Virus record (IMG/VR): IMGVR_UViG_3300028591_000081
Location: 64,001 to 128,000 of that record
Origin: a virus
Lineage: Duplodnaviria; Caudoviricetes
Length of the DNA stretch: 64,000 bases
Direction: 5' to 3' (one strand)
The translations under genes and the position numbers were made by a program. The notes beneath the pieces were generated by a model. It saw nothing but the letters and a program-made list of their open reading frames with translations. It searched no databases and was not told the DNA's origin. This document shows positions 1 through 64,000 of the stretch, piece by piece. Every line of letters starts with the position of its first letter. Position 1 is the stretch's first letter.

Positions 1-296
1 AGAATTTTAGCGGAAATCTTCGGGTCGGAGACTTTGTCTCGAAAGACGGGATGTGTATCAGGTTGACAGAGGGTACGCTCTCCAACTGCTACTCTCCAAA
101 TCCTGAAGACTACATGACCTTGGGTCAGGCAAGAGATTATTGTGAGGATTGGATTAGGTACCACCCAGAAAAGGCCCCTAAGATTTATCCATCTTACAAA
201 GTCATTCAGTCCTATGACGAGTGGGATAAGTTGATTGGGCGAAAGTACGAACCAGATGAGGTGACTTTGTTTCTGGAGGGAGGGAAAGATGCGTGA
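1..296 (+). CDS. hypothetical protein, probably 5'-truncated by the window edge
   Basis: The frame of ORF 51..296 is open back to position 3; the stop overlaps the RBS/start of the next gene. Confidence 0.6.
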   Translation, partial: NFSGNLRVGDFVSKDGMCIRLTEGTLSNCYSPNPEDYMTLGQARDYCEDWIRYHPEKAPKIYPSYKVIQSYDEWDKLIGRKYEPDEVTLFLEGGKDA

Positions 297-702
297 TACT
301 CAAAAACGGATATACCCATACATCAATCCGGATTACTTCAACGGCCTGTCGTACCCAGATCTTCTTCAGGAGATTCTTGAGAGAGTTAGGATGGAGCGTC
401 CAGAGGATCGTACATTCTCGAAGGATGACCTTGGGTTTCTGCTCATTTACAGAGACCGTTTCTTCGTTTATGAGGAGCTGGAACTTGCACAGGACGAATT
501 CTTGGCCTGTATCGCCAACGGATTTCTTCCAGAGATACACATCCTTCTCCGGCGACACCCTGATGTTGGAGGAATGTGGATGGGAATGCGAAGAGATGGT
601 TATTCTGAGTGCCTCTATCGGAGCAAGAATCCTCCTGATTGGCATGTGAAGTCTATTGAGGTTCCGTTCGTTGTTAGTAGAGACGGTAGGCGTGTTCTAT
701 GA
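289..702 (+). CDS. hypothetical protein
   Basis: 137 aa ORF with GGAGG upstream, coupled to the previous gene. Confidence 0.7.
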   Translation: MRDTQKRIYPYINPDYFNGLSYPDLLQEILERVRMERPEDRTFSKDDLGFLLIYRDRFFVYEELELAQDEFLACIANGFLPEIHILLRRHPDVGGMWMGMRRDGYSECLYRSKNPPDWHVKSIEVPFVVSRDGRRVL

Positions 703-782
703 CTTCAGGTCTATTTCTCCGCAATATCATCAACACTGCATCAAACGAAATTTGACAACTCAAAACACAGGAGACTCAAGCG

Positions 783-1013
783 ATGACACCTACGGATTTA
801 TTCAAGCTCACCAAGATAGCTACAATCAAAAAAGAACTCTTACATGTAAAAGAGGACGCCGAGTCGCTCAGTTCATTTTTTATAGGGACGGAAGCGAGTT
901 ATGACATCAAACAAGCTAATCTGGTTATAACCACAATAGATTCGTTGCTTAATACCACCAAGGAGTGGTACGAACGCTCTTTGGATGGAGTTGATTTAGA
1001 TTACAAAAACTAA
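783..1013 (+). CDS. small hypothetical protein
   Basis: 76 aa; starts at the ATG inside repeat copy 1, with AGGAG RBS. Confidence 0.7.
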   Translation: MTPTDLFKLTKIATIKKELLHVKEDAESLSSFFIGTEASYDIKQANLVITTIDSLLNTTKEWYERSLDGVDLDYKN

Positions 1014-1033
1014 CAACACAGGAGACTCAAGTG

Positions 1034-1309
1034 ATGAGTAATTGCGAGCAATATACATGGCATTGCGATGAGCGCGAGCCGTTTGCGACCATCATTCGGC
1101 CCGACGGGACAGAGTTGCTGACAACGAATGATCCAGCCGCATTTGCATACGCGAGACTCGTTATTAAGGAAAACAAACTACATGGATACAGAGTAATAAC
1201 AGAGGATTACTTCGAATACGAAATTGCCAGTAATGGCAAAATACTCGATTGTCGTAATGCAAGATTCCCCGGTAGCCTATTCGAAGAAATAACCATGCGG
1301 TTGATATAG
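1034..1309 (+). CDS. small hypothetical protein
   Basis: Starts at the ATG inside repeat copy 2; its TAG stop lies at the start of repeat copy 3. Confidence 0.7.
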   Translation: MSNCEQYTWHCDEREPFATIIRPDGTELLTTNDPAAFAYARLVIKENKLHGYRVITEDYFEYEIASNGKILDCRNARFPGSLFEEITMRLI

Positions 1310-1334
1310 GAGACTCAAGCGATGAGCAGGATAC

Positions 1335-1799
1335 CTAGGGATAAATTGCACAAAGATATCGTCCTTCCTCTTCTAGGTACTCAAAGAATTCGTCAGTGGA
1401 CATGCCAAAGGTTCGAAGCGGGTTATAAATCACAGTGTGCCCAACACTTCCTTGGTAGGTGTTTAGTAAAAGGCTGACTACGTCTCTGAAGGAATCCACA
1501 TGATGAATTCCTTTGTGTTTTTGCCCGCTACACTCAATCCACTGATGCCGTTCTGCAATGATATATGTGTGAGTGGCCAGCGTCCTGTGTCCTTTGTGGA
1601 TTCCTGTGTAATAGCATTTCCACGGAACCCCATGTTTGGCGAGTTCTAAAGCCATTGGGCCTACAAAGTCCCAACATACACCTCCGTGCACTTCTTCAAA
1701 TTCGTCCGGAGTCTTGATACGATATTCACGGTCGTTGCCCATGTCTTCGTAATCATAGTCTCTGAACTTGTTGTAGATTTCCCTTAGGTTCTTCATCAT
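1335..1799 (-). CDS. transglutaminase/papain-like cysteine-protease-fold protein
   Basis: GGVCWDFV Cys motif followed by THTY His and WIE; coupled to the portal gene. Confidence 0.55.
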   Translation of the reverse strand: MMKNLREIYNKFRDYDYEDMGNDREYRIKTPDEFEEVHGGVCWDFVGPMALELAKHGVPWKCYYTGIHKGHRTLATHTYIIAERHQWIECSGQKHKGIHHVDSFRDVVSLLLNTYQGSVGHTVIYNPLRTFGMSTDEFFEYLEEEGRYLCAIYP

Positions 1800-3400
1800 A
1801 GCCTGTCATCCATGTCTCCGAAACCACCGCCACCCGTCTCTTCTTCCTCTCCTTCCTGCCCTTCTTCAGGTTGCTCTGGCTCAGGATTGTTGAATCCTAG
1901 GGCATCCAGCAGGTCATCGTTCTTGAAGATTTTATGCAGGACGAAGTAGATAAGTTCCCGTTTGTTGGCTTTCTGCATGTACTCAGGGTCGATCTTGGCA
2001 ACCATGTCGAGGGCCGCGTTCATACGGTCAGCTTCAGCCGTGATGGCAGTGGCACGCTTCTCGTCTTCACCAGTAAGGATGGTAGGCATCTGCACCTGAA
2101 AGTCCGGTGGCATAATGTCGTCAATGAGGCACTTCCAGATGATGAGCTTCTTGATCCCCTCACGAAGGATACGTTGAACCCTCTTTACGGTTCTTGCATA
2201 CCGGATATCGAGCTGGGTCAGAGTGGAGTCATTCAAACCTCCGCCTGTTTCCTCCGCTTGCCCCAGAAATTGCTTGGGTACACGAAGAGACCCTAGGTAT
2301 TGGGAGATAATCATGTTGGCGTCGGTCAAAGCACCTACCTCTGTCGGAGCAGACACTTCCTGCACAGCGATACCTCCCAGACCGTTACGTACAGGTACAT
2401 AGACGTTACCTCCCGTAATCATCGGAGCATTCCTACTGCTGAAGACTCCATCGGCTACATTGAGGGACTGCTTTGAATTGATGGCCGTTCTGACTTCTCT
2501 CATCATACGGGCCGTGTCCTGCGAGGTCGAGTTACCGACTTCTACACTGAAGATACGGTAGAAAGCACTGCGCGTGAGGCGGGCCAGAACAATCAGATCA
2601 TCCATCAGCTTCTTGGTTCTGAAGGAGTATTTACCGGCTTCAAGAAAACTGGTTCCGTACCTAATCACCACCCCGTCTTCTTCATTACCTACCTTCTGGT
2701 CTTGGCCACGGTCGGACATGAAATGGATGTATGATTTCTCGGGCAGAATCGTGTCCGATTCCCCGTATGTGTAAATGCCTTCGGACTCTCTGGTCGCATA
2801 GCCAAGTGGCGCACCGAATCGGAACAGGTGGATGCACTCAAGAGGGTCTGCAATCGTGAAGTATTCGCCAAGAGTGAAGTTCTCCCTGTACACTGCATTG
2901 GCAAAGTTTGTGTTCAGGAAGCATTCACCGAATGCCACGATGTTGAAGGCTATCGGATAAATCATGTCATTGATGCAGACAGAATCGGATAACCATTGGG
3001 TCATCATGTCCCCAAAATCAGGGTCATCCTGACACGTCACCCACGCGGCCAGTCCGGTATCCGAGTCGATGATACTGGCATCTTCGGCTATGAGTTCCAC
3101 CGCCGCTACGGTCAATGAGTCGGTCAGCATTTCCTTATACTCATTGATCATACCCTCACGTGTGGTTGCGTATGTATGGAGATCCCCAAGCAGGGTAGCA
3201 TCTGTTCTGGATACAGCCGTCCTCAAGAAATCGTCTCTTGGGTCCTGAGGATCGTCTACGACTTTAATTCTTCCACCAAACAGGGACTTTATCCATTGGA
3301 TAAGCCCACCTGTCTTGACTATGTTTCCGCCAAGTTCTTCTGTACCTTCTGAAGGATCCTTCTTTACACGAGTTGTTTTGGGGGTCAGTTTGTCTGCCAT
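1796..3400 (-). CDS. portal vertex protein (T4 gp20-like)
   Basis: About 534 aa with gp20-type segments YGTSFLE, DDLIVLARLTRSAFYRIFSVEVGN, SLRVPKQFLG, DIRYARTVKRVQ; ATG at 3400 has a GGAG RBS. Confidence 0.85.
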   Translation of the reverse strand: MADKLTPKTTRVKKDPSEGTEELGGNIVKTGGLIQWIKSLFGGRIKVVDDPQDPRDDFLRTAVSRTDATLLGDLHTYATTREGMINEYKEMLTDSLTVAAVELIAEDASIIDSDTGLAAWVTCQDDPDFGDMMTQWLSDSVCINDMIYPIAFNIVAFGECFLNTNFANAVYRENFTLGEYFTIADPLECIHLFRFGAPLGYATRESEGIYTYGESDTILPEKSYIHFMSDRGQDQKVGNEEDGVVIRYGTSFLEAGKYSFRTKKLMDDLIVLARLTRSAFYRIFSVEVGNSTSQDTARMMREVRTAINSKQSLNVADGVFSSRNAPMITGGNVYVPVRNGLGGIAVQEVSAPTEVGALTDANMIISQYLGSLRVPKQFLGQAEETGGGLNDSTLTQLDIRYARTVKRVQRILREGIKKLIIWKCLIDDIMPPDFQVQMPTILTGEDEKRATAITAEADRMNAALDMVAKIDPEYMQKANKRELIYFVLHKIFKNDDLLDALGFNNPEPEQPEEGQEGEEEETGGGGFGDMDDRL

Positions 3401-3414
3401 TCGAATCTCTCCGA

Positions 3415-4188
3415 TCACTTCATCAGGTATAAGCCGTAACTTGACGTAGAAACTCCTGAACGTTTCACGAGTTTGAACAAGTCCTCCGGGGCGGACACTT
3501 CACTCAGCAGGATGGTGTGCCCGCTCTTTTTGGTTTTGACACACCACTCATAGAACTCGTCTGGATTATACATCGTAAGAGCATAGTTCCCAAGACCTTT
3601 CCAAGGTGGGTCACAGTAGATCACACTTGGGGCCTCCAGCTTGAGGTCTAGGTAGTTTCCGCAAGACAGCTTCACATTCTGAATGCCTGTTGCTGTCTTT
3701 ACCAGTTGGGATTCGTTGTAATAGGTCATGTCTTTGGCACTGCCCGGCTGTTTCCCGCAAAAGGTTCCAAAGAATTCTCCACTGGCACTTCCTATGTAAG
3801 CGCACCAAGCAAGGTATGCAACATCTTTGAGAGAGTCTACCTTTGTCAAGTCAACCACAGGATTCCCTATTAGTTTGAGGCTTTTGGTCACTCTGGTTCG
3901 TGCTTCTTCAAACATCGTTTGCGTGATTGGAGCCTTGAAGCGGTTTCCGGCCTGATACCATTTGAGCAACGCCATCAAGTACGGGTTTGCATCGTTGGCC
4001 ACTCTCTTGAAGGTTTTAGGAATGGCGCAAGTTACAGAACATCCTCCACAAAACAAATCGACAAACTGCTTTCGGTCTGCCATGAGATTGGTGACAATGC
4101 TGGCAATGTATCGGGCATCGCCTGTTTTGTTCCCACGATAGTTCATTCCGAGCTTTGGTTCTATGGAGGTTCTCAGTGCCATGTTCAA
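3415..4188 (-). CDS. DNA adenine methyltransferase (D12/Dam class)
   Basis: YRGNK, SAM-binding motif FVDLFCGGCSV, ANDAN, catalytic motif IYCDPPW. Confidence 0.85.
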   Translation of the reverse strand: MNMALRTSIEPKLGMNYRGNKTGDARYIASIVTNLMADRKQFVDLFCGGCSVTCAIPKTFKRVANDANPYLMALLKWYQAGNRFKAPITQTMFEEARTRVTKSLKLIGNPVVDLTKVDSLKDVAYLAWCAYIGSASGEFFGTFCGKQPGSAKDMTYYNESQLVKTATGIQNVKLSCGNYLDLKLEAPSVIYCDPPWKGLGNYALTMYNPDEFYEWCVKTKKSGHTILLSEVSAPEDLFKLVKRSGVSTSSYGLYLMK

Positions 4189-4832
4189 TACCTGATGTTT
4201 TTCTTAGAGTTCGGGGTGATTCCCGGGATCGCTGTGATCTCGTTCGGATCCACATGCTTATTAGATGATATTCCATTGGATACGCCAGAGTATCCTCCAG
4301 ATCGCGAACTGGCTGAACTCTGCCGCCCGGACGAAGACGACATCCTTGAGGTCTGGGATTTCGGTACAGGTTCATTCGCGTTTAAGGCATTGTGAAATTG
4401 CTTCGGAAGTTGGACTTCCTGTTCTTCCACATCATTAAGGCTCTCTGGCAGTTCGCTGTCCTCACAACAAGATTCTTCAGACTGTTTTGGAGGTCTTCGG
4501 AATTTGAATCTGAACTTGTGATCTTTGTTTTCCAGAGAAATTTCAGGGGTGGGAAGTTTCTCCCCACGTTGGGCCGCTTCCTTGCAAGCCTGACTGTATA
4601 TATAGCTCAGGGTCACGAGAATAGACCCTACCGCCAGAATGATTCTGAGTTCGTTTGTGAGGTGTGAGAAGTCCACCACTACGCCAAAGAGTATTGCCAG
4701 ATAAATGACCACAAGGGACCATGTGAGGGATAACTGGACAAGACGGTGAAGGACTGGAATGATTACGCCGAAGAGAATTAAGAATCCTACTATGAAATAA
4801 ACCGTTGTTATTGCGTCAAGCATACGAAACAC
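4185..4832 (-). CDS. membrane protein with about 3 N-terminal TM helices and a disordered tail (holin candidate)
   Basis: Three hydrophobic stretches in the first 80 aa; divergent from the amidase. The holin role is only inferred. Confidence 0.5.
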   Translation of the reverse strand: MFRMLDAITTVYFIVGFLILFGVIIPVLHRLVQLSLTWSLVVIYLAILFGVVVDFSHLTNELRIILAVGSILVTLSYIYSQACKEAAQRGEKLPTPEISLENKDHKFRFKFRRPPKQSEESCCEDSELPESLNDVEEQEVQLPKQFHNALNANEPVPKSQTSRMSSSSGRQSSASSRSGGYSGVSNGISSNKHVDPNEITAIPGITPNSKKNIRY

Positions 4833-4862
4833 CCCGAAAGATTGCCCCTATCGGTACATGTG

Positions 4863-4890
4863 TTTGATAAACCCTGCGGTAACTATCGAA
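4863..4890. promoter_or_regulatory. back-to-back putative late promoters (TATCNAA)
   Basis: TATCAAA on the minus strand (4863-4869) and TATCGAA on the plus strand (4884-4890), between divergent genes. Confidence 0.5.
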
Positions 4891-4921
4891 TTTTATGGGG
4901 CTTTTTTAGATGGAGACATGT

Positions 4922-5581
4922 ATGGCAAGCAAGAAATTGGCGAATATCTGTATCGACCCGGGCCATGGAGGGAAGGCAAGTGGAACCGTGAACTCGGAAC
5001 TCAAGATTATGGAGAAGGATATTGCGCTGGCGGTTTCCTTCAAAGTCTCAGAGTACCTGTTGTATGCCACCAAGAGTTCTGTGACAGGAGAAGTGCAAAT
5101 AAATTCCTTCTGCCCAGACAATCACACCCCTATGGTCAATGTGTTTATGACGCGTGGGCTGGACGTGGATGTGTCGCTTCAGGAACGCTGTAAGGTAGCC
5201 AATAAGATTCCGGCTTCATGCTTTGTGTCTATTCACTGTAATTCCTATTCTGGAACTGTGGCCAACGGTATTGAGACGTGGATGTACAAAGGTGGCTCAA
5301 AGGCTTCGAAAACTCTTGCACAGAGCATTCATCGTTGCCTGATGGAAAGTGTCAAAGGATTTAAGGTTACTGACGCAGACGGTACAAAACATGCCCCGAT
5401 TTCTCGCGGCGTTAAGGAGAATCAGACCTATTACACATTGAGGCATACCTCAATGCCTTCTGTGGTAGTTGAGGTAGGATTCCTGTCTCATAAGGGAGAG
5501 GCTACTTTACTGAATTCGGAGAAGTATCAGGATGCCCTCGCTAAAGGGATCGCTTATGGCATCCTGTACTCATACGCATAG
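4922..5581 (+). CDS. N-acetylmuramoyl-L-alanine amidase (Amidase_3), probable endolysin
   Basis: ICIDPGHGG, EKDIAL, FVSIHCNS, GIETW, PSVVVEVGFLSH; GGAG RBS before ATG 4922. Confidence 0.9.
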   Translation: MASKKLANICIDPGHGGKASGTVNSELKIMEKDIALAVSFKVSEYLLYATKSSVTGEVQINSFCPDNHTPMVNVFMTRGLDVDVSLQERCKVANKIPASCFVSIHCNSYSGTVANGIETWMYKGGSKASKTLAQSIHRCLMESVKGFKVTDADGTKHAPISRGVKENQTYYTLRHTSMPSVVVEVGFLSHKGEATLLNSEKYQDALAKGIAYGILYSYA

Positions 5582-5587
5582 GCATGT

Positions 5588-6052
5588 CTACTGCTCCGGC
5601 CTTTTTATGATGGTTGTTGTGGTCTCCTTGGAAGGTTCTGTAAACGATACGCCTCCGAGACTGTCCGCCCAATTTTCCGGGAAGTGAAGATGGTACCACA
5701 CCGTGCTTTTGTTCTTGAAGCGTCGTATCCAGAAGAGGATGATAGACGGAACTGCGATTACGAGTAGGTACAGGGGGCCAAGGTAGAGGCTTTGCATACT
5801 GTGCCCGGTCTCGTGTTTGATGATGTCTTCATCTGAGTCTTCCCGTACAAACACGAAGGCCCCCAAAGACCAGCACGCCTGATATTTCGTATTCACACGG
5901 AATACCGTCATGCCTGTCTTTGGATTCTTCCACCAATCCAGCCCCTGCTTTACGAATGGTAAAACGAGAAGGGCTATCAAGGTTTGAGGGAACTGCCATA
6001 TCAAGGCCAGCGGAATGAAATTGCCGACATTTCGGTAACTGATGTCTGCCAT
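5588..6052 (-). CDS. membrane-associated HExxH (zincin-like) protein
   Basis: KHETGHSMQS motif followed by a TM segment and a FPENWAD motif. Confidence 0.6.
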   Translation of the reverse strand: MADISYRNVGNFIPLALIWQFPQTLIALLVLPFVKQGLDWWKNPKTGMTVFRVNTKYQACWSLGAFVFVREDSDEDIIKHETGHSMQSLYLGPLYLLVIAVPSIILFWIRRFKNKSTVWYHLHFPENWADSLGGVSFTEPSKETTTTIIKRPEQ

Positions 6053-6084
6053 TGCACACACTCTCTTTCGCCCCGTGTGGTTAG

Positions 6085-6948
6085 TTATGTTTTGGGTTCA
6101 AATCCAAGTTTCCTTAGCTTTGCTTCCCAATCATCCGATACGAACTTCGTACCTCCGTTCATCCAGTCGATCTCGTACTTTCGAAATTCAGCCAGCAGGT
6201 AGTCTTTCACGCACATCATGTCCTTATTGTAGAGGTCGAAGAATTGTGTGACGGTTCTCAAGAACGGATCCTGACTTCCACGCCTCATTCGGATCAGCCA
6301 CCCTTCCCATGATTTGGTGAAGTAGTGGTTGATCCATGCTGTTTTCTTTTCCACGATGGATGCGTTATTTCTGTCCTTCCCTGCCTGAACAATCCCCGGG
6401 TATCCTCGCTGGATGCACACAAAGGTGTATGGTTCTGTGACATCGATCAGGGTTTTGCACAGGAACCCGCATTCGTTGTATTCCCAGTGGGTATAGGCTT
6501 CCTTCATCGGGATGCTGGGTTCGAAGATGCGGTGATCTGAATTGAAGTTACGGAGGGCGAAGAATATATTCTTACGGTCTTGACGCTTGAGATCTTCGAT
6601 GATGAGGTCAAGCGTCATCCCTTCGGACATTTCAAAGAACTCGTCGATGTCCAAAAACAGACACCAGTTGTCCTGTCGTTCCTCTTGAAATTTCTTGAAG
6701 AACTGGTTGTAGATCCATACCTGCCTCCAAGGCGTCCGTGACTTTGGCTCATCGAGTATTCCCAGATCTCGGTCACAACGGTACAATGACACACGATCTC
6801 CCCACGGTTTGAGGAACTCCGTATGGTCTGATGAGGTGAAGTCTTCGATCAGGTAGATGTGGTCGAATCCTTGAGCAAAGTGGTAATCCAGCCACTCTGG
6901 GAGATAACGTTGCTCATCTTTGATCATGGCAAGAATAGTTTTTCGCAT
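6085..6948 (-). CDS. glycosyltransferase (GT2-like / GT92-like)
   Basis: MIKDEQRYLPEWLDYH..GFDHIYL, DxD motif FLDIDEF, INHYFTKS. Confidence 0.85.
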   Translation of the reverse strand: MRKTILAMIKDEQRYLPEWLDYHFAQGFDHIYLIEDFTSSDHTEFLKPWGDRVSLYRCDRDLGILDEPKSRTPWRQVWIYNQFFKKFQEERQDNWCLFLDIDEFFEMSEGMTLDLIIEDLKRQDRKNIFFALRNFNSDHRIFEPSIPMKEAYTHWEYNECGFLCKTLIDVTEPYTFVCIQRGYPGIVQAGKDRNNASIVEKKTAWINHYFTKSWEGWLIRMRRGSQDPFLRTVTQFFDLYNKDMMCVKDYLLAEFRKYEIDWMNGGTKFVSDDWEAKLRKLGFEPKT

Positions 6949-6976
6949 CGAGTATCCCTCGTCAAATCAACCTTTG

Positions 6977-8779
6977 TTACACATTCGAAATGAAATTCAG
7001 AACGTCGTCAATAATGTCGTCAGCGTCCTTCTCGCTATGGCACACTTTCCCTGATACAGGAATCTTGACATACGCCATGACATAGTCCTGCTGGGTCTCG
7101 AAGTACAATTCCTCTCCGTTCATGTCCATGTGTGCGTAAACTGTCGAACCCCCGTCCTTCAGGGAGACCGTATCGACCTCTCTTAGGTCTCGGAGTTTGC
7201 GAGCAATGACTCTGGTTGGAGGCTCCTGCATGATCCCAGTATTGTCTTGCATAAAGTCTGACGAGCTTTCACAGTGTCTTTTGCTGTAACGATTTTTGAT
7301 GGTGCGACGTATCATTGAATTTCTCCTTTCGTTGGCGAGACAAAGTCTCTCGTGCAGGTCTAAAGCGTTCTTGTCGAACTTGATGGAATCCAGCTTCCTG
7401 TTGATGATGGAAGCCATCAGTACAATAAACTCACGAACGCCTTGAGTAAGAGCCATCAGGAAACATTCGTTATCGGAATCCTTCATTAAGGTTCTCAACT
7501 CAACGACGGCTGACTGGTAATGCAGTTTGCTGATTTCTATGGAAAGTGTGCTGTTGTTGTTGAACTCTTCCGTCGGACGTGTCCATCTCTTTGGTACAAC
7601 ATTTGACCACTTGAAGGTAAGTTTCACAGGGTACGCATAGGACAGCTTTCGGAAGTAGTGGTTTGTGGTTACGTTAAGAACACACGCACGCTTCTTTGGA
7701 GAGAAATTTGCGGCACGCAACTGCTCTTCGATCTCGTCTGCAAGAGCCATATCTGCTTTTTCCTGCTCATCGGACAGGTATCGGTTCTTTTGAGCTTTCG
7801 CAACCATGCTGTCGATCTTTTTTTGTGTCTCGGACACAAACCAGTCACGGAACCGCAGAGGATCATTTACACATGCCTTTGCTTTCTTGTACAGAGGGCT
7901 TGATTCGGCGGCCCCCATCTGGGTGTAGTTTACGATGAATGCCCACAGGTCTTCAGAATCGTTAGACGTGAAGTCGTCTATGAGATGACCCATGAATGTT
8001 CTCAGATTGTCTCCAACTTTTACCATGTTCCCAGAGCTGTCCGGCTCACTCAGGTAGGCATCACTTGTGGCGGTGAGTTGGTAGGCATTAAATTCGGTCT
8101 CGTTCCACAGCATGTACAGGATGTGATTGTACGACCAGAAAGTAACCTTATCCTTTTCGTTGGAAAGGCTGTTCAGGTCTTTACCAGTTACACCTGCGGA
8201 GATGTAATTCTGGATCCTTCCTTTATACGAATCGTACATGTGTGTCAGTTCATGCTCAAGCATGGAGATGGTGCGCTTGTCGTCTTCACCGTCATCCTGA
8301 TCAAAGAACTTGTCAAGATCTTTGACTCGAATCTTGATGTATATGGACTGAATGTCTCGGTCACGCCCGCCTGATAGATGAAATCCGTCACTGTCTTTCA
8401 GGGCGTATGGGGATACACCGCCCATGGCCATCCTAAAATCTGGGTCTTCGGCCAGTTCTTTCCAGTAGTTGTTGTACTGCTCTATGGAGTCGGCGGTACT
8501 GCTAGAGGAGTCTTTGTAATTCGCAAGAAGAATCAGGTACACGAAGCATGTGGTGTAACGGTTTCCCAAGGTTTCCGGAAAGAACTGCTCCACAGCATTC
8601 CAGAACATGGTAGAGCGTGTTACGTCCTGTCCTCGGTAGTATCGGCCATACCGATTCTTCCAGTTCTGGTAGTTGTTTCTTAGAGAACCCTTGACCTTTC
8701 GGTAGAAGGTCTTGAGATTCTGGAGTTCATTCTGAATTGCAAATTTCTCGTTGGAGCCTTTTTTCGTTCGTATAACCAT
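6977..8779 (-). CDS. 600 aa protein with HExxH metallopeptidase-like motif, probable virion protein; possible internal start at 7315
   Basis: LEHELTHMYD followed by ETEFNAY; an in-frame internal ATG at 7315 has an AAGGAG RBS. Confidence 0.6.
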   Translation of the reverse strand: MVIRTKKGSNEKFAIQNELQNLKTFYRKVKGSLRNNYQNWKNRYGRYYRGQDVTRSTMFWNAVEQFFPETLGNRYTTCFVYLILLANYKDSSSSTADSIEQYNNYWKELAEDPDFRMAMGGVSPYALKDSDGFHLSGGRDRDIQSIYIKIRVKDLDKFFDQDDGEDDKRTISMLEHELTHMYDSYKGRIQNYISAGVTGKDLNSLSNEKDKVTFWSYNHILYMLWNETEFNAYQLTATSDAYLSEPDSSGNMVKVGDNLRTFMGHLIDDFTSNDSEDLWAFIVNYTQMGAAESSPLYKKAKACVNDPLRFRDWFVSETQKKIDSMVAKAQKNRYLSDEQEKADMALADEIEEQLRAANFSPKKRACVLNVTTNHYFRKLSYAYPVKLTFKWSNVVPKRWTRPTEEFNNNSTLSIEISKLHYQSAVVELRTLMKDSDNECFLMALTQGVREFIVLMASIINRKLDSIKFDKNALDLHERLCLANERRNSMIRRTIKNRYSKRHCESSSDFMQDNTGIMQEPPTRVIARKLRDLREVDTVSLKDGGSTVYAHMDMNGEELYFETQQDYVMAYVKIPVSGKVCHSEKDADDIIDDVLNFISNV

Positions 8780-8812
8780 AACTTACCTCTTGCTTTTAGT
8801 AAAGACGACGTA

Positions 8813-8835
8813 TATCCAACACATTGGGTTGGATA
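8813..8835. promoter_or_regulatory. inverted pair of TATCCAA motifs between divergent genes
   Basis: atatccaac-acattgg-gttggatat gives TATCCAA on both strands. Confidence 0.45.
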
Positions 8836-8849
8836 TTTGGAGAGGCGCA

Positions 8850-9443
8850 ATGAACGATGATTTTTGGAACCTTGGTAATGAAGAAACCACACCAGACGCC
8901 GATGATATAGTGTCTGAGTCCGGGCAGGAGTCAACGGACACGAGTTTGCCGGTGAAGCATGAAGTTACTGCGCAAGACCACGCTGAGGAATCTTCAACAG
9001 TCTCGGATTTCTCAGATCTGAAGATGGTTCTTTCAGACCTTCCTCAGGATGTGGTAGACAACATGCCTACCATCCAGAATCGCATCAATGCTTATCTTAC
9101 ATACTTCTCTGCGATGAATCTGGCGCGTCTGCCAAAGTTGATGCGGTTTATCAACGCCGCAGAAGAGCTTATGTTTAACCCGAAGGACTTGTTACACATG
9201 GACTACGATCAGATGTCCAGCATCTATAAGTCTGCAAAGTACAGTGCCTCTGAAGTGCTTGAGACTGCCAGAAAGGTTACGCAGACCGTACAGCAGGAGA
9301 ACGACAAGAAAACTGATGTGCTGTACAACATGCTGACCTCCCTGTCGCCTGATACTGTATCCAGACTTTTGGAAATGGTGGAAGCTGAACAGAAGGTGGA
9401 GAAACAAAAAGCGGCACAGATAGACATGCCTGAAGGATCATAA
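8850..9443 (+). CDS. hypothetical helical protein with acidic N-terminus
   Basis: GGAGAGG RBS before ATG 8850; 197 aa. Confidence 0.7.
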   Translation: MNDDFWNLGNEETTPDADDIVSESGQESTDTSLPVKHEVTAQDHAEESSTVSDFSDLKMVLSDLPQDVVDNMPTIQNRINAYLTYFSAMNLARLPKLMRFINAAEELMFNPKDLLHMDYDQMSSIYKSAKYSASEVLETARKVTQTVQQENDKKTDVLYNMLTSLSPDTVSRLLEMVEAEQKVEKQKAAQIDMPEGS

Positions 9444-9715
9444 TGGAACGTATTAGGAACAATGTTAAACAGGCTTCTTTGGTCGTTCGGTATTACCGAT
9501 ACCCGAATCAGGAACTTCCTTGGAGAAAAGTGTCGAAGTTTGGAGGTCTGCATGAGATGTCTTGTCTTATGCTTGAATGTCTAAAGAACCTGTCTGGGGA
9601 TTCTGAGATGTACTGTGAGGGTGTGTTGTTTATGAATGGCAAACGGATGCCCGGTATATCCAACAAGCGAGAGGGGAATTTCATGGACGGAAGGTTGCAC
9701 TGGAAACAGGTGTAA
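9443..9715 (+). CDS. hypothetical protein
   Basis: TAATG coupling with the upstream gene; 90 aa. Confidence 0.6.
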   Translation: MERIRNNVKQASLVVRYYRYPNQELPWRKVSKFGGLHEMSCLMLECLKNLSGDSEMYCEGVLFMNGKRMPGISNKREGNFMDGRLHWKQV

Positions 9716-9749
9716 CCTGACAAACGAACAAGAGCCATGACGGCAGGGC

Positions 9750-9917
9750 ATGAGAAGAAAACCTGAGAAACCTTACAGTGTTCGACTAGAGTGTCTTTAC
9801 AGCAGTAATGACCTCGTAGCTTTCTTGGACATTCTGGCCATTATGCTGTCTCTTTTCCTCGGATTTGTCCTGTTGTCGGTAGTTGTGGTCTTGTTCAGAT
9901 CTTGGTTATACTACTAG
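9750..9917 (+). CDS. 55 aa single-TM membrane protein (not in ORF track)
   Basis: Translated by hand as MRRKPEKPYSVRLECLYSSNDLVAFLDILAIMLSLFLGFVLLSVVVVLFRSWLYY; its stop overlaps the next RBS. Confidence 0.5.
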   Translation: MRRKPEKPYSVRLECLYSSNDLVAFLDILAIMLSLFLGFVLLSVVVVLFRSWLYY

Positions 9918-9926
9918 GAGAGCATC

Positions 9927-11126
9927 ATGGGAGTTGATTTTGTCCGTAGTCGTGAGTCGCATCTGACCATAGCGCATGATGCCGTCTATCGTTCCATTTT
10001 TAAGGTGATCGAATCCGAGTCTTTGGCAGTTGGAGATCGCGTCATCGTGGAATTTACGAACGGAATGTACGACCAGTGTATCGTTGTCACCACCGACCCT
10101 CTCAGCCTTGCTCAGTACAAGCCAAAACGGTACATTCGAGAGGATGTCCTGTATCGTGGCACTTTTATCCCGGAACATCTGCGTAAGGGCGTCGTAAGCG
10201 ATCAGGCCGCAACAGGGGACGGTACTGGGGAGGGAGCTGAAGGATCCTCCGGAGATAGCGAAGGCAATGCCGGTGAAGGCGGATCCGTGTCTGGAGATGG
10301 TGAGTTCCACGGCGAGTACAACGAATGTTCCTGCCCTTCAGGGTGCCCTCATTGTAAAGACTGTGGTAAGTCCATGATAGGGCATTGGGGGTACGAACAT
10401 CTGTACTGCCATTGCTGGGAGGATACTGTGGAAGACGATACGGGAGATGGGGACGGAGGAGACTCTGGTGACGGCGGGGATGGAGGGGATTCTGGTGACA
10501 GCGGAGATGGTCAGGATACCCAGAAGCCTTGTCGTTGTCCTCACCATTGTCGTTTTTGCGTATGCCCAAAACGTCCGGACAGCGGTTCAGGATTGCCTGA
10601 GGAACTCAATCCAGTGATGCTGGAATGTCCGGATGAAGTTCTTGAGGGGGAGACGGTATCTTGTAAGGTCAAGCTCCTCAAAGTTAGCGATCACGATGTC
10701 GATGTCATGGTTTCCAGCCGTCCTTCATCGGCATCCATTCCAGACACAGTTACGGTTCCTGCCGGAGAACTGGAGTCGTCATTCGAGTTTGTTATGGGTG
10801 ATGAAGATCTTGAAATTTATGCCGGGGTTCTGTGTGAATTCACGGCCCATGTGAAGAGCAAATCTCTCTTCCCTGAGATTGAGTCGTTGACGGTATTATC
10901 TGGAGATACAGCGGGTCAGCCGTTCCGTATCGAAATCCAACTGAACAAGACTGCAAAAGAAATAACGGTCATTGAGATTGCGTCAGGAGATAACATGGTA
11001 GCTCCAGAAAATTTGGTTATCATGCCCGGAGAGCAGAGTAAGACTTTCGTGGTGGTTCCCTTTGAGAGTTGTACCCTGACGGCTCGTTACGGTTCGTCAG
11101 AAAAGTCTTGTGAAATCACGGTGTAA
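9927..11126 (+). CDS. probable virion protein with Gly/Asp linkers, Cys/His clusters and two C-terminal Ig-like (Calx-beta-like) domains
   Basis: Repeated Ig-like segments (VTVPAGELESSFEF, LVIMPGEQSKTFVV); AGGAG RBS. Confidence 0.55.
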   Translation: MGVDFVRSRESHLTIAHDAVYRSIFKVIESESLAVGDRVIVEFTNGMYDQCIVVTTDPLSLAQYKPKRYIREDVLYRGTFIPEHLRKGVVSDQAATGDGTGEGAEGSSGDSEGNAGEGGSVSGDGEFHGEYNECSCPSGCPHCKDCGKSMIGHWGYEHLYCHCWEDTVEDDTGDGDGGDSGDGGDGGDSGDSGDGQDTQKPCRCPHHCRFCVCPKRPDSGSGLPEELNPVMLECPDEVLEGETVSCKVKLLKVSDHDVDVMVSSRPSSASIPDTVTVPAGELESSFEFVMGDEDLEIYAGVLCEFTAHVKSKSLFPEIESLTVLSGDTAGQPFRIEIQLNKTAKEITVIEIASGDNMVAPENLVIMPGEQSKTFVVVPFESCTLTARYGSSEKSCEITV

Positions 11127-11143
11127 ACGGTCAGTATAGTCGG

Positions 11144-11150
11144 TATCAAA
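11144..11150 (+). promoter_or_regulatory. putative late promoter TATCAAA
   Basis: Intergenic, about 70 nt upstream of 11222. Confidence 0.5.
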
Positions 11151-11221
11151 AGGGGATGTACTCATGTGTATCCTTCGTGAGTATTCCATGATTTCGCGAA
11201 ATCACTATAAGGAGAAAAATT

Positions 11222-11926
11222 ATGATTCGCAAAAACACCTTTACTCGCAATGCACGTCGCGATGTTCGTCGTGCTGAAAATGAAACTTCGATGCGTTCTC
11301 GCAACCGTCGCTTCCGTCGTTATGAGGAAGACGAGAAAGAGGACAAGGAAGAGAACCTGATTGATGTCGCTGAAGTGTCGGACATTGTCGATAAAGCCGT
11401 GGACGCTCTCGGCGAGTACGGTATCAGTGAGATCGAGTACGAAGAGGACAAAGAGCCGCCTGAGAACGAAGCTATCTGCAACGATGAGGACGGCAATGAG
11501 GTCAACATCAGCGTCAATGCCGACGATGCGAAACTCAGCATTGAGCTTGATGAAGAGAACACCATTGAGATCGATCTGAACGCTCCTGAGAAAGATGTCG
11601 ATGAAGCTCTGTCGGCTGACCTTGAAGAGATCTTCAATCCTGAAGATGAGGGTGGTGAGGATAAAGAGGACAAGAAGGATGATGCAAAGGAGCGTCGTAT
11701 CCGCCGTCGTATGGAACAGCGTATGGCTGAATTTCAGCGTCGTCAGGCCCAGAAACGTCGTGTTGAGGCAATCCGTCGTGTTCGTGCAGACATCGAACGT
11801 CAAGACCGTCGTGATGAAGAGCGCAAACCCCGTGTAGGGAACCTCCGTCGTCGTGAGGATCGTCGTGATGAAGAGCGCAAACCCGTGGCCGGTCGTCGCG
11901 TCCGTCGTCCCATGGGTCGCCGCTAA
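11222..11926 (+). CDS. highly charged protein (basic-acidic-basic), prohead core/scaffold or internal head protein candidate
   Basis: TAAGGAG RBS, strong CGT codon bias, own terminator; 24-bp internal repeat at 11807-11830 and 11861-11884. Confidence 0.55.
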   Translation: MIRKNTFTRNARRDVRRAENETSMRSRNRRFRRYEEDEKEDKEENLIDVAEVSDIVDKAVDALGEYGISEIEYEEDKEPPENEAICNDEDGNEVNISVNADDAKLSIELDEENTIEIDLNAPEKDVDEALSADLEEIFNPEDEGGEDKEDKKDDAKERRIRRRMEQRMAEFQRRQAQKRRVEAIRRVRADIERQDRRDEERKPRVGNLRRREDRRDEERKPVAGRRVRRPMGRR

Positions 11927-11969
11927 GATTTCTACGTAGCACCTTAACTCCAAAGAGATCAAGAAACAG

Positions 11970-12010
11970 AGAAGCCCCGATGGATTTCCTTCCATCGGGG
12001 CTTCTTTTTT
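11970..12010 (+). terminator. intrinsic terminator
   Basis: agaagccccgatgga / tccatcggggcttct stem followed by a T tract. Confidence 0.9.
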
Positions 12011-12141
12011 ATCGTGTACTGATGCAGAAATTTCTTGCAAACTTGACCACAGGCGCATATCTAAGCCAAATGGAGCCGATGATGTGGTTTTGTCGGCGTA
12101 GTTACATAGCCTTGAAGGCTACACCTCATAGGGGCGTTTTT

Positions 12142-12447
12142 ATGAAGAAAAAATCTGAACTGGTTGCTGTTATTGCTGAACGTGCTGAACTTTCGAAGAA
12201 GAAGGCCAACGAAGTTCTGGACATTGTGGTTGAAACCGTCATCGACTCTTTGAAAGAAGGTGAATCCGTAGCACTCGCAGGTCTAGGCACTCTGTCTGTC
12301 GGGGATAGAGCCGCTCGTAATGGTCACAATCCTCGTACTGGGGAAGCCATCAAGATTGCCGCCAGTAAGTGCATCAAGTTCCGTCAGTCCTCGAAGATCA
12401 AACAGGATCTCAATGCAAAGAAACCTGCTAAAAAAGCGAAGAAGTGA
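12142..12447 (+). CDS. hup: HU family histone-like DNA-binding protein
   Basis: MKKKSELVAVIAE...GLGTL...RAARNGHNPRTGEAIKIAASK..KFR; Lys-rich tail. Confidence 0.93.
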   Translation: MKKKSELVAVIAERAELSKKKANEVLDIVVETVIDSLKEGESVALAGLGTLSVGDRAARNGHNPRTGEAIKIAASKCIKFRQSSKIKQDLNAKKPAKKAKK

Positions 12448-12470
12448 TTGACCCTACCTTCTTGATACTT

Positions 12471-12503
12471 AAAGCCCAAGCCTACATTGCTTGGGCTTTT
12501 TTT
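12471..12503 (+). terminator. intrinsic terminator
   Basis: aaagcccaag / cttgggcttt stem plus a T tract that runs into the next promoter box. Confidence 0.85.
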
Positions 12504-12544
12504 GTGGTGCTGAATGAATTTTCCCGAGATTTCCATGTTATAGG
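12503..12544 (+). promoter_or_regulatory. GGTGCTG-box promoter
   Basis: TGTGGTGCTG-N23-TG-T-TATAGG. Confidence 0.75.
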
Positions 12545-12597
12545 TGTCCTTGTCAGACAGAGCTTCCAGAGTGGGGGCCGTAACTTAGGGAGTTACC

Positions 12598-12801
12598 ATG
12601 ATCACTCGATACATCATTCAGCATCAGACGGTGGATCGCAAACGTTGGGTGGATGAGCAGACCTTCACCAATGCCCTTGATACCTACATCGTAATTGCCA
12701 AGTGGGGCGTGCTCTGGCCGTGCTACAAACATCGGGTTATTGAGCGTTGCATCCTTGGGGATGGCACCTACACTGAAACTGTACTGTCCATCCATAAGTA
12801 G
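12598..12801 (+). CDS. small hypothetical protein
   Basis: GGGAG RBS; first gene after the promoter. Confidence 0.6.
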   Translation: MITRYIIQHQTVDRKRWVDEQTFTNALDTYIVIAKWGVLWPCYKHRVIERCILGDGTYTETVLSIHK

Positions 12802-12811
12802 GAGGTTTATC

Positions 12812-13063
12812 ATGGCATACGAAGTGAATCGTGATGGCGACGTGAAGGTCTTTAATTTTACCGTGCATTTTTTAGACACCAACTCCACTACGGATGAGCG
12901 CACTTCCGAGCAGTTTGTCGATTACAATGATGGGTGGAACTGGGCACGTAAAATCGGAGAGTATTGGGCATCTTTGGACCACACTAATTACTACGAAGTT
13001 CTTTGGGATTACACTTGGAAATCCAGAGGTAGTGCAAGTTTCGCTTGGGGATCCGTAGGGTGA
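12812..13063 (+). CDS. small hypothetical protein (Trp-rich)
   Basis: AGGAGG RBS before ATG 12812. Confidence 0.65.
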   Translation: MAYEVNRDGDVKVFNFTVHFLDTNSTTDERTSEQFVDYNDGWNWARKIGEYWASLDHTNYYEVLWDYTWKSRGSASFAWGSVG

Positions 13064-13187
13064 AAGCATTGTTGAGTTCGCACGAAACCATGTAAGCATG
13101 TTGCCGTGATCTGTCCTGAGTTCCCCATGCATAGGGATGTTCCTGTTCCTTTACGCATCTTTTTGGAGACATTTGATGGAGGTTGTA

Positions 13188-13844
13188 ATGAGTGGTTGTG
13201 GGAGGACATTTTCTAAAACGAAATCGGTTGAAGATCAGGCAGTCTTGACGTTTGAGGAAATCCAAGAAGTCGTCGGAGGAAAGATAGGTGAGGAGCTGAA
13301 CTGTGTTGAATGGCATTTTAGTACGGCTAACTTTAAGTCTCTTTGTCCTTTAGGCCAGTGTCCTGTTTCCGGATGGGATGAGAACAAGATAACAGTTACA
13401 GCCACGGTATCTGCGGAGACTGCAAAAGTATTACAGCAGTGGATGAATTTGAACTATTCAGGTGTGTCGTCAAGAGCTTCTGGAACCATGTGGGTTCGTC
13501 ATCCATCAGGAATCCTGAAATACCGTCTAAGTCTTAGCCATATCATCCCGCTGGGTGCTACTTTTGAGGACTGTCGTGACGATACAAGTAAGGTTCTTGT
13601 TCACATGATTCTTTCATGTGGTTCGTTCTATCTGGAAGAACGTCACGAGTCCCCAACGCCTTTGTTCGTTTTGGATTATCCGCACTCGGTGCTTTACCGT
13701 CTGATGTACAAAGATCATTTCACAAACAAAGTGATTTACGAGGTGTTTACGTCACTTGAGGATGCCGAGCTTCGACGTGACGAAGTGTCTGACATCGGAG
13801 CATCAATTTCTGAGCTGATGATCAATGCCGTAGAACTGGAGTAG
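13188..13844 (+). CDS. hypothetical protein with weak resemblance to the T4 gp19 tail-tube fold
   Basis: GGAGG RBS; pattern W..ITVT...QQWM...G..Y.L..IIP. Confidence 0.45.
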   Translation: MSGCGRTFSKTKSVEDQAVLTFEEIQEVVGGKIGEELNCVEWHFSTANFKSLCPLGQCPVSGWDENKITVTATVSAETAKVLQQWMNLNYSGVSSRASGTMWVRHPSGILKYRLSLSHIIPLGATFEDCRDDTSKVLVHMILSCGSFYLEERHESPTPLFVLDYPHSVLYRLMYKDHFTNKVIYEVFTSLEDAELRRDEVSDIGASISELMINAVELE

Positions 13845-13878
13845 AATATGTCTGACAAAGCGAAAAGGAGAAAGGGCA

Positions 13879-14055
13879 ATGACCGTAAAAGAGTTGATGG
13901 AAAAACTGGCACCACTCAATCCTGAGTCACAGGTTCTTGTTCGTTTTTTGAACGGCGACGCTTTTGGGTCAGCTTGGCTAGACCTTGAGGACTTTGACGA
14001 AGACGACGTTATAGCAGAAGACCACACAGTTATTCTTGACATTTCAAACAAATAA
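13879..14055 (+). CDS. 58 aa phage protein (MTVKELMEKL...), not in ORF track
   Basis: Translated by hand; AGGAG upstream; fills the gap between neighbouring genes. Confidence 0.65.
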   Translation: MTVKELMEKLAPLNPESQVLVRFLNGDAFGSAWLDLEDFDEDDVIAEDHTVILDISNK

Positions 14056-14067
14056 GGGGAGGTGTCT

Positions 14068-14430
14068 ATGAAAGTCATCCTTGAGTTTACAGAGTCTCAG
14101 TTGTCGTTGTTGTGCAGAATTTCAGCAGAAAAGGGCAAAACTTTGGAGCAGTTGATCGCCCTGTCTGTCTGTAAGTTTATTGAATCTGAACAAACCCATT
14201 CTATTGCTACTGATCCCGCTCCAAATCCGGCAGTGTCTCAGGTTCTTGCACCTTCCACACCTTCCCCATCTTCTTCCATGTTCCAGATTTCAGCAAACCC
14301 ACGTTCGTTTTGCACGCCGGTAGTATCTCAAGATTCTTCAGAGGATGTTGTTGAAGAGGAAGTGGCTGAAGAGATCACCGAATTCGACAGCGAAGAGGAT
14401 ATGAAATCCGTGGAAGAATTCTTGTTTTAG
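14068..14430 (+). CDS. small protein with ribbon-helix-helix-like N-terminus and acidic tail
   Basis: GGAGG RBS; MKVILEFTESQLSLLCRISAEKGKTLEQLI; ends EEFLF. Confidence 0.5.
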   Translation: MKVILEFTESQLSLLCRISAEKGKTLEQLIALSVCKFIESEQTHSIATDPAPNPAVSQVLAPSTPSPSSSMFQISANPRSFCTPVVSQDSSEDVVEEEVAEEITEFDSEEDMKSVEEFLF

Positions 14431-14443
14431 TGGGGGCGTAATC

Positions 14444-15589
14444 ATGGGTGTTTACATTTCAAGATCTGTGCTGGAGTATGCCAGAGACCTTGCTAATCTA
14501 TTTCATGTAAATCAGTTCGAAGGTTCATTTCAGTTCTACTCTAAGAAACCTTCGTATGTGGTAGAACTGGACCCGAACACCTCCTGTGCCCGGGTGATTC
14601 TTCCGACTGCACTCAAAGGGCTTCAGATGGTTTATCGAGGTGTGTATCCGAGCCTTGAGGTTTCTTCGGGACAGCCTTCTGACCTTAGCATGGATAAGAT
14701 TCTGGTCATGGCCACACACTCGGAAATTTCTGCGTGTGAGAATGAGTTTGGTGTGGCCGTGGATTCACTCACTTCTGTGGAACATAATGCTGTGCTTGAC
14801 CTCATAGACCATGCCGATTGGTCAGAGGTTCCAGTTAGTTATCTGGCCATTGAGTACCTGTGCAGTCTGATGTACAAGAACACAGTGTTCAAGGGAGAGG
14901 GTTGGGTCTCGATGAATCGATCTGGGGTTCGTGTGTGGCATCGTGGTATCGGGATTGAGACTTTCTGGACGGGATCGGAATGTCCTGAGTATTACAAGGT
15001 ACCTCTCCCGGCTCTGTATTATGACATCGCAGTTGAAGGTGGAAAGTCTGCCTCTCGGCTTGGTGTTACGGTTGCCTTTTCTGAGAACTGCACACTCCTT
15101 GGGAATACGGTGCCTTACGGAAGGAATCTTCTGTGGTCAGGGTCTCCAAAGAATGATGAGGATTCCGTTTTTGCGCTTCTGAGCCAAAGACGTTCACGCG
15201 GTATGTGTACTGTGCATTCTTCCTCGGCACAGATTTCAGACGACATGGTCTCAAAGTGCAGGGAAGTTACTGTGTCTACGTCTGGCCAAGGAATTGATGT
15301 TATCGTTCTTATGAGCAATGGTTACATTTCCACGGCTCACTGTGATGCTGAGTTCGCAACTTCAGTTCTTTGTTCCAGACCGATGAAAGTGATGAATGGG
15401 GATATCTTGATGATGATGCTGAAGAGTGGTTTCGATGGAACCGTCAGTCTTTATCAAACAGACACATGCGGGCACACGCTCGTCTTTGAGACAGACTATG
15501 AGCTAGGAGGGTTGTTCAACCTTGCCCGTCCTCGAAATGCCGATGGCCGACGCGTGACGACAAGAGTCTATTTCTCGTGCATCGGTTGA
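14444..15589 (+). CDS. hypothetical 381 aa protein (tentative sliding-clamp-like)
   Basis: Clear ORF. The clamp idea rests only on its size and weak patterns (LVMATH, MNGDILMMML..GTVSL). Confidence 0.4.
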   Translation: MGVYISRSVLEYARDLANLFHVNQFEGSFQFYSKKPSYVVELDPNTSCARVILPTALKGLQMVYRGVYPSLEVSSGQPSDLSMDKILVMATHSEISACENEFGVAVDSLTSVEHNAVLDLIDHADWSEVPVSYLAIEYLCSLMYKNTVFKGEGWVSMNRSGVRVWHRGIGIETFWTGSECPEYYKVPLPALYYDIAVEGGKSASRLGVTVAFSENCTLLGNTVPYGRNLLWSGSPKNDEDSVFALLSQRRSRGMCTVHSSSAQISDDMVSKCREVTVSTSGQGIDVIVLMSNGYISTAHCDAEFATSVLCSRPMKVMNGDILMMMLKSGFDGTVSLYQTDTCGHTLVFETDYELGGLFNLARPRNADGRRVTTRVYFSCIG

Positions 15590-15597
15590 TTCTTTCG

Positions 15598-15635
15598 TCC
15601 GCATCACAGGATAAGAAGTGGTGCGGATTTTTTTT
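15598..15635 (+). terminator. intrinsic terminator
   Basis: tccgcatcac / gtggtgcgga stem plus T8. Confidence 0.8.
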
Positions 15636-15656
15636 GTATCTGTAAGGAGACGTACC

Positions 15657-15893
15657 ATGACCGAAATCGCCCTGTGTTTGTCGCTTCTTTGCCCGGCTGT
15701 CAATGTCGAAGTCCATGAGAATGGAGAGTACGTGTACCTGTGTTATGAGGGCGGTGTGTTCCCTCCAATCACAGGCCCTCTGGACAATATGAAAGAACCT
15801 ATCGAAACAGATTCAGAGAGTCTGAAGAAGGCTTGTGAAATGTGTGGCCTTTGTTTCGGTTCTGCACGTGCTGAGTCCGAACAGACTAAATGA
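15657..15893 (+). CDS. small hypothetical protein
   Basis: TAAGGAG RBS before ATG 15657. Confidence 0.6.
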   Translation: MTEIALCLSLLCPAVNVEVHENGEYVYLCYEGGVFPPITGPLDNMKEPIETDSESLKKACEMCGLCFGSARAESEQTK

Positions 15894-15908
15894 CGTGTAG
15901 GAGCCACT

Positions 15909-16517
15909 ATGCTTAGAATTCGAAAAACCCCATGTACACGCCGTTTACGGAATGAGGATGTGAGCCTGTCCAAGTCCGATTTGTTCTTTGCCTTGTGGTA
16001 CAAGCTGACTCAGTCCGGTGTGAATGTTGACCGTGTTGATGATCACAGTTACGTCATTCAGGTGAACTTGTACGACGAACCTGTGACGACGATGCTGGTA
16101 GACCGCCGTGTAGGAAGTACCTATGACATGATGAACGCCGTTATCACTCTGACGTTCTGGGACTATGGACAGATTCTTTTGGATGATGGGTACATCGAAG
16201 AGGCTATCTCTGAGGATGTCACCAACCTGCGTGAGGCCGTAGACTGGGTAGAATACAACTGTCCTTCTGAGATTACGAACCTGACCTATCACTTGAAGTC
16301 TGAACGAGATGCTACGGTACTGGCCCGGGACATTCAAGGTATGGTACTTCAGATGGAAACCGACTTTTCAAAAATCGAGGATTATCTGCAACAGGTCTTC
16401 ACAAAAGTTGACGCGGCCAGCCGAAAAAGGCAAAGTACCCGTCGGAAGCGTTCTTGTTCGGAGAAACATCGCATTGCCCGTATGCGTAAGGCTGGACGAT
16501 GTAGGAGGAAACCATGA
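15909..16517 (+). CDS. hypothetical protein with basic termini and acidic core (internal head protein candidate)
   Basis: AGGAG RBS; leader MLRIRKTPCTRRLRNE; TATCGAA at 15800-15806. Confidence 0.6.
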   Translation: MLRIRKTPCTRRLRNEDVSLSKSDLFFALWYKLTQSGVNVDRVDDHSYVIQVNLYDEPVTTMLVDRRVGSTYDMMNAVITLTFWDYGQILLDDGYIEEAISEDVTNLREAVDWVEYNCPSEITNLTYHLKSERDATVLARDIQGMVLQMETDFSKIEDYLQQVFTKVDAASRKRQSTRRKRSCSEKHRIARMRKAGRCRRKP

Positions 16518-16738
16518 GGGTTCTTGTTCTTGTTGTCTTCCTCAGTTGTTTCATTCTTGGATGTTCAACGACAAAGGTGTCTCAGAAAAAAGCCACGCGC
16601 CTTGCTATCGGGCACTGTGGTTGCTCTGATATTAAGTGCCTATCTCAGGACATGGTTCGATTTGATCTTCCCAAGCTCGACAAAGAGGTATTTCGAGACA
16701 TGTGTACCGGCCAGAACAAGGGAGGGAATGATGAGTAA
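16514..16738 (+). CDS. small lipoprotein
   Basis: Hydrophobic signal with ILGC lipobox; GGAGG RBS. Confidence 0.6.
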   Translation: MRVLVLVVFLSCFILGCSTTKVSQKKATRLAIGHCGCSDIKCLSQDMVRFDLPKLDKEVFRDMCTGQNKGGNDE

Positions 16739-16850
16739 ATGGACTATACTTGCGGTAGCGGCCTTGTCGGTATCCGCCGGAATCTTTCTTCTTTGTTCCG
16801 TATCCTCTCTGATACGAGACCTTGAAGATGCTTTCAGTTACGAAGACTAA
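16728..16850 (+). CDS. 40 aa membrane peptide
   Basis: GGAGG RBS; MMSKWTILAVAALSVSAGIFLLCSVSSL. Confidence 0.45.
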   Translation: MMSKWTILAVAALSVSAGIFLLCSVSSLIRDLEDAFSYED

Positions 16851-16853
16851 AAA

Positions 16854-16880
16854 GAAAGGGCACCATAGAGTGCCCTTTTC
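16854..16880. terminator. bidirectional terminator between convergent genes
   Basis: aaagggcac / gtgcccttt stem with A and T flanks. Confidence 0.75.
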
Positions 16881-17266
16881 TATTTCTCGGTATCCGTCGT
16901 TTGTTCCGGCAGGATTTCATTATCTCCTGCTTCGGTCTTAACACTGTTCACATAGGTGATGACTGACTGCATTCGTGCAGAACATACCGCGTAGTTGGTG
17001 GACAGGTCTATGAGTGACATGAGGAGTTCACCATTGGTTTGAATCGTGAATGGTTTCTGCTCAGGGCAGGGCGTGAGCAGACTGTCTGACGGGTACACAT
17101 ACTTGGTCTGTACCACTGTGACCACTTCAGTTTTTGTTTCCACGGTCTTGCAGGCAGAGAACGTCATCGACATTGCCATTAAGACCGAGAAGATCATTGA
17201 GTAATGATTCAGGAATCTTCTGATCGAACCAGCTAAGGGCTTCTTCGTCATTCTTGATGGTTTCAT
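16880..17266 (-). CDS. Rz1-like o-spanin lipoprotein (true start may be an internal Met)
   Basis: Lipobox FSAC; YVYPSDSLLTPCP..TNGELL...C.ARM; overlaps the 3' end of the i-spanin gene in another frame. Confidence 0.75.
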   Translation of the reverse strand: MKPSRMTKKPLAGSIRRFLNHYSMIFSVLMAMSMTFSACKTVETKTEVVTVVQTKYVYPSDSLLTPCPEQKPFTIQTNGELLMSLIDLSTNYAVCSARMQSVITYVNSVKTEAGDNEILPEQTTDTEK

Positions 17267-17603
17267 ATACCTTCTCCGTCACTTCTTTCCCGGTCTCTAT
17301 GGCCGTGGTCTCAGCTTCCTGTCTTTGCGATAGGGCTTGGAGTTCCGCATCTCTGGAGATGATAACGGCTTTTTGGTGGTCTATTTCGGACTGAAGTCCA
17401 GCGATCCGCTTCTTCATGTCCTCGACTTCTTGCGTCTTGAAACTCACCTCGTCCTTCAGCTCGTTTATCTGCTTCAGACGTTCGTTGTCTTTCTCAGTGT
17501 ACTGGCAAGACTTCACGGCAACCGTCATCCCAAGGAAGAGGATGATGGCCACTAATGACCCAGAAATCAGTTTCCATGTTGTACTGGATAGCGCGTCGAA
17601 CAT
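17127..17603 (-). CDS. Rz-like i-spanin
   Basis: N-terminal TM, long coiled coil, WFDQKIPESL motif; GGAG RBS before ATG 17603. Confidence 0.75.
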   Translation of the reverse strand: MFDALSSTTWKLISGSLVAIILFLGMTVAVKSCQYTEKDNERLKQINELKDEVSFKTQEVEDMKKRIAGLQSEIDHQKAVIISRDAELQALSQRQEAETTAIETGKEVTEKVYETIKNDEEALSWFDQKIPESLLNDLLGLNGNVDDVLCLQDRGNKN

Positions 17604-17639
17604 AGCAAACACTCCGTCACCCCAAAGATTTGTGTAAGG

Positions 17640-17646
17640 TTCGATA
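17640..17646 (-). promoter_or_regulatory. putative late promoter TATCGAA
   Basis: About 37 nt upstream of the spanin start. Confidence 0.5.
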
Positions 17647-17659
17647 GTGGTACGAAGGC

Positions 17660-17701
17660 TATGGTGCTGTTTGCTTAGAACGATACTTTTTGGGGTATTA
17701 T
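17660..17701 (+). promoter_or_regulatory. GGTGCTG-box promoter
   Basis: TATGGTGCTG-N26-TATTAT (GG in place of the extended TG). Confidence 0.7.
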
Positions 17702-17742
17702 CTCTTTTGGGGGTTTTTACTTTGTTTGGGAGGAAATCGGTT

Positions 17743-18756
17743 ATGTTTGTTAAGATGTCATTAGGTTCTGAGTATCGCGTAGAAGGTTGGGACAAATTCC
17801 CAGATAAGAGACTAGCTAAGGAGCTAAAACAATGGATGAACCGATGTCCCGTACAACTTCGCGAGGTGGATTATGATCTCCGTGAGGATGTCCATTTTAT
17901 GATCGAATCTTATTTCAGAAGATATGCTATAAAGACCTCCATTTCTGATCTGGAGCGATATTCTTTTTCTTATGATCTGGTACCTGTTCCTGAGTTGTCA
18001 ATGATATTTGAATCAGGAAATTGTGGTCAAGACGATAACCCTACCGTAGAAGAGGAATGTTATCGTACTTTTGACTTCAAAGGGGTATGCGGTAATCACC
18101 ACTCTCCGGTTCGGATGTGTGAGCCTGTTCTTATTCAGGCACTCCTAGAAGCTGAGATCGAAGTTTATTATGACACACAGTCGGGTATTTTTACGACTCC
18201 GTATTTGATTGCTTCAAAGCCGATCTGCGGCATAGGAATTACTCCTATGGAGAGATATGGAAGACCTTTGCTGTCTGTCAAACATTCCAAACCTGCCCTC
18301 AAGCTGTTCGAGGATGCTTGTTTGAATGGTACTTTTCAAACTTTGGACGAGGTGATGGTACACATGCCAAGACCCTTCAGTCATTTTTTAGTTGATGAAA
18401 ATTTCCCATGGTTTGGAGATATGGATGATGTGGAAAAGGTCATTCCTTCATGGGGTTCAATGGTATCGGAGTCTGATAAAATGATTCTTCGAAAACTGTT
18501 TGGACAGACAACAAAATGCTCCGCCTTCTCAAAAGTTCGTTCGGATACAAGGGCGTTCCCCACCGCTTTCAAAATGTCTTTGTGGGCGTCAGAGAGAGAT
18601 CATTTGTGCGGTATTTGTGGGAAACCCATCCTCTCTTTTGAAGATTGTGAAGTAGACCATATAATCCCTTATAGTAAAGGAGGTACCACCACGCCTGATA
18701 ACGCCCAACTCACGCATCGAAACTGTAATCGTAAAAAGCGAGACAAGATTCTCTAG
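17743..18756 (+). CDS. protein with C-terminal HNH endonuclease domain
   Basis: CGICG...EVDHIIPYSKGGTTTPDNAQLTHRNCNRKK; GGAGG RBS before ATG 17743. Confidence 0.85.
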   Translation: MFVKMSLGSEYRVEGWDKFPDKRLAKELKQWMNRCPVQLREVDYDLREDVHFMIESYFRRYAIKTSISDLERYSFSYDLVPVPELSMIFESGNCGQDDNPTVEEECYRTFDFKGVCGNHHSPVRMCEPVLIQALLEAEIEVYYDTQSGIFTTPYLIASKPICGIGITPMERYGRPLLSVKHSKPALKLFEDACLNGTFQTLDEVMVHMPRPFSHFLVDENFPWFGDMDDVEKVIPSWGSMVSESDKMILRKLFGQTTKCSAFSKVRSDTRAFPTAFKMSLWASERDHLCGICGKPILSFEDCEVDHIIPYSKGGTTTPDNAQLTHRNCNRKKRDKIL

Positions 18757-19556
18757 GAATCGGATTTTTCGTAGGCATCCAGCATGGTGGAGATGAGGCG
18801 GCGATACCCTTCGTTGTGGGCTTTCATCCCACCGAAACCGTGGTTCCTAACACCGGAGTATATCCCAAGGTACTTCATGTCTTCGTCAGTCACAGAAATC
18901 CCATGTTTCTTTAAGACCTCTTTCAATCCTGCCAGATCTGTTTTGCTCGGATTCAGCATGGCCAGCAGGGCGCGTTGCGGTGTCCATCCTGCTCGGCGTA
19001 TTAGCATGTATGCCATGAAGGCACCACTCCTGTCTCCGCCATGATCACAGTGAATGAAGATCTCATCAGGCGAGTATGGAAGCAGACTGTCGTAAAATGA
19101 CGTGTCTTGAGGGAATCGACTGCCGATGGGTAGAAGGATATGTTCGATTCCCTGTTCGGCAATAGCATGTTTCACAGATTCCCATGACGTTTTTGTGTAG
19201 GTGACGGTCAGGATCACTCGAATCCCGTGCTGTCTCATCGGTACTATGTTTGACACTTCAGGGAGTGCGCCTATCCAGAAACCTTCCTTTGTATGCCTAG
19301 TGTTCTTCGGCATCCCTTCCTTCACTCCGTAGACTCCTTGTTCTTTTGGGTACGGGTCGTCAGGCGTACTTTCAGAATCTTCTAACGGACTCACCAAATC
19401 CTCTGGAATTGTGTTGCTGTCACTGCTGAGCGACGCAAAGTACGTCCAGTCGGCAGGCACTCTGGTACGGGGCGGTTCTGCACTAGCAGAAATTGAGGCT
19501 AGAAGGGTAACGATAAAGACACACGTGTATGTGGTAAATTTCAAACCAGTTCGCAT
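18753..19556 (-). CDS. protein tyrosine / dual-specificity phosphatase family protein with signal peptide
   Basis: CX5R loop IHCDHGGDRSG; N-terminal hydrophobic segment ending ASA. Confidence 0.8.
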   Translation of the reverse strand: MRTGLKFTTYTCVFIVTLLASISASAEPPRTRVPADWTYFASLSSDSNTIPEDLVSPLEDSESTPDDPYPKEQGVYGVKEGMPKNTRHTKEGFWIGALPEVSNIVPMRQHGIRVILTVTYTKTSWESVKHAIAEQGIEHILLPIGSRFPQDTSFYDSLLPYSPDEIFIHCDHGGDRSGAFMAYMLIRRAGWTPQRALLAMLNPSKTDLAGLKEVLKKHGISVTDEDMKYLGIYSGVRNHGFGGMKAHNEGYRRLISTMLDAYEKSDS

Positions 19557-19653
19557 ATCGGAACTCCGTGTAATTGATATCTGCTACACTGTCCGGGTAT
19601 GGGCGGTACCACACTAAACGAAAAGGGTACATGCCATATCCTAAGACAGAGGT

Positions 19654-19660
19654 TTCGATA
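19654..19660 (-). promoter_or_regulatory. putative late promoter TATCGAA
   Basis: Intergenic, upstream of the phosphatase gene. Confidence 0.4.
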
Positions 19661-19782
19661 CGACTTGAACACAGTGTTTTGGCGTTGGTACTATCACACT
19701 TTTTGTGTTAGGTTGTTACGCGTCTTGTTCAGTAGGGTTCAGGGCGTTCATTTCTATTCTCAACAACATAGGGGCGAAATTT

Positions 19783-20577
19783 ATGGCAGTTGAAGAGCGT
19801 TTGTTGTTGCCCACCAGAGGCATCGTGTATCCTGAGATGCAGAATCAGGAGTATGTTACTGTCACACCTTACAAGGCCAAAGCCTTTCGTGATTTTGTGC
19901 AAAGTGGTTCAGGTGAAGCGGCATTGTCCAAACTGCTGGACTCCTGTTTGGTAAACTGTCCGCTCAATGCTTCAGAGCTACACCCAATGGATTACTCTGC
20001 GCTGATGTTCAAAGTGCGAGCCATGACGCTTGGTGCTAAGATTCCGATGTCTGTGGTATGCCCGTTTTGCTCAGAACGTCAGGATATTGATTGGGATCTC
20101 ACAAATATGAATGTCCGGTACTTTGCACCCTCTCAGTACCCGTTCGTGGTAGAGTTGCCGGAATCGAAGGAGACCGTTTCGGTTCGCATCGTTACACCAA
20201 AGATGCAGAACGAGGCGAGAGACATGGCTCTTGAACGGGTTAGAAAATTGGGCGTCGATTCCCAGTCCACCATCGCCGCTTTCACATACGTTTGCAATCT
20301 TTCCAAAGCGGGTCTTGATCTCATTGGTATGGTTTCGTGGTACGACAATCTTCCTATCCGAGATGCTGTGTACCTTACTCATGTGAATGAAAAGATCAAT
20401 GATTTCGGAATTGATGTTGTTCAGTCGTTCCCATGCAAATCGTGCAAACGAAACTTTAGTGTGACGCTGAGGACAGATGAGAGCTTTTTTCTGCCCAACG
20501 TCGGAGACTTTGGAGGGGTTGAAACAAAGACAGGAACTCTTGAAAGGGGTCTTGAAGCTCCAAGTGATGTTAAGTAA
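19783..20577 (+). CDS. T4 gp26-like baseplate hub / tail assembly chaperone
   Basis: LPTRGIVY, D..ALMFKVRAMTLG, two CxxC pairs (CPFC, CKSC), near-terminal FFLP. Confidence 0.75.
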   Translation: MAVEERLLLPTRGIVYPEMQNQEYVTVTPYKAKAFRDFVQSGSGEAALSKLLDSCLVNCPLNASELHPMDYSALMFKVRAMTLGAKIPMSVVCPFCSERQDIDWDLTNMNVRYFAPSQYPFVVELPESKETVSVRIVTPKMQNEARDMALERVRKLGVDSQSTIAAFTYVCNLSKAGLDLIGMVSWYDNLPIRDAVYLTHVNEKINDFGIDVVQSFPCKSCKRNFSVTLRTDESFFLPNVGDFGGVETKTGTLERGLEAPSDVK

Positions 20578-20761
20578 GTATGCTCATATCGGATTCGAGG
20601 TTACAGACAACATGACCATGTTCGAGCTGGACTCTGTCACCATGATCCTAAATGAACACTTCGAGGAAATGAAGAAGCAGATGGATCAGGCGAAGGATAA
20701 CCGGGAGCATAATACCCGGACGGTGAGTGTGAATGACTTGGACCTAGATGCACTTGGGTAA
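20477..20761 (+). CDS. T4 gp51-like baseplate hub assembly protein (start uncertain)
   Basis: LQVMLSKYAHIGFEVTDNMTMFELD pattern; overlaps the gp26-like gene in the +1 frame. Confidence 0.6.
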   Translation: MRAFFCPTSETLEGLKQRQELLKGVLKLQVMLSKYAHIGFEVTDNMTMFELDSVTMILNEHFEEMKKQMDQAKDNREHNTRTVSVNDLDLDALG

Positions 20762-20767
20762 TGACAC

Positions 20768-21430
20768 ATGCAAATCCGCATACATATAAAGTCAACCAGT
20801 GATGTGCTGGCAAACCACACCTGTCAGGATGATGGGGTGTATCTTCTCACGGTATCTTTTTGGCTTTGGCTGAAGTCCATATTCTGTGGTCTTGATTTGA
20901 CTTTGAATGCTCTGACTTTTGCAATACCAAAACCAGAGGAGTCTGCTGGCAATGAATTGAACACCCAGTCTTCTCCAGTAAATCACGGCTCCACTAGGTC
21001 TGAGAAAGTTACTGGGGAAGACACCTCCGGTATGCCCAAGAAGTCTAAGAAAAGTCCGAAAGGTAAGCGAAAGGCTAAGAGTGAAAAACTACCCACGCCG
21101 ACAGAGGAGGAAATTTTTGGCGTGCAGTGGGATGATTACACCGTGGTTTATCCTTCTCGGCAGTCCTTGGATTCTTCGAAATCTCTCAAGGAATTTTCCA
21201 CTTATAAGTCTAGGACAGACTCTCCGAGCGATCCTGTAATGCCTACGAAGGTCGTTTCCAAATCGTCGAGTGAGACTGAAACCACGTTGGGTACTTACAA
21301 TCCCTCTGAAGCGGTTCCTGTTTTGGACAAGCCAGAGCCTATCGACTTCAAAAACCCGCCACATTCTGCTAGATGGAAGGCCAGAAACCTTCCACCAAGA
21401 AAACCATACATTCCATCAGTAAATGATTAG
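20768..21430 (+). CDS. hypothetical low-complexity protein
   Basis: 220 aa ORF filling the gap before tdk. Confidence 0.55.
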   Translation: MQIRIHIKSTSDVLANHTCQDDGVYLLTVSFWLWLKSIFCGLDLTLNALTFAIPKPEESAGNELNTQSSPVNHGSTRSEKVTGEDTSGMPKKSKKSPKGKRKAKSEKLPTPTEEEIFGVQWDDYTVVYPSRQSLDSSKSLKEFSTYKSRTDSPSDPVMPTKVVSKSSSETETTLGTYNPSEAVPVLDKPEPIDFKNPPHSARWKARNLPPRKPYIPSVND

Positions 21431-21444
21431 GGAGATGATTCAGT

Positions 21445-21996
21445 ATGCTTGAGTTTTACTATGGTACAGTCAATAGTGCGAAGACACTGACGATGCTTGC
21501 TAAGGCCCATGCTTGGAAAAGTACAGGTAAGAAAGTGTGTATCGTCAAGCCAGCTATGGATACACGTAGTGAAGGGGTATCCTCTCGCGTTGGTCTTTCA
21601 TGCGATGCAGACATTGTTCTGAAAGCGTCAGAAAGTCTCTGCGACTATGCAGAGACTTTCAATGCCTCGGATGTGGTTCTGGTGGATGAAGTGCAATTCT
21701 TGACCAGATCGCAGATACTGGACTTGAGAAAATTGACCGTGGGTTTACTGGACAAGACAACGAAGGCCGTCCCTGTGCAATGTTATGGTCTTCGGACTTT
21801 GTCTGACGGAACCTTGTGGGACAGCATCTCGGTTCTTATGGCACAGGCTGATGATATGCATGAGGTCAGCACGGTGTGCGCCTATTGCTCTGATCGTGCA
21901 GTGTTTTCGAAGTCTGTGTCTCAGGGCGAGGCAGGTGTCAGTCTGTCGTGGGACGGATTCATCCCAGTTTGTGCGTATCATTTCCTACACGACTGA
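21445..21996 (+). CDS. tdk: thymidine kinase
   Basis: YYGTVNSAKT P-loop, KPAMDTR, VLVDEVQFL, YGLRT, Zn-binding CAYC...CAYH. Confidence 0.92.
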   Translation: MLEFYYGTVNSAKTLTMLAKAHAWKSTGKKVCIVKPAMDTRSEGVSSRVGLSCDADIVLKASESLCDYAETFNASDVVLVDEVQFLTRSQILDLRKLTVGLLDKTTKAVPVQCYGLRTLSDGTLWDSISVLMAQADDMHEVSTVCAYCSDRAVFSKSVSQGEAGVSLSWDGFIPVCAYHFLHD

Positions 21997-22008
21997 TATG
22001 ATCTGGTT

Positions 22009-22050
22009 TGTGGTGCTGACAACACATCTTTGAAATCTCTGTGGTATGAT
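22009..22050 (+). promoter_or_regulatory. GGTGCTG-box promoter of the DNA polymerase gene
   Basis: TGTGGTGCTG-N23-TG-G-TATGAT. Confidence 0.8.
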
Positions 22051-22083
22051 GAAACGTCTCGAAATGTCTTCGAGACGTTTTTT
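22051..22083 (+). terminator. terminator-like hairpin overlapping the predicted transcription start
   Basis: aaacgtctcgaa / ttcgagacgttt plus T tract. Confidence 0.65.
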
Positions 22084-22097
22084 CGTATGAGGTGTGT

Positions 22098-25000
22098 ATG
22101 TCCATTGACTCGTCAAGCAAAGCCGCTCTCCATAAGGGTTACAAACACTGGTGTCCTGAAGTAGAACCAAGAGAGGACTGGGATAAGGATTTCAACTTTG
22201 TTCTGATTCGCAGTATTGAGGAATTGAAGAAACTGGATGTGGAACATAAATTCGTGGCATGGGATACGGAAACTTCTGGCCTGAATCCTGACATCGACTG
22301 GCTGGTTGGGTTCTCCTTCTCTTTCGACGGATTGACTGGATACTATGTCCCTGTGAAACACGACGACATCGCCCTCGGGAAAGAGGCTCTGGACATCTTT
22401 TACTCAATCCTTAGTAAAGCCGGAACACAGTTCCTATACAACTGCCGTTTTGATCAAAGATTCTTCGAGGCCGCTGGATATTCGTTGGAAGGGTTGCGTT
22501 ATTATGACGTGATGAACGCAATATGGCTGGCCGATACCAACGTGCTTATGCCTAGCTTGAAAGCCTCTGAGCGGCGATTTTTGGGATGGATTCCAAAGAC
22601 TTTTTCAGAGACTTTAGGAGAGGCTACAACGTTTCAGCATGTTCCGGCTGAGGATGCTTATAAATATGCTTGTACAGACGCGTTGGGCACGTATCATCTC
22701 GCCTTGATTTCAAACCAGTTTTACAAGGAGAGTTATCCGGCCAGCAAGTATGACAATGACGCTCTGTACCCAATGATGCGCTTGGAGAACACTCCGCAAC
22801 GTTTGGATTTGGAGTATCTGAAATCTCTTTGCTCTTCAGTAGAGACCCGTATTGAGGAGAGTCTCCAACAGGTGTATCAGTTGGCCGGGTGTACATTCAA
22901 CGTCAATTCTCCGGCACAGTTCGGTAAAATCATGTTGGAACGCTTCGGAGTCGATACTGGAGTCCGTACACCTACTGGGGCCATGAAAGCTGATTTGAAG
23001 ACCCTTGAAGCATGGCTGGTAAAGCACGGCTCCAAGGTGAGTCCTGAGGTAAAAGACTTCCTGTCTGCATACAAGGAATACAAAAAGACCGTCAAATTCA
23101 AGTCCAGCTATTTGGACAAGTATATCAAGGCCGCAGAAGATTCTGAGACATTCCCAATCCGTTTCAGCTACAAGTTCCAGTCGGTTCCGTGTCTTACGGA
23201 AAACAACACAGTTCTCACGAAATCTCGCGGATTTGTGTCGATTAAAGATGTGCAGTCTGAGGACATGATTTGGACATCGTGGGGATATAAGCGAGTGCTG
23301 TGGAACCATTCCCATGAAGTTGACGAGTTCTATCGAGTTACCCTGAAGAACGGGATGACCTTGGAAGGCACTGGGCACCATCCTGTACTTGTTCGCAAAT
23401 CACCACTTGAAAAAGTGGCATACTCTGGAATGACCAAGGATGATGTCGAGTGGGCAGGTATTCAGGATCTGAAACCTGACGAACCCGTTGTGATCAATCA
23501 CGTTCATGCTTCCCTCTCTTGCTCAGATCCTTGGAAATCTTCACTGGCCCGTATCATGGGGTACTTTTATGGTAAAGGAAAAATGACCGATGGGGTGTTG
23601 ATGTCCCTGTGCTTCGACAATCCGGACTTGGCCTCTCATTATGCTGGATGGATGAAATCTTTGTTTGGAGACAAGAAAGTTTCTCAATATGACGTAGACA
23701 AAGGGAAGGTTGAGTACTCCATCACAAGACAAACTTTGGCAAAGTTCCTTGCAGAACATGAGGTGATTCCTACGGTCGAGGAAGATCGTCTTGGGAATCT
23801 GAAGGTGAAGCCTGTGTCTACATATACAAAGGTGGCGGACAGACTTTCACGAATGCCTGACACCTTCCGTCATTTCCTTGCTGGGTATCTGGATTCTGCA
23901 AAGACTTCTGCCCGGGAACTTGGGTATAAAGAGATTCCTGAGGACTGGGACGATGGTATTACAACAGATCGGGTGGTTTTCGTCATTCCATCTGCATGTA
24001 AGGATGTCATTATCCCGATGTTTTGGGCCAGTGCTATTGGCTGTAAAGTGACAGATCATACCTTCAAGACTTGGTTTGGGGAAGGTAAAGTGACAAGAGT
24101 GGAGGTGTCTGACCCTTGCTCACTGTCGAATCTTTTGAGTTTGTGGAATAACCTAGATGTAGGGTTGGCTCGTTTCTCTTGTGTGGAACTTCCAAACACA
24201 TTCCGTTTGTACACTGAATCTATGGTGCAGTCGGTGGAGCGCGTATCTGCCAAGAACACGGTGTATGATATCGAGGTTGAAGACGTGCATGAGTATGTCG
24301 CCGGTGGTATCGTTACACACAACACGGGCCGCCTTAGTTGCGGTGGTGACAAGAAGAATTCCTTTTTCACGCAGAATAACGTACAATGCCTTGAAGAGGA
24401 TACGTCGGTTATCACATCAGAAGGAATAAAGCCTATAAAGCAGGTAAATACTGGTGATTTGGTTTGGACAGGCTCTGAATTTGCCCCATGCCAACAGCTA
24501 GGTTCAAAGACATGCAGTGTGTTGAAAATTTCCACTGATTGCGGGGAGGTGGTGTGTTCAGCAGAACATTTAGTCCTTGCGTCCGACTCTCGTCACGGGA
24601 CTGGAGAATTTCGCCATGCTGGAGAATTGAAGGTGGGACAGTTTATGAAGCGTGCGGGGTTTGAGGGAGAAAGACGAAAAAGTAACGTTCGAAATAAGTC
24701 TGAGTTTCGTTTGGATGACGATGGGTACTCACCCTCAAGGATTGAGCGCATCGAAAGGGTTGGAGAGGCAGTCTGTTACGATCTATTCGTTCCAAAGTTT
24801 GAGAGATTTGTAGCCAACGGATTCATTGTCCATAACAGCACGCCAAAGCCGCACAGCTTGATGGTGAAGGGGCGTAAAGCCACACAGGAAGAAATCGACC
24901 AAGGCAAGGACCTTCTTGGATGGTACCTCTCAAACGATATACCGGACGACGAGGCGGTAGGGTTGGTGGAAGGTATGGATCCTGACCATTTCAATTTGCG

Positions 25001-26894
25001 CAGAGCCTTCCTGCCGAAAGATGATGACTGCTATGTGGTGTCCATAGACATGAAGGCCGAAGAACTGAGACTTGTAGCCAACATTTACAACGAGAAGACT
25101 TGGGCCGATGCGTTCATTCACGGTAAGGATGTTCATAAAGCGTGCTATTCCCCCGACACGGAGTTCCTTGTTCTCAAACATGGATGGATGACGGCGGATC
25201 GTATCACGGCAAACATGGAGATAGCTTATTACGATCCAATGGATGATGAGGTGAAGTTTTCTAAGGCCGGGAAACGGTATTCACACGAAGCATCCGAAGT
25301 CTACACGCATCCAACTCTCTTTAATGTCACCGACAATCATCGCATGTGGATTGGTACCCCAGATGTAGGATTCCGTATTGTGCGAGCCTCCGAACTTAAA
25401 TCCCAAGGAAATCCGAAGCAGAAGTTCAGAATGAAGACTGCGGTCGGCCAGCGAACGTCTTTTCGATTCATAGAAGCCTCGTGGGGACGGAAGATGGGAC
25501 AGTATTTCTGCTATGGCTTCATGTACTTTGCCCCACATTATTCTGATGAGGACGGCTTTGTTCACATCACGCTGGATTCTCCATGCCCGAAATGTCCATA
25601 CGACTTTTCCATATTCCTGCATTCAGGGGACTTTTCTTCGACGGAGTTCTCTGTCGATAAAGAACTGTCCTTGGGCTTCAAGTCCTTTGAAGCATCACAC
25701 CCTTGCACAGACCTCTTTTCTTTAGCAAAGACCGAGTACAAGGATGAGCCTATATTCCTTCAGGATTTCGTGTACGGTATGCTCATGTACCTTTCGTCCA
25801 CAAAGTTTAATACACTCAATCTTGGAGACGGTTCAAAAGTGTCCGGCAAAGTTGTAGTGTCGTCAAAGGAACATGCTGACGCGATTCAGTGGTTACTGAT
25901 GCTTACGGGTTCCACCTGTCGGGTGGCTCCATCCAAGAGTTCCTTGTACGGGGAAGGGGCTTATGTTCTTACGATATTCTCTGATGTGTCGTCCTTACCC
26001 AAGTCTCTTGGTTCCACGTTTGGTTCTGTCAAGCAGAAGAACATTGCCGAAAAGCATTTGACCTATTCCTGTTTCAGCGTGCCAAGCGGTCTTCTTGTTA
26101 CAAGGTACAAGGGACAGATCACGGTGAACGGAAATACGGCCATCAAGCTGTTTGGAGAAGAGAACTACTCGAAAGAAGCTCGAAAGAAGGCAAAGGTCGC
26201 CAGCTTTGGAATTTTGTACGGAAGTGGTGCGCAGGGATTCAACTCATCATTCCCAGAAATGTCTCTGGATGAGTGCCGACAGTTTCTTGCCAAGTTCAAG
26301 GAGGCTCTTCCGTCCATTGAACAGGGACAGGCTGAAAATGTGTCCTATGCCCGGGAACACGGAACCATCAACACTGGATTTGGTAGACAGCGTAGAGTTC
26401 GAAGCTACTTCCAGTCTGGAGATAGGGCACAGATAGCCTTTGCTGAAAGAACGGTAAAAAATTCCGTTGTACAAGGTACTGCCGCTGATGTTTTGAAACT
26501 CATATTTTGTCGCCTGTGGGCCAATGTTTTCAAACCTTACCCAGACGTGACTTTCATGTCCACCATTCACGATGAAGTGAACTTTTCCATGCCGAAGCGA
26601 CTTGCACGTGAAGTGATTCCTATCTGCATGGAGTGCATGACTATCCGAAGGGATGATTGGCCTGTTACGTTGGAATGTTCCCTATCTATTGGCCGAGACT
26701 CTTTAGGTGACTTGATACCGTTTACTTACAACAAGGAAACAAAGGAATTCATACCAGAATGGGAAGAGTCAAGCGAAGTCTTGAAGAAGCGCGTGGGGCA
26801 TGTGGAAACCAAGCCTGCGGATAACGAGTCTTTGGACGTTGAAGAGTTTGATGACCCTTACTTTGGATTACCTCCCGAGGCTTGTGAGTTCTGA
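22098..26894 (+). CDS. polA: family A DNA polymerase (3'-5' exonuclease + polymerase, no 5'-3' exonuclease) containing three inteins
   Basis: ExoI WDTETSGL, ExoII YNCRFD, ExoIII YACTDA; TGRLS; motif A SIDMKAEELR; motif B RKKAKVASFGILYG; QGTAAD; motif C IHDEV. Confidence 0.93.
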   Translation: MSIDSSSKAALHKGYKHWCPEVEPREDWDKDFNFVLIRSIEELKKLDVEHKFVAWDTETSGLNPDIDWLVGFSFSFDGLTGYYVPVKHDDIALGKEALDIFYSILSKAGTQFLYNCRFDQRFFEAAGYSLEGLRYYDVMNAIWLADTNVLMPSLKASERRFLGWIPKTFSETLGEATTFQHVPAEDAYKYACTDALGTYHLALISNQFYKESYPASKYDNDALYPMMRLENTPQRLDLEYLKSLCSSVETRIEESLQQVYQLAGCTFNVNSPAQFGKIMLERFGVDTGVRTPTGAMKADLKTLEAWLVKHGSKVSPEVKDFLSAYKEYKKTVKFKSSYLDKYIKAAEDSETFPIRFSYKFQSVPCLTENNTVLTKSRGFVSIKDVQSEDMIWTSWGYKRVLWNHSHEVDEFYRVTLKNGMTLEGTGHHPVLVRKSPLEKVAYSGMTKDDVEWAGIQDLKPDEPVVINHVHASLSCSDPWKSSLARIMGYFYGKGKMTDGVLMSLCFDNPDLASHYAGWMKSLFGDKKVSQYDVDKGKVEYSITRQTLAKFLAEHEVIPTVEEDRLGNLKVKPVSTYTKVADRLSRMPDTFRHFLAGYLDSAKTSARELGYKEIPEDWDDGITTDRVVFVIPSACKDVIIPMFWASAIGCKVTDHTFKTWFGEGKVTRVEVSDPCSLSNLLSLWNNLDVGLARFSCVELPNTFRLYTESMVQSVERVSAKNTVYDIEVEDVHEYVAGGIVTHNTGRLSCGGDKKNSFFTQNNVQCLEEDTSVITSEGIKPIKQVNTGDLVWTGSEFAPCQQLGSKTCSVLKISTDCGEVVCSAEHLVLASDSRHGTGEFRHAGELKVGQFMKRAGFEGERRKSNVRNKSEFRLDDDGYSPSRIERIERVGEAVCYDLFVPKFERFVANGFIVHNSTPKPHSLMVKGRKATQEEIDQGKDLLGWYLSNDIPDDEAVGLVEGMDPDHFNLRRAFLPKDDDCYVVSIDMKAEELRLVANIYNEKTWADAFIHGKDVHKACYSPDTEFLVLKHGWMTADRITANMEIAYYDPMDDEVKFSKAGKRYSHEASEVYTHPTLFNVTDNHRMWIGTPDVGFRIVRASELKSQGNPKQKFRMKTAVGQRTSFRFIEASWGRKMGQYFCYGFMYFAPHYSDEDGFVHITLDSPCPKCPYDFSIFLHSGDFSSTEFSVDKELSLGFKSFEASHPCTDLFSLAKTEYKDEPIFLQDFVYGMLMYLSSTKFNTLNLGDGSKVSGKVVVSSKEHADAIQWLLMLTGSTCRVAPSKSSLYGEGAYVLTIFSDVSSLPKSLGSTFGSVKQKNIAEKHLTYSCFSVPSGLLVTRYKGQITVNGNTAIKLFGEENYSKEARKKAKVASFGILYGSGAQGFNSSFPEMSLDECRQFLAKFKEALPSIEQGQAENVSYAREHGTINTGFGRQRRVRSYFQSGDRAQIAFAERTVKNSVVQGTAADVLKLIFCRLWANVFKPYPDVTFMSTIHDEVNFSMPKRLAREVIPICMECMTIRRDDWPVTLECSLSIGRDSLGDLIPFTYNKETKEFIPEWEESSEVLKKRVGHVETKPADNESLDVEEFDDPYFGLPPEACEF
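23190..24323 (+). mobile_element. intein 1 (378 aa) with degenerate LAGLIDADG-like domain
   Basis: Starts CLTENNTV; block B GTGHHPV; ends VYDIEVEDVHEYVAGGIVTHN; +1 residue is Thr of TGRLS. Confidence 0.9.
24387..24836 (+). mobile_element. intein 2 (150 aa mini-intein)
   Basis: Starts CLEEDTSV; CSAEHLV; ends CYDLFVPKFERFVANGFIVHN; +1 residue is Ser. Confidence 0.9.
25143..26135 (+). mobile_element. intein 3 (331 aa), GN-ending, degenerate endonuclease region
   Basis: Starts CYSPDTEF; VTDNHRM; ends CFSVPSGLLVTRYKGQITVNGN; +1 residue is Thr, restoring DVHKA-TA. Confidence 0.88.
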
Positions 26895-26899
26895 GAGTC

Positions 26900-26906
26900 T
26901 ATCCAA
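26900..26906 (+). promoter_or_regulatory. putative late promoter TATCCAA
   Basis: Just after the polA stop, upstream of 26991. Confidence 0.5.
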
Positions 26907-26990
26907 TACAGATGATTGTTGTACGCGGGGTTCATTGAGTACGTTTCGACGAACCCCACAATGAACCCTCTAGTAGCGTAGGAGCAAAAC

Positions 26991-28037
26991 ATGATTATTC
27001 ATCGAGCGAAATCTGAGTCCGGCAAAAAGCCGACGCGTCTTACCCAGTTACGTATGGAACGTCAGCGTCGCTATGAAGCTGATGAAGAACAGAACAATCA
27101 GGTCGAAATTCCTGACAATATGAAAAATTCTCAGAGTTATACAGACTTTGTGAAGCATCTGGCTTCCAATGTCAGTGACCCGAAAGCCAAGGCGTGGATT
27201 GATTATGCCTTCGGTGGCGAGAATGAAGACATTCAGTTTGATGCAGAGCCTGAGAAGGCTTATCCTGTGAAAGACCTCAAGCCTACCCAGAACTTTATTG
27301 GTCTTGAGAACTCCATCGGTTGGACAGTGAACAATCCAGACAAGGCTGGCGACGGTCTCAAGAAAATGCTTCTGGAAAAATCTCCTGAGATGAAACCCGG
27401 TTCGGCCATTTGGATCTTCAATGGTGAGTTCATCATTGACGGACATCATCGTTGGTCTCAGGTTTATGCCTTCAATCCTGATGCAAAGATTGTTGCCATT
27501 AACTTCAAGTGTAACCAGAAGCTGAAGCCTCAACAGGCTCTGGCCGCCGTTCAGGGCGTTATCGCTTCCGTGGTCGGGAAGGTTCCTATCGCTACCAGCA
27601 AAGTTGATGGTAAAGAGAAGACGGCTTCGAACGTCCTGAAGGATTCAGAAGACACGATGCTCAAGGCCGCTCAGGATTGTCTGAATGAGTCTGCCAAGAA
27701 GGATGAGTTCGTGGACCTTTGTGAGAGCATTGTTGAAAGCAAGAATGCTGAAGACCGTGAAATCGGTTCGATTCGTTCCGGCTTTGATGACGATGATTCT
27801 GATGCCGCAAAAGTACTGACTTATGCAGTACGTAACTGTCTCAAACTCAAGAGTGGTAACAATGCCGTTCAGGGTGCTCCTGACCGTGAGTACATGCCTC
27901 AGACTGATGGCGGAAAGGGAGCAGACAAGAGTGTTCCTTCGCAGGTTCAGGCCAAGCTCACGACTGGTGTTGACGATATTGTTACCAAGGTCGAAAATCG
28001 TTTGCCCCGTGGGATTCGTAAAAAGTATATCGGATAA
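26991..28037 (+). CDS. ParB/Srx-like domain protein with basic leader (probable virion-internal protein)
   Basis: LKPTQ and FIIDGHHRW ParB-type motifs; AGGAG RBS. Confidence 0.75.
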   Translation: MIIHRAKSESGKKPTRLTQLRMERQRRYEADEEQNNQVEIPDNMKNSQSYTDFVKHLASNVSDPKAKAWIDYAFGGENEDIQFDAEPEKAYPVKDLKPTQNFIGLENSIGWTVNNPDKAGDGLKKMLLEKSPEMKPGSAIWIFNGEFIIDGHHRWSQVYAFNPDAKIVAINFKCNQKLKPQQALAAVQGVIASVVGKVPIATSKVDGKEKTASNVLKDSEDTMLKAAQDCLNESAKKDEFVDLCESIVESKNAEDREIGSIRSGFDDDDSDAAKVLTYAVRNCLKLKSGNNAVQGAPDREYMPQTDGGKGADKSVPSQVQAKLTTGVDDIVTKVENRLPRGIRKKYIG

Positions 28038-28048
28038 AGGAGACTGCT

Positions 28049-28540
28049 ATGATCAAGGATATGCGTAAACAACCTCGCTTTAGAACTATTAACAACGAAG
28101 GACGACAGACGGGACGTAATTCTCGTATCCGTTCTCGCCGTCTCGAAAAGTTTACTGGTCAAGACCGTGCTCTTGCCAAACAGCTTGACGACATTTGCAG
28201 TTCTGTTTCTGGACGTGAGATTGAGAATACTGTCCAGCTCCGTACCATTCTCTCAAAAATTGAACGCGGTGCAGAGGCTTTAGGTTGCCGTTTCAAACTC
28301 GCTCTTATGGACGGATTCAATGGTAGTCCTCATTACGATGAGTACACGGTGGATGAGTTCTGTGTGAAAGCTAAACGCTACCTTCCTGCTGATGATGACA
28401 CCTTCGTGGAGGTCATGTTCGTAGACGGTGAACCCGGCGACCAGTACATGCTGGTCTGGACGGACGATGATCACGAAGAGATCACGGAGTTTGCGCAGTT
28501 CATTTTTGATGCGCCCTCTGACGGTCGTATTGGCCTGTAA
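28049..28540 (+). CDS. hypothetical protein with Arg-rich leader and acidic body
   Basis: AAGGAG RBS; 163 aa. Confidence 0.7.
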   Translation: MIKDMRKQPRFRTINNEGRQTGRNSRIRSRRLEKFTGQDRALAKQLDDICSSVSGREIENTVQLRTILSKIERGAEALGCRFKLALMDGFNGSPHYDEYTVDEFCVKAKRYLPADDDTFVEVMFVDGEPGDQYMLVWTDDDHEEITEFAQFIFDAPSDGRIGL

Positions 28541-28557
28541 TCCGCATCCCTTGATGC

Positions 28558-28589
28558 AAAAGAGCCAGCAAATCGCTGGCTCTTTTTTT
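28558..28589 (+). terminator. intrinsic terminator
   Basis: aaaagagccagc / gctggctctttt plus a T tract abutting the promoter box. Confidence 0.85.
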
Positions 28590-28631
28590 ATGGTGCTAGG
28601 CCCAACCCCTATCACAGCCTTGTGGTATAAT
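28589..28631 (+). promoter_or_regulatory. GGTGCTG-box promoter
   Basis: TATGGTGCTA-N24-TG-G-TATAAT (consensus -10). Confidence 0.8.
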
Positions 28632-28705
28632 GGTGTGTGCCTTTGGTGAGGCGGCACTGAAGGCTCTTGTTCCTACGTCTTGTCTCTCGGTAAGGAGATT
28701 CAGTC

Positions 28706-29431
28706 ATGGCACGTTCCAAGGAAATTGACGTTGCGTCGTTACTCCGTATGAATATCGACGGGGTATGTGCCCTTCATGTTTACCTGCCTTATCTCAAGGT
28801 TGGAACATGCAAAGACATGGACGTGAGGTGTCGAAGGTTTGTAGCCTTTTTGGAATGGGCGGCCTCGGATGATGTGGAGGCTCATTGGGAACCCAACCTT
28901 TTGACACAGTATGCTGAACACCTACGGACTTTGGGGAATGCAGAACGAACCGTGTCTGCGAAAGTCTCAAACATTCGTCAGTTCCTTTTGTGTGCTGAAG
29001 CCGAAGACGTTATTCCTCAGGTGGTTGTGTATGCCAAACGTGGGCGTAAACCAAAAGAACGTCCGTCAATTCCAAAGGTATTCGTCGGAAAGCCCTTGAG
29101 GACATGCAGAACGAAACGTACCTCAGGTTTCAAAAAGACATTCATGTACGACCTGTTTGGTATGGAAATGGAGACGTTTTCCAGCGATGCCTTAAAACGG
29201 TCGTATCGCCGTCTTGCTAACCTGCTCCATCCTGACCATTCAGATTGCTCTCCGGAGTATTTCGTAGCCTGTAATGATGCCTACAACTTTCTGATGAGTT
29301 CTGTACGCCGTCTGTCTTATAACCACTACATTCAGGGTAAGTCAGATACCATGCAGGTTCCTGATTTTGTCCGGGATGTGTACAACCGCATGGGTGGATA
29401 CACCACCCTAAACAAGCTGATGTGTGCTTGA
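28706..29431 (+). CDS. J-domain (DnaJ-like) protein with N-terminal integrase core-binding/SAM-like domain
   Basis: LKRSYRRLANLLHPD...FVACNDAYNFL; N-terminal RRFVAFL...QYAEHLRTLGNAERTVSAKVSNIRQFL. Confidence 0.7.
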   Translation: MARSKEIDVASLLRMNIDGVCALHVYLPYLKVGTCKDMDVRCRRFVAFLEWAASDDVEAHWEPNLLTQYAEHLRTLGNAERTVSAKVSNIRQFLLCAEAEDVIPQVVVYAKRGRKPKERPSIPKVFVGKPLRTCRTKRTSGFKKTFMYDLFGMEMETFSSDALKRSYRRLANLLHPDHSDCSPEYFVACNDAYNFLMSSVRRLSYNHYIQGKSDTMQVPDFVRDVYNRMGGYTTLNKLMCA

Positions 29432-29451
29432 TTACTCATAGGGAGAGATGA

Positions 29452-31116
29452 ATGGCTAAAAAGTTCGATGTACGTTCGACGTGGAAATACACTGGATACA
29501 CTTTGTCACCAGAGCAGGAAGCCGCATTGGAAAAAATACGTAAAATGCGTTCCAGTGTCGTAGCTTTGAGTTGTGGTCTTGGAAAGACGCTTACTGCTCT
29601 TCATTATGCTCAGGAATTGGTAGACAAAGGAGTGGATGGGTACAAAGCTCCAGTTCGATGTGTGTTCGCCGTGCCGAAAGCCGCAACCCATGCGTTCGAG
29701 AGAGAGTTCGTAACCAAGCTCGGTAAAGAGTACCTGCTTCTGACCTGTAAGCATAAGAACGTGACATGGGGAGATGTGGACAAGCATTCGTTTATCATTG
29801 TCGAACAGTCGTACCTCAAGACGATTTTACCAGCATTGGTGAAGGTGGCTGAGACCTATCCGACGTACCTGTTCATTGACGAGGCGCACTGCTTACAGGA
29901 TGACAAAACAGAATTGTCGAAATCGTTGCTTGCCATTCGTGAGAAGTGTCTTGGGGTGGTAGCAATGACCGGAACGCCACTGATGAACAGCATTGAGGGT
30001 CTGTTCAATCTGTACCATTTCGTGTTCCCTAAAGTGTTCCCGTCATGGAACGCATTTCGGAACCGATACTGTATCACGAAAGACCGAGAAATCTACATGC
30101 GGAAGAAAGGTCAGGCATTCAACCCCTATGGAAATAAGCGTATCATCAAGGAGATTATTGGGTACCAGAATATGGAAGAACTCAACAAGTACCTTGATAT
30201 GCTCACCATCAAGGGATCAAAGAAGTACAACACGGACTATCAGTTCTTGAAATGTGATCTCGATCCTTGTCGGGAAGAGTCCTATGTACAGGCCGCACAG
30301 GGCCTTCTTGTTACTAAGGAAGCCAAAGACTGGGGTGCCAGACTGCACGATCTTCAGCGTGTGGTGGATGGTAATCCTCAGATACGAGATGATGGTACCC
30401 TTGTACCCTATCCGCCCGGGGTCGTTCCGAACAAACAGAAGCTCTTACTGGATTGCCTGAAGCAGGTAATGGAACGGGATGAGGCTTGTCTTGTGTATGT
30501 TGAGTATCTTGAAACCGTGGACATGATAAAAGGGTTCCTTGAGTCTCAAAAAGACCTACTTGGGTACCATGCCATTCATGTGTTGAGTGGGGAGATTCCT
30601 GAAGCTACGCGAGCGTCGATTGAAGTGTTGATGGAAAAACGAGACATCGTTCTGATGACCTCCTCAGGAACGGCTTCCAGAAACTTGCAGAAGGCAAATA
30701 ACCTCATTTTGTTCAACACCTCATTCAGTCTCGGGAATATCATTCAAACCATTGGACGGATATGTCGTACAGACTCAGCCTTTGACACCCAGCACATCTA
30801 TGTTCTGGAAGTGGATGGTACAATCGACACGTACAAGGTAATGCTGTTCAAGGATCATCTAGCCTTGGTGGACAAGCTCATGGGTAGTGAATGTCGTTCG
30901 ACACTTACATGCGATTATGTGGAGATCGACCGTAGCCGCATGGACTACATCAAGAAATCCATCCTGTGGCAGAAGGGGGCCGGTAGTACCATCAGGGGAG
31001 GTAAGAGTCGCGGAAAGAAAAAGTCTGCGGACGAACTGCTTGAGAACCTCAAGGGCGCAGGAACCATCATAAAGAAAGCGAACTTCGACGACCCTTCATG
31101 GGGCCTCGATCTGTGA
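29452..31116 (+). CDS. SNF2-related superfamily 2 helicase
   Basis: GLGKT, FIDEAH, MTGTPLMN, RNLQKAN, QTIGRICR. Confidence 0.88.
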   Translation: MAKKFDVRSTWKYTGYTLSPEQEAALEKIRKMRSSVVALSCGLGKTLTALHYAQELVDKGVDGYKAPVRCVFAVPKAATHAFEREFVTKLGKEYLLLTCKHKNVTWGDVDKHSFIIVEQSYLKTILPALVKVAETYPTYLFIDEAHCLQDDKTELSKSLLAIREKCLGVVAMTGTPLMNSIEGLFNLYHFVFPKVFPSWNAFRNRYCITKDREIYMRKKGQAFNPYGNKRIIKEIIGYQNMEELNKYLDMLTIKGSKKYNTDYQFLKCDLDPCREESYVQAAQGLLVTKEAKDWGARLHDLQRVVDGNPQIRDDGTLVPYPPGVVPNKQKLLLDCLKQVMERDEACLVYVEYLETVDMIKGFLESQKDLLGYHAIHVLSGEIPEATRASIEVLMEKRDIVLMTSSGTASRNLQKANNLILFNTSFSLGNIIQTIGRICRTDSAFDTQHIYVLEVDGTIDTYKVMLFKDHLALVDKLMGSECRSTLTCDYVEIDRSRMDYIKKSILWQKGAGSTIRGGKSRGKKKSADELLENLKGAGTIIKKANFDDPSWGLDL

Positions 31117-31210
31117 AAAAACTATGGTACTTTAAGATCCTCAGCGAGGTTGGCGGAAATCAAATCCCTTGTGTTTCGTCAACCAGTGATCCTGTTATCG
31201 GAGACTTATC

Positions 31211-32665
31211 ATGCCAAGAGATTATGCAGACAGCGATGTCGATGTGAAAAAGTTACAATGGGTAAAGTCAAGTGATTACCTTCGTGTGAATACCTGTGTG
31301 GACAATGTGGACAAACTTACGGGTCTGTTCAACGACGGCCCGTGTGATGTCGTCAAGAGTGCTAAGGAATCTTCTTGTGGTATTTATGTGGAGTATCCTA
31401 ATCCCGGCGCAACTCCAACGAAATTTTCACTGAATGAACGTACTCAGTATGTTTCGACTTCGGTAGGTAATATCAAGATCGGTTCCAAAAACTTGCAGGA
31501 CTGTATTCATTATGACTCTGCTCCCGGCCTTATCAAGGTCATTACGGTGTGTCACGATGCTCAGGGTAACTTTGAAGGGGCGACGACATACTTCATCCAG
31601 CGCGTGAGTGTCCGAAATGCTGAAGACATCACTTCGGCAGACCGACAAGACGATGGAGCTTCTCAGGATGCGGCCAGTCAGCAGGATACTCAGAACCAAC
31701 AAGACTCTACTGGGAAAGACAGCAGTCAACCTTCGACTCCTGAAAATGACCAAGGTTCCGGTCAATCTCCCAAAGAAGCTCCGAAAGAGAGTCTGGTGAA
31801 GAGAGATCGTTACGGTCGTATGATCCCTGTCTCCATTCTGCAAAGATACGAAGCAGAAGGAGACAATGCCGGGCAAGCCTCAGACAATACAGACCTTGAA
31901 GTCGAAGTCATTGAAAAGTCCGCACAGAGTTTCCTTTCTGGAAAATTTGCACAAGGTCTTCTGGATCTGACCAATCAGTATTATGAAGCTCAGCTCATCG
32001 GTGCCGCGTCTATTGTGTCTAACAAACGACTTCCTTGGCTGGGCCGCTGTACATTCTCACTAGGTACCGGTACTGATGTAAATAAGAAGCCAGCGATTCG
32101 TATGGCGATTCTTCCTTGGGATCACTCTACGAAGAGTAACAAGGAAGATGCTTGGGAATGTGTGCGTACCTGTGCATCAGCTCAAGACTTGGATGAAGAT
32201 ATGGTTGATGATGCTTCCAAAGGTCAGAAATCTTCTGGTTCTACAACCCCATCTCCAGCTCCGCAAGCGGGACAGGCTACGAACCCCCTCATTCAGGCGG
32301 CGACTCAAGGACAGGCATCACAGTCAGGCCAGCCTCAGAATCAGATTCAGGCGCAACAACAGATTGGCCACAGTCCTGAGGAAGCCACGGACGCACAGAA
32401 ACGGGCTATGCTTGCCCAGCAGGAAACCGCAGACCCGGCAAAGTATGCTCAATCGTTGTTCTCGGTAGTCAGTAAGAAGTTCGCCTCTGCGGCTGGCCGG
32501 GACACCGTTTCTGATTACAAGGTATTCTGCAAGTGGCGTGATATTCTGTACGACACAACCCATCCTGAAGAGAATGGTCTGGTTAAGGTTACTGCTGAAG
32601 ACATGGCGTCGAAACATACCAACTTCAGAGGGAGAACGAAGGCCGCCCAGTGGATTCTTTTTTAA
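31211..32665 (+). CDS. hypothetical protein with Gln/Ser-rich linkers (possible virion protein)
   Basis: 484 aa; GGAG RBS; followed by a terminator. Confidence 0.65.
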   Translation: MPRDYADSDVDVKKLQWVKSSDYLRVNTCVDNVDKLTGLFNDGPCDVVKSAKESSCGIYVEYPNPGATPTKFSLNERTQYVSTSVGNIKIGSKNLQDCIHYDSAPGLIKVITVCHDAQGNFEGATTYFIQRVSVRNAEDITSADRQDDGASQDAASQQDTQNQQDSTGKDSSQPSTPENDQGSGQSPKEAPKESLVKRDRYGRMIPVSILQRYEAEGDNAGQASDNTDLEVEVIEKSAQSFLSGKFAQGLLDLTNQYYEAQLIGAASIVSNKRLPWLGRCTFSLGTGTDVNKKPAIRMAILPWDHSTKSNKEDAWECVRTCASAQDLDEDMVDDASKGQKSSGSTTPSPAPQAGQATNPLIQAATQGQASQSGQPQNQIQAQQQIGHSPEEATDAQKRAMLAQQETADPAKYAQSLFSVVSKKFASAAGRDTVSDYKVFCKWRDILYDTTHPEENGLVKVTAEDMASKHTNFRGRTKAAQWILF

Positions 32666-32690
32666 CGGCCCGCGTATCACATTTTTTGTC

Positions 32691-32723
32691 AAAAAGCGTC
32701 CGGTTTGGACGCTTTTATTTTTT
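32691..32723 (+). terminator. intrinsic terminator
   Basis: aaaagcgtcc / ggacgctttt plus T tract. Confidence 0.8.
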
Positions 32724-32764
32724 ATGGTGCTGAGAGAAATTTCTTTGGAAAAGTGTGTTAGGAT
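32723..32764 (+). promoter_or_regulatory. GGTGCTG-box promoter of the helicase operon
   Basis: TATGGTGCTG-N23-TG-T-TAGGAT. Confidence 0.78.
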
Positions 32765-32810
32765 GTAGTCCGTATTTCAGGTATTTGGTTTTAACCTGAG
32801 TGGAGATGTC

Positions 32811-33638
32811 ATGGCAAAACGTTTACAGGTTCCAAAGAAATCTCAAGTGAAGAGGGATGATTCTGTGGACAATCTCGTTTGGAAGCAACGACTACGTGCG
32901 TATGCCCTAAAACCTTTGTTGCCGATTCCTGCAATGCCAAGCAAGGCAGAACTTTCCCGCATGTTCATTCAAGAGGGCAGTCGGTTCTTGCAGATGATGA
33001 GACCTAACACAGTCAGGGTATGGATGTATAACAGAAAGACCCTTACCGGGCTATTGTATCATCTGTTATTCCGATACACTGATTATGAGAAGGACTGCTT
33101 CACGGCGGCCATGGATCAGTTCAGCGTGTACAGTGACGCCGAGCTTCTGGCTTCCAAGTTTACCTACAAGGATTACAAGATTCCTGAAGAACGGTTGTGC
33201 GTGATCCAGTTAGGAACTGCGGCCAGAAATGCGTATCTCACCGAAATCTTGAATGAAGTGGTCCGTCACCGTCTTAAACGCGTAGACCGTTCCAGAACCA
33301 TCTTTTTGTTTGAGGGTACCAGAACGGACTTCCAGCTCATGTTTGGAAAGGTGGGAGAATGCACGCTGGACAGGGATGAGTATGTAATTGATTGGAATTC
33401 TGATGCGGAGAGATGCACGAACAGAGCAAACCACATCAGTGAGGATATCATTTCAAGAACCGCTCCTGCTTCGATTCAACACAATCAGAATACTCCAGTT
33501 GCTCCAAAGACTGTGTTTGAAGAGACCACAAAACCGAAACTAAAGTCTAAGACCTATACAAAGCCGTCAAAGGCCCGTCCAGAGGTGGCCGATGTAGATT
33601 CTGGTCCATTTAACTCTGATCCAGAAGAGTTCTTCTGA
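32811..33638 (+). CDS. hypothetical protein, possibly a degenerate DnaC/IstB-like helicase loader
   Basis: LCVIQLG...EILNEVVRHR...RTIF echoes the DnaC C-terminal pattern, but there is no Walker A. Confidence 0.45.
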   Translation: MAKRLQVPKKSQVKRDDSVDNLVWKQRLRAYALKPLLPIPAMPSKAELSRMFIQEGSRFLQMMRPNTVRVWMYNRKTLTGLLYHLLFRYTDYEKDCFTAAMDQFSVYSDAELLASKFTYKDYKIPEERLCVIQLGTAARNAYLTEILNEVVRHRLKRVDRSRTIFLFEGTRTDFQLMFGKVGECTLDRDEYVIDWNSDAERCTNRANHISEDIISRTAPASIQHNQNTPVAPKTVFEETTKPKLKSKTYTKPSKARPEVADVDSGPFNSDPEEFF

Positions 33639-33716
33639 TCAGTCCTCCAACGGAACCAAAAGAAGACAGAGTTCCAAGGGGCCAGCAGTGCCCAGATACA
33701 CACATAGGAGAGATAT

Positions 33717-34802
33717 ATGAACCTTGGGTTTTCTTTGAGAAAAAATTTTGAGTTCGTTCAAAAACTTATTCCAGTTCCTTACGGATTCTTGGAGACAGAC
33801 ATCAGTACGATTCGCTTTCTTGGTGAAGGAGAGCTGGAAGTAGAGTTGAGCCATGCTATGGAGCTTGGGGACGGGTTTATAGTTCCGAAGAAGCTGGTTC
33901 AGAAGAAGATTTTCCCAATCATTGGTATTTCCGGACTTCTCATGCAGGATTATCTCAACGACTCTTTAGGTTCTTTTGGCCCGGCGATTGAGGCTCTTGT
34001 TCAGGAAAGCATAATGCGCAACATTCGGCACTTTGTGTTTTACATCCCAAAAGGCAGTGCCGAAGTAGTGGATGTTCTTCCTATGTTTGACAAAGATCTG
34101 AAACCCATTGCAGAAGACCATACGGATTTGCAACTCAATTACGATACGCTCACTCCACTTCCATACCTCAAAGGACTTCTTGCGGAATGTTCTGAGAACG
34201 GAGAAATTGATTCGTGTTCTGATAAGTTCGATGATGTGTTTGTTTTCGACATCTCATGCGATGACGACAAATTCGAAATGAGCTTTTCTCCGGACATTGC
34301 AGAAAACAATGGAGGGGTAGTACCGGATCTCTATTGTGAACTACAACTGAAGATGCCAGTGTCTTCAATGTCTCCTGCCCAGATTATTGGGAACATCCCT
34401 GCGAAATGTATTGGATGTGAGTTTACACTTCCTCAGAATTTTGCGAAAGGTAAGCATTCAGACAAATCAGCGCGTGAAGTGTATGACTATGTGTGCAAGT
34501 TCATGGCCATGCTCCGTGAAGAAGAGAGGAATTGGTACAGCGCGTACAAGAGTATGCTGGATTGGGACAAATGCACAGGAAAGGTTTGGGAATTTCTGTC
34601 TGGAACCCTTGGTCTTTTACTCGCCGCTGATGGAGGGGAGAACCTGTGGACAATTCAGGATATATGCCGAAGCATCAATGAAATGTTCAGCGAAGCGACG
34701 AAAGTGTCTGCTTCATTTAAGAAAAATGTAGGTAAATGCCTTGGGTACATGTTGGTGTGGCAAGCCTTGGGGTGCAGAACCTGTGAGCATCTCCCTGACT
34801 AA
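33717..34802 (+). CDS. hypothetical protein
   Basis: 361 aa; AGGAG RBS. Confidence 0.7.
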   Translation: MNLGFSLRKNFEFVQKLIPVPYGFLETDISTIRFLGEGELEVELSHAMELGDGFIVPKKLVQKKIFPIIGISGLLMQDYLNDSLGSFGPAIEALVQESIMRNIRHFVFYIPKGSAEVVDVLPMFDKDLKPIAEDHTDLQLNYDTLTPLPYLKGLLAECSENGEIDSCSDKFDDVFVFDISCDDDKFEMSFSPDIAENNGGVVPDLYCELQLKMPVSSMSPAQIIGNIPAKCIGCEFTLPQNFAKGKHSDKSAREVYDYVCKFMAMLREEERNWYSAYKSMLDWDKCTGKVWEFLSGTLGLLLAADGGENLWTIQDICRSINEMFSEATKVSASFKKNVGKCLGYMLVWQALGCRTCEHLPD

Positions 34803-34873
34803 TCCAGATACTGTGTATATCGCAAGCACGAAAGTGTGAATGACACTTCAGCGACTATGAAAAAGGGATTAGC

Positions 34874-36463
34874 ATGGGGAAGTTTACAGATTATCAGGCA
34901 AATGTTCCGGAGCGTACTGCCGACAGTGTTCGTCAGGAAGCGGAGACTTCATTCTGGCTTGTCGTGGCCGCGTCTTTGAATCAGACCTCTGATTTCTACC
35001 GAACGCTTTTTGCCGGAATGAGTGCAGAGAATGTCCTTGAAAACCTGAGTGGCATCAATGGACAAGCCTTCCAGATTGTTCAGTTTATGGCATCGTATTA
35101 TGACGACCATGACACGATGCCTTCAGAACAAGCCTTCAAAGATAGGTTCAGAGACAAGCCAGTCAAGGCCCGCGAAGGGTATAGCAAGACGGAACTTACC
35201 TCTCATTGTGACAAAGTCATCACTTGTGCAAAGAGGTTCGGATATTTACGCACGCTTACCGAAATGGCCAAGCATGTGATTGCAGATGGCATTACGGCCA
35301 CCGATGCGCAGAGTATTTACAAAATGTCGGTGGAGGGGATGCCCGATCAGATCGAGATGGATCCTCTGGAAGAGCTCAAACGTCGTAAAGAGGCGGGTGG
35401 GTATCGTGTGTTTGTGGAGGAACTTGACAAGAACTGCCGAGGTATAAAGAAAGGTTCCGTGGCTACGATTGCCGCGTATGCCGGTGGGTTCAAGACATGC
35501 TGGGCAATCAATATAGCTCTCAGGAATGCTTTGGACAAAAAGCATATCGTGTACATTTCTTTTGAGGTCGATAAGGCCCAGCTATACGCACGACTTTACT
35601 CTGCCCTCTCTCGATGCCCTGAGAGTCCTCTGGCTAAGAATGACGCCATACCGTTCGAAGCCGTGTTTCATCAGATTATGTCCCCCAAGCAACAGGAAGA
35701 TTTGGAGAATGTTATTGTTCCGTTTTACAATCAGAACGTCAAACCGTATCTCACGCTTCTGGATGAGTCCGACATCGCACCCACCGATATGGATGAGGAT
35801 GAACTCACTCAGTTGCTGTACCGTATTGACGACCAACGTCCGATTGATGTGTTAGTGGTTGACCATATCGGTATGACGAAGTTCTATCGCGCCCATGGAA
35901 AAAACAAAGGGATTGCCCGGGACGAATTCAGCCAGATTAACAACTACGTGTCATATTTTCGCAGTAAAGCCGTCAACTTCAGAATAGGGGCCGACGGTCA
36001 TCCAAGAGAGCTTGGGGTTCTTTTACTGTGCCAGATCAATCGACAGGGTTATGAGCGTGCTTTGAAGGATTCCCAGAACAACGACACAAAGGATGAGGCG
36101 ACTTCTCATCATGGTCGATACACACTGACCAGTCTTGCGGAAGCAAATGAAGTGGAGAAGGCTTCTAGCTACGTCTTCACGATTTTCGCAAACCGTGAGA
36201 GCAATACAGCCTTCATCCAGTTGTTGAAGAATCGAAACGGTGCCCCTTTGGAAGACGGCGTATGTACTCCCATCGAGCCAGAATACAGTCGGTTCGGAGA
36301 CCTTACCATAGTTCCTGAGGACGCTCTGTATGCAGACCTTGGAAAAACGGCAACAATCCCGGCCAATACTTTCGGGGACAACATCGAGTCAGACCTTGAT
36401 ACAGGCAACCTCCTGTCCTATGTCCTGACCGATGATATGACTTTCACAGACACTCATCTTTAG
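34874..36463 (+). CDS. DnaB-like replicative helicase
   Basis: Walker A AYAGGFKT, YISFEV, LVVDHIG, LCQINRQG, LKNRNG. Confidence 0.88.
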   Translation: MGKFTDYQANVPERTADSVRQEAETSFWLVVAASLNQTSDFYRTLFAGMSAENVLENLSGINGQAFQIVQFMASYYDDHDTMPSEQAFKDRFRDKPVKAREGYSKTELTSHCDKVITCAKRFGYLRTLTEMAKHVIADGITATDAQSIYKMSVEGMPDQIEMDPLEELKRRKEAGGYRVFVEELDKNCRGIKKGSVATIAAYAGGFKTCWAINIALRNALDKKHIVYISFEVDKAQLYARLYSALSRCPESPLAKNDAIPFEAVFHQIMSPKQQEDLENVIVPFYNQNVKPYLTLLDESDIAPTDMDEDELTQLLYRIDDQRPIDVLVVDHIGMTKFYRAHGKNKGIARDEFSQINNYVSYFRSKAVNFRIGADGHPRELGVLLLCQINRQGYERALKDSQNNDTKDEATSHHGRYTLTSLAEANEVEKASSYVFTIFANRESNTAFIQLLKNRNGAPLEDGVCTPIEPEYSRFGDLTIVPEDALYADLGKTATIPANTFGDNIESDLDTGNLLSYVLTDDMTFTDTHL

Positions 36464-36474
36464 GAGAACCTTAC

Positions 36475-36894
36475 ATGTCTACTGACCCAAAAATGTACGA
36501 ATTTTTGAAGAACCTCAATGCGGAAATCAAGAAATGGATCTTGCCAGAAACGGAGATGAAGCTGGTCGAGGTTCGTGTAATGACTGCAAAGTCCAGTGTT
36601 CAGGAACTGTCCGAAGTGTGGTCTGCGGTAGTTCGGCAACGTACTCTAGTCTCCAACTCCGTGACGCATCTCAAGCTGATTATGTCTAACATTCGTGGAG
36701 TCATCAATTCGGCGGCGGACGGTTCCATGATGGGGCAGTCCATCCTACGTTCAAAGTCTGACCTTGACCGCCACATAAAGATGTGTGAGACGTATGTTGA
36801 TTCCTATAAGGAATACCTTGAATCCCTCAAGATCGCCCATGAGTACTACAAGAGCATGTCGTACCTTCTGGGTGCCCGTATAACCGATATTTAG
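36475..36894 (+). CDS. coiled-coil hypothetical protein
   Basis: AGGAG RBS; 139 aa helical. Confidence 0.65.
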   Translation: MSTDPKMYEFLKNLNAEIKKWILPETEMKLVEVRVMTAKSSVQELSEVWSAVVRQRTLVSNSVTHLKLIMSNIRGVINSAADGSMMGQSILRSKSDLDRHIKMCETYVDSYKEYLESLKIAHEYYKSMSYLLGARITDI

Positions 36895-36903
36895 GAGACC
36901 TGT

Positions 36904-37098
36904 ATGAGTAGTGATGTTCGCGACACGGTGTTGGAATACTTTCCCACCAAAACCTCTTGGTATCAGGCTCAGGAATCTGAACGAAAGAAATTTGAGGACA
37001 TGATTCAGCGCGTCAGTCATATCACTGAAGCCATAGATGCCCGAGTACAGAAGTATATTTATAACCGTAAAGATTCCAGTGAGGGGAAGTATGAGTAG
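36904..37098 (+). CDS. small hypothetical protein
   Basis: AGGAG RBS. Confidence 0.6.
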   Translation: MSSDVRDTVLEYFPTKTSWYQAQESERKKFEDMIQRVSHITEAIDARVQKYIYNRKDSSEGKYE

Positions 37099-37363
37099 TC
37101 AAGACATGGATTTGAAGACGCTCAAAGAAAGGTGGGCACAGTACGAACAGGGTATCCAAGATATGCAGAAACGGAAGAAACCCCAGACATGCCATCAATG
37201 CGGTGCTTGTATCCGCCCCGGGGACACCCTATGGGTCAAGCCGATGGACGACAAGGTTTACTGCTGTGCGGAATGCTTTGTGGAAGATCATTTTGGGTAT
37301 GTCCTTGAAGGCTCGCCCGGTGACAATGATTACGAATCTTGGTTCGAAGACAACAACGTATAG
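37091..37363 (+). CDS. small Zn-finger protein
   Basis: CHQC...YCCAEC; GAGGGG RBS before ATG 37091. Confidence 0.65.
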   Translation: MSSQDMDLKTLKERWAQYEQGIQDMQKRKKPQTCHQCGACIRPGDTLWVKPMDDKVYCCAECFVEDHFGYVLEGSPGDNDYESWFEDNNV

Positions 37364-37380
37364 GGATCCTAGGAGGCTTC

Positions 37381-38561
37381 ATGCTTAATCCAAAAACAAA
37401 TCAACGCGAGCTGGCTTACATTACCACGGTTACAGACACAAAGACTCTTGATGGGTATGACCGTGTTCATTATGTTCATGTCCTTGGGTGGTGGTGTGTG
37501 GCATCCAAGGACATTCAGGTCGGAGATCGGGTGATCTATTTCGAGGTGGATTCAGTTCTTCCGGAGAGCGATAAACGGTTCCTTTTCATGGCACCACGGA
37601 AGTATCGAGTAAAAACTCAAAAGATGTGCAAGGTTATTTCTCAGGGGCTGGTGTTGCCTGTGAAAGATTTTCCAGAAATTGCCCAGTGTCAAGATGGAGA
37701 CTTTGTGACGGACAAACTCGGCGTAACCTTGTTTGACTCGGATCTTGGAAAGCCTGTCCAGAAAGGTAAAGTGAATGCGTTTACCAAGGCTATGGACAGG
37801 CACAAGAAGTTCTTTTCATTTCCTCTGGTGAAGTTCTTTATGCGTTATCGCTGGTTCCGTTTCTTGATGACAAAGATCTTCGTCAAGAAAAAGGACACGT
37901 ACAGTTGGCCAGCGTGGCTGACAAAAACCAATCAAGAGCGCGTTCAGAATGTACCTATGCTGTTCGAGGACAAAAAGCCAAATGGATTTTGACCGAGAAG
38001 GTGGATGGTATGTCCACCTCCGCGTGGCTGGATGAGAAGAACGTGTACGGTGTCGGGTCACATAATGTTGTGGTCTTTCACAGTAAGAAGCCTGAGTCCA
38101 AGGCCGTCGGTGAATCCAGCTCTTACGTTCAATCCAACGTGTGGTACGAACAGGCCGAACATTACAACCTCCATGACGTGCTGAAACGGATGAAGGAAAA
38201 ATACGAACTCAAGACCGTTGCCATTCAAGGGGAGACTTACGGAGACGGGATCCAGAAACGCACCTACGGGTTGAAACGTGACAAGCATGACTTCGTCGTG
38301 TTTCATATCCTGTTTAACGGGGCACGAGTGTCGATACCTTGCTTGGTGTCCCTGTGTGAGGAATTTAACCTTCCGCATGTACATGTATTTGACTGGTGCT
38401 ACACCTTACCGGATACTGTGGAAGACCTCATTGCTGAGGTGGATTCCAAGCAATCTGCCATTGATAGTGGAATGATTGAGGGATTCGTGCTGTACTCGCA
38501 GGACGGGCAGACCAGCTATAAATGTGTGTCGCCGTCATTCCTGCTGAAATATCACGGATAA
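37381..38561 (+). CDS. RNA ligase (DRB0094/Rnl2-related), split by a -1 frameshift near 37971-37977
   Basis: First frame has VIYFEVDSVLP, SQGLVLP, KTNQERVQN; second frame has motif I TEKVDGMS, IQGETYG, EGFV, YKCVS. Confidence 0.8.
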
Positions 38562-38568
38562 ACCGATT

Positions 38569-38610
38569 TGTGGTGCTGAAGCGAGATTGGAGGATTTCGT
38601 GTGTTATAGT
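38569..38610 (+). promoter_or_regulatory. GGTGCTG-box promoter
   Basis: TGTGGTGCTG-N23-TG-T-TATAGT. Confidence 0.8.
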
Positions 38611-38684
38611 GCCTTATGTCAGCACGGCACGGGGCAATGACGCTTCACCGGATTTGCTGATACGCGCAATAAGGGGCGCATGTT

Positions 38685-39617
38685 ATGTGTAAAATCTCTC
38701 TCACGAATTCCAATCTCGTTTCCTTCTGCTCTTGCCGTCGTCAGTACGACTATAAATTCAACAAGGGTATTGTTCCTGTCGAGAATGCCAAGAGCTACGA
38801 TAATGCCGTCGCTCTCAAAGAGGCTCTGATCACTGTCGCACTGTCTCATTCGGAACATCTTAGTGCAGAGGACTGTATTGCACAGGCTCTTCTGACTCTC
38901 AAAAGCAAGGGGCTTGAGATGCAGGATGAGGCCCGTTTAGAGGCGGCCATTCGTGCGTATGTGAAACGTTATTATGATCCAGATTCTCAGGACTGGGAAG
39001 TTGTGTCCGGTACTCCCAATGCGGGTGTGACTGTGCCGATGACTCCAAACGTCACCTATACGACCTACCTAGATTATGTGGTTCGTAACCGCAAGTCTGG
39101 GAAGACCTTTGTCGTCGTCAACAAGTCCTCGTCTACTCTCGGGGATGATTTCATGTGTAGGTTCTTCATTGACAATGAAATCCGCTTGCAGGTGATTGCC
39201 GCAAAACAGCTCCTTGGCTGTGAGGTGGATGGCGTAATCATCAATGCCGTGACGCGTCCTCAGCACAAGATCAAGGTAGGTGAAACGGATGAGGAGTATG
39301 CCGAGCGCAATAATGCCCGCAAGGGTAAAGCTGACCTCAAACGGAAAGTTGGGGAATCTCGTGAGGAATTCGTGTCCCGTGTCGTTGAGGATTACTCTGA
39401 CGAGTCCTTGAAACGTGCGACTATCGTGTTCACAGAGGCCCAGCTCAATCAGGCTATGTCTACCGTGATTGCAGTGGCGTCCGACATGATGGCCTGTAAA
39501 TCCTTCTATCCCAATACCTCTGAATGCACCAAGTATGGGAAGTGTCCATATACGGCCTTGTGCATGAGGGATGGAGACCTTTCGAAAGTTTCGGATCAGT
39601 ACACGATAAAGAAGTAA
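38685..39617 (+). CDS. PD-(D/E)XK superfamily (Cas4/AddB-like) protein with non-canonical active site
   Basis: N-terminal CRRQY; C-terminal CTKYGKCPYTALC; LDYVV...VVVNKS where (D/E)xK is expected. Confidence 0.7.
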   Translation: MCKISLTNSNLVSFCSCRRQYDYKFNKGIVPVENAKSYDNAVALKEALITVALSHSEHLSAEDCIAQALLTLKSKGLEMQDEARLEAAIRAYVKRYYDPDSQDWEVVSGTPNAGVTVPMTPNVTYTTYLDYVVRNRKSGKTFVVVNKSSSTLGDDFMCRFFIDNEIRLQVIAAKQLLGCEVDGVIINAVTRPQHKIKVGETDEEYAERNNARKGKADLKRKVGESREEFVSRVVEDYSDESLKRATIVFTEAQLNQAMSTVIAVASDMMACKSFYPNTSECTKYGKCPYTALCMRDGDLSKVSDQYTIKK

Positions 39618-39686
39618 TCTGGGTCAACGTTCCTTGAATTTCTGTCCGGTCATTCCTGACCGGGTACTTATACAGAGAGATATAGT

Positions 39687-40055
39687 ATGGCAAAGCGTAA
39701 GATGATTTGGATTCCGAAGACCGGGAAAATTGAGACGATTACCATCGACGACGATTTGGACAGCGTTCGTGCAAAGATCGGTTGTGACTTGATAGATATG
39801 TTTGCTGTCGGAGAATCCAGCGACGGTTCCCTTAGTTACGATTTCATTTGTGACGATGAGGGAATGCTGGTGGCGGACAGTATGGAGGATCACAATATCA
39901 ACAGCTTCTCTGTCGCACCTTACCGACTAGGGATTTTCCGTCAGCCTCTGTTTGGGAATCTTCTTATGTGTGCTGTGGATAATGAGACCGGCGAATACGC
40001 AGATCTGAATGTGACAGAGGCCAAGAGAATCCTCAAAAAGTTGTACATGCTGTGA
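39687..40055 (+). CDS. DUF3846-like phage protein
   Basis: IGCDLID, ICDDEG, N...LFGNLL pattern. Confidence 0.6.
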   Translation: MAKRKMIWIPKTGKIETITIDDDLDSVRAKIGCDLIDMFAVGESSDGSLSYDFICDDEGMLVADSMEDHNINSFSVAPYRLGIFRQPLFGNLLMCAVDNETGEYADLNVTEAKRILKKLYML

Positions 40056-40071
40056 TTTATGGTGGAGTGCC

Positions 40072-40401
40072 ATGCTCGTTAGGAATCTTAAATACCTGTC
40101 TTATGAGCTGTCTCGTAGGCTCGAAGATCGATTGTGGTACTCCCATGTCCATTACAATCATCACGACAGACGGTTTGAATTGTTCTTCGGGGGGTTTGGA
40201 AAGCGTTGCGACAAACCCCTTGAAATTTATGTGTCTCATGCGCACAACACGTGGAAAGACTCATCCATGACAGTTCAGCTCGTTCTCAATGATGAGGTTC
40301 TGGATAGTGTCATTGTCTATCCCGGCGAAGAGTTCCCAGAGCCTTGGTTCGAGAGCTTGTGTAACACCTTGGGGCTAATCCGTGATCGGGATATTTTATG
40401 A
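40072..40401 (+). CDS. hypothetical protein
   Basis: GGAG RBS; 109 aa. Confidence 0.6.
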   Translation: MLVRNLKYLSYELSRRLEDRLWYSHVHYNHHDRRFELFFGGFGKRCDKPLEIYVSHAHNTWKDSSMTVQLVLNDEVLDSVIVYPGEEFPEPWFESLCNTLGLIRDRDIL

Positions 40402-40462
40402 GACGGCGAGCAGGATTGATCAAATAGAGAAACAGATCTAACAAGATGAAGGAGATAAAACA

Positions 40463-40855
40463 ATGACAGCACAAGAACTGATAAACGAACGACAACAGCT
40501 CTTCGAGGCGGTAAAACATAAGGCCGTGAAATGTTCTGATAGAACTCAGCTTTGCGCGGCTATTTATCCGTGGGTTTTGAATCTAGTTCGTGAATATGCG
40601 GACAAGCCAACTACCCGTTATGCAGTAGAATCTTTTAGAATGGAACTCTCCGATTTCCATCAGGCTCTGTATGTACACTTGTTAGCAATGCCGCGAGTGG
40701 TATCTCCGGATAGCAACCCCTTAGACCTCAAACGCATACGAGACGAGGCTTTGGAGGCATCCATTGAAATGGCAGAAAGTATCGCAAACTTAGAAGTAGA
40801 CCAGTTTAGCATTAAGCTATCGGACGTTATGGCTCGCTTTGTGGAGGACTTGTAA
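40463..40855 (+). CDS. hypothetical protein
   Basis: AAGGAG RBS. Confidence 0.65.
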   Translation: MTAQELINERQQLFEAVKHKAVKCSDRTQLCAAIYPWVLNLVREYADKPTTRYAVESFRMELSDFHQALYVHLLAMPRVVSPDSNPLDLKRIRDEALEASIEMAESIANLEVDQFSIKLSDVMARFVEDL

Positions 40856-41103
40856 TGAATTTCATGTCTGGATTTGGACGGCCTGTATTGAATGGGGAGC
40901 TGGTATTCACTCCAGTAACGGAGAAACAGTTGCGGTATATAGCGCACATACAGGCATGTTTGGATGTTGAACCTTTTTATGGGACAACAAAGGAATCTGC
41001 GGCTCTCTGGCTGGAACGTTACGCGCCTATGTATGAATCCTATATGTTGCAGATGCAGGCAGAATTCATCGATCATAACGAGAATTACGGAGACAGGGTT
41101 TGA
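40855..41103 (+). CDS. small hypothetical protein
   Basis: TAATG coupling; TEKQLRYI motif common in small phage proteins. Confidence 0.65.
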   Translation: MNFMSGFGRPVLNGELVFTPVTEKQLRYIAHIQACLDVEPFYGTTKESAALWLERYAPMYESYMLQMQAEFIDHNENYGDRV

Positions 41104-41759
41104 TGCAAATTTCTTCGTCAACAAAGGCTGGATACCCACGCATTTATGTTGGTGGTGCAGTAGACAGCCTACTTCGGTACCTATCGATCCATCATAAGGA
41201 TATTCTGGCGTCCATGCACACCATAGGATTTGTCGCGGATTCTTCAGAAGACGCCGTCCCGGATGCTTCTATCAGTACGGATTCTGGTACTGAGGAGGTC
41301 GCTATGGTGTCTTCCCCTGTCAAAGAGTTGAGGGAGATTATCGAGTATTACAATAACATCGACTGGGATTTGAATCGACCCATCGTTATAAATCTCTCCA
41401 TGATCGTTGACCCAGAGGTGTCGTTCAAAGTTCAGTCCATGCTTCTGAAGTTCCTTGAAGAGACCTCTCATCGCGTAATCCTGCTGTCCATTGCAGATGA
41501 CCTTATGTCTACGATATTGTCCAGAGCCTCCTTGGTGTGTAAGATACCTGTTGTAGCAGATTACTCATTTGGAAAGGCGTGGGAAGCCAGAACCGACATG
41601 GCCGTAGATTTCAACGGAATCAGGCTACCATTGCCGATCTACAAGACTGAGAGTTTGAAAAGGTCCGTGGAGATGGCAAGAGTTGACACGATGTGCCGGA
41701 TGCATCATCATGGCCGGGGGTTTAAGGAACGCATTGCGAAGATTTTGGAGAAAGCCTGA
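41103..41759 (+). CDS. clamp-loader subunit-like protein (DNA pol III delta'/gamma-like, degenerate)
   Basis: QSMLLKFLEE...LMSTILSRA matches the NALLKxLEEP...TIxSR signature. Confidence 0.6.
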   Translation: MQISSSTKAGYPRIYVGGAVDSLLRYLSIHHKDILASMHTIGFVADSSEDAVPDASISTDSGTEEVAMVSSPVKELREIIEYYNNIDWDLNRPIVINLSMIVDPEVSFKVQSMLLKFLEETSHRVILLSIADDLMSTILSRASLVCKIPVVADYSFGKAWEARTDMAVDFNGIRLPLPIYKTESLKRSVEMARVDTMCRMHHHGRGFKERIAKILEKA

Positions 41760-42736
41760 TGGGTCTGTATGCAAGTAAACCTGCCAGCGTCGTATCAAGA
41801 AAGCTATCTGTCAAAAAACGTTTGGCTCATATCCTCACAGTCCGTAGCAAAGAAGCTCGGCAAAACAGTCTTCTTCTCAAGACCTCGTTAAAAACCCGTG
41901 ATGCCTTACGTCACAAGGCTAAGGGCAAACTGGACGCCACTACTCTTGTTGGAAGAATCGTTGTTACAACCCACATGGGTTTCATTGAGTCGTTGTACCC
42001 TCGATTCGTTGTGTCGGATAACATCAACGATTACCGCCCAGAGTATCAAGGGATGATCTATACCGGGGAAATGAACGACTTTGTCATGGACAGGTTGAAC
42101 TATGTTCACAACTACATCGTTCTGCGTGAGTTTCTTGACCCCGATGCAAGAGAAAACCTTGGATGGGTTACATCCTTTGGAAGACATAAGATAGTCCGTC
42201 TCAGCAATGTCCGCGATTACATCATGTGGTATTTCCCAAAGCAAGAGAAGCGGATTGGGGAGTTTCGCAAGGTGTATGCTGAACAGATGCCTCAGTTTTT
42301 GAACCTCGTTTTGACATGCCTCATTCAAGGTAAACAGCTCCCCAGCCGAAAACAGACCGAGTCGATCAGTCCTTATCCGTTATTCAAGATCTTTGGCAAA
42401 TCCGACTGGAGTATGTTCTTGAGCACGTATCTTCAGCATGTCGAGTCTGGAGAGTCTTGGAAAACCGACTCTTCCCTCCTTACCTTCCTCGGGCGCGTGA
42501 TGGATGGTGAAGTGGAAGGAAACCGTGGGGGATACAACCAACTGGTGAAGACAGCACACAAACTCTATGGTCATCGAATTCAGAAAGCTGTCGCCGAGTA
42601 TGCCCAGTCTCCGAAGATTCCTGAGTTAGCTATGATTGACCTGTATTATGCTGTTTCAGGGGCCGACAAAGCTCTGTCCGGTATATCAGACGATTGTGGT
42701 ATGCAGGATATGGAACTTGGTATTTTTCTGAAATGA
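41759..42736 (+). CDS. hypothetical protein (possible second clamp-loader subunit)
   Basis: Coupled to the previous gene; function inferred from context only. Confidence 0.45.
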   Translation: MGLYASKPASVVSRKLSVKKRLAHILTVRSKEARQNSLLLKTSLKTRDALRHKAKGKLDATTLVGRIVVTTHMGFIESLYPRFVVSDNINDYRPEYQGMIYTGEMNDFVMDRLNYVHNYIVLREFLDPDARENLGWVTSFGRHKIVRLSNVRDYIMWYFPKQEKRIGEFRKVYAEQMPQFLNLVLTCLIQGKQLPSRKQTESISPYPLFKIFGKSDWSMFLSTYLQHVESGESWKTDSSLLTFLGRVMDGEVEGNRGGYNQLVKTAHKLYGHRIQKAVAEYAQSPKIPELAMIDLYYAVSGADKALSGISDDCGMQDMELGIFLK

Positions 42737-42752
42737 CCTGATGGAGGGTGCA

Positions 42753-43550
42753 ATGGCAACGATTGTGGATGTGCGTGATTACGATATGGGGATGCTGAAA
42801 AGGTTTCAGTTCTTTTACCCGAACACCGTGTGGATCAACCATTCCAGTGTCGAGATCTCTGAGATACGAGACAATGCGATTTACGAGGGGCAGGACATTC
42901 ATTTCCCAGTCTTGATTCTTCGGCGCACATCTTGTCCTGTACTGTACCGCGACAATAGTCCCTATTCTCAATACAAGATAGGCGACCGTCACACAGACGG
43001 GATGTCTCAAGCAGAAATCGTCGCTCGCGGGTTCCCTGACGACCTGACGCTGGTCAACTCTATTTATGAGCTGAAATATGACCTTGAGATCCTTTCCGCC
43101 AGTCGAGACAACTTTGATGAACTTGTGATCGAGGCGCAGGAGAATCTGATCCGCTTTCCGTTCCTGACCATTGATGCAGACGATAAGATTATCCAAGGCC
43201 AGTCGTCGCATTTGCTGATGGATACCTGTCAGGATAATTCCGATCTGGACAACTTCGGCGAGCATGTTCCCTTGTACCGTGCCACCATCGGAATGACGCT
43301 TCGTGGGTACATTTACCGCAAGTATCGTCGATTCAGTGTGGACGAGTTCCTGATGCATCTCAAAGTGAACTCAAACCTTCCAACTGATGAAGACCACGAC
43401 TACCGCATCCCTACGGTAAAGCACATCAACTCTTTGGTTCCAGAGAATATACGGAAGATTCTTGGGGATGTTCCACTCAAGAAAGAAATAGGCATCAACG
43501 AATGTCCATGTAAGGCCCTGTGCCCGGAACACGACGACGGAAAACCGTAA
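42753..43550 (+). CDS. tail completion / terminator-like structural protein
   Basis: FPVLILRR...ELKYDLEILS pattern of T4 gp15/gp3-like proteins; GGAGG RBS. Confidence 0.45.
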   Translation: MATIVDVRDYDMGMLKRFQFFYPNTVWINHSSVEISEIRDNAIYEGQDIHFPVLILRRTSCPVLYRDNSPYSQYKIGDRHTDGMSQAEIVARGFPDDLTLVNSIYELKYDLEILSASRDNFDELVIEAQENLIRFPFLTIDADDKIIQGQSSHLLMDTCQDNSDLDNFGEHVPLYRATIGMTLRGYIYRKYRRFSVDEFLMHLKVNSNLPTDEDHDYRIPTVKHINSLVPENIRKILGDVPLKKEIGINECPCKALCPEHDDGKP

Positions 43551-43556
43551 TAGGTT

Positions 43557-43598
43557 TGTGGTGCTGATAACAGGTTTTGAAACCTTCTGTGGTAAGGT
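43557..43598 (+). promoter_or_regulatory. GGTGCTG-box promoter
   Basis: TGTGGTGCTG-N23-TG-G-TAAGGT. Confidence 0.78.
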
Positions 43599-43613
43599 TC
43601 CTTTTGTCATGGG

Positions 43614-43744
43614 TGTCGTGCTTCTAGGGCATCCACGACAAATCGTCATCTCCTGAGTTGCTAGAACGCTCTCTGACGACGTTTTCCGATTCACCCTGTG
43701 TAGTTACAGGGGTGTCCAAGAAAATCGCTCAGAGAGCGTTCTAG
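43614..43744 (+). other. long structured 5' leader / candidate ncRNA
   Basis: Perfect 16-bp stem 43661-43676 / 43729-43744 with inner stems, plus an upstream tgtcgtg/cacgaca hairpin. Confidence 0.55.
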
Positions 43745-43791
43745 GGGCTTCTGTGACCAATTCTCTTTTGACCTTCCATTGGAGAGTTACC

Positions 43792-44199
43792 ATGTTTATC
43801 AAGTCCGACATTTGTGGTGCCGAAGAAGCTCAGACCGTTTCTGTATTCAACAGTCTGTTCCTCATTGAACGCGCAGAGAATGCAATGTTCAATGTTACGA
43901 AGTGTAAAGAAGGTTCTGACCACAACTTCATTGTCTATTCCTATACAGACCTTGGGCTGATCCTTATGTTGATCACTGTGACAGCTTCGGAAACGAAAAT
44001 CCTTGCCCGGTCGATTGCCCATGATCCACACAACTTGGGGAATAACAAAGACCTTGAAGAGGATGTTGGTCACGAGTATTGTCGGGTACCTTATGCGTCT
44101 GACTTGCCTATGGTTCCGATTTACAATGCGCTCAAGAGTATGTACAGCAAAATGAGTAAGAATCTCTCTGAGTTTGTGTATGGAGATATTCCCTTTTAA
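43792..44199 (+). CDS. hypothetical protein ending in an SSB-like tail (GDIPF)
   Basis: GGAG RBS before ATG 43792. Confidence 0.65.
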   Translation: MFIKSDICGAEEAQTVSVFNSLFLIERAENAMFNVTKCKEGSDHNFIVYSYTDLGLILMLITVTASETKILARSIAHDPHNLGNNKDLEEDVGHEYCRVPYASDLPMVPIYNALKSMYSKMSKNLSEFVYGDIPF

Positions 44200-44212
44200 G
44201 GAGAGTACGATC

Positions 44213-44581
44213 ATGGATATGGTAAAGTCTTCTCGGTTACGTATGGAGCCTGTGGCTGAATGTGCCCGTCGAGCTGAGGCTTTTTTGAATTGCACCTGCT
44301 TGGAGGAATCTGCCTTCCTTGCCAAGCTGATTGATCTGGCAAAAGCCTCTTACTGGAACCGCACCTTGGATTTGTCTGTGGTAGGATACTCTGTTCACAG
44401 CACCGATTGTTCTGAGTTTTACGACACCTTGGAACAGGCCAAGGCTAGGTTTATGAACCTGATCGATTATGGAGCTACGGAGGCTTACATTCATCTAGCC
44501 GGAAAGGATGCGGAGGGCGAGTGGTTTGAGGCCGATGGGGAAGCTCTTTACTGGTACAATGCTGACGACGAGTCCGATTGA
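44213..44581 (+). CDS. hypothetical protein
   Basis: AAGGAG RBS before ATG 44213. Confidence 0.65.
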   Translation: MDMVKSSRLRMEPVAECARRAEAFLNCTCLEESAFLAKLIDLAKASYWNRTLDLSVVGYSVHSTDCSEFYDTLEQAKARFMNLIDYGATEAYIHLAGKDAEGEWFEADGEALYWYNADDESD

Positions 44582-44594
44582 TGTGGAGTAATAT

Positions 44595-45011
44595 ATGGCT
44601 TATCTTTATGATGTTTATATCCTGTGTCAGGAAAATGTGTACAGAGACTACGAGACCTTCGTGCTGGACCAAATTCAGCCATGTTTGCCCACCTATACGA
44701 AACAAGCCCGTTACAACGGGAGAGACGTGTACCTGTTGGAATGGAATAATCTCAAGAACTGGAGTTCTGTTCCAAGTCAGACTACCCGTGAAATCAATGT
44801 CATCCGGGAATGGGTGCATGGGTATGTGAGCAACAAACATTCCCGTGATGGGGATGGGATACAGTTGATTTGTATCTGTGAAGGGGAAGTGGTGGTTGAG
44901 TCCGTCAGCAACTATGTAGACACGATGCCGATGGACTTTTATGCCGAGATGCATATCCATCGTCCAGAAGGTCTGGAATGGAAGGAACTTTACAGCATGA
45001 AGGAACGATGA
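44595..45011 (+). CDS. hypothetical protein
   Basis: GGAG RBS; 138 aa. Confidence 0.65.
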   Translation: MAYLYDVYILCQENVYRDYETFVLDQIQPCLPTYTKQARYNGRDVYLLEWNNLKNWSSVPSQTTREINVIREWVHGYVSNKHSRDGDGIQLICICEGEVVVESVSNYVDTMPMDFYAEMHIHRPEGLEWKELYSMKER

Positions 45012-45496
45012 TGTTTGCGAAGTCTGTTAGGGTGGAAAAGAGCTGGCTTACCGTACAGCAGTTGCTCAATACGTTTTACTTGGTCGAACCCGATGAATCG
45101 GTCGTCGCAGGACGTACTCTGGAGGATTTTACGTATTATATCGAGAGTCTTCTCATCGGTACCGCCATTACTCCGTTTGTCACGGGTGAGAATCCGTCTC
45201 TACACGGAAAAGGTCGGTTCTTTGAAGTGGTCGATGGCAAGAAGCGTTTTGTCATTCTCAAGAAATACCTTCGTGGCGACTTTGCTTTGACCGACTGCCG
45301 GTTCGTAAAGGAACTGTCTCAAAAAACCTTCTCAGACCTTCCACGGGATATACAACGCAGACTTCAGGATGAGCACCTCGAAGTCTTTGAGATTTATGAC
45401 GGCGGGTTTGGTTTGGACAATTACAGAGCAGTGTGCAGAAGCATTCGTGGGGAGGATGACTATAAGGAAGTAGGCACAGGAACGTGCCAAAAGTGA
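45008..45496 (+). CDS. DUF262 (GmrS/ParB-like) domain protein
   Basis: YIESLLIG...FEVVDGKKR...KTFSDLP. Confidence 0.7.
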   Translation: MMFAKSVRVEKSWLTVQQLLNTFYLVEPDESVVAGRTLEDFTYYIESLLIGTAITPFVTGENPSLHGKGRFFEVVDGKKRFVILKKYLRGDFALTDCRFVKELSQKTFSDLPRDIQRRLQDEHLEVFEIYDGGFGLDNYRAVCRSIRGEDDYKEVGTGTCQK

Positions 45497-45498
45497 CT

Positions 45499-45540
45499 TG
45501 TGGTGCTGAAAGGTTCCATGCTTTATTTTTGTGTTATAAG
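45499..45540 (+). promoter_or_regulatory. GGTGCTG-box promoter
   Basis: TGTGGTGCTG-N23-TG-T-TATAAG. Confidence 0.78.
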
Positions 45541-45592
45541 TAACCTTGTCAACAGGGCGGCTAGGGTGGTCGCCCAAAACCCGGAGGTGGTT

Positions 45593-46387
45593 ATGAGTTA
45601 CGATTTTGAATGGGATATCCTGAAGTCACGTGAAACTTGTCAGAAATTAGACCTGCTTGCGAAATACCCGACAGTGGTTCCTGTAAAAGTAACGGGTAAG
45701 ATGATCTTTTCTCAGAAGGATGTTCCCGAAGGTTATTCCTACTCTGGGTGCTGTGATCATCGTTCTGATGACACGCACTGCCTGTGTCGCCTGTACTCTA
45801 CCATAAAAAGTGTGCTGTTTGACGTGCGTGACTCCATGATCGACAAGTCTCTGAAACAGCATCTTCAAGCTCCGGCCTTTTTGTCGGTAGGTTCCTCCAC
45901 CAACACTCTTGATGTCTGCGTGGCCACATTCAACATTCAGAACCATCACTCCATGAAACTTCGTGTGATTCATAGCGTGCCTGTGGAGGCATACTCGATA
46001 GATCGTGATGTGTACGTTTCCGGCGACAACTTACGTTCCTGCTTTGAAGTACGGGACGCATACAATAGGGATGCCTCGTTTTTGTCGGACATTGAACGTG
46101 AGATGTCTGAGACGTTGGTAGAACGTCAGGCTGTGGAATCAATTTCACTCCTTGCCAGATTTGCTCTCGGAATGGATGGTAGAGACATGGATACCGACGT
46201 GATTAAAGAGTTTGCATCCTCTTTACGCTCTATCGCTAAAACCCTTGAGAACACGGCGCGTCGTATGGATGACTGTCTTTGCGAGGAATATCCGGAAGAG
46301 GAAGACAAGGATGACTACTGCGATGATTCTGAAGACTACTTCTATGAGGACGATGAAGCCTCGGATGGATGTGAGATGATCGGATAA
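45593..46387 (+). CDS. hypothetical protein with acidic C-terminus
   Basis: GGAGGT RBS before ATG 45593. Confidence 0.65.
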   Translation: MSYDFEWDILKSRETCQKLDLLAKYPTVVPVKVTGKMIFSQKDVPEGYSYSGCCDHRSDDTHCLCRLYSTIKSVLFDVRDSMIDKSLKQHLQAPAFLSVGSSTNTLDVCVATFNIQNHHSMKLRVIHSVPVEAYSIDRDVYVSGDNLRSCFEVRDAYNRDASFLSDIEREMSETLVERQAVESISLLARFALGMDGRDMDTDVIKEFASSLRSIAKTLENTARRMDDCLCEEYPEEEDKDDYCDDSEDYFYEDDEASDGCEMIG

Positions 46388-46390
46388 CGT

Positions 46391-46439
46391 AAAAAGAACC
46401 CCTCCAATCGACGTATGTAAGATGGGAGGGGTTCTTTTT
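46391..46439. terminator. bidirectional terminator
   Basis: aaaaagaacccctcc / ggaggggttcttttt between convergent genes. Confidence 0.85.
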
Positions 46440-46440
46440 A

Positions 46441-48909
46441 TCAGTAGATGTTGCCGAAAGTTGGGTCTCCGATATTCTGGTGAAGCGGGTACGGCCCGAA
46501 GCGAAGTTTTAGCAACTGTGGCAAGTCGTGATCCAGAAGTATGGGATCTTGTGATAAGTCGATGATTCCGGCTGGCACCGGGTTAAGCATTTTTGTAATC
46601 CACTGGGTGAAGTGAAATCCTGATTCATACTTACGTCGATTCTCCCCTGAAGAGGTGTCCCACACAGTGGTTGTGAACCATCCTTCACTTATTCTACGTT
46701 TGCCAGTTGATTCATCGGTATGAATATAGCTTGTTTCGTTGTCGAACAAACCCTTGTGGAACCCTGATTTTACTGTGAAGGCTTTGTGGATATATACGAT
46801 GTCCATCTTCTGGATAGAGCGCGAGGACATCAAATAGTCTATTTCGGCACGCATTGTGTCGGACATCCTTGGGACTTCGTCAGTATCATCATTGTATTTG
46901 TACCCTTCGATGACATCCTTGATTCTCTGGAAGAAAATTTTTGTGTACTTGAAGGTGTTTTCAAAGTCCACTTCCTCAATGGTGGGGTCATTTTCAATGA
47001 ACACTTTCGACCATTCCGTGTTCACGTCATGGACAGCGCGTATCCATGTGTTTTCATACTCAGCCCATATTTGTGTTCCTGATGTGTTGTAGAAGGCAAT
47101 GTAACGCGTATTTTCCTCAAGTTCATATTTCTCTGACAAGCTCTTGTTTACGAAGATAACGCAGACCTGATCAAGCTCAATGACATCGTAATCGCCATTT
47201 GGATTTTCAATAGACACTCTCAATATGCAGTACGGGTGGTCTGGGTCATCTTCGTTTTTCAGGATTTTGTCAATCACATCCTCTTTGACGGAAAAGTTAC
47301 CCGTCATCCCATTGAATGGGTAGTCATCGTTTCCGTCTCCTTCTATCTTCAAGGCATGAATGGTGATAGTTGGAGACGACACGCTGAGGTCGGAAACGAG
47401 CGGTTTGCCCCCAATATGAAGGGAAGAGACCGGAGGTAGTGAAGCGGAAAGGGTTTGTTTGTTCACCGTATAAGCACTTATGTAGTTGTCAAAGTTGTAC
47501 CCAGTGTAGGTGTAAGAGCTGACATCATAAAATACCTTCAGGGAAATCTTTTCGTATGGGATGGTTTCAATGACTTTAGAGCGCACTTGCACTCCATCAA
47601 CATACAGGGGATCGCTGGTTAAAATGGGGTCTCCGGTGTACATTTTTGAAGGGTCTCTGGTCTGCTGTTGAGCCTTGAGAGATTCGAGATATGCTTTCAT
47701 GTCTGAAGTGTACTTTACTACGGCGTCTTTTATCTGGATTTTAACCGCATTTGGAGTAATGTGGGTAAGCAGTTTTTTCATTGAGACGTACTCCAAAGTT
47801 TCAATGAGTGCGATGAAGTCTCCAATGAGAAAGGACACCACAGAACCTTGACTATGTTCTGCGAAGAAGTTCCTAACTCGGATCAACTCATTACGCATTG
47901 CTCGGTATGTCGAAGGATTCCTCCCTATACCATGATGATACTGGCCATCTACAAACATGTCCGGTATGGTCACTTCAAAAGGAGTCGTGATCGTGAGAAC
48001 CCGATTTGTTGGATTCTGGACGGTTGTAGAGGTATTGTTCGACGCCTCTCCTGCGATGGTGCCTGTGTACATATAGAGGGAACGCTTTTTGTACGACAAG
48101 GACAAGGTCGTATTGAGATTTAAGTCGTGTGATAATGGACTCGGATAGTTCGTTGGAATGTAGGCCATCATATACGGGAGCGCGTTGTAGGCTGAAAACG
48201 GAATGTAGATGCAGGGTCTTTCAGGTATGAAAGACTTGGATTTACATCTCGTCGTATATTTTAATCCAGTTTCCGCAGGGTGTTCCATTTCTCGTGAATA
48301 GGTGTTGTCCGTTCTTTTCCTGCCGGTTACTGAGGCGTGATGAACGATTCTTCCGCATAATGCATTATTGTCTCTCTTTTGAACAAGCCACCCACGAACC
48401 ATTTTTGGTACAGACAGTCCCTTCTTGTGCTTCTTTGAGTACACCCACACTTTGACTTTGAACCATCCATAGTAAATACCCATAGGGTACTGTCTTCTCG
48501 GCATGGTGCGATCTTCAACATATCTCTGATTTCTGTCGTTCATCTTGTAGAACACGCCGTCCTGCACGTACCTTACGCTATCGGTGTGGGCGAGACGGCA
48601 CAGGTTAAGATGCACGCTGAGAGGGACTCCAGAATCCAGCTCACACAGTATCCCAGACTGCTCGTTCTCGTAAGGCTCAAGGATGTCTTGGCCGGACTTT
48701 TCAGGGTCTCGGAAGGACGGCACGGCATACGAGGCCATGCGTGTATTCAGGAAGTGAGAATGCGCGTCCCGTCGAAACATGTTGCCTGAATTGGCGACAT
48801 CTCTACGAATCAGAACGTTAGAGAACAGCTTGTGATAGTGTGACGACTTGTGGTGGATAATGAATTTCCCGTTTCGAGATTTTTTGATGATTGTGTAGCT
48901 TTTTCGCAT
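46441..48909 (-). CDS. large hypothetical protein, probable virion structural protein
   Basis: 822 aa; last gene of the minus-strand block; TATCGAA upstream. Confidence 0.6.
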   Translation of the reverse strand: MRKSYTIIKKSRNGKFIIHHKSSHYHKLFSNVLIRRDVANSGNMFRRDAHSHFLNTRMASYAVPSFRDPEKSGQDILEPYENEQSGILCELDSGVPLSVHLNLCRLAHTDSVRYVQDGVFYKMNDRNQRYVEDRTMPRRQYPMGIYYGWFKVKVWVYSKKHKKGLSVPKMVRGWLVQKRDNNALCGRIVHHASVTGRKRTDNTYSREMEHPAETGLKYTTRCKSKSFIPERPCIYIPFSAYNALPYMMAYIPTNYPSPLSHDLNLNTTLSLSYKKRSLYMYTGTIAGEASNNTSTTVQNPTNRVLTITTPFEVTIPDMFVDGQYHHGIGRNPSTYRAMRNELIRVRNFFAEHSQGSVVSFLIGDFIALIETLEYVSMKKLLTHITPNAVKIQIKDAVVKYTSDMKAYLESLKAQQQTRDPSKMYTGDPILTSDPLYVDGVQVRSKVIETIPYEKISLKVFYDVSSYTYTGYNFDNYISAYTVNKQTLSASLPPVSSLHIGGKPLVSDLSVSSPTITIHALKIEGDGNDDYPFNGMTGNFSVKEDVIDKILKNEDDPDHPYCILRVSIENPNGDYDVIELDQVCVIFVNKSLSEKYELEENTRYIAFYNTSGTQIWAEYENTWIRAVHDVNTEWSKVFIENDPTIEEVDFENTFKYTKIFFQRIKDVIEGYKYNDDTDEVPRMSDTMRAEIDYLMSSRSIQKMDIVYIHKAFTVKSGFHKGLFDNETSYIHTDESTGKRRISEGWFTTTVWDTSSGENRRKYESGFHFTQWITKMLNPVPAGIIDLSQDPILLDHDLPQLLKLRFGPYPLHQNIGDPTFGNIY

Positions 48910-48940
48910 AATGTACCCATAGCAAGAAGAGACTTACGAT

Positions 48941-48947
48941 TTCGATA
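48941..48947 (-). promoter_or_regulatory. putative late promoter TATCGAA
   Basis: In the short gap upstream of 48909. Confidence 0.5.
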
Positions 48948-48963
48948 GCTCCTGACCCGGCTT

Positions 48964-49950
48964 TTAGTTGTAGTCTCGAATCTTTTCGAGGTCTTCCACA
49001 GTTACCTTTGGAATCAGTACACGAACTGGCTTCTTCAGGTTCGGGTCTTCCCACGTGGCTTCCTTTTCACCACTGGAGTTCACTACCCATACTGGAGTCT
49101 GTAACAGCGTGGCACAGGTAAATCCTTTATACAGGGCTTTCCCGAGAACCCCGGGGGTTGCCTCGTAGAACGTGTAGTATCCAAGCCCTCCATCGCCGTC
49201 ATCAAACTCTGTGTTATGTTCAAGTTCCAAGCGATGGAGGTACGTGTAGTTCTTCGAGCTTTCCACGTTCGTGAAGGAAGGAACCATCGGTGAAATCCCA
49301 GCGTAACATACCACGGATCGGTAGGTCTTGTTTCGATGTAACTCGGAAGATTTCCACGACGGGTATCCCTCACTGTCGATCTTGTTCAGAGAGATGTCAG
49401 TAACCATGTAGGACTTCTTCTGATTGATGTGAACTTCACGATACAGAGACTGGTCAGCGGCATCGGAGGCATCGTCAATTTCCAGTTTCTGGAGCATTTT
49501 GCTACTGAGGAAGACCTGAATCCCAAGAGGTTCCCCTATCCCGGTTTCAAAGAACTGCTCAGTTTCTGCCCATTCCAGAATTTCTTTCCATGCCTTGAGA
49601 GCGATTAGGTATCCTGTGTCGGTGAGGCTTTTGCGTTCATCCGGCTGGTACATTTCGTCGGCGATGAAGATGAATCCGTCGGTGTAGAGTACCTTATGAA
49701 ACATCCGCTCGACCGGGGTCTCTTTCAGGTAGAAGTTGAATAAGCGTCGGTAAGCGTTTTGTCGAATTTGTTCAGTAGTCAGGCCCTTTGTGACCTCTTC
49801 CAAAGCCTCGATGCGTTGTTTGCCATGTGTTCCGAGTCGGAATACCGTGAATGTACCGTCGGCATTCCGAAGGAATAAGTTTCCGTACATGTATGGTAGT
49901 AAAATCATCGGTTTCCTCCAGTTACTCAGCCACGATATAATCACGCCCAC
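48964..49950 (-). CDS. hypothetical protein, probable structural (start possibly near 49908)
   Basis: ORF in the minus-strand block; GGAGG precedes the internal Met of MILLPY. Confidence 0.6.
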   Translation of the reverse strand: MGVIISWLSNWRKPMILLPYMYGNLFLRNADGTFTVFRLGTHGKQRIEALEEVTKGLTTEQIRQNAYRRLFNFYLKETPVERMFHKVLYTDGFIFIADEMYQPDERKSLTDTGYLIALKAWKEILEWAETEQFFETGIGEPLGIQVFLSSKMLQKLEIDDASDAADQSLYREVHINQKKSYMVTDISLNKIDSEGYPSWKSSELHRNKTYRSVVCYAGISPMVPSFTNVESSKNYTYLHRLELEHNTEFDDGDGGLGYYTFYEATPGVLGKALYKGFTCATLLQTPVWVVNSSGEKEATWEDPNLKKPVRVLIPKVTVEDLEKIRDYN

Positions 49951-52000
49951 TGAAGTTCCGCAAGGACAGCTTCATACCGTTTCCGGTCTGGGCCATGTAT
50001 AGGAATTCCCCCATCGAGTGTTCGTCAATGAAGCAGGTTTTCAGAATCGGCTTGTATTCTGCCCCACCTGTCAATCCTCGTTTGGGAAACAGGTTTTCAA
50101 GGTTCTTTGCGAACACCCTCCACTGCGTTGAGAGTAGCCACGTTGGGTCGGTCATGGGGTCAGCGGCATTGTTGCTTGGATCGTGGGCGGCAAAAGACTT
50201 CGCATAATATCCCGGTATGGTCACGTTCATTGGCTTGGCCAGTCTGTACTTATTGACATCTGCCTCTGTCCACGGGTCTACTCGGAAGGTGTGAGGCGAG
50301 TTCTCTCCAGTCTGATCAGGCCCGTAGTCGTCTGCTTTGGTAGATCGTCTGGACACCTTGTAGTAAGACGGAGCCTCTTGGGTTCCCACATTGACAAATT
50401 TGCAAAGAGTTCCACCATCACTTTTGTACTGGGATCGATCCTTGTTCTCGATAAATACATAGGGGGTTTGGATGTCCTGCCATTTCGGAACACACCCATG
50501 ACTAGCATTATACGCAAAGGAACCAACGGAGTATTTTGTGATCAGTTTCAGGTCAGCATTGGTCAGGGAACGCAAAGAGCCTATTTGAACCAAGGCTTCC
50601 TGAGAGGCAATCCTCCACATCAGAGAATTGCTAGGATTACCGCTAAATAGGTAATGCGCCGACACATTGCTTACAGCCAGAATGAGCATGAGAATATAAT
50701 CGCATGACCATGTTGTCGTGACATGTCTGGTATAATTCTTTGCGATATCGTAAGCTGATCGGTGAACCAGTTTTGGCGACACAAATAGGACGCTATTGTT
50801 CAAGAGGTCACGGAAAATCACGTTACCTCCTTCCTCATCTTCGACGCAGGGAATGCAGTGCTTGGAGTACAGAAACTTGCTGGCAGATTTTGTGAGCTTT
50901 GGGAGCTTGTATCTGGGGATTCCCTTGTACTCTACCTCTCCGTGACGGTTTGTGAAGGGTTTAACATTGTGCATCTTGTTCGGTGTGAATTTCAGAAACA
51001 GGTTTGCGCTTTTCTCAGGGTACACATGAGTTCCCACTCTCCAGACCGAAACTCGGTATGTACGGTCGCCCAGCACTTCGGTCTTGAAGCAAGTTCCGTC
51101 CAGAAAGTATCTGGTGTCACATAGATTGGACAGAAACGGTGATCGAAATTCTGGGTTGATGCTGTTGGGACGGTCGGACGATTCCATAAGCCATTTCGTA
51201 CCGTCTGAGTCTACGCTGTAATACTTCCACCAAAGGGTGGTGCCTGTGCTGTATTCCATCACGCGACCACAATCCCATTCATATTTTGTACCCTGACTTA
51301 TTTCGTTGGTATTCAGAGATTCTTGTAAGGAGGCGTGCTGTTCTGAGCTGTATATGGTGGTTTTCTTGTTGATGGTGAACCCAAAGGTGTCGAAGGGAAG
51401 CATTCCGTTGTTGTAGATGGGGTCAAAGTCTGTTACCACTCCAGAATCATTATAGATTCTTCCTATGAGCAAAGTCATAAAAGGTTTCGGAAGTTCCTTC
51501 TGAAGAAGTTCTGACTCCAGCACTCCCTCGCCGGAGGTCTTCACACACACTTCCCCGATTCCTTTTCCATAGGTAATATCTGCACTGCTGTCCGACAGGG
51601 TGTAGCCAATCAGGGTGAGCGGGTTGTCTGGGTCAATCCTGTACGTAGGAACCGGAGCACCTCCGGTATTGGTAATACTCTCTGTGGTGTCGATGAGGAT
51701 TTTAGACAGATCCATATAGTACACGGCCCGCAGGTACTTAAACCCATTGACTGGGACTTTTGACAGGTCGATGGTGTTGAGGTCAATGACGCACTTCCTG
51801 TCGGAGTTGTAGCTTGAGAACCCGCCGTACTTCCATTTGAAGCCGATCTGTCGATGTCTGTGCCAACCACACCATGCCTTGTAGACAAACGTCTGTCCCC
51901 ACAATGCGTCCAGAACAGACACCAGCTTGGAGTAGAACACGTTGGCGGCGTCATCAATGAGGGGCGTCAGAAGCTCCTCTAAAGTCATTTTCTTTGCCAT
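49922..52000 (-). CDS. large hypothetical protein, probable structural
   Basis: 692 aa; GAGG RBS. Confidence 0.6.
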   Translation of the reverse strand: MAKKMTLEELLTPLIDDAANVFYSKLVSVLDALWGQTFVYKAWCGWHRHRQIGFKWKYGGFSSYNSDRKCVIDLNTIDLSKVPVNGFKYLRAVYYMDLSKILIDTTESITNTGGAPVPTYRIDPDNPLTLIGYTLSDSSADITYGKGIGEVCVKTSGEGVLESELLQKELPKPFMTLLIGRIYNDSGVVTDFDPIYNNGMLPFDTFGFTINKKTTIYSSEQHASLQESLNTNEISQGTKYEWDCGRVMEYSTGTTLWWKYYSVDSDGTKWLMESSDRPNSINPEFRSPFLSNLCDTRYFLDGTCFKTEVLGDRTYRVSVWRVGTHVYPEKSANLFLKFTPNKMHNVKPFTNRHGEVEYKGIPRYKLPKLTKSASKFLYSKHCIPCVEDEEGGNVIFRDLLNNSVLFVSPKLVHRSAYDIAKNYTRHVTTTWSCDYILMLILAVSNVSAHYLFSGNPSNSLMWRIASQEALVQIGSLRSLTNADLKLITKYSVGSFAYNASHGCVPKWQDIQTPYVFIENKDRSQYKSDGGTLCKFVNVGTQEAPSYYKVSRRSTKADDYGPDQTGENSPHTFRVDPWTEADVNKYRLAKPMNVTIPGYYAKSFAAHDPSNNAADPMTDPTWLLSTQWRVFAKNLENLFPKRGLTGGAEYKPILKTCFIDEHSMGEFLYMAQTGNGMKLSLRNFSGRDYIVAE

Positions 52001-52014
52001 GGTATCCTCTCCTG

Positions 52015-53853
52015 TTAGAATCCGATGATGTATCCGTAGCGGTCAATCTGGTTGGCCACACGTTCCGCACTAATCATGTAATCATTCATCATCATTTCCA
52101 GATTCTTTTGGTCAATGACGGTCTTGCCTGTACCATCCGGCACAGCCTGTCCTACATCAAACACGTAATCTTCTGCCCGCATTACGTCCACGGAGGCCGC
52201 GTCTTTCATGTGGTAAATGGCTATCTGCTTTACGATAAAGGAACGGTCAACTTCTGGGAACTTAGAGATGGCAAAAGGATTCAGGTTTACTCTGAGAAGA
52301 ACGTAGGTAGGGAACATGTCATCGGTAGCAAGACGCCAGAAACGACCTCCATACAGGAAAGTATCTGCCGCCTCTTTCTCGGCTTCACAGACAAGTTCTG
52401 CTGTACCATGGACAAACGTCAGGAAGTTGAAGGCATTATACCATCCCGAGAGTATCCATCGGTGTCTGCGACGCTGGAATGCCGCGTATTTTTCTTTGTC
52501 TGTAATCAGGGGTACCGTTACCTCATCGGAGTAAGTGTATCCTTCCGAGGTGACAGCGCGAGTGTTGTAGTACACACCGTCGTTGACAAACAGGGGTTTG
52601 TTGTAGTCTTCGTCAGTAGAGTTCAAGTCGTCGAGGTATGCCACCGGGAATATGGGATAGTTACGATCCCGCTCCATATCGGTCAAAGGCATTCCATAAG
52701 GTTTGTTGTCGGCAGTGTATCCGTTCAGATACCGTGCGGCATCTCTGTCTTCATACATGTCGCTGTATTCGGTAGAGATAGGCTTACTTCCTGTTCCTAC
52801 GGTCGAACCACTGCTCTCGTCTTCCGTTGTGGGACGATTTCTTCTGTCGTTGGAACGATCTCGTACATAATCGGTCAAAACTAGGAAAGGCTGAGCTTTC
52901 ATCTCATGGTATCGCGCAGTCCTTCTGGCCAGCAACTCGGCTTCTGACCAATCTGTCCATACCGGGTCATAAATAGGCAATCCGTTACTGTCTAAGACAA
53001 CATTTCCAAACTCATCCAGTCTTGCCTCCGTTTTCTGCGTACCATCCGGATTGAGTACAGGTTTCCTGCTGTCCGGCTTCTCACTCAGACGCTGGTTGGT
53101 GTTTTCAGCTACCGTAGCAAACTGAATAAGAGAATGGCGGAGTCCTGCAAGATCAAAACACAATCCCTTTTCTGTATCGTCATCTTCTGACTTACCAGCC
53201 GAACGCGTGGCATAGTATTCAGTACTGTCCCCTTCTGCTTTTCCGTTGGTGAGGAAATAATCGCGAAATACCATGGCATAGGCATTTGGATCGTACTGAT
53301 CATGGTAGGCTTTCAGAATTTGACGCGCCGAGATCCTTGTATCCGATGATACAAATAGAGGGTCTCGGTCATTGTCATAGGCAAAGTACAGTTCGGCCTT
53401 CCCTTCAGGATTCAACTGCATACAGAGAGGGTGTTCAGACAGGTACTTCACCATAGGTTCGGTACGCGTGGTTGTCAGGAGCATCATCACAGGCAGGGTG
53501 TACTCGAAGGTCGGAATGTCGTGCCAGTCACCGTCCTCTGTACCCCAAGTTACTACTGGAGATTCAATCATGCATCCACATCCACAAGGACACGGTCTGT
53601 ATTTCGGATTGGTACTCCCAGAAGGGGGGATAGGCTCGATACCCGGGGTGTCACTGCCGTCGGAAGAGTCAGAGTTCGGATTGTTCTGGTTACTGAGCTG
53701 GCGGCTATTGCACGGAGGTGCTTTGGGCATGTTCTCAGTAGTCCACTGATGTCCACCAGCTCCAAAAGCAAACCAAACCCCGCCGCCACTGTTGCAGAAT
53801 TTCTTGAACTCGCGTGCTTTGACATAACGTCCATAGTCTGTAAAGATACCCAT
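52015..53853 (-). CDS. probable baseplate/tail structural protein
   Basis: 612 aa; AAGGAG RBS; termini (FTDYGR..WFAFG; PTYVLLRV..KQIAIY) recall myovirus baseplate wedge proteins. Confidence 0.5.
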   Translation of the reverse strand: MGIFTDYGRYVKAREFKKFCNSGGGVWFAFGAGGHQWTTENMPKAPPCNSRQLSNQNNPNSDSSDGSDTPGIEPIPPSGSTNPKYRPCPCGCGCMIESPVVTWGTEDGDWHDIPTFEYTLPVMMLLTTTRTEPMVKYLSEHPLCMQLNPEGKAELYFAYDNDRDPLFVSSDTRISARQILKAYHDQYDPNAYAMVFRDYFLTNGKAEGDSTEYYATRSAGKSEDDDTEKGLCFDLAGLRHSLIQFATVAENTNQRLSEKPDSRKPVLNPDGTQKTEARLDEFGNVVLDSNGLPIYDPVWTDWSEAELLARRTARYHEMKAQPFLVLTDYVRDRSNDRRNRPTTEDESSGSTVGTGSKPISTEYSDMYEDRDAARYLNGYTADNKPYGMPLTDMERDRNYPIFPVAYLDDLNSTDEDYNKPLFVNDGVYYNTRAVTSEGYTYSDEVTVPLITDKEKYAAFQRRRHRWILSGWYNAFNFLTFVHGTAELVCEAEKEAADTFLYGGRFWRLATDDMFPTYVLLRVNLNPFAISKFPEVDRSFIVKQIAIYHMKDAASVDVMRAEDYVFDVGQAVPDGTGKTVIDQKNLEMMMNDYMISAERVANQIDRYGYIIGF

Positions 53854-53884
53854 ACCGTTCTCCTTAGGTCAACCACCTTTGTAC

Positions 53885-53891
53885 TATCGAA
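53885..53891 (+). promoter_or_regulatory. TATCGAA motif upstream of infA
   Basis: Intergenic; a TATCACA variant lies on the minus strand at 53915-53921. Confidence 0.4.
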
Positions 53892-53941
53892 ACCACCGTA
53901 ACTACGGCATTTAGTGTGATATTGACGTATGGAGATGGGCA

Positions 53942-54166
53942 ATGAGCGGAAAACAAAAAGAGGAAGGAATCCTGATGAACGGCACCGTTTTGGAAGCGTT
54001 ACGAAACGCCATGTTCAGAGTAAAGATCGAAACTGGTCAGGAAGTTCTGGCCCACGTGTCTGGGAAGATTCGAAAGTTCTTTATCAGGATACTCCCCGGC
54101 GACACCGTGACCGTAGAGCTGTCCCCTTACGATCTGACTCGTGGCCGTATCATCCATCGTAAGTGA
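53942..54166 (+). CDS. infA: translation initiation factor IF-1
   Basis: [14 protein letters not shown]...[35 protein letters not shown]. Confidence 0.96.
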
Positions 54167-54171
54167 TCTGA

Positions 54172-54213
54172 TGTGGTGCTGGGTCTCGGAGAACCTAAAT
54201 TTCGTGCTATAAA
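54172..54213 (+). promoter_or_regulatory. GGTGCTG-box promoter
   Basis: TGTGGTGCTG-N23-TG-C-TATAAA. Confidence 0.75.
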
Positions 54214-54310
54214 CAAGGCATGAGCAGACAATGAATCTGTTCAGTAGTCTTGGAGGAAGCGTAAGAACCAGACGGATACACATGCATCCTTGGAACAAAG
54301 GAGAGGGTTT

Positions 54311-54502
54311 ATGAAAGAGAAACGTAAGGTAAATGTTCGGGAAGCCTGCAAACGATATTCGAAGCGAGTTGAGGCGAAACGTCGTAAGATGGAGAGTGAG
54401 AACGACATTGATCAGATGATGCTTCAAATCATGCAGGATGCGATGCCTAATTCTGATGTAGAGATTCGTCCTGACGGCTCTATGGAAATCACTCAGGAGT
54501 AA
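54311..54502 (+). CDS. small hypothetical protein
   Basis: AGGAGAGG RBS before ATG 54311. Confidence 0.6.
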   Translation: MKEKRKVNVREACKRYSKRVEAKRRKMESENDIDQMMLQIMQDAMPNSDVEIRPDGSMEITQE

Positions 54503-54553
54503 TCAATGGCGATACAGAAGTTCCTTTCCACATCGACGGACGAGAGGTGCTAA

Positions 54554-55357
54554 GTGTCTACGATCAAACCTCTCGTCAAGTGGTCTGGTAGTAAGCGTTC
54601 TCAGGCCGACCGACTGGCTTCATTTATTCCGTCCTTTCGACGTTATTACGAGCCTTTTGTCGGCGGTGGATCTATGCTTTACCGCGTCGGTCCAGAGGAG
54701 GCCGTGGTCGGAGATTCCTGCAAACCATTGATTGATCTGTGGGAGGCCATAAAGACTTTTCCAAATCGTCTGGCTTCAGAATACAGGTCTCTGTGGGAAG
54801 CGTTGCAAAAGGACAATGACTTTTATTACATAGTTCGAGAGCGGTTTAATGCGTACCAAGAACCTTGGGACTTTCTGTTTCTCACTAGAACGTGCATGAA
54901 CGGGCTGATCCGGTTCAATAGGGAAGGTAAGTTCAACACGTCCTTTCATATAGGAAGGCCCGGCATCCATCCAGATACCATGGACGCCATTATTCTCGAT
55001 TGGCATCAGAAACTTCACGGCGTGGTCTTCGTCAGTGGGGATTTCACGGAAACCTTGAGAACCGTAACTGCCGAAGACTTCGTGTACCTCGACCCACCAT
55101 ACTTCCACACCAAGGGCATGTATGGAGAAACATTCGAATCTTCGCGCCTCTGGGAATGTCTTGAACACCTGAACCGAACAGGGGTTCGGTGGATGCTATC
55201 TTATGATGGAAAGTCCGGCGATGGAGACCATACCGTGGATATCCCGCAAAACCTGTACAGACGGCATGAGTATATCCAGTCCGGGATTTCCTCATTCAAG
55301 AGGATCGTGAAGAAGGAGAAGGCTATGGTCTACGAATCGTTATACCTCAACTTCTAG
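54554..55357 (+). CDS. dam: Dam family DNA adenine methyltransferase
   Basis: KWSGSK, YYEPFVGGGS, NGLIRFNREGKFN, FVYLDPPY. Confidence 0.92.
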   Translation: MSTIKPLVKWSGSKRSQADRLASFIPSFRRYYEPFVGGGSMLYRVGPEEAVVGDSCKPLIDLWEAIKTFPNRLASEYRSLWEALQKDNDFYYIVRERFNAYQEPWDFLFLTRTCMNGLIRFNREGKFNTSFHIGRPGIHPDTMDAIILDWHQKLHGVVFVSGDFTETLRTVTAEDFVYLDPPYFHTKGMYGETFESSRLWECLEHLNRTGVRWMLSYDGKSGDGDHTVDIPQNLYRRHEYIQSGISSFKRIVKKEKAMVYESLYLNF

Positions 55358-55362
55358 CAAGA

Positions 55363-55710
55363 TTACCATGAGTAAATGCGCGTGGTTTTGTCGTACACAA
55401 TCTTCCCGGAAGCAATGCTCTGTTCAACGATCTGCTTGGCATATTTCGGCATCATTCTCTGGACAGATTCCATCTGCTTGGCTGTCAGGAAGTTCTTTTC
55501 AAGGTACTGCTCGGCCAGCGAAGAACCAAACTCTGCGTCATTCTGAGTGAACCCGCACCCGTCCTTGAACATGGTACACTGGGCCTCTCTTTCGGATTCG
55601 TTCTGGTTCTCGTAGATTCTCAGAAGGGCTCGGACGGCCTGTTTAGGGTTGGACTGAATCTGCTGTTTTAGGGTGTCTACAATAGCCTTTTTGCTCTTGA
55701 ACTGCGCCAT
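55363..55710 (-). CDS. hypothetical phage protein
   Basis: GGAGG RBS before ATG 55710; has its own GGTGCTG-box promoter. Confidence 0.7.
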   Translation of the reverse strand: MAQFKSKKAIVDTLKQQIQSNPKQAVRALLRIYENQNESEREAQCTMFKDGCGFTQNDAEFGSSLAEQYLEKNFLTAKQMESVQRMMPKYAKQIVEQSIASGKIVYDKTTRIYSW

Positions 55711-55759
55711 AACTTCCTCCATGTCTTATGGGATCACTGAACATCAGTGATTATGCCGT

Positions 55760-55801
55760 ATCGTATCAAACTTTGATGCGTGTCTTGTATTCAGCACCAC
55801 G
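55760..55801 (-). promoter_or_regulatory. GGTGCTG-box promoter (minus strand)
   Basis: Reverse complement reads CGTGGTGCTG-N23-TG-A-TACGAT; overlaps a plus-strand TATCAAA at 55764-55770. Confidence 0.78.
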
Positions 55802-55830
55802 GAATTTCTCTTCTATCCCAAGGAGTCTTT

Positions 55831-57063
55831 ATGATACACACAAACATTCGACGTAATGAAGCTAAGGCAGATCCTAAGAAATCTTTGTACGAATGGCTGA
55901 AATCAGGGGCCACTACTCGTAAACTTAGAGAACTTCTTCCTCAAGACTTTAAGATCGAACGCAATCGTTCTGCACAGTTTATGATGACCGCTGAGTGCGT
56001 GGCATGGTTTCAGGACGATTCCAAAAGGAATTCGATGCCGAGGGTGAACGGGGCCATCCATGTGTATAGCACAAACAGCGGGATGTGTTTCATCAGAGGA
56101 CGGCTCGACGGCATATTCATCGGTCGCGTGGATCAGGGTTCTATGGACGAGGCTCTTTCATCGTCATTTCAAGGAACCACTGGTCAAGTCCATATCGAAG
56201 GCGATGTCGTGTATCCTGCCATCCGTGGGGATAAGTGGTATCGAGACAACATCAATATCGTCCACAACCTTGATGAACAGGCCATGCTGAGTGTTTCCGA
56301 ATGCGCCTCATACATTGACACGCAGGTCGGTGCAATGGTGGATGAGATGTCCGCAGAGGTGCGTAAGTTCATGTCAGAGTACAAAGACTTCACCTTCCCT
56401 TATAAGCCGGGCACGTTCAGTAAGATTAACTCACCCTTCAAATCCCTTCCAAACTGTTCCGAAGCTCTGTCGGATATTCAGAAGATTCAGGTTGCCGTTG
56501 AAGCCGCCAAGAGTGAGGCTGATCGCATGTACAACGGAAAGGATCTCTTCGGTGGTGAGTACAAAATCGACATCAACGGGGTCACTAAACCAGTGGATGT
56601 CTTGCGCACCGTATTACAGGGCCTCGACGGGGAAGTCCATGATGTAAGCAAGGAACGACCATTATTTGAGAGGTATGTCCAGAGTACAGACAAGCTCTGT
56701 GAAGCTCTGGCCGGACTTTGGAACGGGATTGTAAAACTGGACAAACAGTTGAACAACTTCATCGGAAGTCCTTCGAAGAAGGAGGTCAACCTGACTTTAT
56801 CAGCCGACGATGTGGAAGACCTGATTGATGACTTCGATGATGACCAGCTCATGGATGCCGTCAAAGGTATGAATCTGATGCAGGAGTGCGGTCGTTTGTG
56901 TGTTGGTGTTATCGAGAAGCTGTTTGTGGAAAGTTACTTCATCACAGCGGAGGAAGCAGAGGAACTTCTTGAAATCTCGCCTGATGATCTCGATGCTGGT
57001 GATGTGAAAGCCACATACTCAGTACACTATCCGAAGTTCGTTGAGATCCATGTCAACGACTAG
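55831..57063 (+). CDS. hypothetical protein with leader MIHTNIRRNE (internal virion protein candidate)
   Basis: AAGGAG RBS before ATG 55831; TATCAAA upstream. Confidence 0.65.
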   Translation: MIHTNIRRNEAKADPKKSLYEWLKSGATTRKLRELLPQDFKIERNRSAQFMMTAECVAWFQDDSKRNSMPRVNGAIHVYSTNSGMCFIRGRLDGIFIGRVDQGSMDEALSSSFQGTTGQVHIEGDVVYPAIRGDKWYRDNINIVHNLDEQAMLSVSECASYIDTQVGAMVDEMSAEVRKFMSEYKDFTFPYKPGTFSKINSPFKSLPNCSEALSDIQKIQVAVEAAKSEADRMYNGKDLFGGEYKIDINGVTKPVDVLRTVLQGLDGEVHDVSKERPLFERYVQSTDKLCEALAGLWNGIVKLDKQLNNFIGSPSKKEVNLTLSADDVEDLIDDFDDDQLMDAVKGMNLMQECGRLCVGVIEKLFVESYFITAEEAEELLEISPDDLDAGDVKATYSVHYPKFVEIHVND

Positions 57064-57111
57064 ATCTGTGGTCTTACACAGTACGAGGTTTTGCGGCTCG
57101 CGGTTCGTATC

Positions 57112-57143
57112 AAACCCAGAGAGGCTTCTCTGGGTTTCTTTTT
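57112..57143 (+). terminator. intrinsic terminator, overlapped by TATCAAA (57108-57114)
   Basis: aaacccagaga / tctctgggttt plus T tract. Confidence 0.8.
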
Positions 57144-57157
57144 AGCTTGGCAAGATT

Positions 57158-57445
57158 ATGGAAAACGACAACGACCGTGTATGCAGTTTCTGCGTTGGAG
57201 ATGTGATCACCCTTACACCCTACAATGATTTATCAGGCCCTATCACGACAGGGAAACCTGAGTCTTTCCGCATCGACGAAAGAAAGGGTAAGTTCGTCAC
57301 GCTCATCAATGAAGAGACGGGCAAAAGGATTATGACAAAGGTTTCAGAGGTGTCCATACCAAAGTCTGAAGGGATTGGGCCTCAGGGCTATTGTCCATTT
57401 TTTGCTTACCAGCTTCATCAAGAAGACGAGTCTCATATTTGTTAG
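57158..57445 (+). CDS. hypothetical protein
   Basis: 95 aa ORF; weak RBS. Confidence 0.5.
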   Translation: MENDNDRVCSFCVGDVITLTPYNDLSGPITTGKPESFRIDERKGKFVTLINEETGKRIMTKVSEVSIPKSEGIGPQGYCPFFAYQLHQEDESHIC

Positions 57446-57474
57446 TTACTGTGTAAGACGATGCAGGAGTCCAC

Positions 57475-57957
57475 ATGGGTATGTTTACGTCCTTACTGCC
57501 TACGGAGAACGAACGGCAGTTGCAGATAAATCTGATTGACGAGGCCATGCGTCTGTACGGATTCGAGGCTGTCTTGATCGATGTGGATTCCGTGTCCATG
57601 TATGCTGACAATCACAAGCTGTCCGGGCGTGAGTATCACATCCATGTCCTCTTCAACAGTCATCCCGACCGCCGTTTGCTGGCCAACCTCCGTTTCAATC
57701 ATCTGGAGAAGAATGACTCTCCAATCATTGTGTACATACCCTTCCAGTTTGGCGACCGCAAATTGAACATCGTTAAAGATCAAGTGCTGTGCATCAACGA
57801 TGATGACTGGAGAATTACGGCTGTCAATGACACATACCTCATAGGGCTGTGGTATGTATGTACAGTGGTTCCGTTTATTCGTGAGGAAGAACGACCGAGG
57901 GAGAAGGCTCGACATCAGACGCAGTTCTTCAATCCCGGGGAAGTTGAGTTTACCTGA
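57475..57957 (+). CDS. neck / head-closure-like protein (T4 gp14-like)
   Basis: IDEAMRLYGFEA N-terminal pattern; AGGAG RBS. Confidence 0.5.
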   Translation: MGMFTSLLPTENERQLQINLIDEAMRLYGFEAVLIDVDSVSMYADNHKLSGREYHIHVLFNSHPDRRLLANLRFNHLEKNDSPIIVYIPFQFGDRKLNIVKDQVLCINDDDWRITAVNDTYLIGLWYVCTVVPFIREEERPREKARHQTQFFNPGEVEFT

Positions 57958-57963
57958 TCTATT

Positions 57964-58006
57964 TGTGGTGCTGAATCCTTCACCTATGAAATTTGTGTGG
58001 TATGAA
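57964..58006 (+). promoter_or_regulatory. GGTGCTG-box promoter
   Basis: TGTGGTGCTG-N24-TG-G-TATGAA. Confidence 0.75.
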
Positions 58007-58044
58007 AGGGCTGTCGCATGAAAGTGTGACAGCCCTTTTCTTTT
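58005..58044 (+). terminator. terminator-like hairpin overlapping the predicted transcription start
   Basis: aaagggctgtcgca / tgtgacagcccttt plus T tract. Confidence 0.7.
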
Positions 58045-58055
58045 ATAGGTGGTTT

Positions 58056-58553
58056 ATGTGCAAAGACACCGACACAAAATATTCGGAAAAATTCATGGAG
58101 TGGGTCATAGACCGCCTTGTCCCATTCCATGTCCTGCTAAAATCTGATGCGTGTATTCATTCTGAAGACCCTTATTTTCCAGTAGACGAGGGGACGTGTT
58201 TCTGCCCGTTCCATGATAATTCCAACACCAAGGCCGCGAAGTTGTATTCAGGGAATGGCACAGGACAAACTCTTTACTGTTTTGCTGAACAACGGATGTT
58301 TCGTCCTCACCATCTGCTGAGTAAGGGAATCGTGGAGATACGACTTGATAAGCTGTTTGAGAACATTTGGGGTCAAATAGACCCTGCCATACAGGCGAAA
58401 CTGGTTGCTGAGAGTGGGGAAAATTCAAACGCCATACCGACATTGAAAGACTACTCCACACTTTATGAGAAGTACCATAACGGAGAAATTACGCTTGAAT
58501 CCGTGGCCTTTGGAATGCTGGATTCAGGTTCATTTGAAGACAAAAAACCTTAG
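58056..58553 (+). CDS. stand-alone primase-type (CHC2-like) Zn-finger protein
   Basis: CPFHD...LYCFAE; no TOPRIM domain in the ORF. Confidence 0.7.
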   Translation: MCKDTDTKYSEKFMEWVIDRLVPFHVLLKSDACIHSEDPYFPVDEGTCFCPFHDNSNTKAAKLYSGNGTGQTLYCFAEQRMFRPHHLLSKGIVEIRLDKLFENIWGQIDPAIQAKLVAESGENSNAIPTLKDYSTLYEKYHNGEITLESVAFGMLDSGSFEDKKP

Positions 58554-58564
58554 GAGAAAAAGAC

Positions 58565-59677
58565 ATGTGCAGTCCCGCAATCGTTGAGAAAATCATCAAT
58601 TTCCGCACTACCTTTGGAGATAAGGTCATTTCGTTAGACCTGTTTGATGCTGACTTCGACTTCGAGCGATTTACCTTGTGGCTTTCCTTGGATGACATCA
58701 GTACCCTCTGCGGCACTCCGGTATCTTTTCTAAAAGCATCTCGTGTGTTCAATTCTGGTATCTACAACAAAGACTGTGTGAGATACGACAATAACGGCAC
58801 CAAGTATGATCTCTCTGTGGCCATGTCGCTTCTGTATGAGTACACGCCTAAAGTTGGAGTGGAGTTCTTCCAATTCATTCTTCCGGTTATGTGTAAGTTC
58901 TACATGGAACAGATGACCAAGTTCGACTTCCAGATCAGTCAACTCCCTGTGAAACTGACCCAGTTCGGAATCAATTTGAAGGGAGTTGACTCCAGATCAA
59001 AGGATCTTGAGAGTAAAGTACACAGCCTCAGCGAACAGGTGAAATCTCTTCAGTCGGCCTTCCTTCATCTCAAAAACCCACAGACTTTATCCAACAAGAC
59101 CTGCTCCGACATGGTTTCTTCCACAAGTTTGGACAGCAGTATCTTCAAGGATGACCATGTAAATCCTTCCGATTTCTTTACCATTCCAGAATTTATGGCT
59201 ATGCCCAGCTTCCAGAAGTTGTTTTCTCTGAACAATGCGTATTCAGAGAGATCAAAACTTATGACCATGTTCAAGAGTGTGCTTACTAAGCAAGCGAACA
59301 ATCAGGTTCGTGGGGAAATCGCAAAGGCATTCAACATCTCATTCTATGATGCCAAAACCTTGTTGGACAAAATCCTGACCTCATGGAAGTCTCCGAACCC
59401 AGAGAAGTTGTCCGATATTTGTAGTCAGCATCGGGCAGACACCCTGCTCACAATGTTCCGTTATGGTACGCATTATCAGTTCAGCACTCAGAATGGCGTG
59501 CAATGGAACGTGTTATTGAAGTACCCTTACAAATTTCTTGTGAAGGTCGTATGTACTGCATTGGATCGTGAAGATTTGAATGAGATTATAGAGGTGATGG
59601 ATAACATGGGGTTGCTTGAGAATCACGATATGTTCAAGAAATATCAGGATGACGCGCAAAATGAAAATTACGTCTAG
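58565..59677 (+). CDS. DNA-binding protein with RhuM/Bro-N-like N-terminus and coiled coil
   Basis: TLWLSLDDISTLCG...YDLSVAMSLLY...VEFFQFI resembles RhuM-type domains. Confidence 0.5.
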   Translation: MCSPAIVEKIINFRTTFGDKVISLDLFDADFDFERFTLWLSLDDISTLCGTPVSFLKASRVFNSGIYNKDCVRYDNNGTKYDLSVAMSLLYEYTPKVGVEFFQFILPVMCKFYMEQMTKFDFQISQLPVKLTQFGINLKGVDSRSKDLESKVHSLSEQVKSLQSAFLHLKNPQTLSNKTCSDMVSSTSLDSSIFKDDHVNPSDFFTIPEFMAMPSFQKLFSLNNAYSERSKLMTMFKSVLTKQANNQVRGEIAKAFNISFYDAKTLLDKILTSWKSPNPEKLSDICSQHRADTLLTMFRYGTHYQFSTQNGVQWNVLLKYPYKFLVKVVCTALDREDLNEIIEVMDNMGLLENHDMFKKYQDDAQNENYV

Positions 59678-59932
59678 CCTGAAGCCCTTGCATATATGCA
59701 GGATGATCCTGTGTTCGAACTGTTCTTTGAGTTCCTGTGTCATATAGAATTTGCCCGGCAGAGCATGTCGGGATTATGAGGTGGAGACAGGTTTGGTCAA
59801 TAGACGCTAATAACGGTGAGATCTTTTCTGTCGATGAAACCTTACTCCGTGAAACAGGCTGGAGGATTCATAAGTCATCAAATTTTCGATTCTGGTGATG
59901 AAGAATTGGCCAGCCTTGTGGGAAGGCTTGGT

Positions 59933-60126
59933 GTCCTCCCCACATATACTGAGATGCTACTACGTGGAGTGGATGAGGTTTGCGATCTCAAGTCCTACCC
60001 ACATATACGGAGATGCTACTAGGTCGTGTGTATGAGGTCTGCGATCTCAATCTTCCCCCCATATACGGAGATGCTACCCCCCTGACTCAAACGTCGGAGT
60101 CCTCCCCCCATATACGGAGATGCTAC
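59933..60126 (+). CRISPR. CRISPR-like mini-array: four 28-nt repeats and three spacers; no cas genes in window
   Basis: Repeats at 59933, 59992, 60050 and 60099 (consensus GTCCTCCCCMCATATACGGAGATGCTAC); spacers 31, 30 and 21 nt. The repeats are certain; CRISPR identity is inferred from similarity to type I-E repeats. Confidence 0.5.
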
Positions 60127-60129
60127 TTT

Positions 60130-61257
60130 ATGCCAAACGAATCAGAAACAAACTTCGCTGATCTGCTCACGTCAATGACGGTCAGTGTGCCAGTAAAACG
60201 TCTTCCTTCCAATCCGTCCAAGAAAGTGACTACACAGGAGCCAAAGTTCCAGTCCGTATTTTCAGACAGATTTCAAGAGAGGTGTTCGTTCATTCTCGAT
60301 CTGTCCTATCTGTTGTATTACGGACATTTCCGTGGCAACGAACAACCATGGGTGGATACCCAATGGGTAGCTGACGTTGTTTTGAAATTGCTCAGTTCCG
60401 GGCATGAGGTGTTTATCGCTGTGGACGGAAGACCTGTTCGTAAACAGATAAACGCTTCCTATAAAGCCAATCGAATCCATACATACAACATCAAGGAGAA
60501 CATGCCACCGCTTCTGTTCAATCTGAACATGTGTCGGCGCGTCCATATTCATTACAATCCGTGTCTTGAGGCTGACGACATCATCTTCTCTCTCAACAGT
60601 CGTATGAGTGGGCAGAAGGTGATTGTGTCGAGCGATAATGACATGCTTCAGTGTCTTGGTAGTGATACAGTCATTGATACAGGGAAAGTCATTATCGACG
60701 CTCTGTCCTACCTTGACTATTTCAAAGAGAAGTTCCAAGGGGTTCCGATTCAGAAGCTACCCATGTACCGTTCCATCACGGGTGACGCTTCTGACAATAT
60801 GAGGCCCCCAGTATCGCGGTTCCCACATGCCTTGGCCGCGAAATTCGTGAAAGAGCTGGAGTTCGATTACTGGGATACAAAGTTCCCTGAAAGAGGTCTT
60901 ATCGTTGAGACTGTCTCGAAACTTGAAACTGAAAATAAGGTCTCTAAAACTGAGATGGCGTGGCTGAATAAACTGCTGGATGAGACCCTCCCCAAACAAA
61001 AGGAACTTACTCCTGAGGAAGAGGCCATGATTCCGTCAGATCTTCTCCCCTCTTCAGAAACCTCTTCATCCTACGACAAGTGGAAGCTCAATTATGAACT
61101 AATGAGGCTTCACGCCTACACGATGGACGAAATTTCGTATGAGCCAGACATGCATTATGAGGAACTTCCCGTAGGGTTGGTGACTCAGTTTAACAAGATC
61201 CTACGCGCTGATGCACAGTATGAACCATTACCATTGGAATGGAGGACTGACGAATGA
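60130..61257 (+). CDS. 5'-3' exonuclease / flap endonuclease (Pol I N-terminal, T4 RNase H-like)
   Basis: ILDLS, AVDG, YKANR, LEADDII, SSDNDMLQ, GDASDN; the GGAG RBS comes from the last repeat. Confidence 0.9.
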   Translation: MPNESETNFADLLTSMTVSVPVKRLPSNPSKKVTTQEPKFQSVFSDRFQERCSFILDLSYLLYYGHFRGNEQPWVDTQWVADVVLKLLSSGHEVFIAVDGRPVRKQINASYKANRIHTYNIKENMPPLLFNLNMCRRVHIHYNPCLEADDIIFSLNSRMSGQKVIVSSDNDMLQCLGSDTVIDTGKVIIDALSYLDYFKEKFQGVPIQKLPMYRSITGDASDNMRPPVSRFPHALAAKFVKELEFDYWDTKFPERGLIVETVSKLETENKVSKTEMAWLNKLLDETLPKQKELTPEEEAMIPSDLLPSSETSSSYDKWKLNYELMRLHAYTMDEISYEPDMHYEELPVGLVTQFNKILRADAQYEPLPLEWRTDE

Positions 61258-61685
61258 ACACACAATGGGATGACCTGATGGATGAGTGCATTGAAGTCTG
61301 TTCCGAACGAGATGCCAAGCATTACTTCAAGGCCGTTGAAAGTCTTGCAAAGGTTTTGGACTTGATTTGCGATACCGGAAAAGAGTTCGATGCCGCCGAA
61401 GCCTACAAGATCTGGTGCAGGACTGAAGACGATGTTGATAAGTCCATTGCTGAAATACAAAGAACCTACGGTGACGAGGTAGACGATTTCCCAGAAATCG
61501 GGCTGAAGTACTTCGGACATGACCATATTCTTGCCGTTGGAGTGTATGACCGTGGCAACTTCGATGTCGTATCCGGATGGGAATTCCGTCAGGCGCGGTC
61601 TCTTAAACTTCAGCATGACCGCTACACCAGAAAGCCATACACTGACGAAAGCACAAGGATTTACAGGTCTTGTGGTGCTGATTGA
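61254..61685 (+). CDS. hypothetical protein
   Basis: GGAGG RBS; ATGA overlap with the upstream gene. Confidence 0.65.
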   Translation: MNTQWDDLMDECIEVCSERDAKHYFKAVESLAKVLDLICDTGKEFDAAEAYKIWCRTEDDVDKSIAEIQRTYGDEVDDFPEIGLKYFGHDHILAVGVYDRGNFDVVSGWEFRQARSLKLQHDRYTRKPYTDESTRIYRSCGAD

Positions 61686-61712
61686 CCTTTAGTCAAATTC
61701 ACGTGATACACT
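61671..61712 (+). promoter_or_regulatory. GGTGCTG-box promoter
   Basis: TGTGGTGCTG-N23-TG-A-TACACT. Confidence 0.78.
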
Positions 61713-61748
61713 CTCCATAACGAGGAACGGCAATCACGCCGACTCATT

Positions 61749-61982
61749 ATGGAGAGTGTTATGAGCCAGAACAACAACGAATCTTTGATGGATAAAATTC
61801 TTTCCTGCTGTGGGAATACTTCAGAAGAGTGGACACGAGGGGATGCTATCGGCCTGACGGTATGTTTCGTCATTGCGATTATAGGTCTTCTGGTTGCTCT
61901 ACCCTTACGTCTGTCCGAAATGCAGTCTTACAGCATTCAGAATCAGGATAGTATCGTTGTTGAAGAGGCCATGACGAAATGA
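61749..61982 (+). CDS. small single-TM membrane protein
   Basis: Hydrophobic segment AIGLTVCFVIAIIGLLVALPL. Confidence 0.6.
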   Translation: MESVMSQNNNESLMDKILSCCGNTSEEWTRGDAIGLTVCFVIAIIGLLVALPLRLSEMQSYSIQNQDSIVVEEAMTK

Positions 61983-62800
61983 CATTCCCTATCGCAGACA
62001 CTTACGAGAACCTTACCTATGGGTTTGAATTTGAGTTCATAGGGGGTAGTGATCCTGAATCCCTGAGACACTTTGAACACGCTATGCATCACCTGAACGT
62101 TCCTTATCAGTTTACGGGTAAATACGGACAGAATGAGGACGACGCATGGGTGCTTGGGGCTGACGGTTCGGTTGGAGACTTTGACACGGAAAAGACACTT
62201 GGTGGAAAGTTCGGATTTGAGCTGGTGAGTCCAGTATTAACCTTGAAGGACTTCCCGGTTCTTGGGAAAGTACTGGACGCCGTGAAGTCTTGTCTGTCCG
62301 GGTACGTCAATGACACTTGTGGAACGCACGTCCATGTTGGAGGACTTTCATTCATGCGTCGCGGCGATTATACCGGGAATGAGTCCTTCACCCGTGGCAA
62401 CTGTGCAGTATGGCTTTTCTCGAAACTGCAACCCTATCTGTGGAATCCTCTCGTACACATCAATCGGGCCAACAATAAGTATTGTGCGCGATATGAGGAA
62501 GGTTCCTACGAGACCGATAAGTACCTAGCTTTGTCCAGCTCTGGGTTTATGACGCATGTCAAACATCCTACAATGGAGTGTCGGTTGCATCACGGTACGT
62601 TGGACGTTGAGGAAATTACCGAGTGGGCGCAGGTGATTAGCAGATTCTTGTGGTTCTGCTTTCACGAGAACCCTTGTGTTCATCTCGACATTTCTGAAAG
62701 TCCTGATCGAATAGCATCCTCACTTCTGTCTCAGTTTCATGTACCTGAAACACTTTCAAAACGCTTGCTCAATCGCATTGGAGAACATCATGGAGAGTAA
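61979..62800 (+). CDS. putative amidoligase (COOH-NH2 ligase, Amidoligase_2)
   Basis: TYGFEFEF, DGSV, FELVSPVL, CGTHVHVG, TMECRLHHGTLD. Confidence 0.85.
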   Translation: MTFPIADTYENLTYGFEFEFIGGSDPESLRHFEHAMHHLNVPYQFTGKYGQNEDDAWVLGADGSVGDFDTEKTLGGKFGFELVSPVLTLKDFPVLGKVLDAVKSCLSGYVNDTCGTHVHVGGLSFMRRGDYTGNESFTRGNCAVWLFSKLQPYLWNPLVHINRANNKYCARYEEGSYETDKYLALSSSGFMTHVKHPTMECRLHHGTLDVEEITEWAQVISRFLWFCFHENPCVHLDISESPDRIASSLLSQFHVPETLSKRLLNRIGEHHGE

Positions 62801-63227
62801 CACTCAAGAAATTGCCACCCATATCGGTTTTATGTTGGATCGTTTTGCATCTCGCTTCGTAGAAAAGTTGCCTACGACTCTTACGCGTGAGAATACTCCA
62901 TTATTTCTAAGAGCTTTGGAGGACATCGAAACCCTTACCAAAGCTGGATATGAAACGGCCAAGAAGGCTGGAGACGCTGTTCTGGACTGCGGGGCCGAAC
63001 GTATGCTAGTTCCTTTTCACCATCTCACATGGGAATGGTGCAATGCCTATACCAGTGACTTCACATGGGAAGCCTTCTTGGATGCGATGATTGAATCTGG
63101 CGACACTACGGTGAGGGTTCAGAACAAAACCTTTGAGGAATGTGGAGATTCTTCAAAGTGCATACGGATATTCTTTGGGGATGGTTCGAGAGACAACGCG
63201 TGTGCCGAATATGGCTTTCCTGATTGA
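62790..63227 (+). CDS. hypothetical protein
   Basis: GGAG RBS before ATG 62790. Confidence 0.6.
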   Translation: MESNTQEIATHIGFMLDRFASRFVEKLPTTLTRENTPLFLRALEDIETLTKAGYETAKKAGDAVLDCGAERMLVPFHHLTWEWCNAYTSDFTWEAFLDAMIESGDTTVRVQNKTFEECGDSSKCIRIFFGDGSRDNACAEYGFPD

Positions 63228-63234
63228 GGTGGGT

Positions 63235-63582
63235 ATGTCGAATTTACCGAATATCCTAGACATTATGTCATGGGATACTCATCAAGCCTTGGAACATGGA
63301 CGTGGTTATCAAGCTGGCCGTGAAGACGTATTCCACAGCAGGATACCCATGACATTTACAAGGGAACATTCCAGAACTTTTCGTCTTGGGTACTGTCAAG
63401 GATGGGCGGAAGAAAAGACAAGCACTCTCATGGACAGACTACCAAAGATGATTTGCGGGCAGAGTACCGCTTATGCTAGTGCCTTGGCCGAGTCTGAGTT
63501 TGTCAAGATTTGGGAAGAAACCTCTAAACTTGCAGAATGTTCGGACGATGAGGTCACGGACTACGAGGTCACGGACTACTGA
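63235..63582 (+). CDS. hypothetical protein
   Basis: GAGGT RBS before ATG 63235; two GYxxG repeats. Confidence 0.6.
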   Translation: MSNLPNILDIMSWDTHQALEHGRGYQAGREDVFHSRIPMTFTREHSRTFRLGYCQGWAEEKTSTLMDRLPKMICGQSTAYASALAESEFVKIWEETSKLAECSDDEVTDYEVTDY

Positions 63583-63601
63583 TAAAGGAGAAAAGACACT
63601 C

Positions 63602-64000
63602 ATGTTACAAAGGGATCCGAAATCTATTCTCATTGCAGTGGAAGGTATCGACGGCACAGGCAAGAGCAGTGCCGTCCCAGTTATTGAAGAGGTGTGCCAG
63701 CGGTGCGGTTACGACACTATCACTACCCGGGAACCTTACACACAGGAAGTTATTGACCTCGTTCATTCCTCTCAAAAAGGGAATCTTTGCGAGGCTATGA
63801 TACGTGACCGTGTCCAGCATTTGAACGATGTCATCCTTCCACACCTCAGCAAAAGCAAGTCGGCGGTCATCACAGATCGATACTTGTACTCCAATGTTGC
63901 GTACAATGCTGACGAAGTACCTCCAGAAAAGATACTTGAAGAACATAAGGAGAGAGAGATTCCTGATGCCGACATTCTTGTGTTGTTGGACATGCCCGTT
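63602..64000 (+). CDS. tmk: thymidylate kinase, 3'-truncated by the window edge (not in ORF track)
   Basis: Translated by hand: IAVEGIDGTGKS, TREP, VITDRYLYSNVAY; AAGGAG RBS. Confidence 0.88.
   Translation, partial: MLQRDPKSILIAVEGIDGTGKSSAVPVIEEVCQRCGYDTITTREPYTQEVIDLVHSSQKGNLCEAMIRDRVQHLNDVILPHLSKSKSAVITDRYLYSNVAYNADEVPPEKILEEHKEREIPDADILVLLDMPV

Follow-up and report, generated by a model that had tools for sequence, protein, structure and literature searches.

The four 28-nt repeats at 59933-60126 of the window (the whole 64,000-nucleotide stretch that was analyzed, part of the 227,618-bp, 96% complete genome record of a gut jumbo phage) most probably belong to a second guide cassette, of which they make up the end that carries the spacers, in a phage TnpB-derived, type V-like CRISPR system. 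We give this reading a probability of roughly 0.8, a figure that covers the identity and origin of the window array. What the sequence shows is the joint occurrence of a scaffold RNA, the repeats, and a nuclease, together with pairing of the scaffold to the repeat in two places. To a separate claim, that functional guides are still made from the window copy, we give slightly better than even odds.

Repeat array, scaffold RNA, and nuclease

The repeats (59933..59960, 59992..60019, 60050..60077, and 60099..60126, all on the + strand) have the sequences quoted in the initial annotation and are separated, also as described there, by spacers of 31 nt (59961..59991, +), 30 nt (60020..60049, +), and 21 nt (60078..60098, +). 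The repeat pattern has four matches in the real sequence versus none in 100 shuffles, and periods of 59/58/49, none divisible by 3, rule out a protein repeat. Spacers 1 and 2 are sisters with 5 differences over 30 positions; duplication, as in the earlier observation, is the best reading of the pair. Spacer 2 is homologous to the 33-nt first spacer of the relative L121 (shuffle p 0.0016). Spacer 3 is old and common to all relatives that carry this site (hereafter, site A). With its shortened and duplicated spacers, the window array looks old. We considered whether spacers 1 and 2 might follow two alleles of a coding gene and rejected this (best-frame conservation P=0.18); the back-translated pattern was not found, and the L121 version carries an indel.

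The array had been called an orphan, a description that does not hold for the genome as a whole: the cognate nuclease and a second cassette sit just past the window end (genome 128000), and a structured scaffold RNA of ~185 nt (tracrRNA/omegaRNA-like; 59750..59932, +), overlooked earlier, lies directly upstream of the repeats and is fused to repeat 1. A genome scan located two further repeats at genome 128499 and 128563, ~500 bases beyond the window end, within cassette B (promoter box, scaffold, repeat, 36-nt spacer, repeat; genome 128261-128590). The TnpB-family nuclease P0001 (555 aa; genome 128608-130275) begins 17 nt after this cassette. The scaffold copies of cassette A (the window cassette) and cassette B are 84% identical over 231 nt, and the element occurs only twice in the genome. 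Scaffold plus repeat 1 folds with z=-3.3 in cassette A versus z=-6.6 in copy B, and the repeats on their own barely fold. In one of its hairpins, the window scaffold resembles cassette B and not its own orthologues, suggesting a recent exchange or conversion between A and B. Cassette B and the nuclease (~2 kb; genome 128240-130275 compared with L115:13385) are absent from relatives, and this block is flanked by a short TCCGTG direct repeat.

The phage has its own promoter-like motif, TGGTGCTG, followed after 23-24 nt by TGN and a -10-like hexamer, which occurs in the window at 54174, 55799 (-), 57966, 61673, and other positions. Cassette B bears this motif and cassette A does not, and a sigma-70 scan of the + strand ahead of the window scaffold returned nothing. 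Transcription of cassette A probably runs on from the box at 57966, and the window array and the exonuclease gene that follows it appear to be co-transcribed. The phage also encodes a translation initiation factor IF-1 (window 53942-54166); IF-1 comparison and a prophage search gave no host assignment.

P0001 has an intact D-E-D triad and a zinc ribbon, and scores above the cut-off for the guided-TnpB family. Its predicted model resembles TnpB and Cas12f. There was no full-length match to the Cas12f, Cas12n, or V-U2 subtypes, the C2c8 profile gave 32 bits (cut-off 350), and the PADLOC matches span the RuvC half only. Some 25 relatives (470-590 aa) are distinct from ordinary TnpBs and form a monophyletic clade (SH-aLRT 100 in a quick tree), with D-E-D kept in 25/25 nucleases of this type. 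Out of 1.84 billion representatives, the clade accounts for about nine clusters at 50%, and no member was found in 185,579 GTDB genomes; it is apparently rare and phage-restricted. P0001 itself is a singleton, and the cluster of the exonuclease has 834 members. Going by the study labels in its record names, the clade apparently comes from samples of the ruminant and pig gut.

At each of the 16 homologue loci read, which lie on phage contigs of jumbo and smaller size, the nuclease is adjoined by related 28-nt repeats whose period is mostly 61 nt; two of the loci end at an assembly gap or contig end. These homologous arrays adjoin the nuclease in unrelated gene contexts, and at two loci cassettes lie on both sides of the nuclease gene. 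The two ordinary TnpB genes of the window phage (genome 21049-21465 [-] and 186780-187193 [+]) have no arrays. A Y1 transposase (tnpA) was found neither in the genome nor among the called neighbors of the homologue loci. In a second subclade, the array starts 20-65 nt past the stop codon (L108:5353-5376, L109:4470-4533), and therefore the scaffold must overlap the 3' end of the gene, as in ordinary TnpB. This arrangement is a possible earlier evolutionary state.

Pairing of scaffold and repeat

Two segments of the scaffold are complementary to the repeat. For anti-repeat 1 (59917..59926, +), the partner is the repeat's 5' half; for anti-repeat 2 (59845..59851, +), it is the GGAG arm at repeat positions 16-21, with 6/6 pairs for repeats 2-4 and, owing to one mismatch, 5/6 for repeat 1. 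A consensus fold of ten scaffolds contains 30 pairs, 24 of which show compensatory changes, and two of its helices reach the repeat. In these two scaffold:repeat helices, 95% of cells are paired and 8/11 pairs are compensatory. None of 500 shuffles matched the pairing or the covariation score, and slid controls reached 29-62%; the structure used for scoring had itself been derived from the alignment that was scored. Anti-repeats prefer the repeats of their own array (p=0.0002), and a compensatory change exists even within the window genome, where anti-repeat 2 of cassette A fits the GGAG arm and that of cassette B a GGGG arm. The scaffold is thus a putative tracr-like partner of the repeat, with predicted pairing at two sites. 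The palindrome that the initial annotation described as decayed does correspond to a weak repeat hairpin, which we attribute to pairing of the repeat with the scaffold. In L008:11858-11942, the 3' half of the scaffold is partly duplicated in tandem, and a different anti-repeat fits a different downstream repeat variant.

Type I-E features of repeats and spacers

The type I-E-like character initially assigned to the repeat was borne out: the window repeats are identical to published Vibrio/Klebsiella I-E repeats at 17-18 of 28 positions, with 14-21 of 28 identical positions for the published Vibrio cholerae/Klebsiella I-E repeats. These I-E systems combine a 28-nt repeat with a 33-nt spacer, a 5' pyrimidine, and an AA-type PAM, which in V. 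cholerae reads AAY on the spacer strand (bioRxiv 10.1101/2020.08.09.243105; PMC8847753). In the clade, 51/80 spacers are 33 nt long (those of the window are shortened), and 41/57 start with a pyrimidine when the register is shifted by one base for three arrays. All three readable protospacer flanks are AA; they derive from two overlapping spacers on opposite strands and one spacer that matches a scaffold gene, and one of them comes from diverged self copies. The near-identical phages L010, L105, and L106 carry entirely different spacers, showing turnover in the clade, though not in the window array. No cas1 or cas6e gene was found in the 96% complete genome. These features place the origin of the repeat in type I-E, and we infer that clade spacers were inserted by host type I-E Cas1-Cas2, as has been proposed for Cas12r.

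The repeats differ from the I-E repeats in their hairpin, which has a free energy of -0.1 to -3.9 kcal/mol versus -11.7 to -15.2 kcal/mol, and the stable 7-bp Cas6e-type hairpin is not present in them. Cas6e requires the I-E repeat hairpin. An Rfam search matched neither a CRISPR nor any other family.

Spacers of the window phage had no targets in GTDB genomes or IMG/VR, no targets with an AA flank inside their own genome, and matches at chance level only in INPHARED phages and PLSDB plasmids. One spacer of another clade phage (L008:9870-9903) corresponds to the scaffold gene (L008:11642-11674), with 24/24 identity to its own downstream scaffold and a diverged seed region. Phages with the system therefore seem to target each other's guide RNA gene.

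Present role of the window cassette and known systems

The GGAG of repeat 4 (60116-60119) lies 10 nt ahead of ATG 60130 of the downstream 5'-3' exonuclease gene (60130..61257, +; PF02739, E 7e-12; phrog_107) and doubles as its Shine-Dalgarno site. The earlier proposal that the last repeat provides the ribosome-binding site agrees with the final 19 nt before the ATG, which are invariant in 7/7 relatives read. The scaffold is intact in the relative L121 (94% identical), which has three repeats, shares the last spacer, and carries a spacer 2 that has diverged. In L114-L119, an insertion interrupts the scaffold, repeat 1 is decayed, a gene lies inside the array, and site B has no nuclease where the contig reaches it. 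The GGAG-to-ATG stretch is invariant even with a broken scaffold, which supports the ribosome-binding role and indicates that it can outlive the system. The insertion (L115:8195-8542, also in L114 and L116-L119, with the right end lost in L118) is a non-coding element, 348 nt long in L115, presumably with IS200/IS605-type ends. The gene in the array of L115 (8911-9894) lies between repeat 1 and the last spacer, has its own TGGTGCTG promoter-like motif, and encodes a 327-aa protein with no Pfam family.

The window cassette is either a working satellite source of guides or a relic of the same origin, kept only because its last repeat supplies the ribosome-binding site. We regard the relic as the less likely of the two, yet it accounts for short, duplicated, and drifting spacers, the mismatch of repeat 1, a fold weaker than that of cassette B, the rarity of the nuclease in the lineage, and the unchanged 19 nt before the ATG in L114-L119 despite their split scaffolds and the gene in the array. 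On the other hand, the scaffold is intact in both the window phage and L121, the same genome encodes an intact nuclease, anti-repeat 2 fits the repeat variant of its own array, and the scaffold shows apparent conversion towards cassette B. The intact scaffold and nuclease, matched anti-repeat, and apparent conversion suggest present use of cassette A.

The initial annotation had considered a crRNA mimic or Cascade decoy. A decoy RNA that soaks up the nuclease of rival clade phages, or host Cascade/Cas6e as an RNA anti-CRISPR, is improbable. Single-repeat inhibitors are known from phages (PMC11656645), the cassette persists in relatives with no detected nuclease, and the anti-scaffold spacer of one clade phage implies that these phages fight each other. 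However, wherever the nuclease was shown to be missing from site B of a relative, the scaffold is broken; moreover, the I-E hairpin is lost (energies above), and covariation is with the scaffold. The real partner of the repeat would be this RNA together with the phage TnpB-family nuclease. In addition, the repeats of described mini-arrays are identical to those of the host (PMC11656645), whereas those of the window phage vary among copies.

Still less probable is a regulatory leader in which either host Cas6e (Cas6 control was the earlier suggestion) or a complex of phage nuclease and scaffold that covers the GGAG processes repeat 4 and thereby controls exonuclease translation. Anti-repeat 2 does form 6/6 pairs with the GGAG arm of repeat 4, and array and exonuclease appear to share a transcript, but the Cas6e hairpin is absent, and the GGAG stretch is kept in relatives with a broken scaffold, indicating that translation needs no such control. 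Hardly credible are iterons or operators for the upstream 370-aa protein (58565-59677) in an origin, as once suggested from the replication-gene neighborhood: the same repeat occurs at site B away from the 370-aa gene, homologous arrays adjoin the nuclease in unrelated gene contexts, RNA covariation ties the repeat to the scaffold, the skew switch of an origin-like context is absent, and the repeats are largely decayed in common relatives. The 370-aa protein, previously labeled RhuM-like, has no Pfam, NCBIfam, or PHROG match and at best a weak Bro-N/P22_AR_N-like lead, and is kept at the site in relatives. A repeat-rich non-coding region outside the window (genome 48250-49150) is a better origin candidate than the array.

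Under the preferred reading of a TnpB-derived system, cassette A would be transcribed by read-through from the upstream operon, and scaffold, repeat 1, and spacer 1 would constitute a natural single guide, with the scaffold pairing in trans with the later repeat-spacer units. The guide RNA would load the 555-aa nuclease encoded 4.5 kb downstream and direct it to DNA that matches the first ~16-20 nt of the spacer and lies beside an AA-type motif; rival phages or plasmids are the likeliest carriers of such DNA. Because no target was found, this aim is deduced from Cas12r, phage mini-arrays, and the anti-scaffold spacer. New clade spacers would come from host type I-E Cas1-Cas2, and the window cassette would be an older, fixed copy, its last repeat co-opted by the exonuclease. 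A bolder reading, which we hold tentatively and at well below even odds, is that of an undescribed, phage-only type V subtype at the TnpB-to-CRISPR transition. In such a subtype, a scaffold of transposon type would still be fused to the first repeat, the I-E repeat would have been rewired from a hairpin to two anti-repeat duplexes with the 28/33 geometry kept, and host Cas1-Cas2 would reprogram a phage nuclease; the window would hold a working satellite whose last repeat starts, and may gate, exonuclease translation.

Several known systems share parts of this arrangement, TranC and Cas12r being the closest. TranC, as far as the available accounts describe it, has a TnpB-like effector of similar size, a tracr-like RNA with an anti-repeat, and a short array with no cas genes of its own, sometimes on phages (Jin et al. 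2025 Cell via PMC13565253; bioRxiv 10.64898/2026.03.27.714800). Its reported repeats are 32-38 nt and of unknown type in clades 3, 9, 11, and 20, unlike the 28-nt, putatively I-E-derived repeats with 33-nt spacers found here; LaTranC (PDB 9jfq) matches P0001 over the RuvC half only (E 3e-22), more weakly than plain TnpB. Cas12r of Thermus Lalka phages is likewise a phage TnpB-derived effector (564 aa) with degenerate I-E-like repeats, an A-rich PAM (here three flanks only), and an anti-MGE role; it lacks adaptation genes and is proposed to rely on the I-E Cas1-Cas2 of its host (bioRxiv 10.64898/2026.04.20.719267). In contrast, it uses crRNA only, with no tracrRNA and an array 15 bp after the gene (bioRxiv 10.64898/2026.04.20.719267), whereas here repeat 1 is fused to a covarying scaffold of ~185 nt; its carriers are phages of thermophiles rather than gut phages, and a satellite cassette exists here. 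Cas12p/'Cas12 hacker' is a miniature phage type V system with a 185-nt tracrRNA and repeat:anti-repeat duplexes (bioRxiv 10.1101/2025.01.20.633832), but has a 37-nt repeat and a GTN PAM, and gave no sequence match in a PDB profile search.

Among CRISPR-associated TnpB branches (V-U6 to V-U45), associations with arrays arose independently about 50 times, and stand-alone omegaRNAs of OMEGA systems act in trans (PMC10691335; PMC12669027). The main text gives no I-E link for these branches (PMC10691335; PMC12669027), and the P0001 clade may be one of them. Compared with V. cholerae/Klebsiella I-E, the hairpin is weak or lost, Cascade genes are absent, and the pairing partner of the repeat is a scaffold. 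Phage mini-arrays and RNA anti-CRISPRs also place few repeats on a virus with no cas operon, but they rely on host effectors and host-identical repeats (PMC11656645), unlike the nuclease and scaffold encoded here. A literature search, with the TranC and V-U branch lists outside its scope, found no paper on the combination of a fused scaffold, I-E-like 28/33 repeats, and a phage TnpB, which appears to be undescribed.

About 50 independent origins of TnpB-array associations limit the surprise of one more. The clade nevertheless offers a testable case of how phage type V systems that lack cas1 gain spacers, with host I-E Cas1-Cas2 and a predicted AA-type motif, and of the passage from omegaRNA to a tracrRNA and an array, for which close relatives present intact, satellite, and decayed states. 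Its nucleases of roughly 505-590 aa, with a naturally fused guide, are candidates for tools, and the last repeat of the window array represents a CRISPR repeat exapted as a ribosome-binding site.
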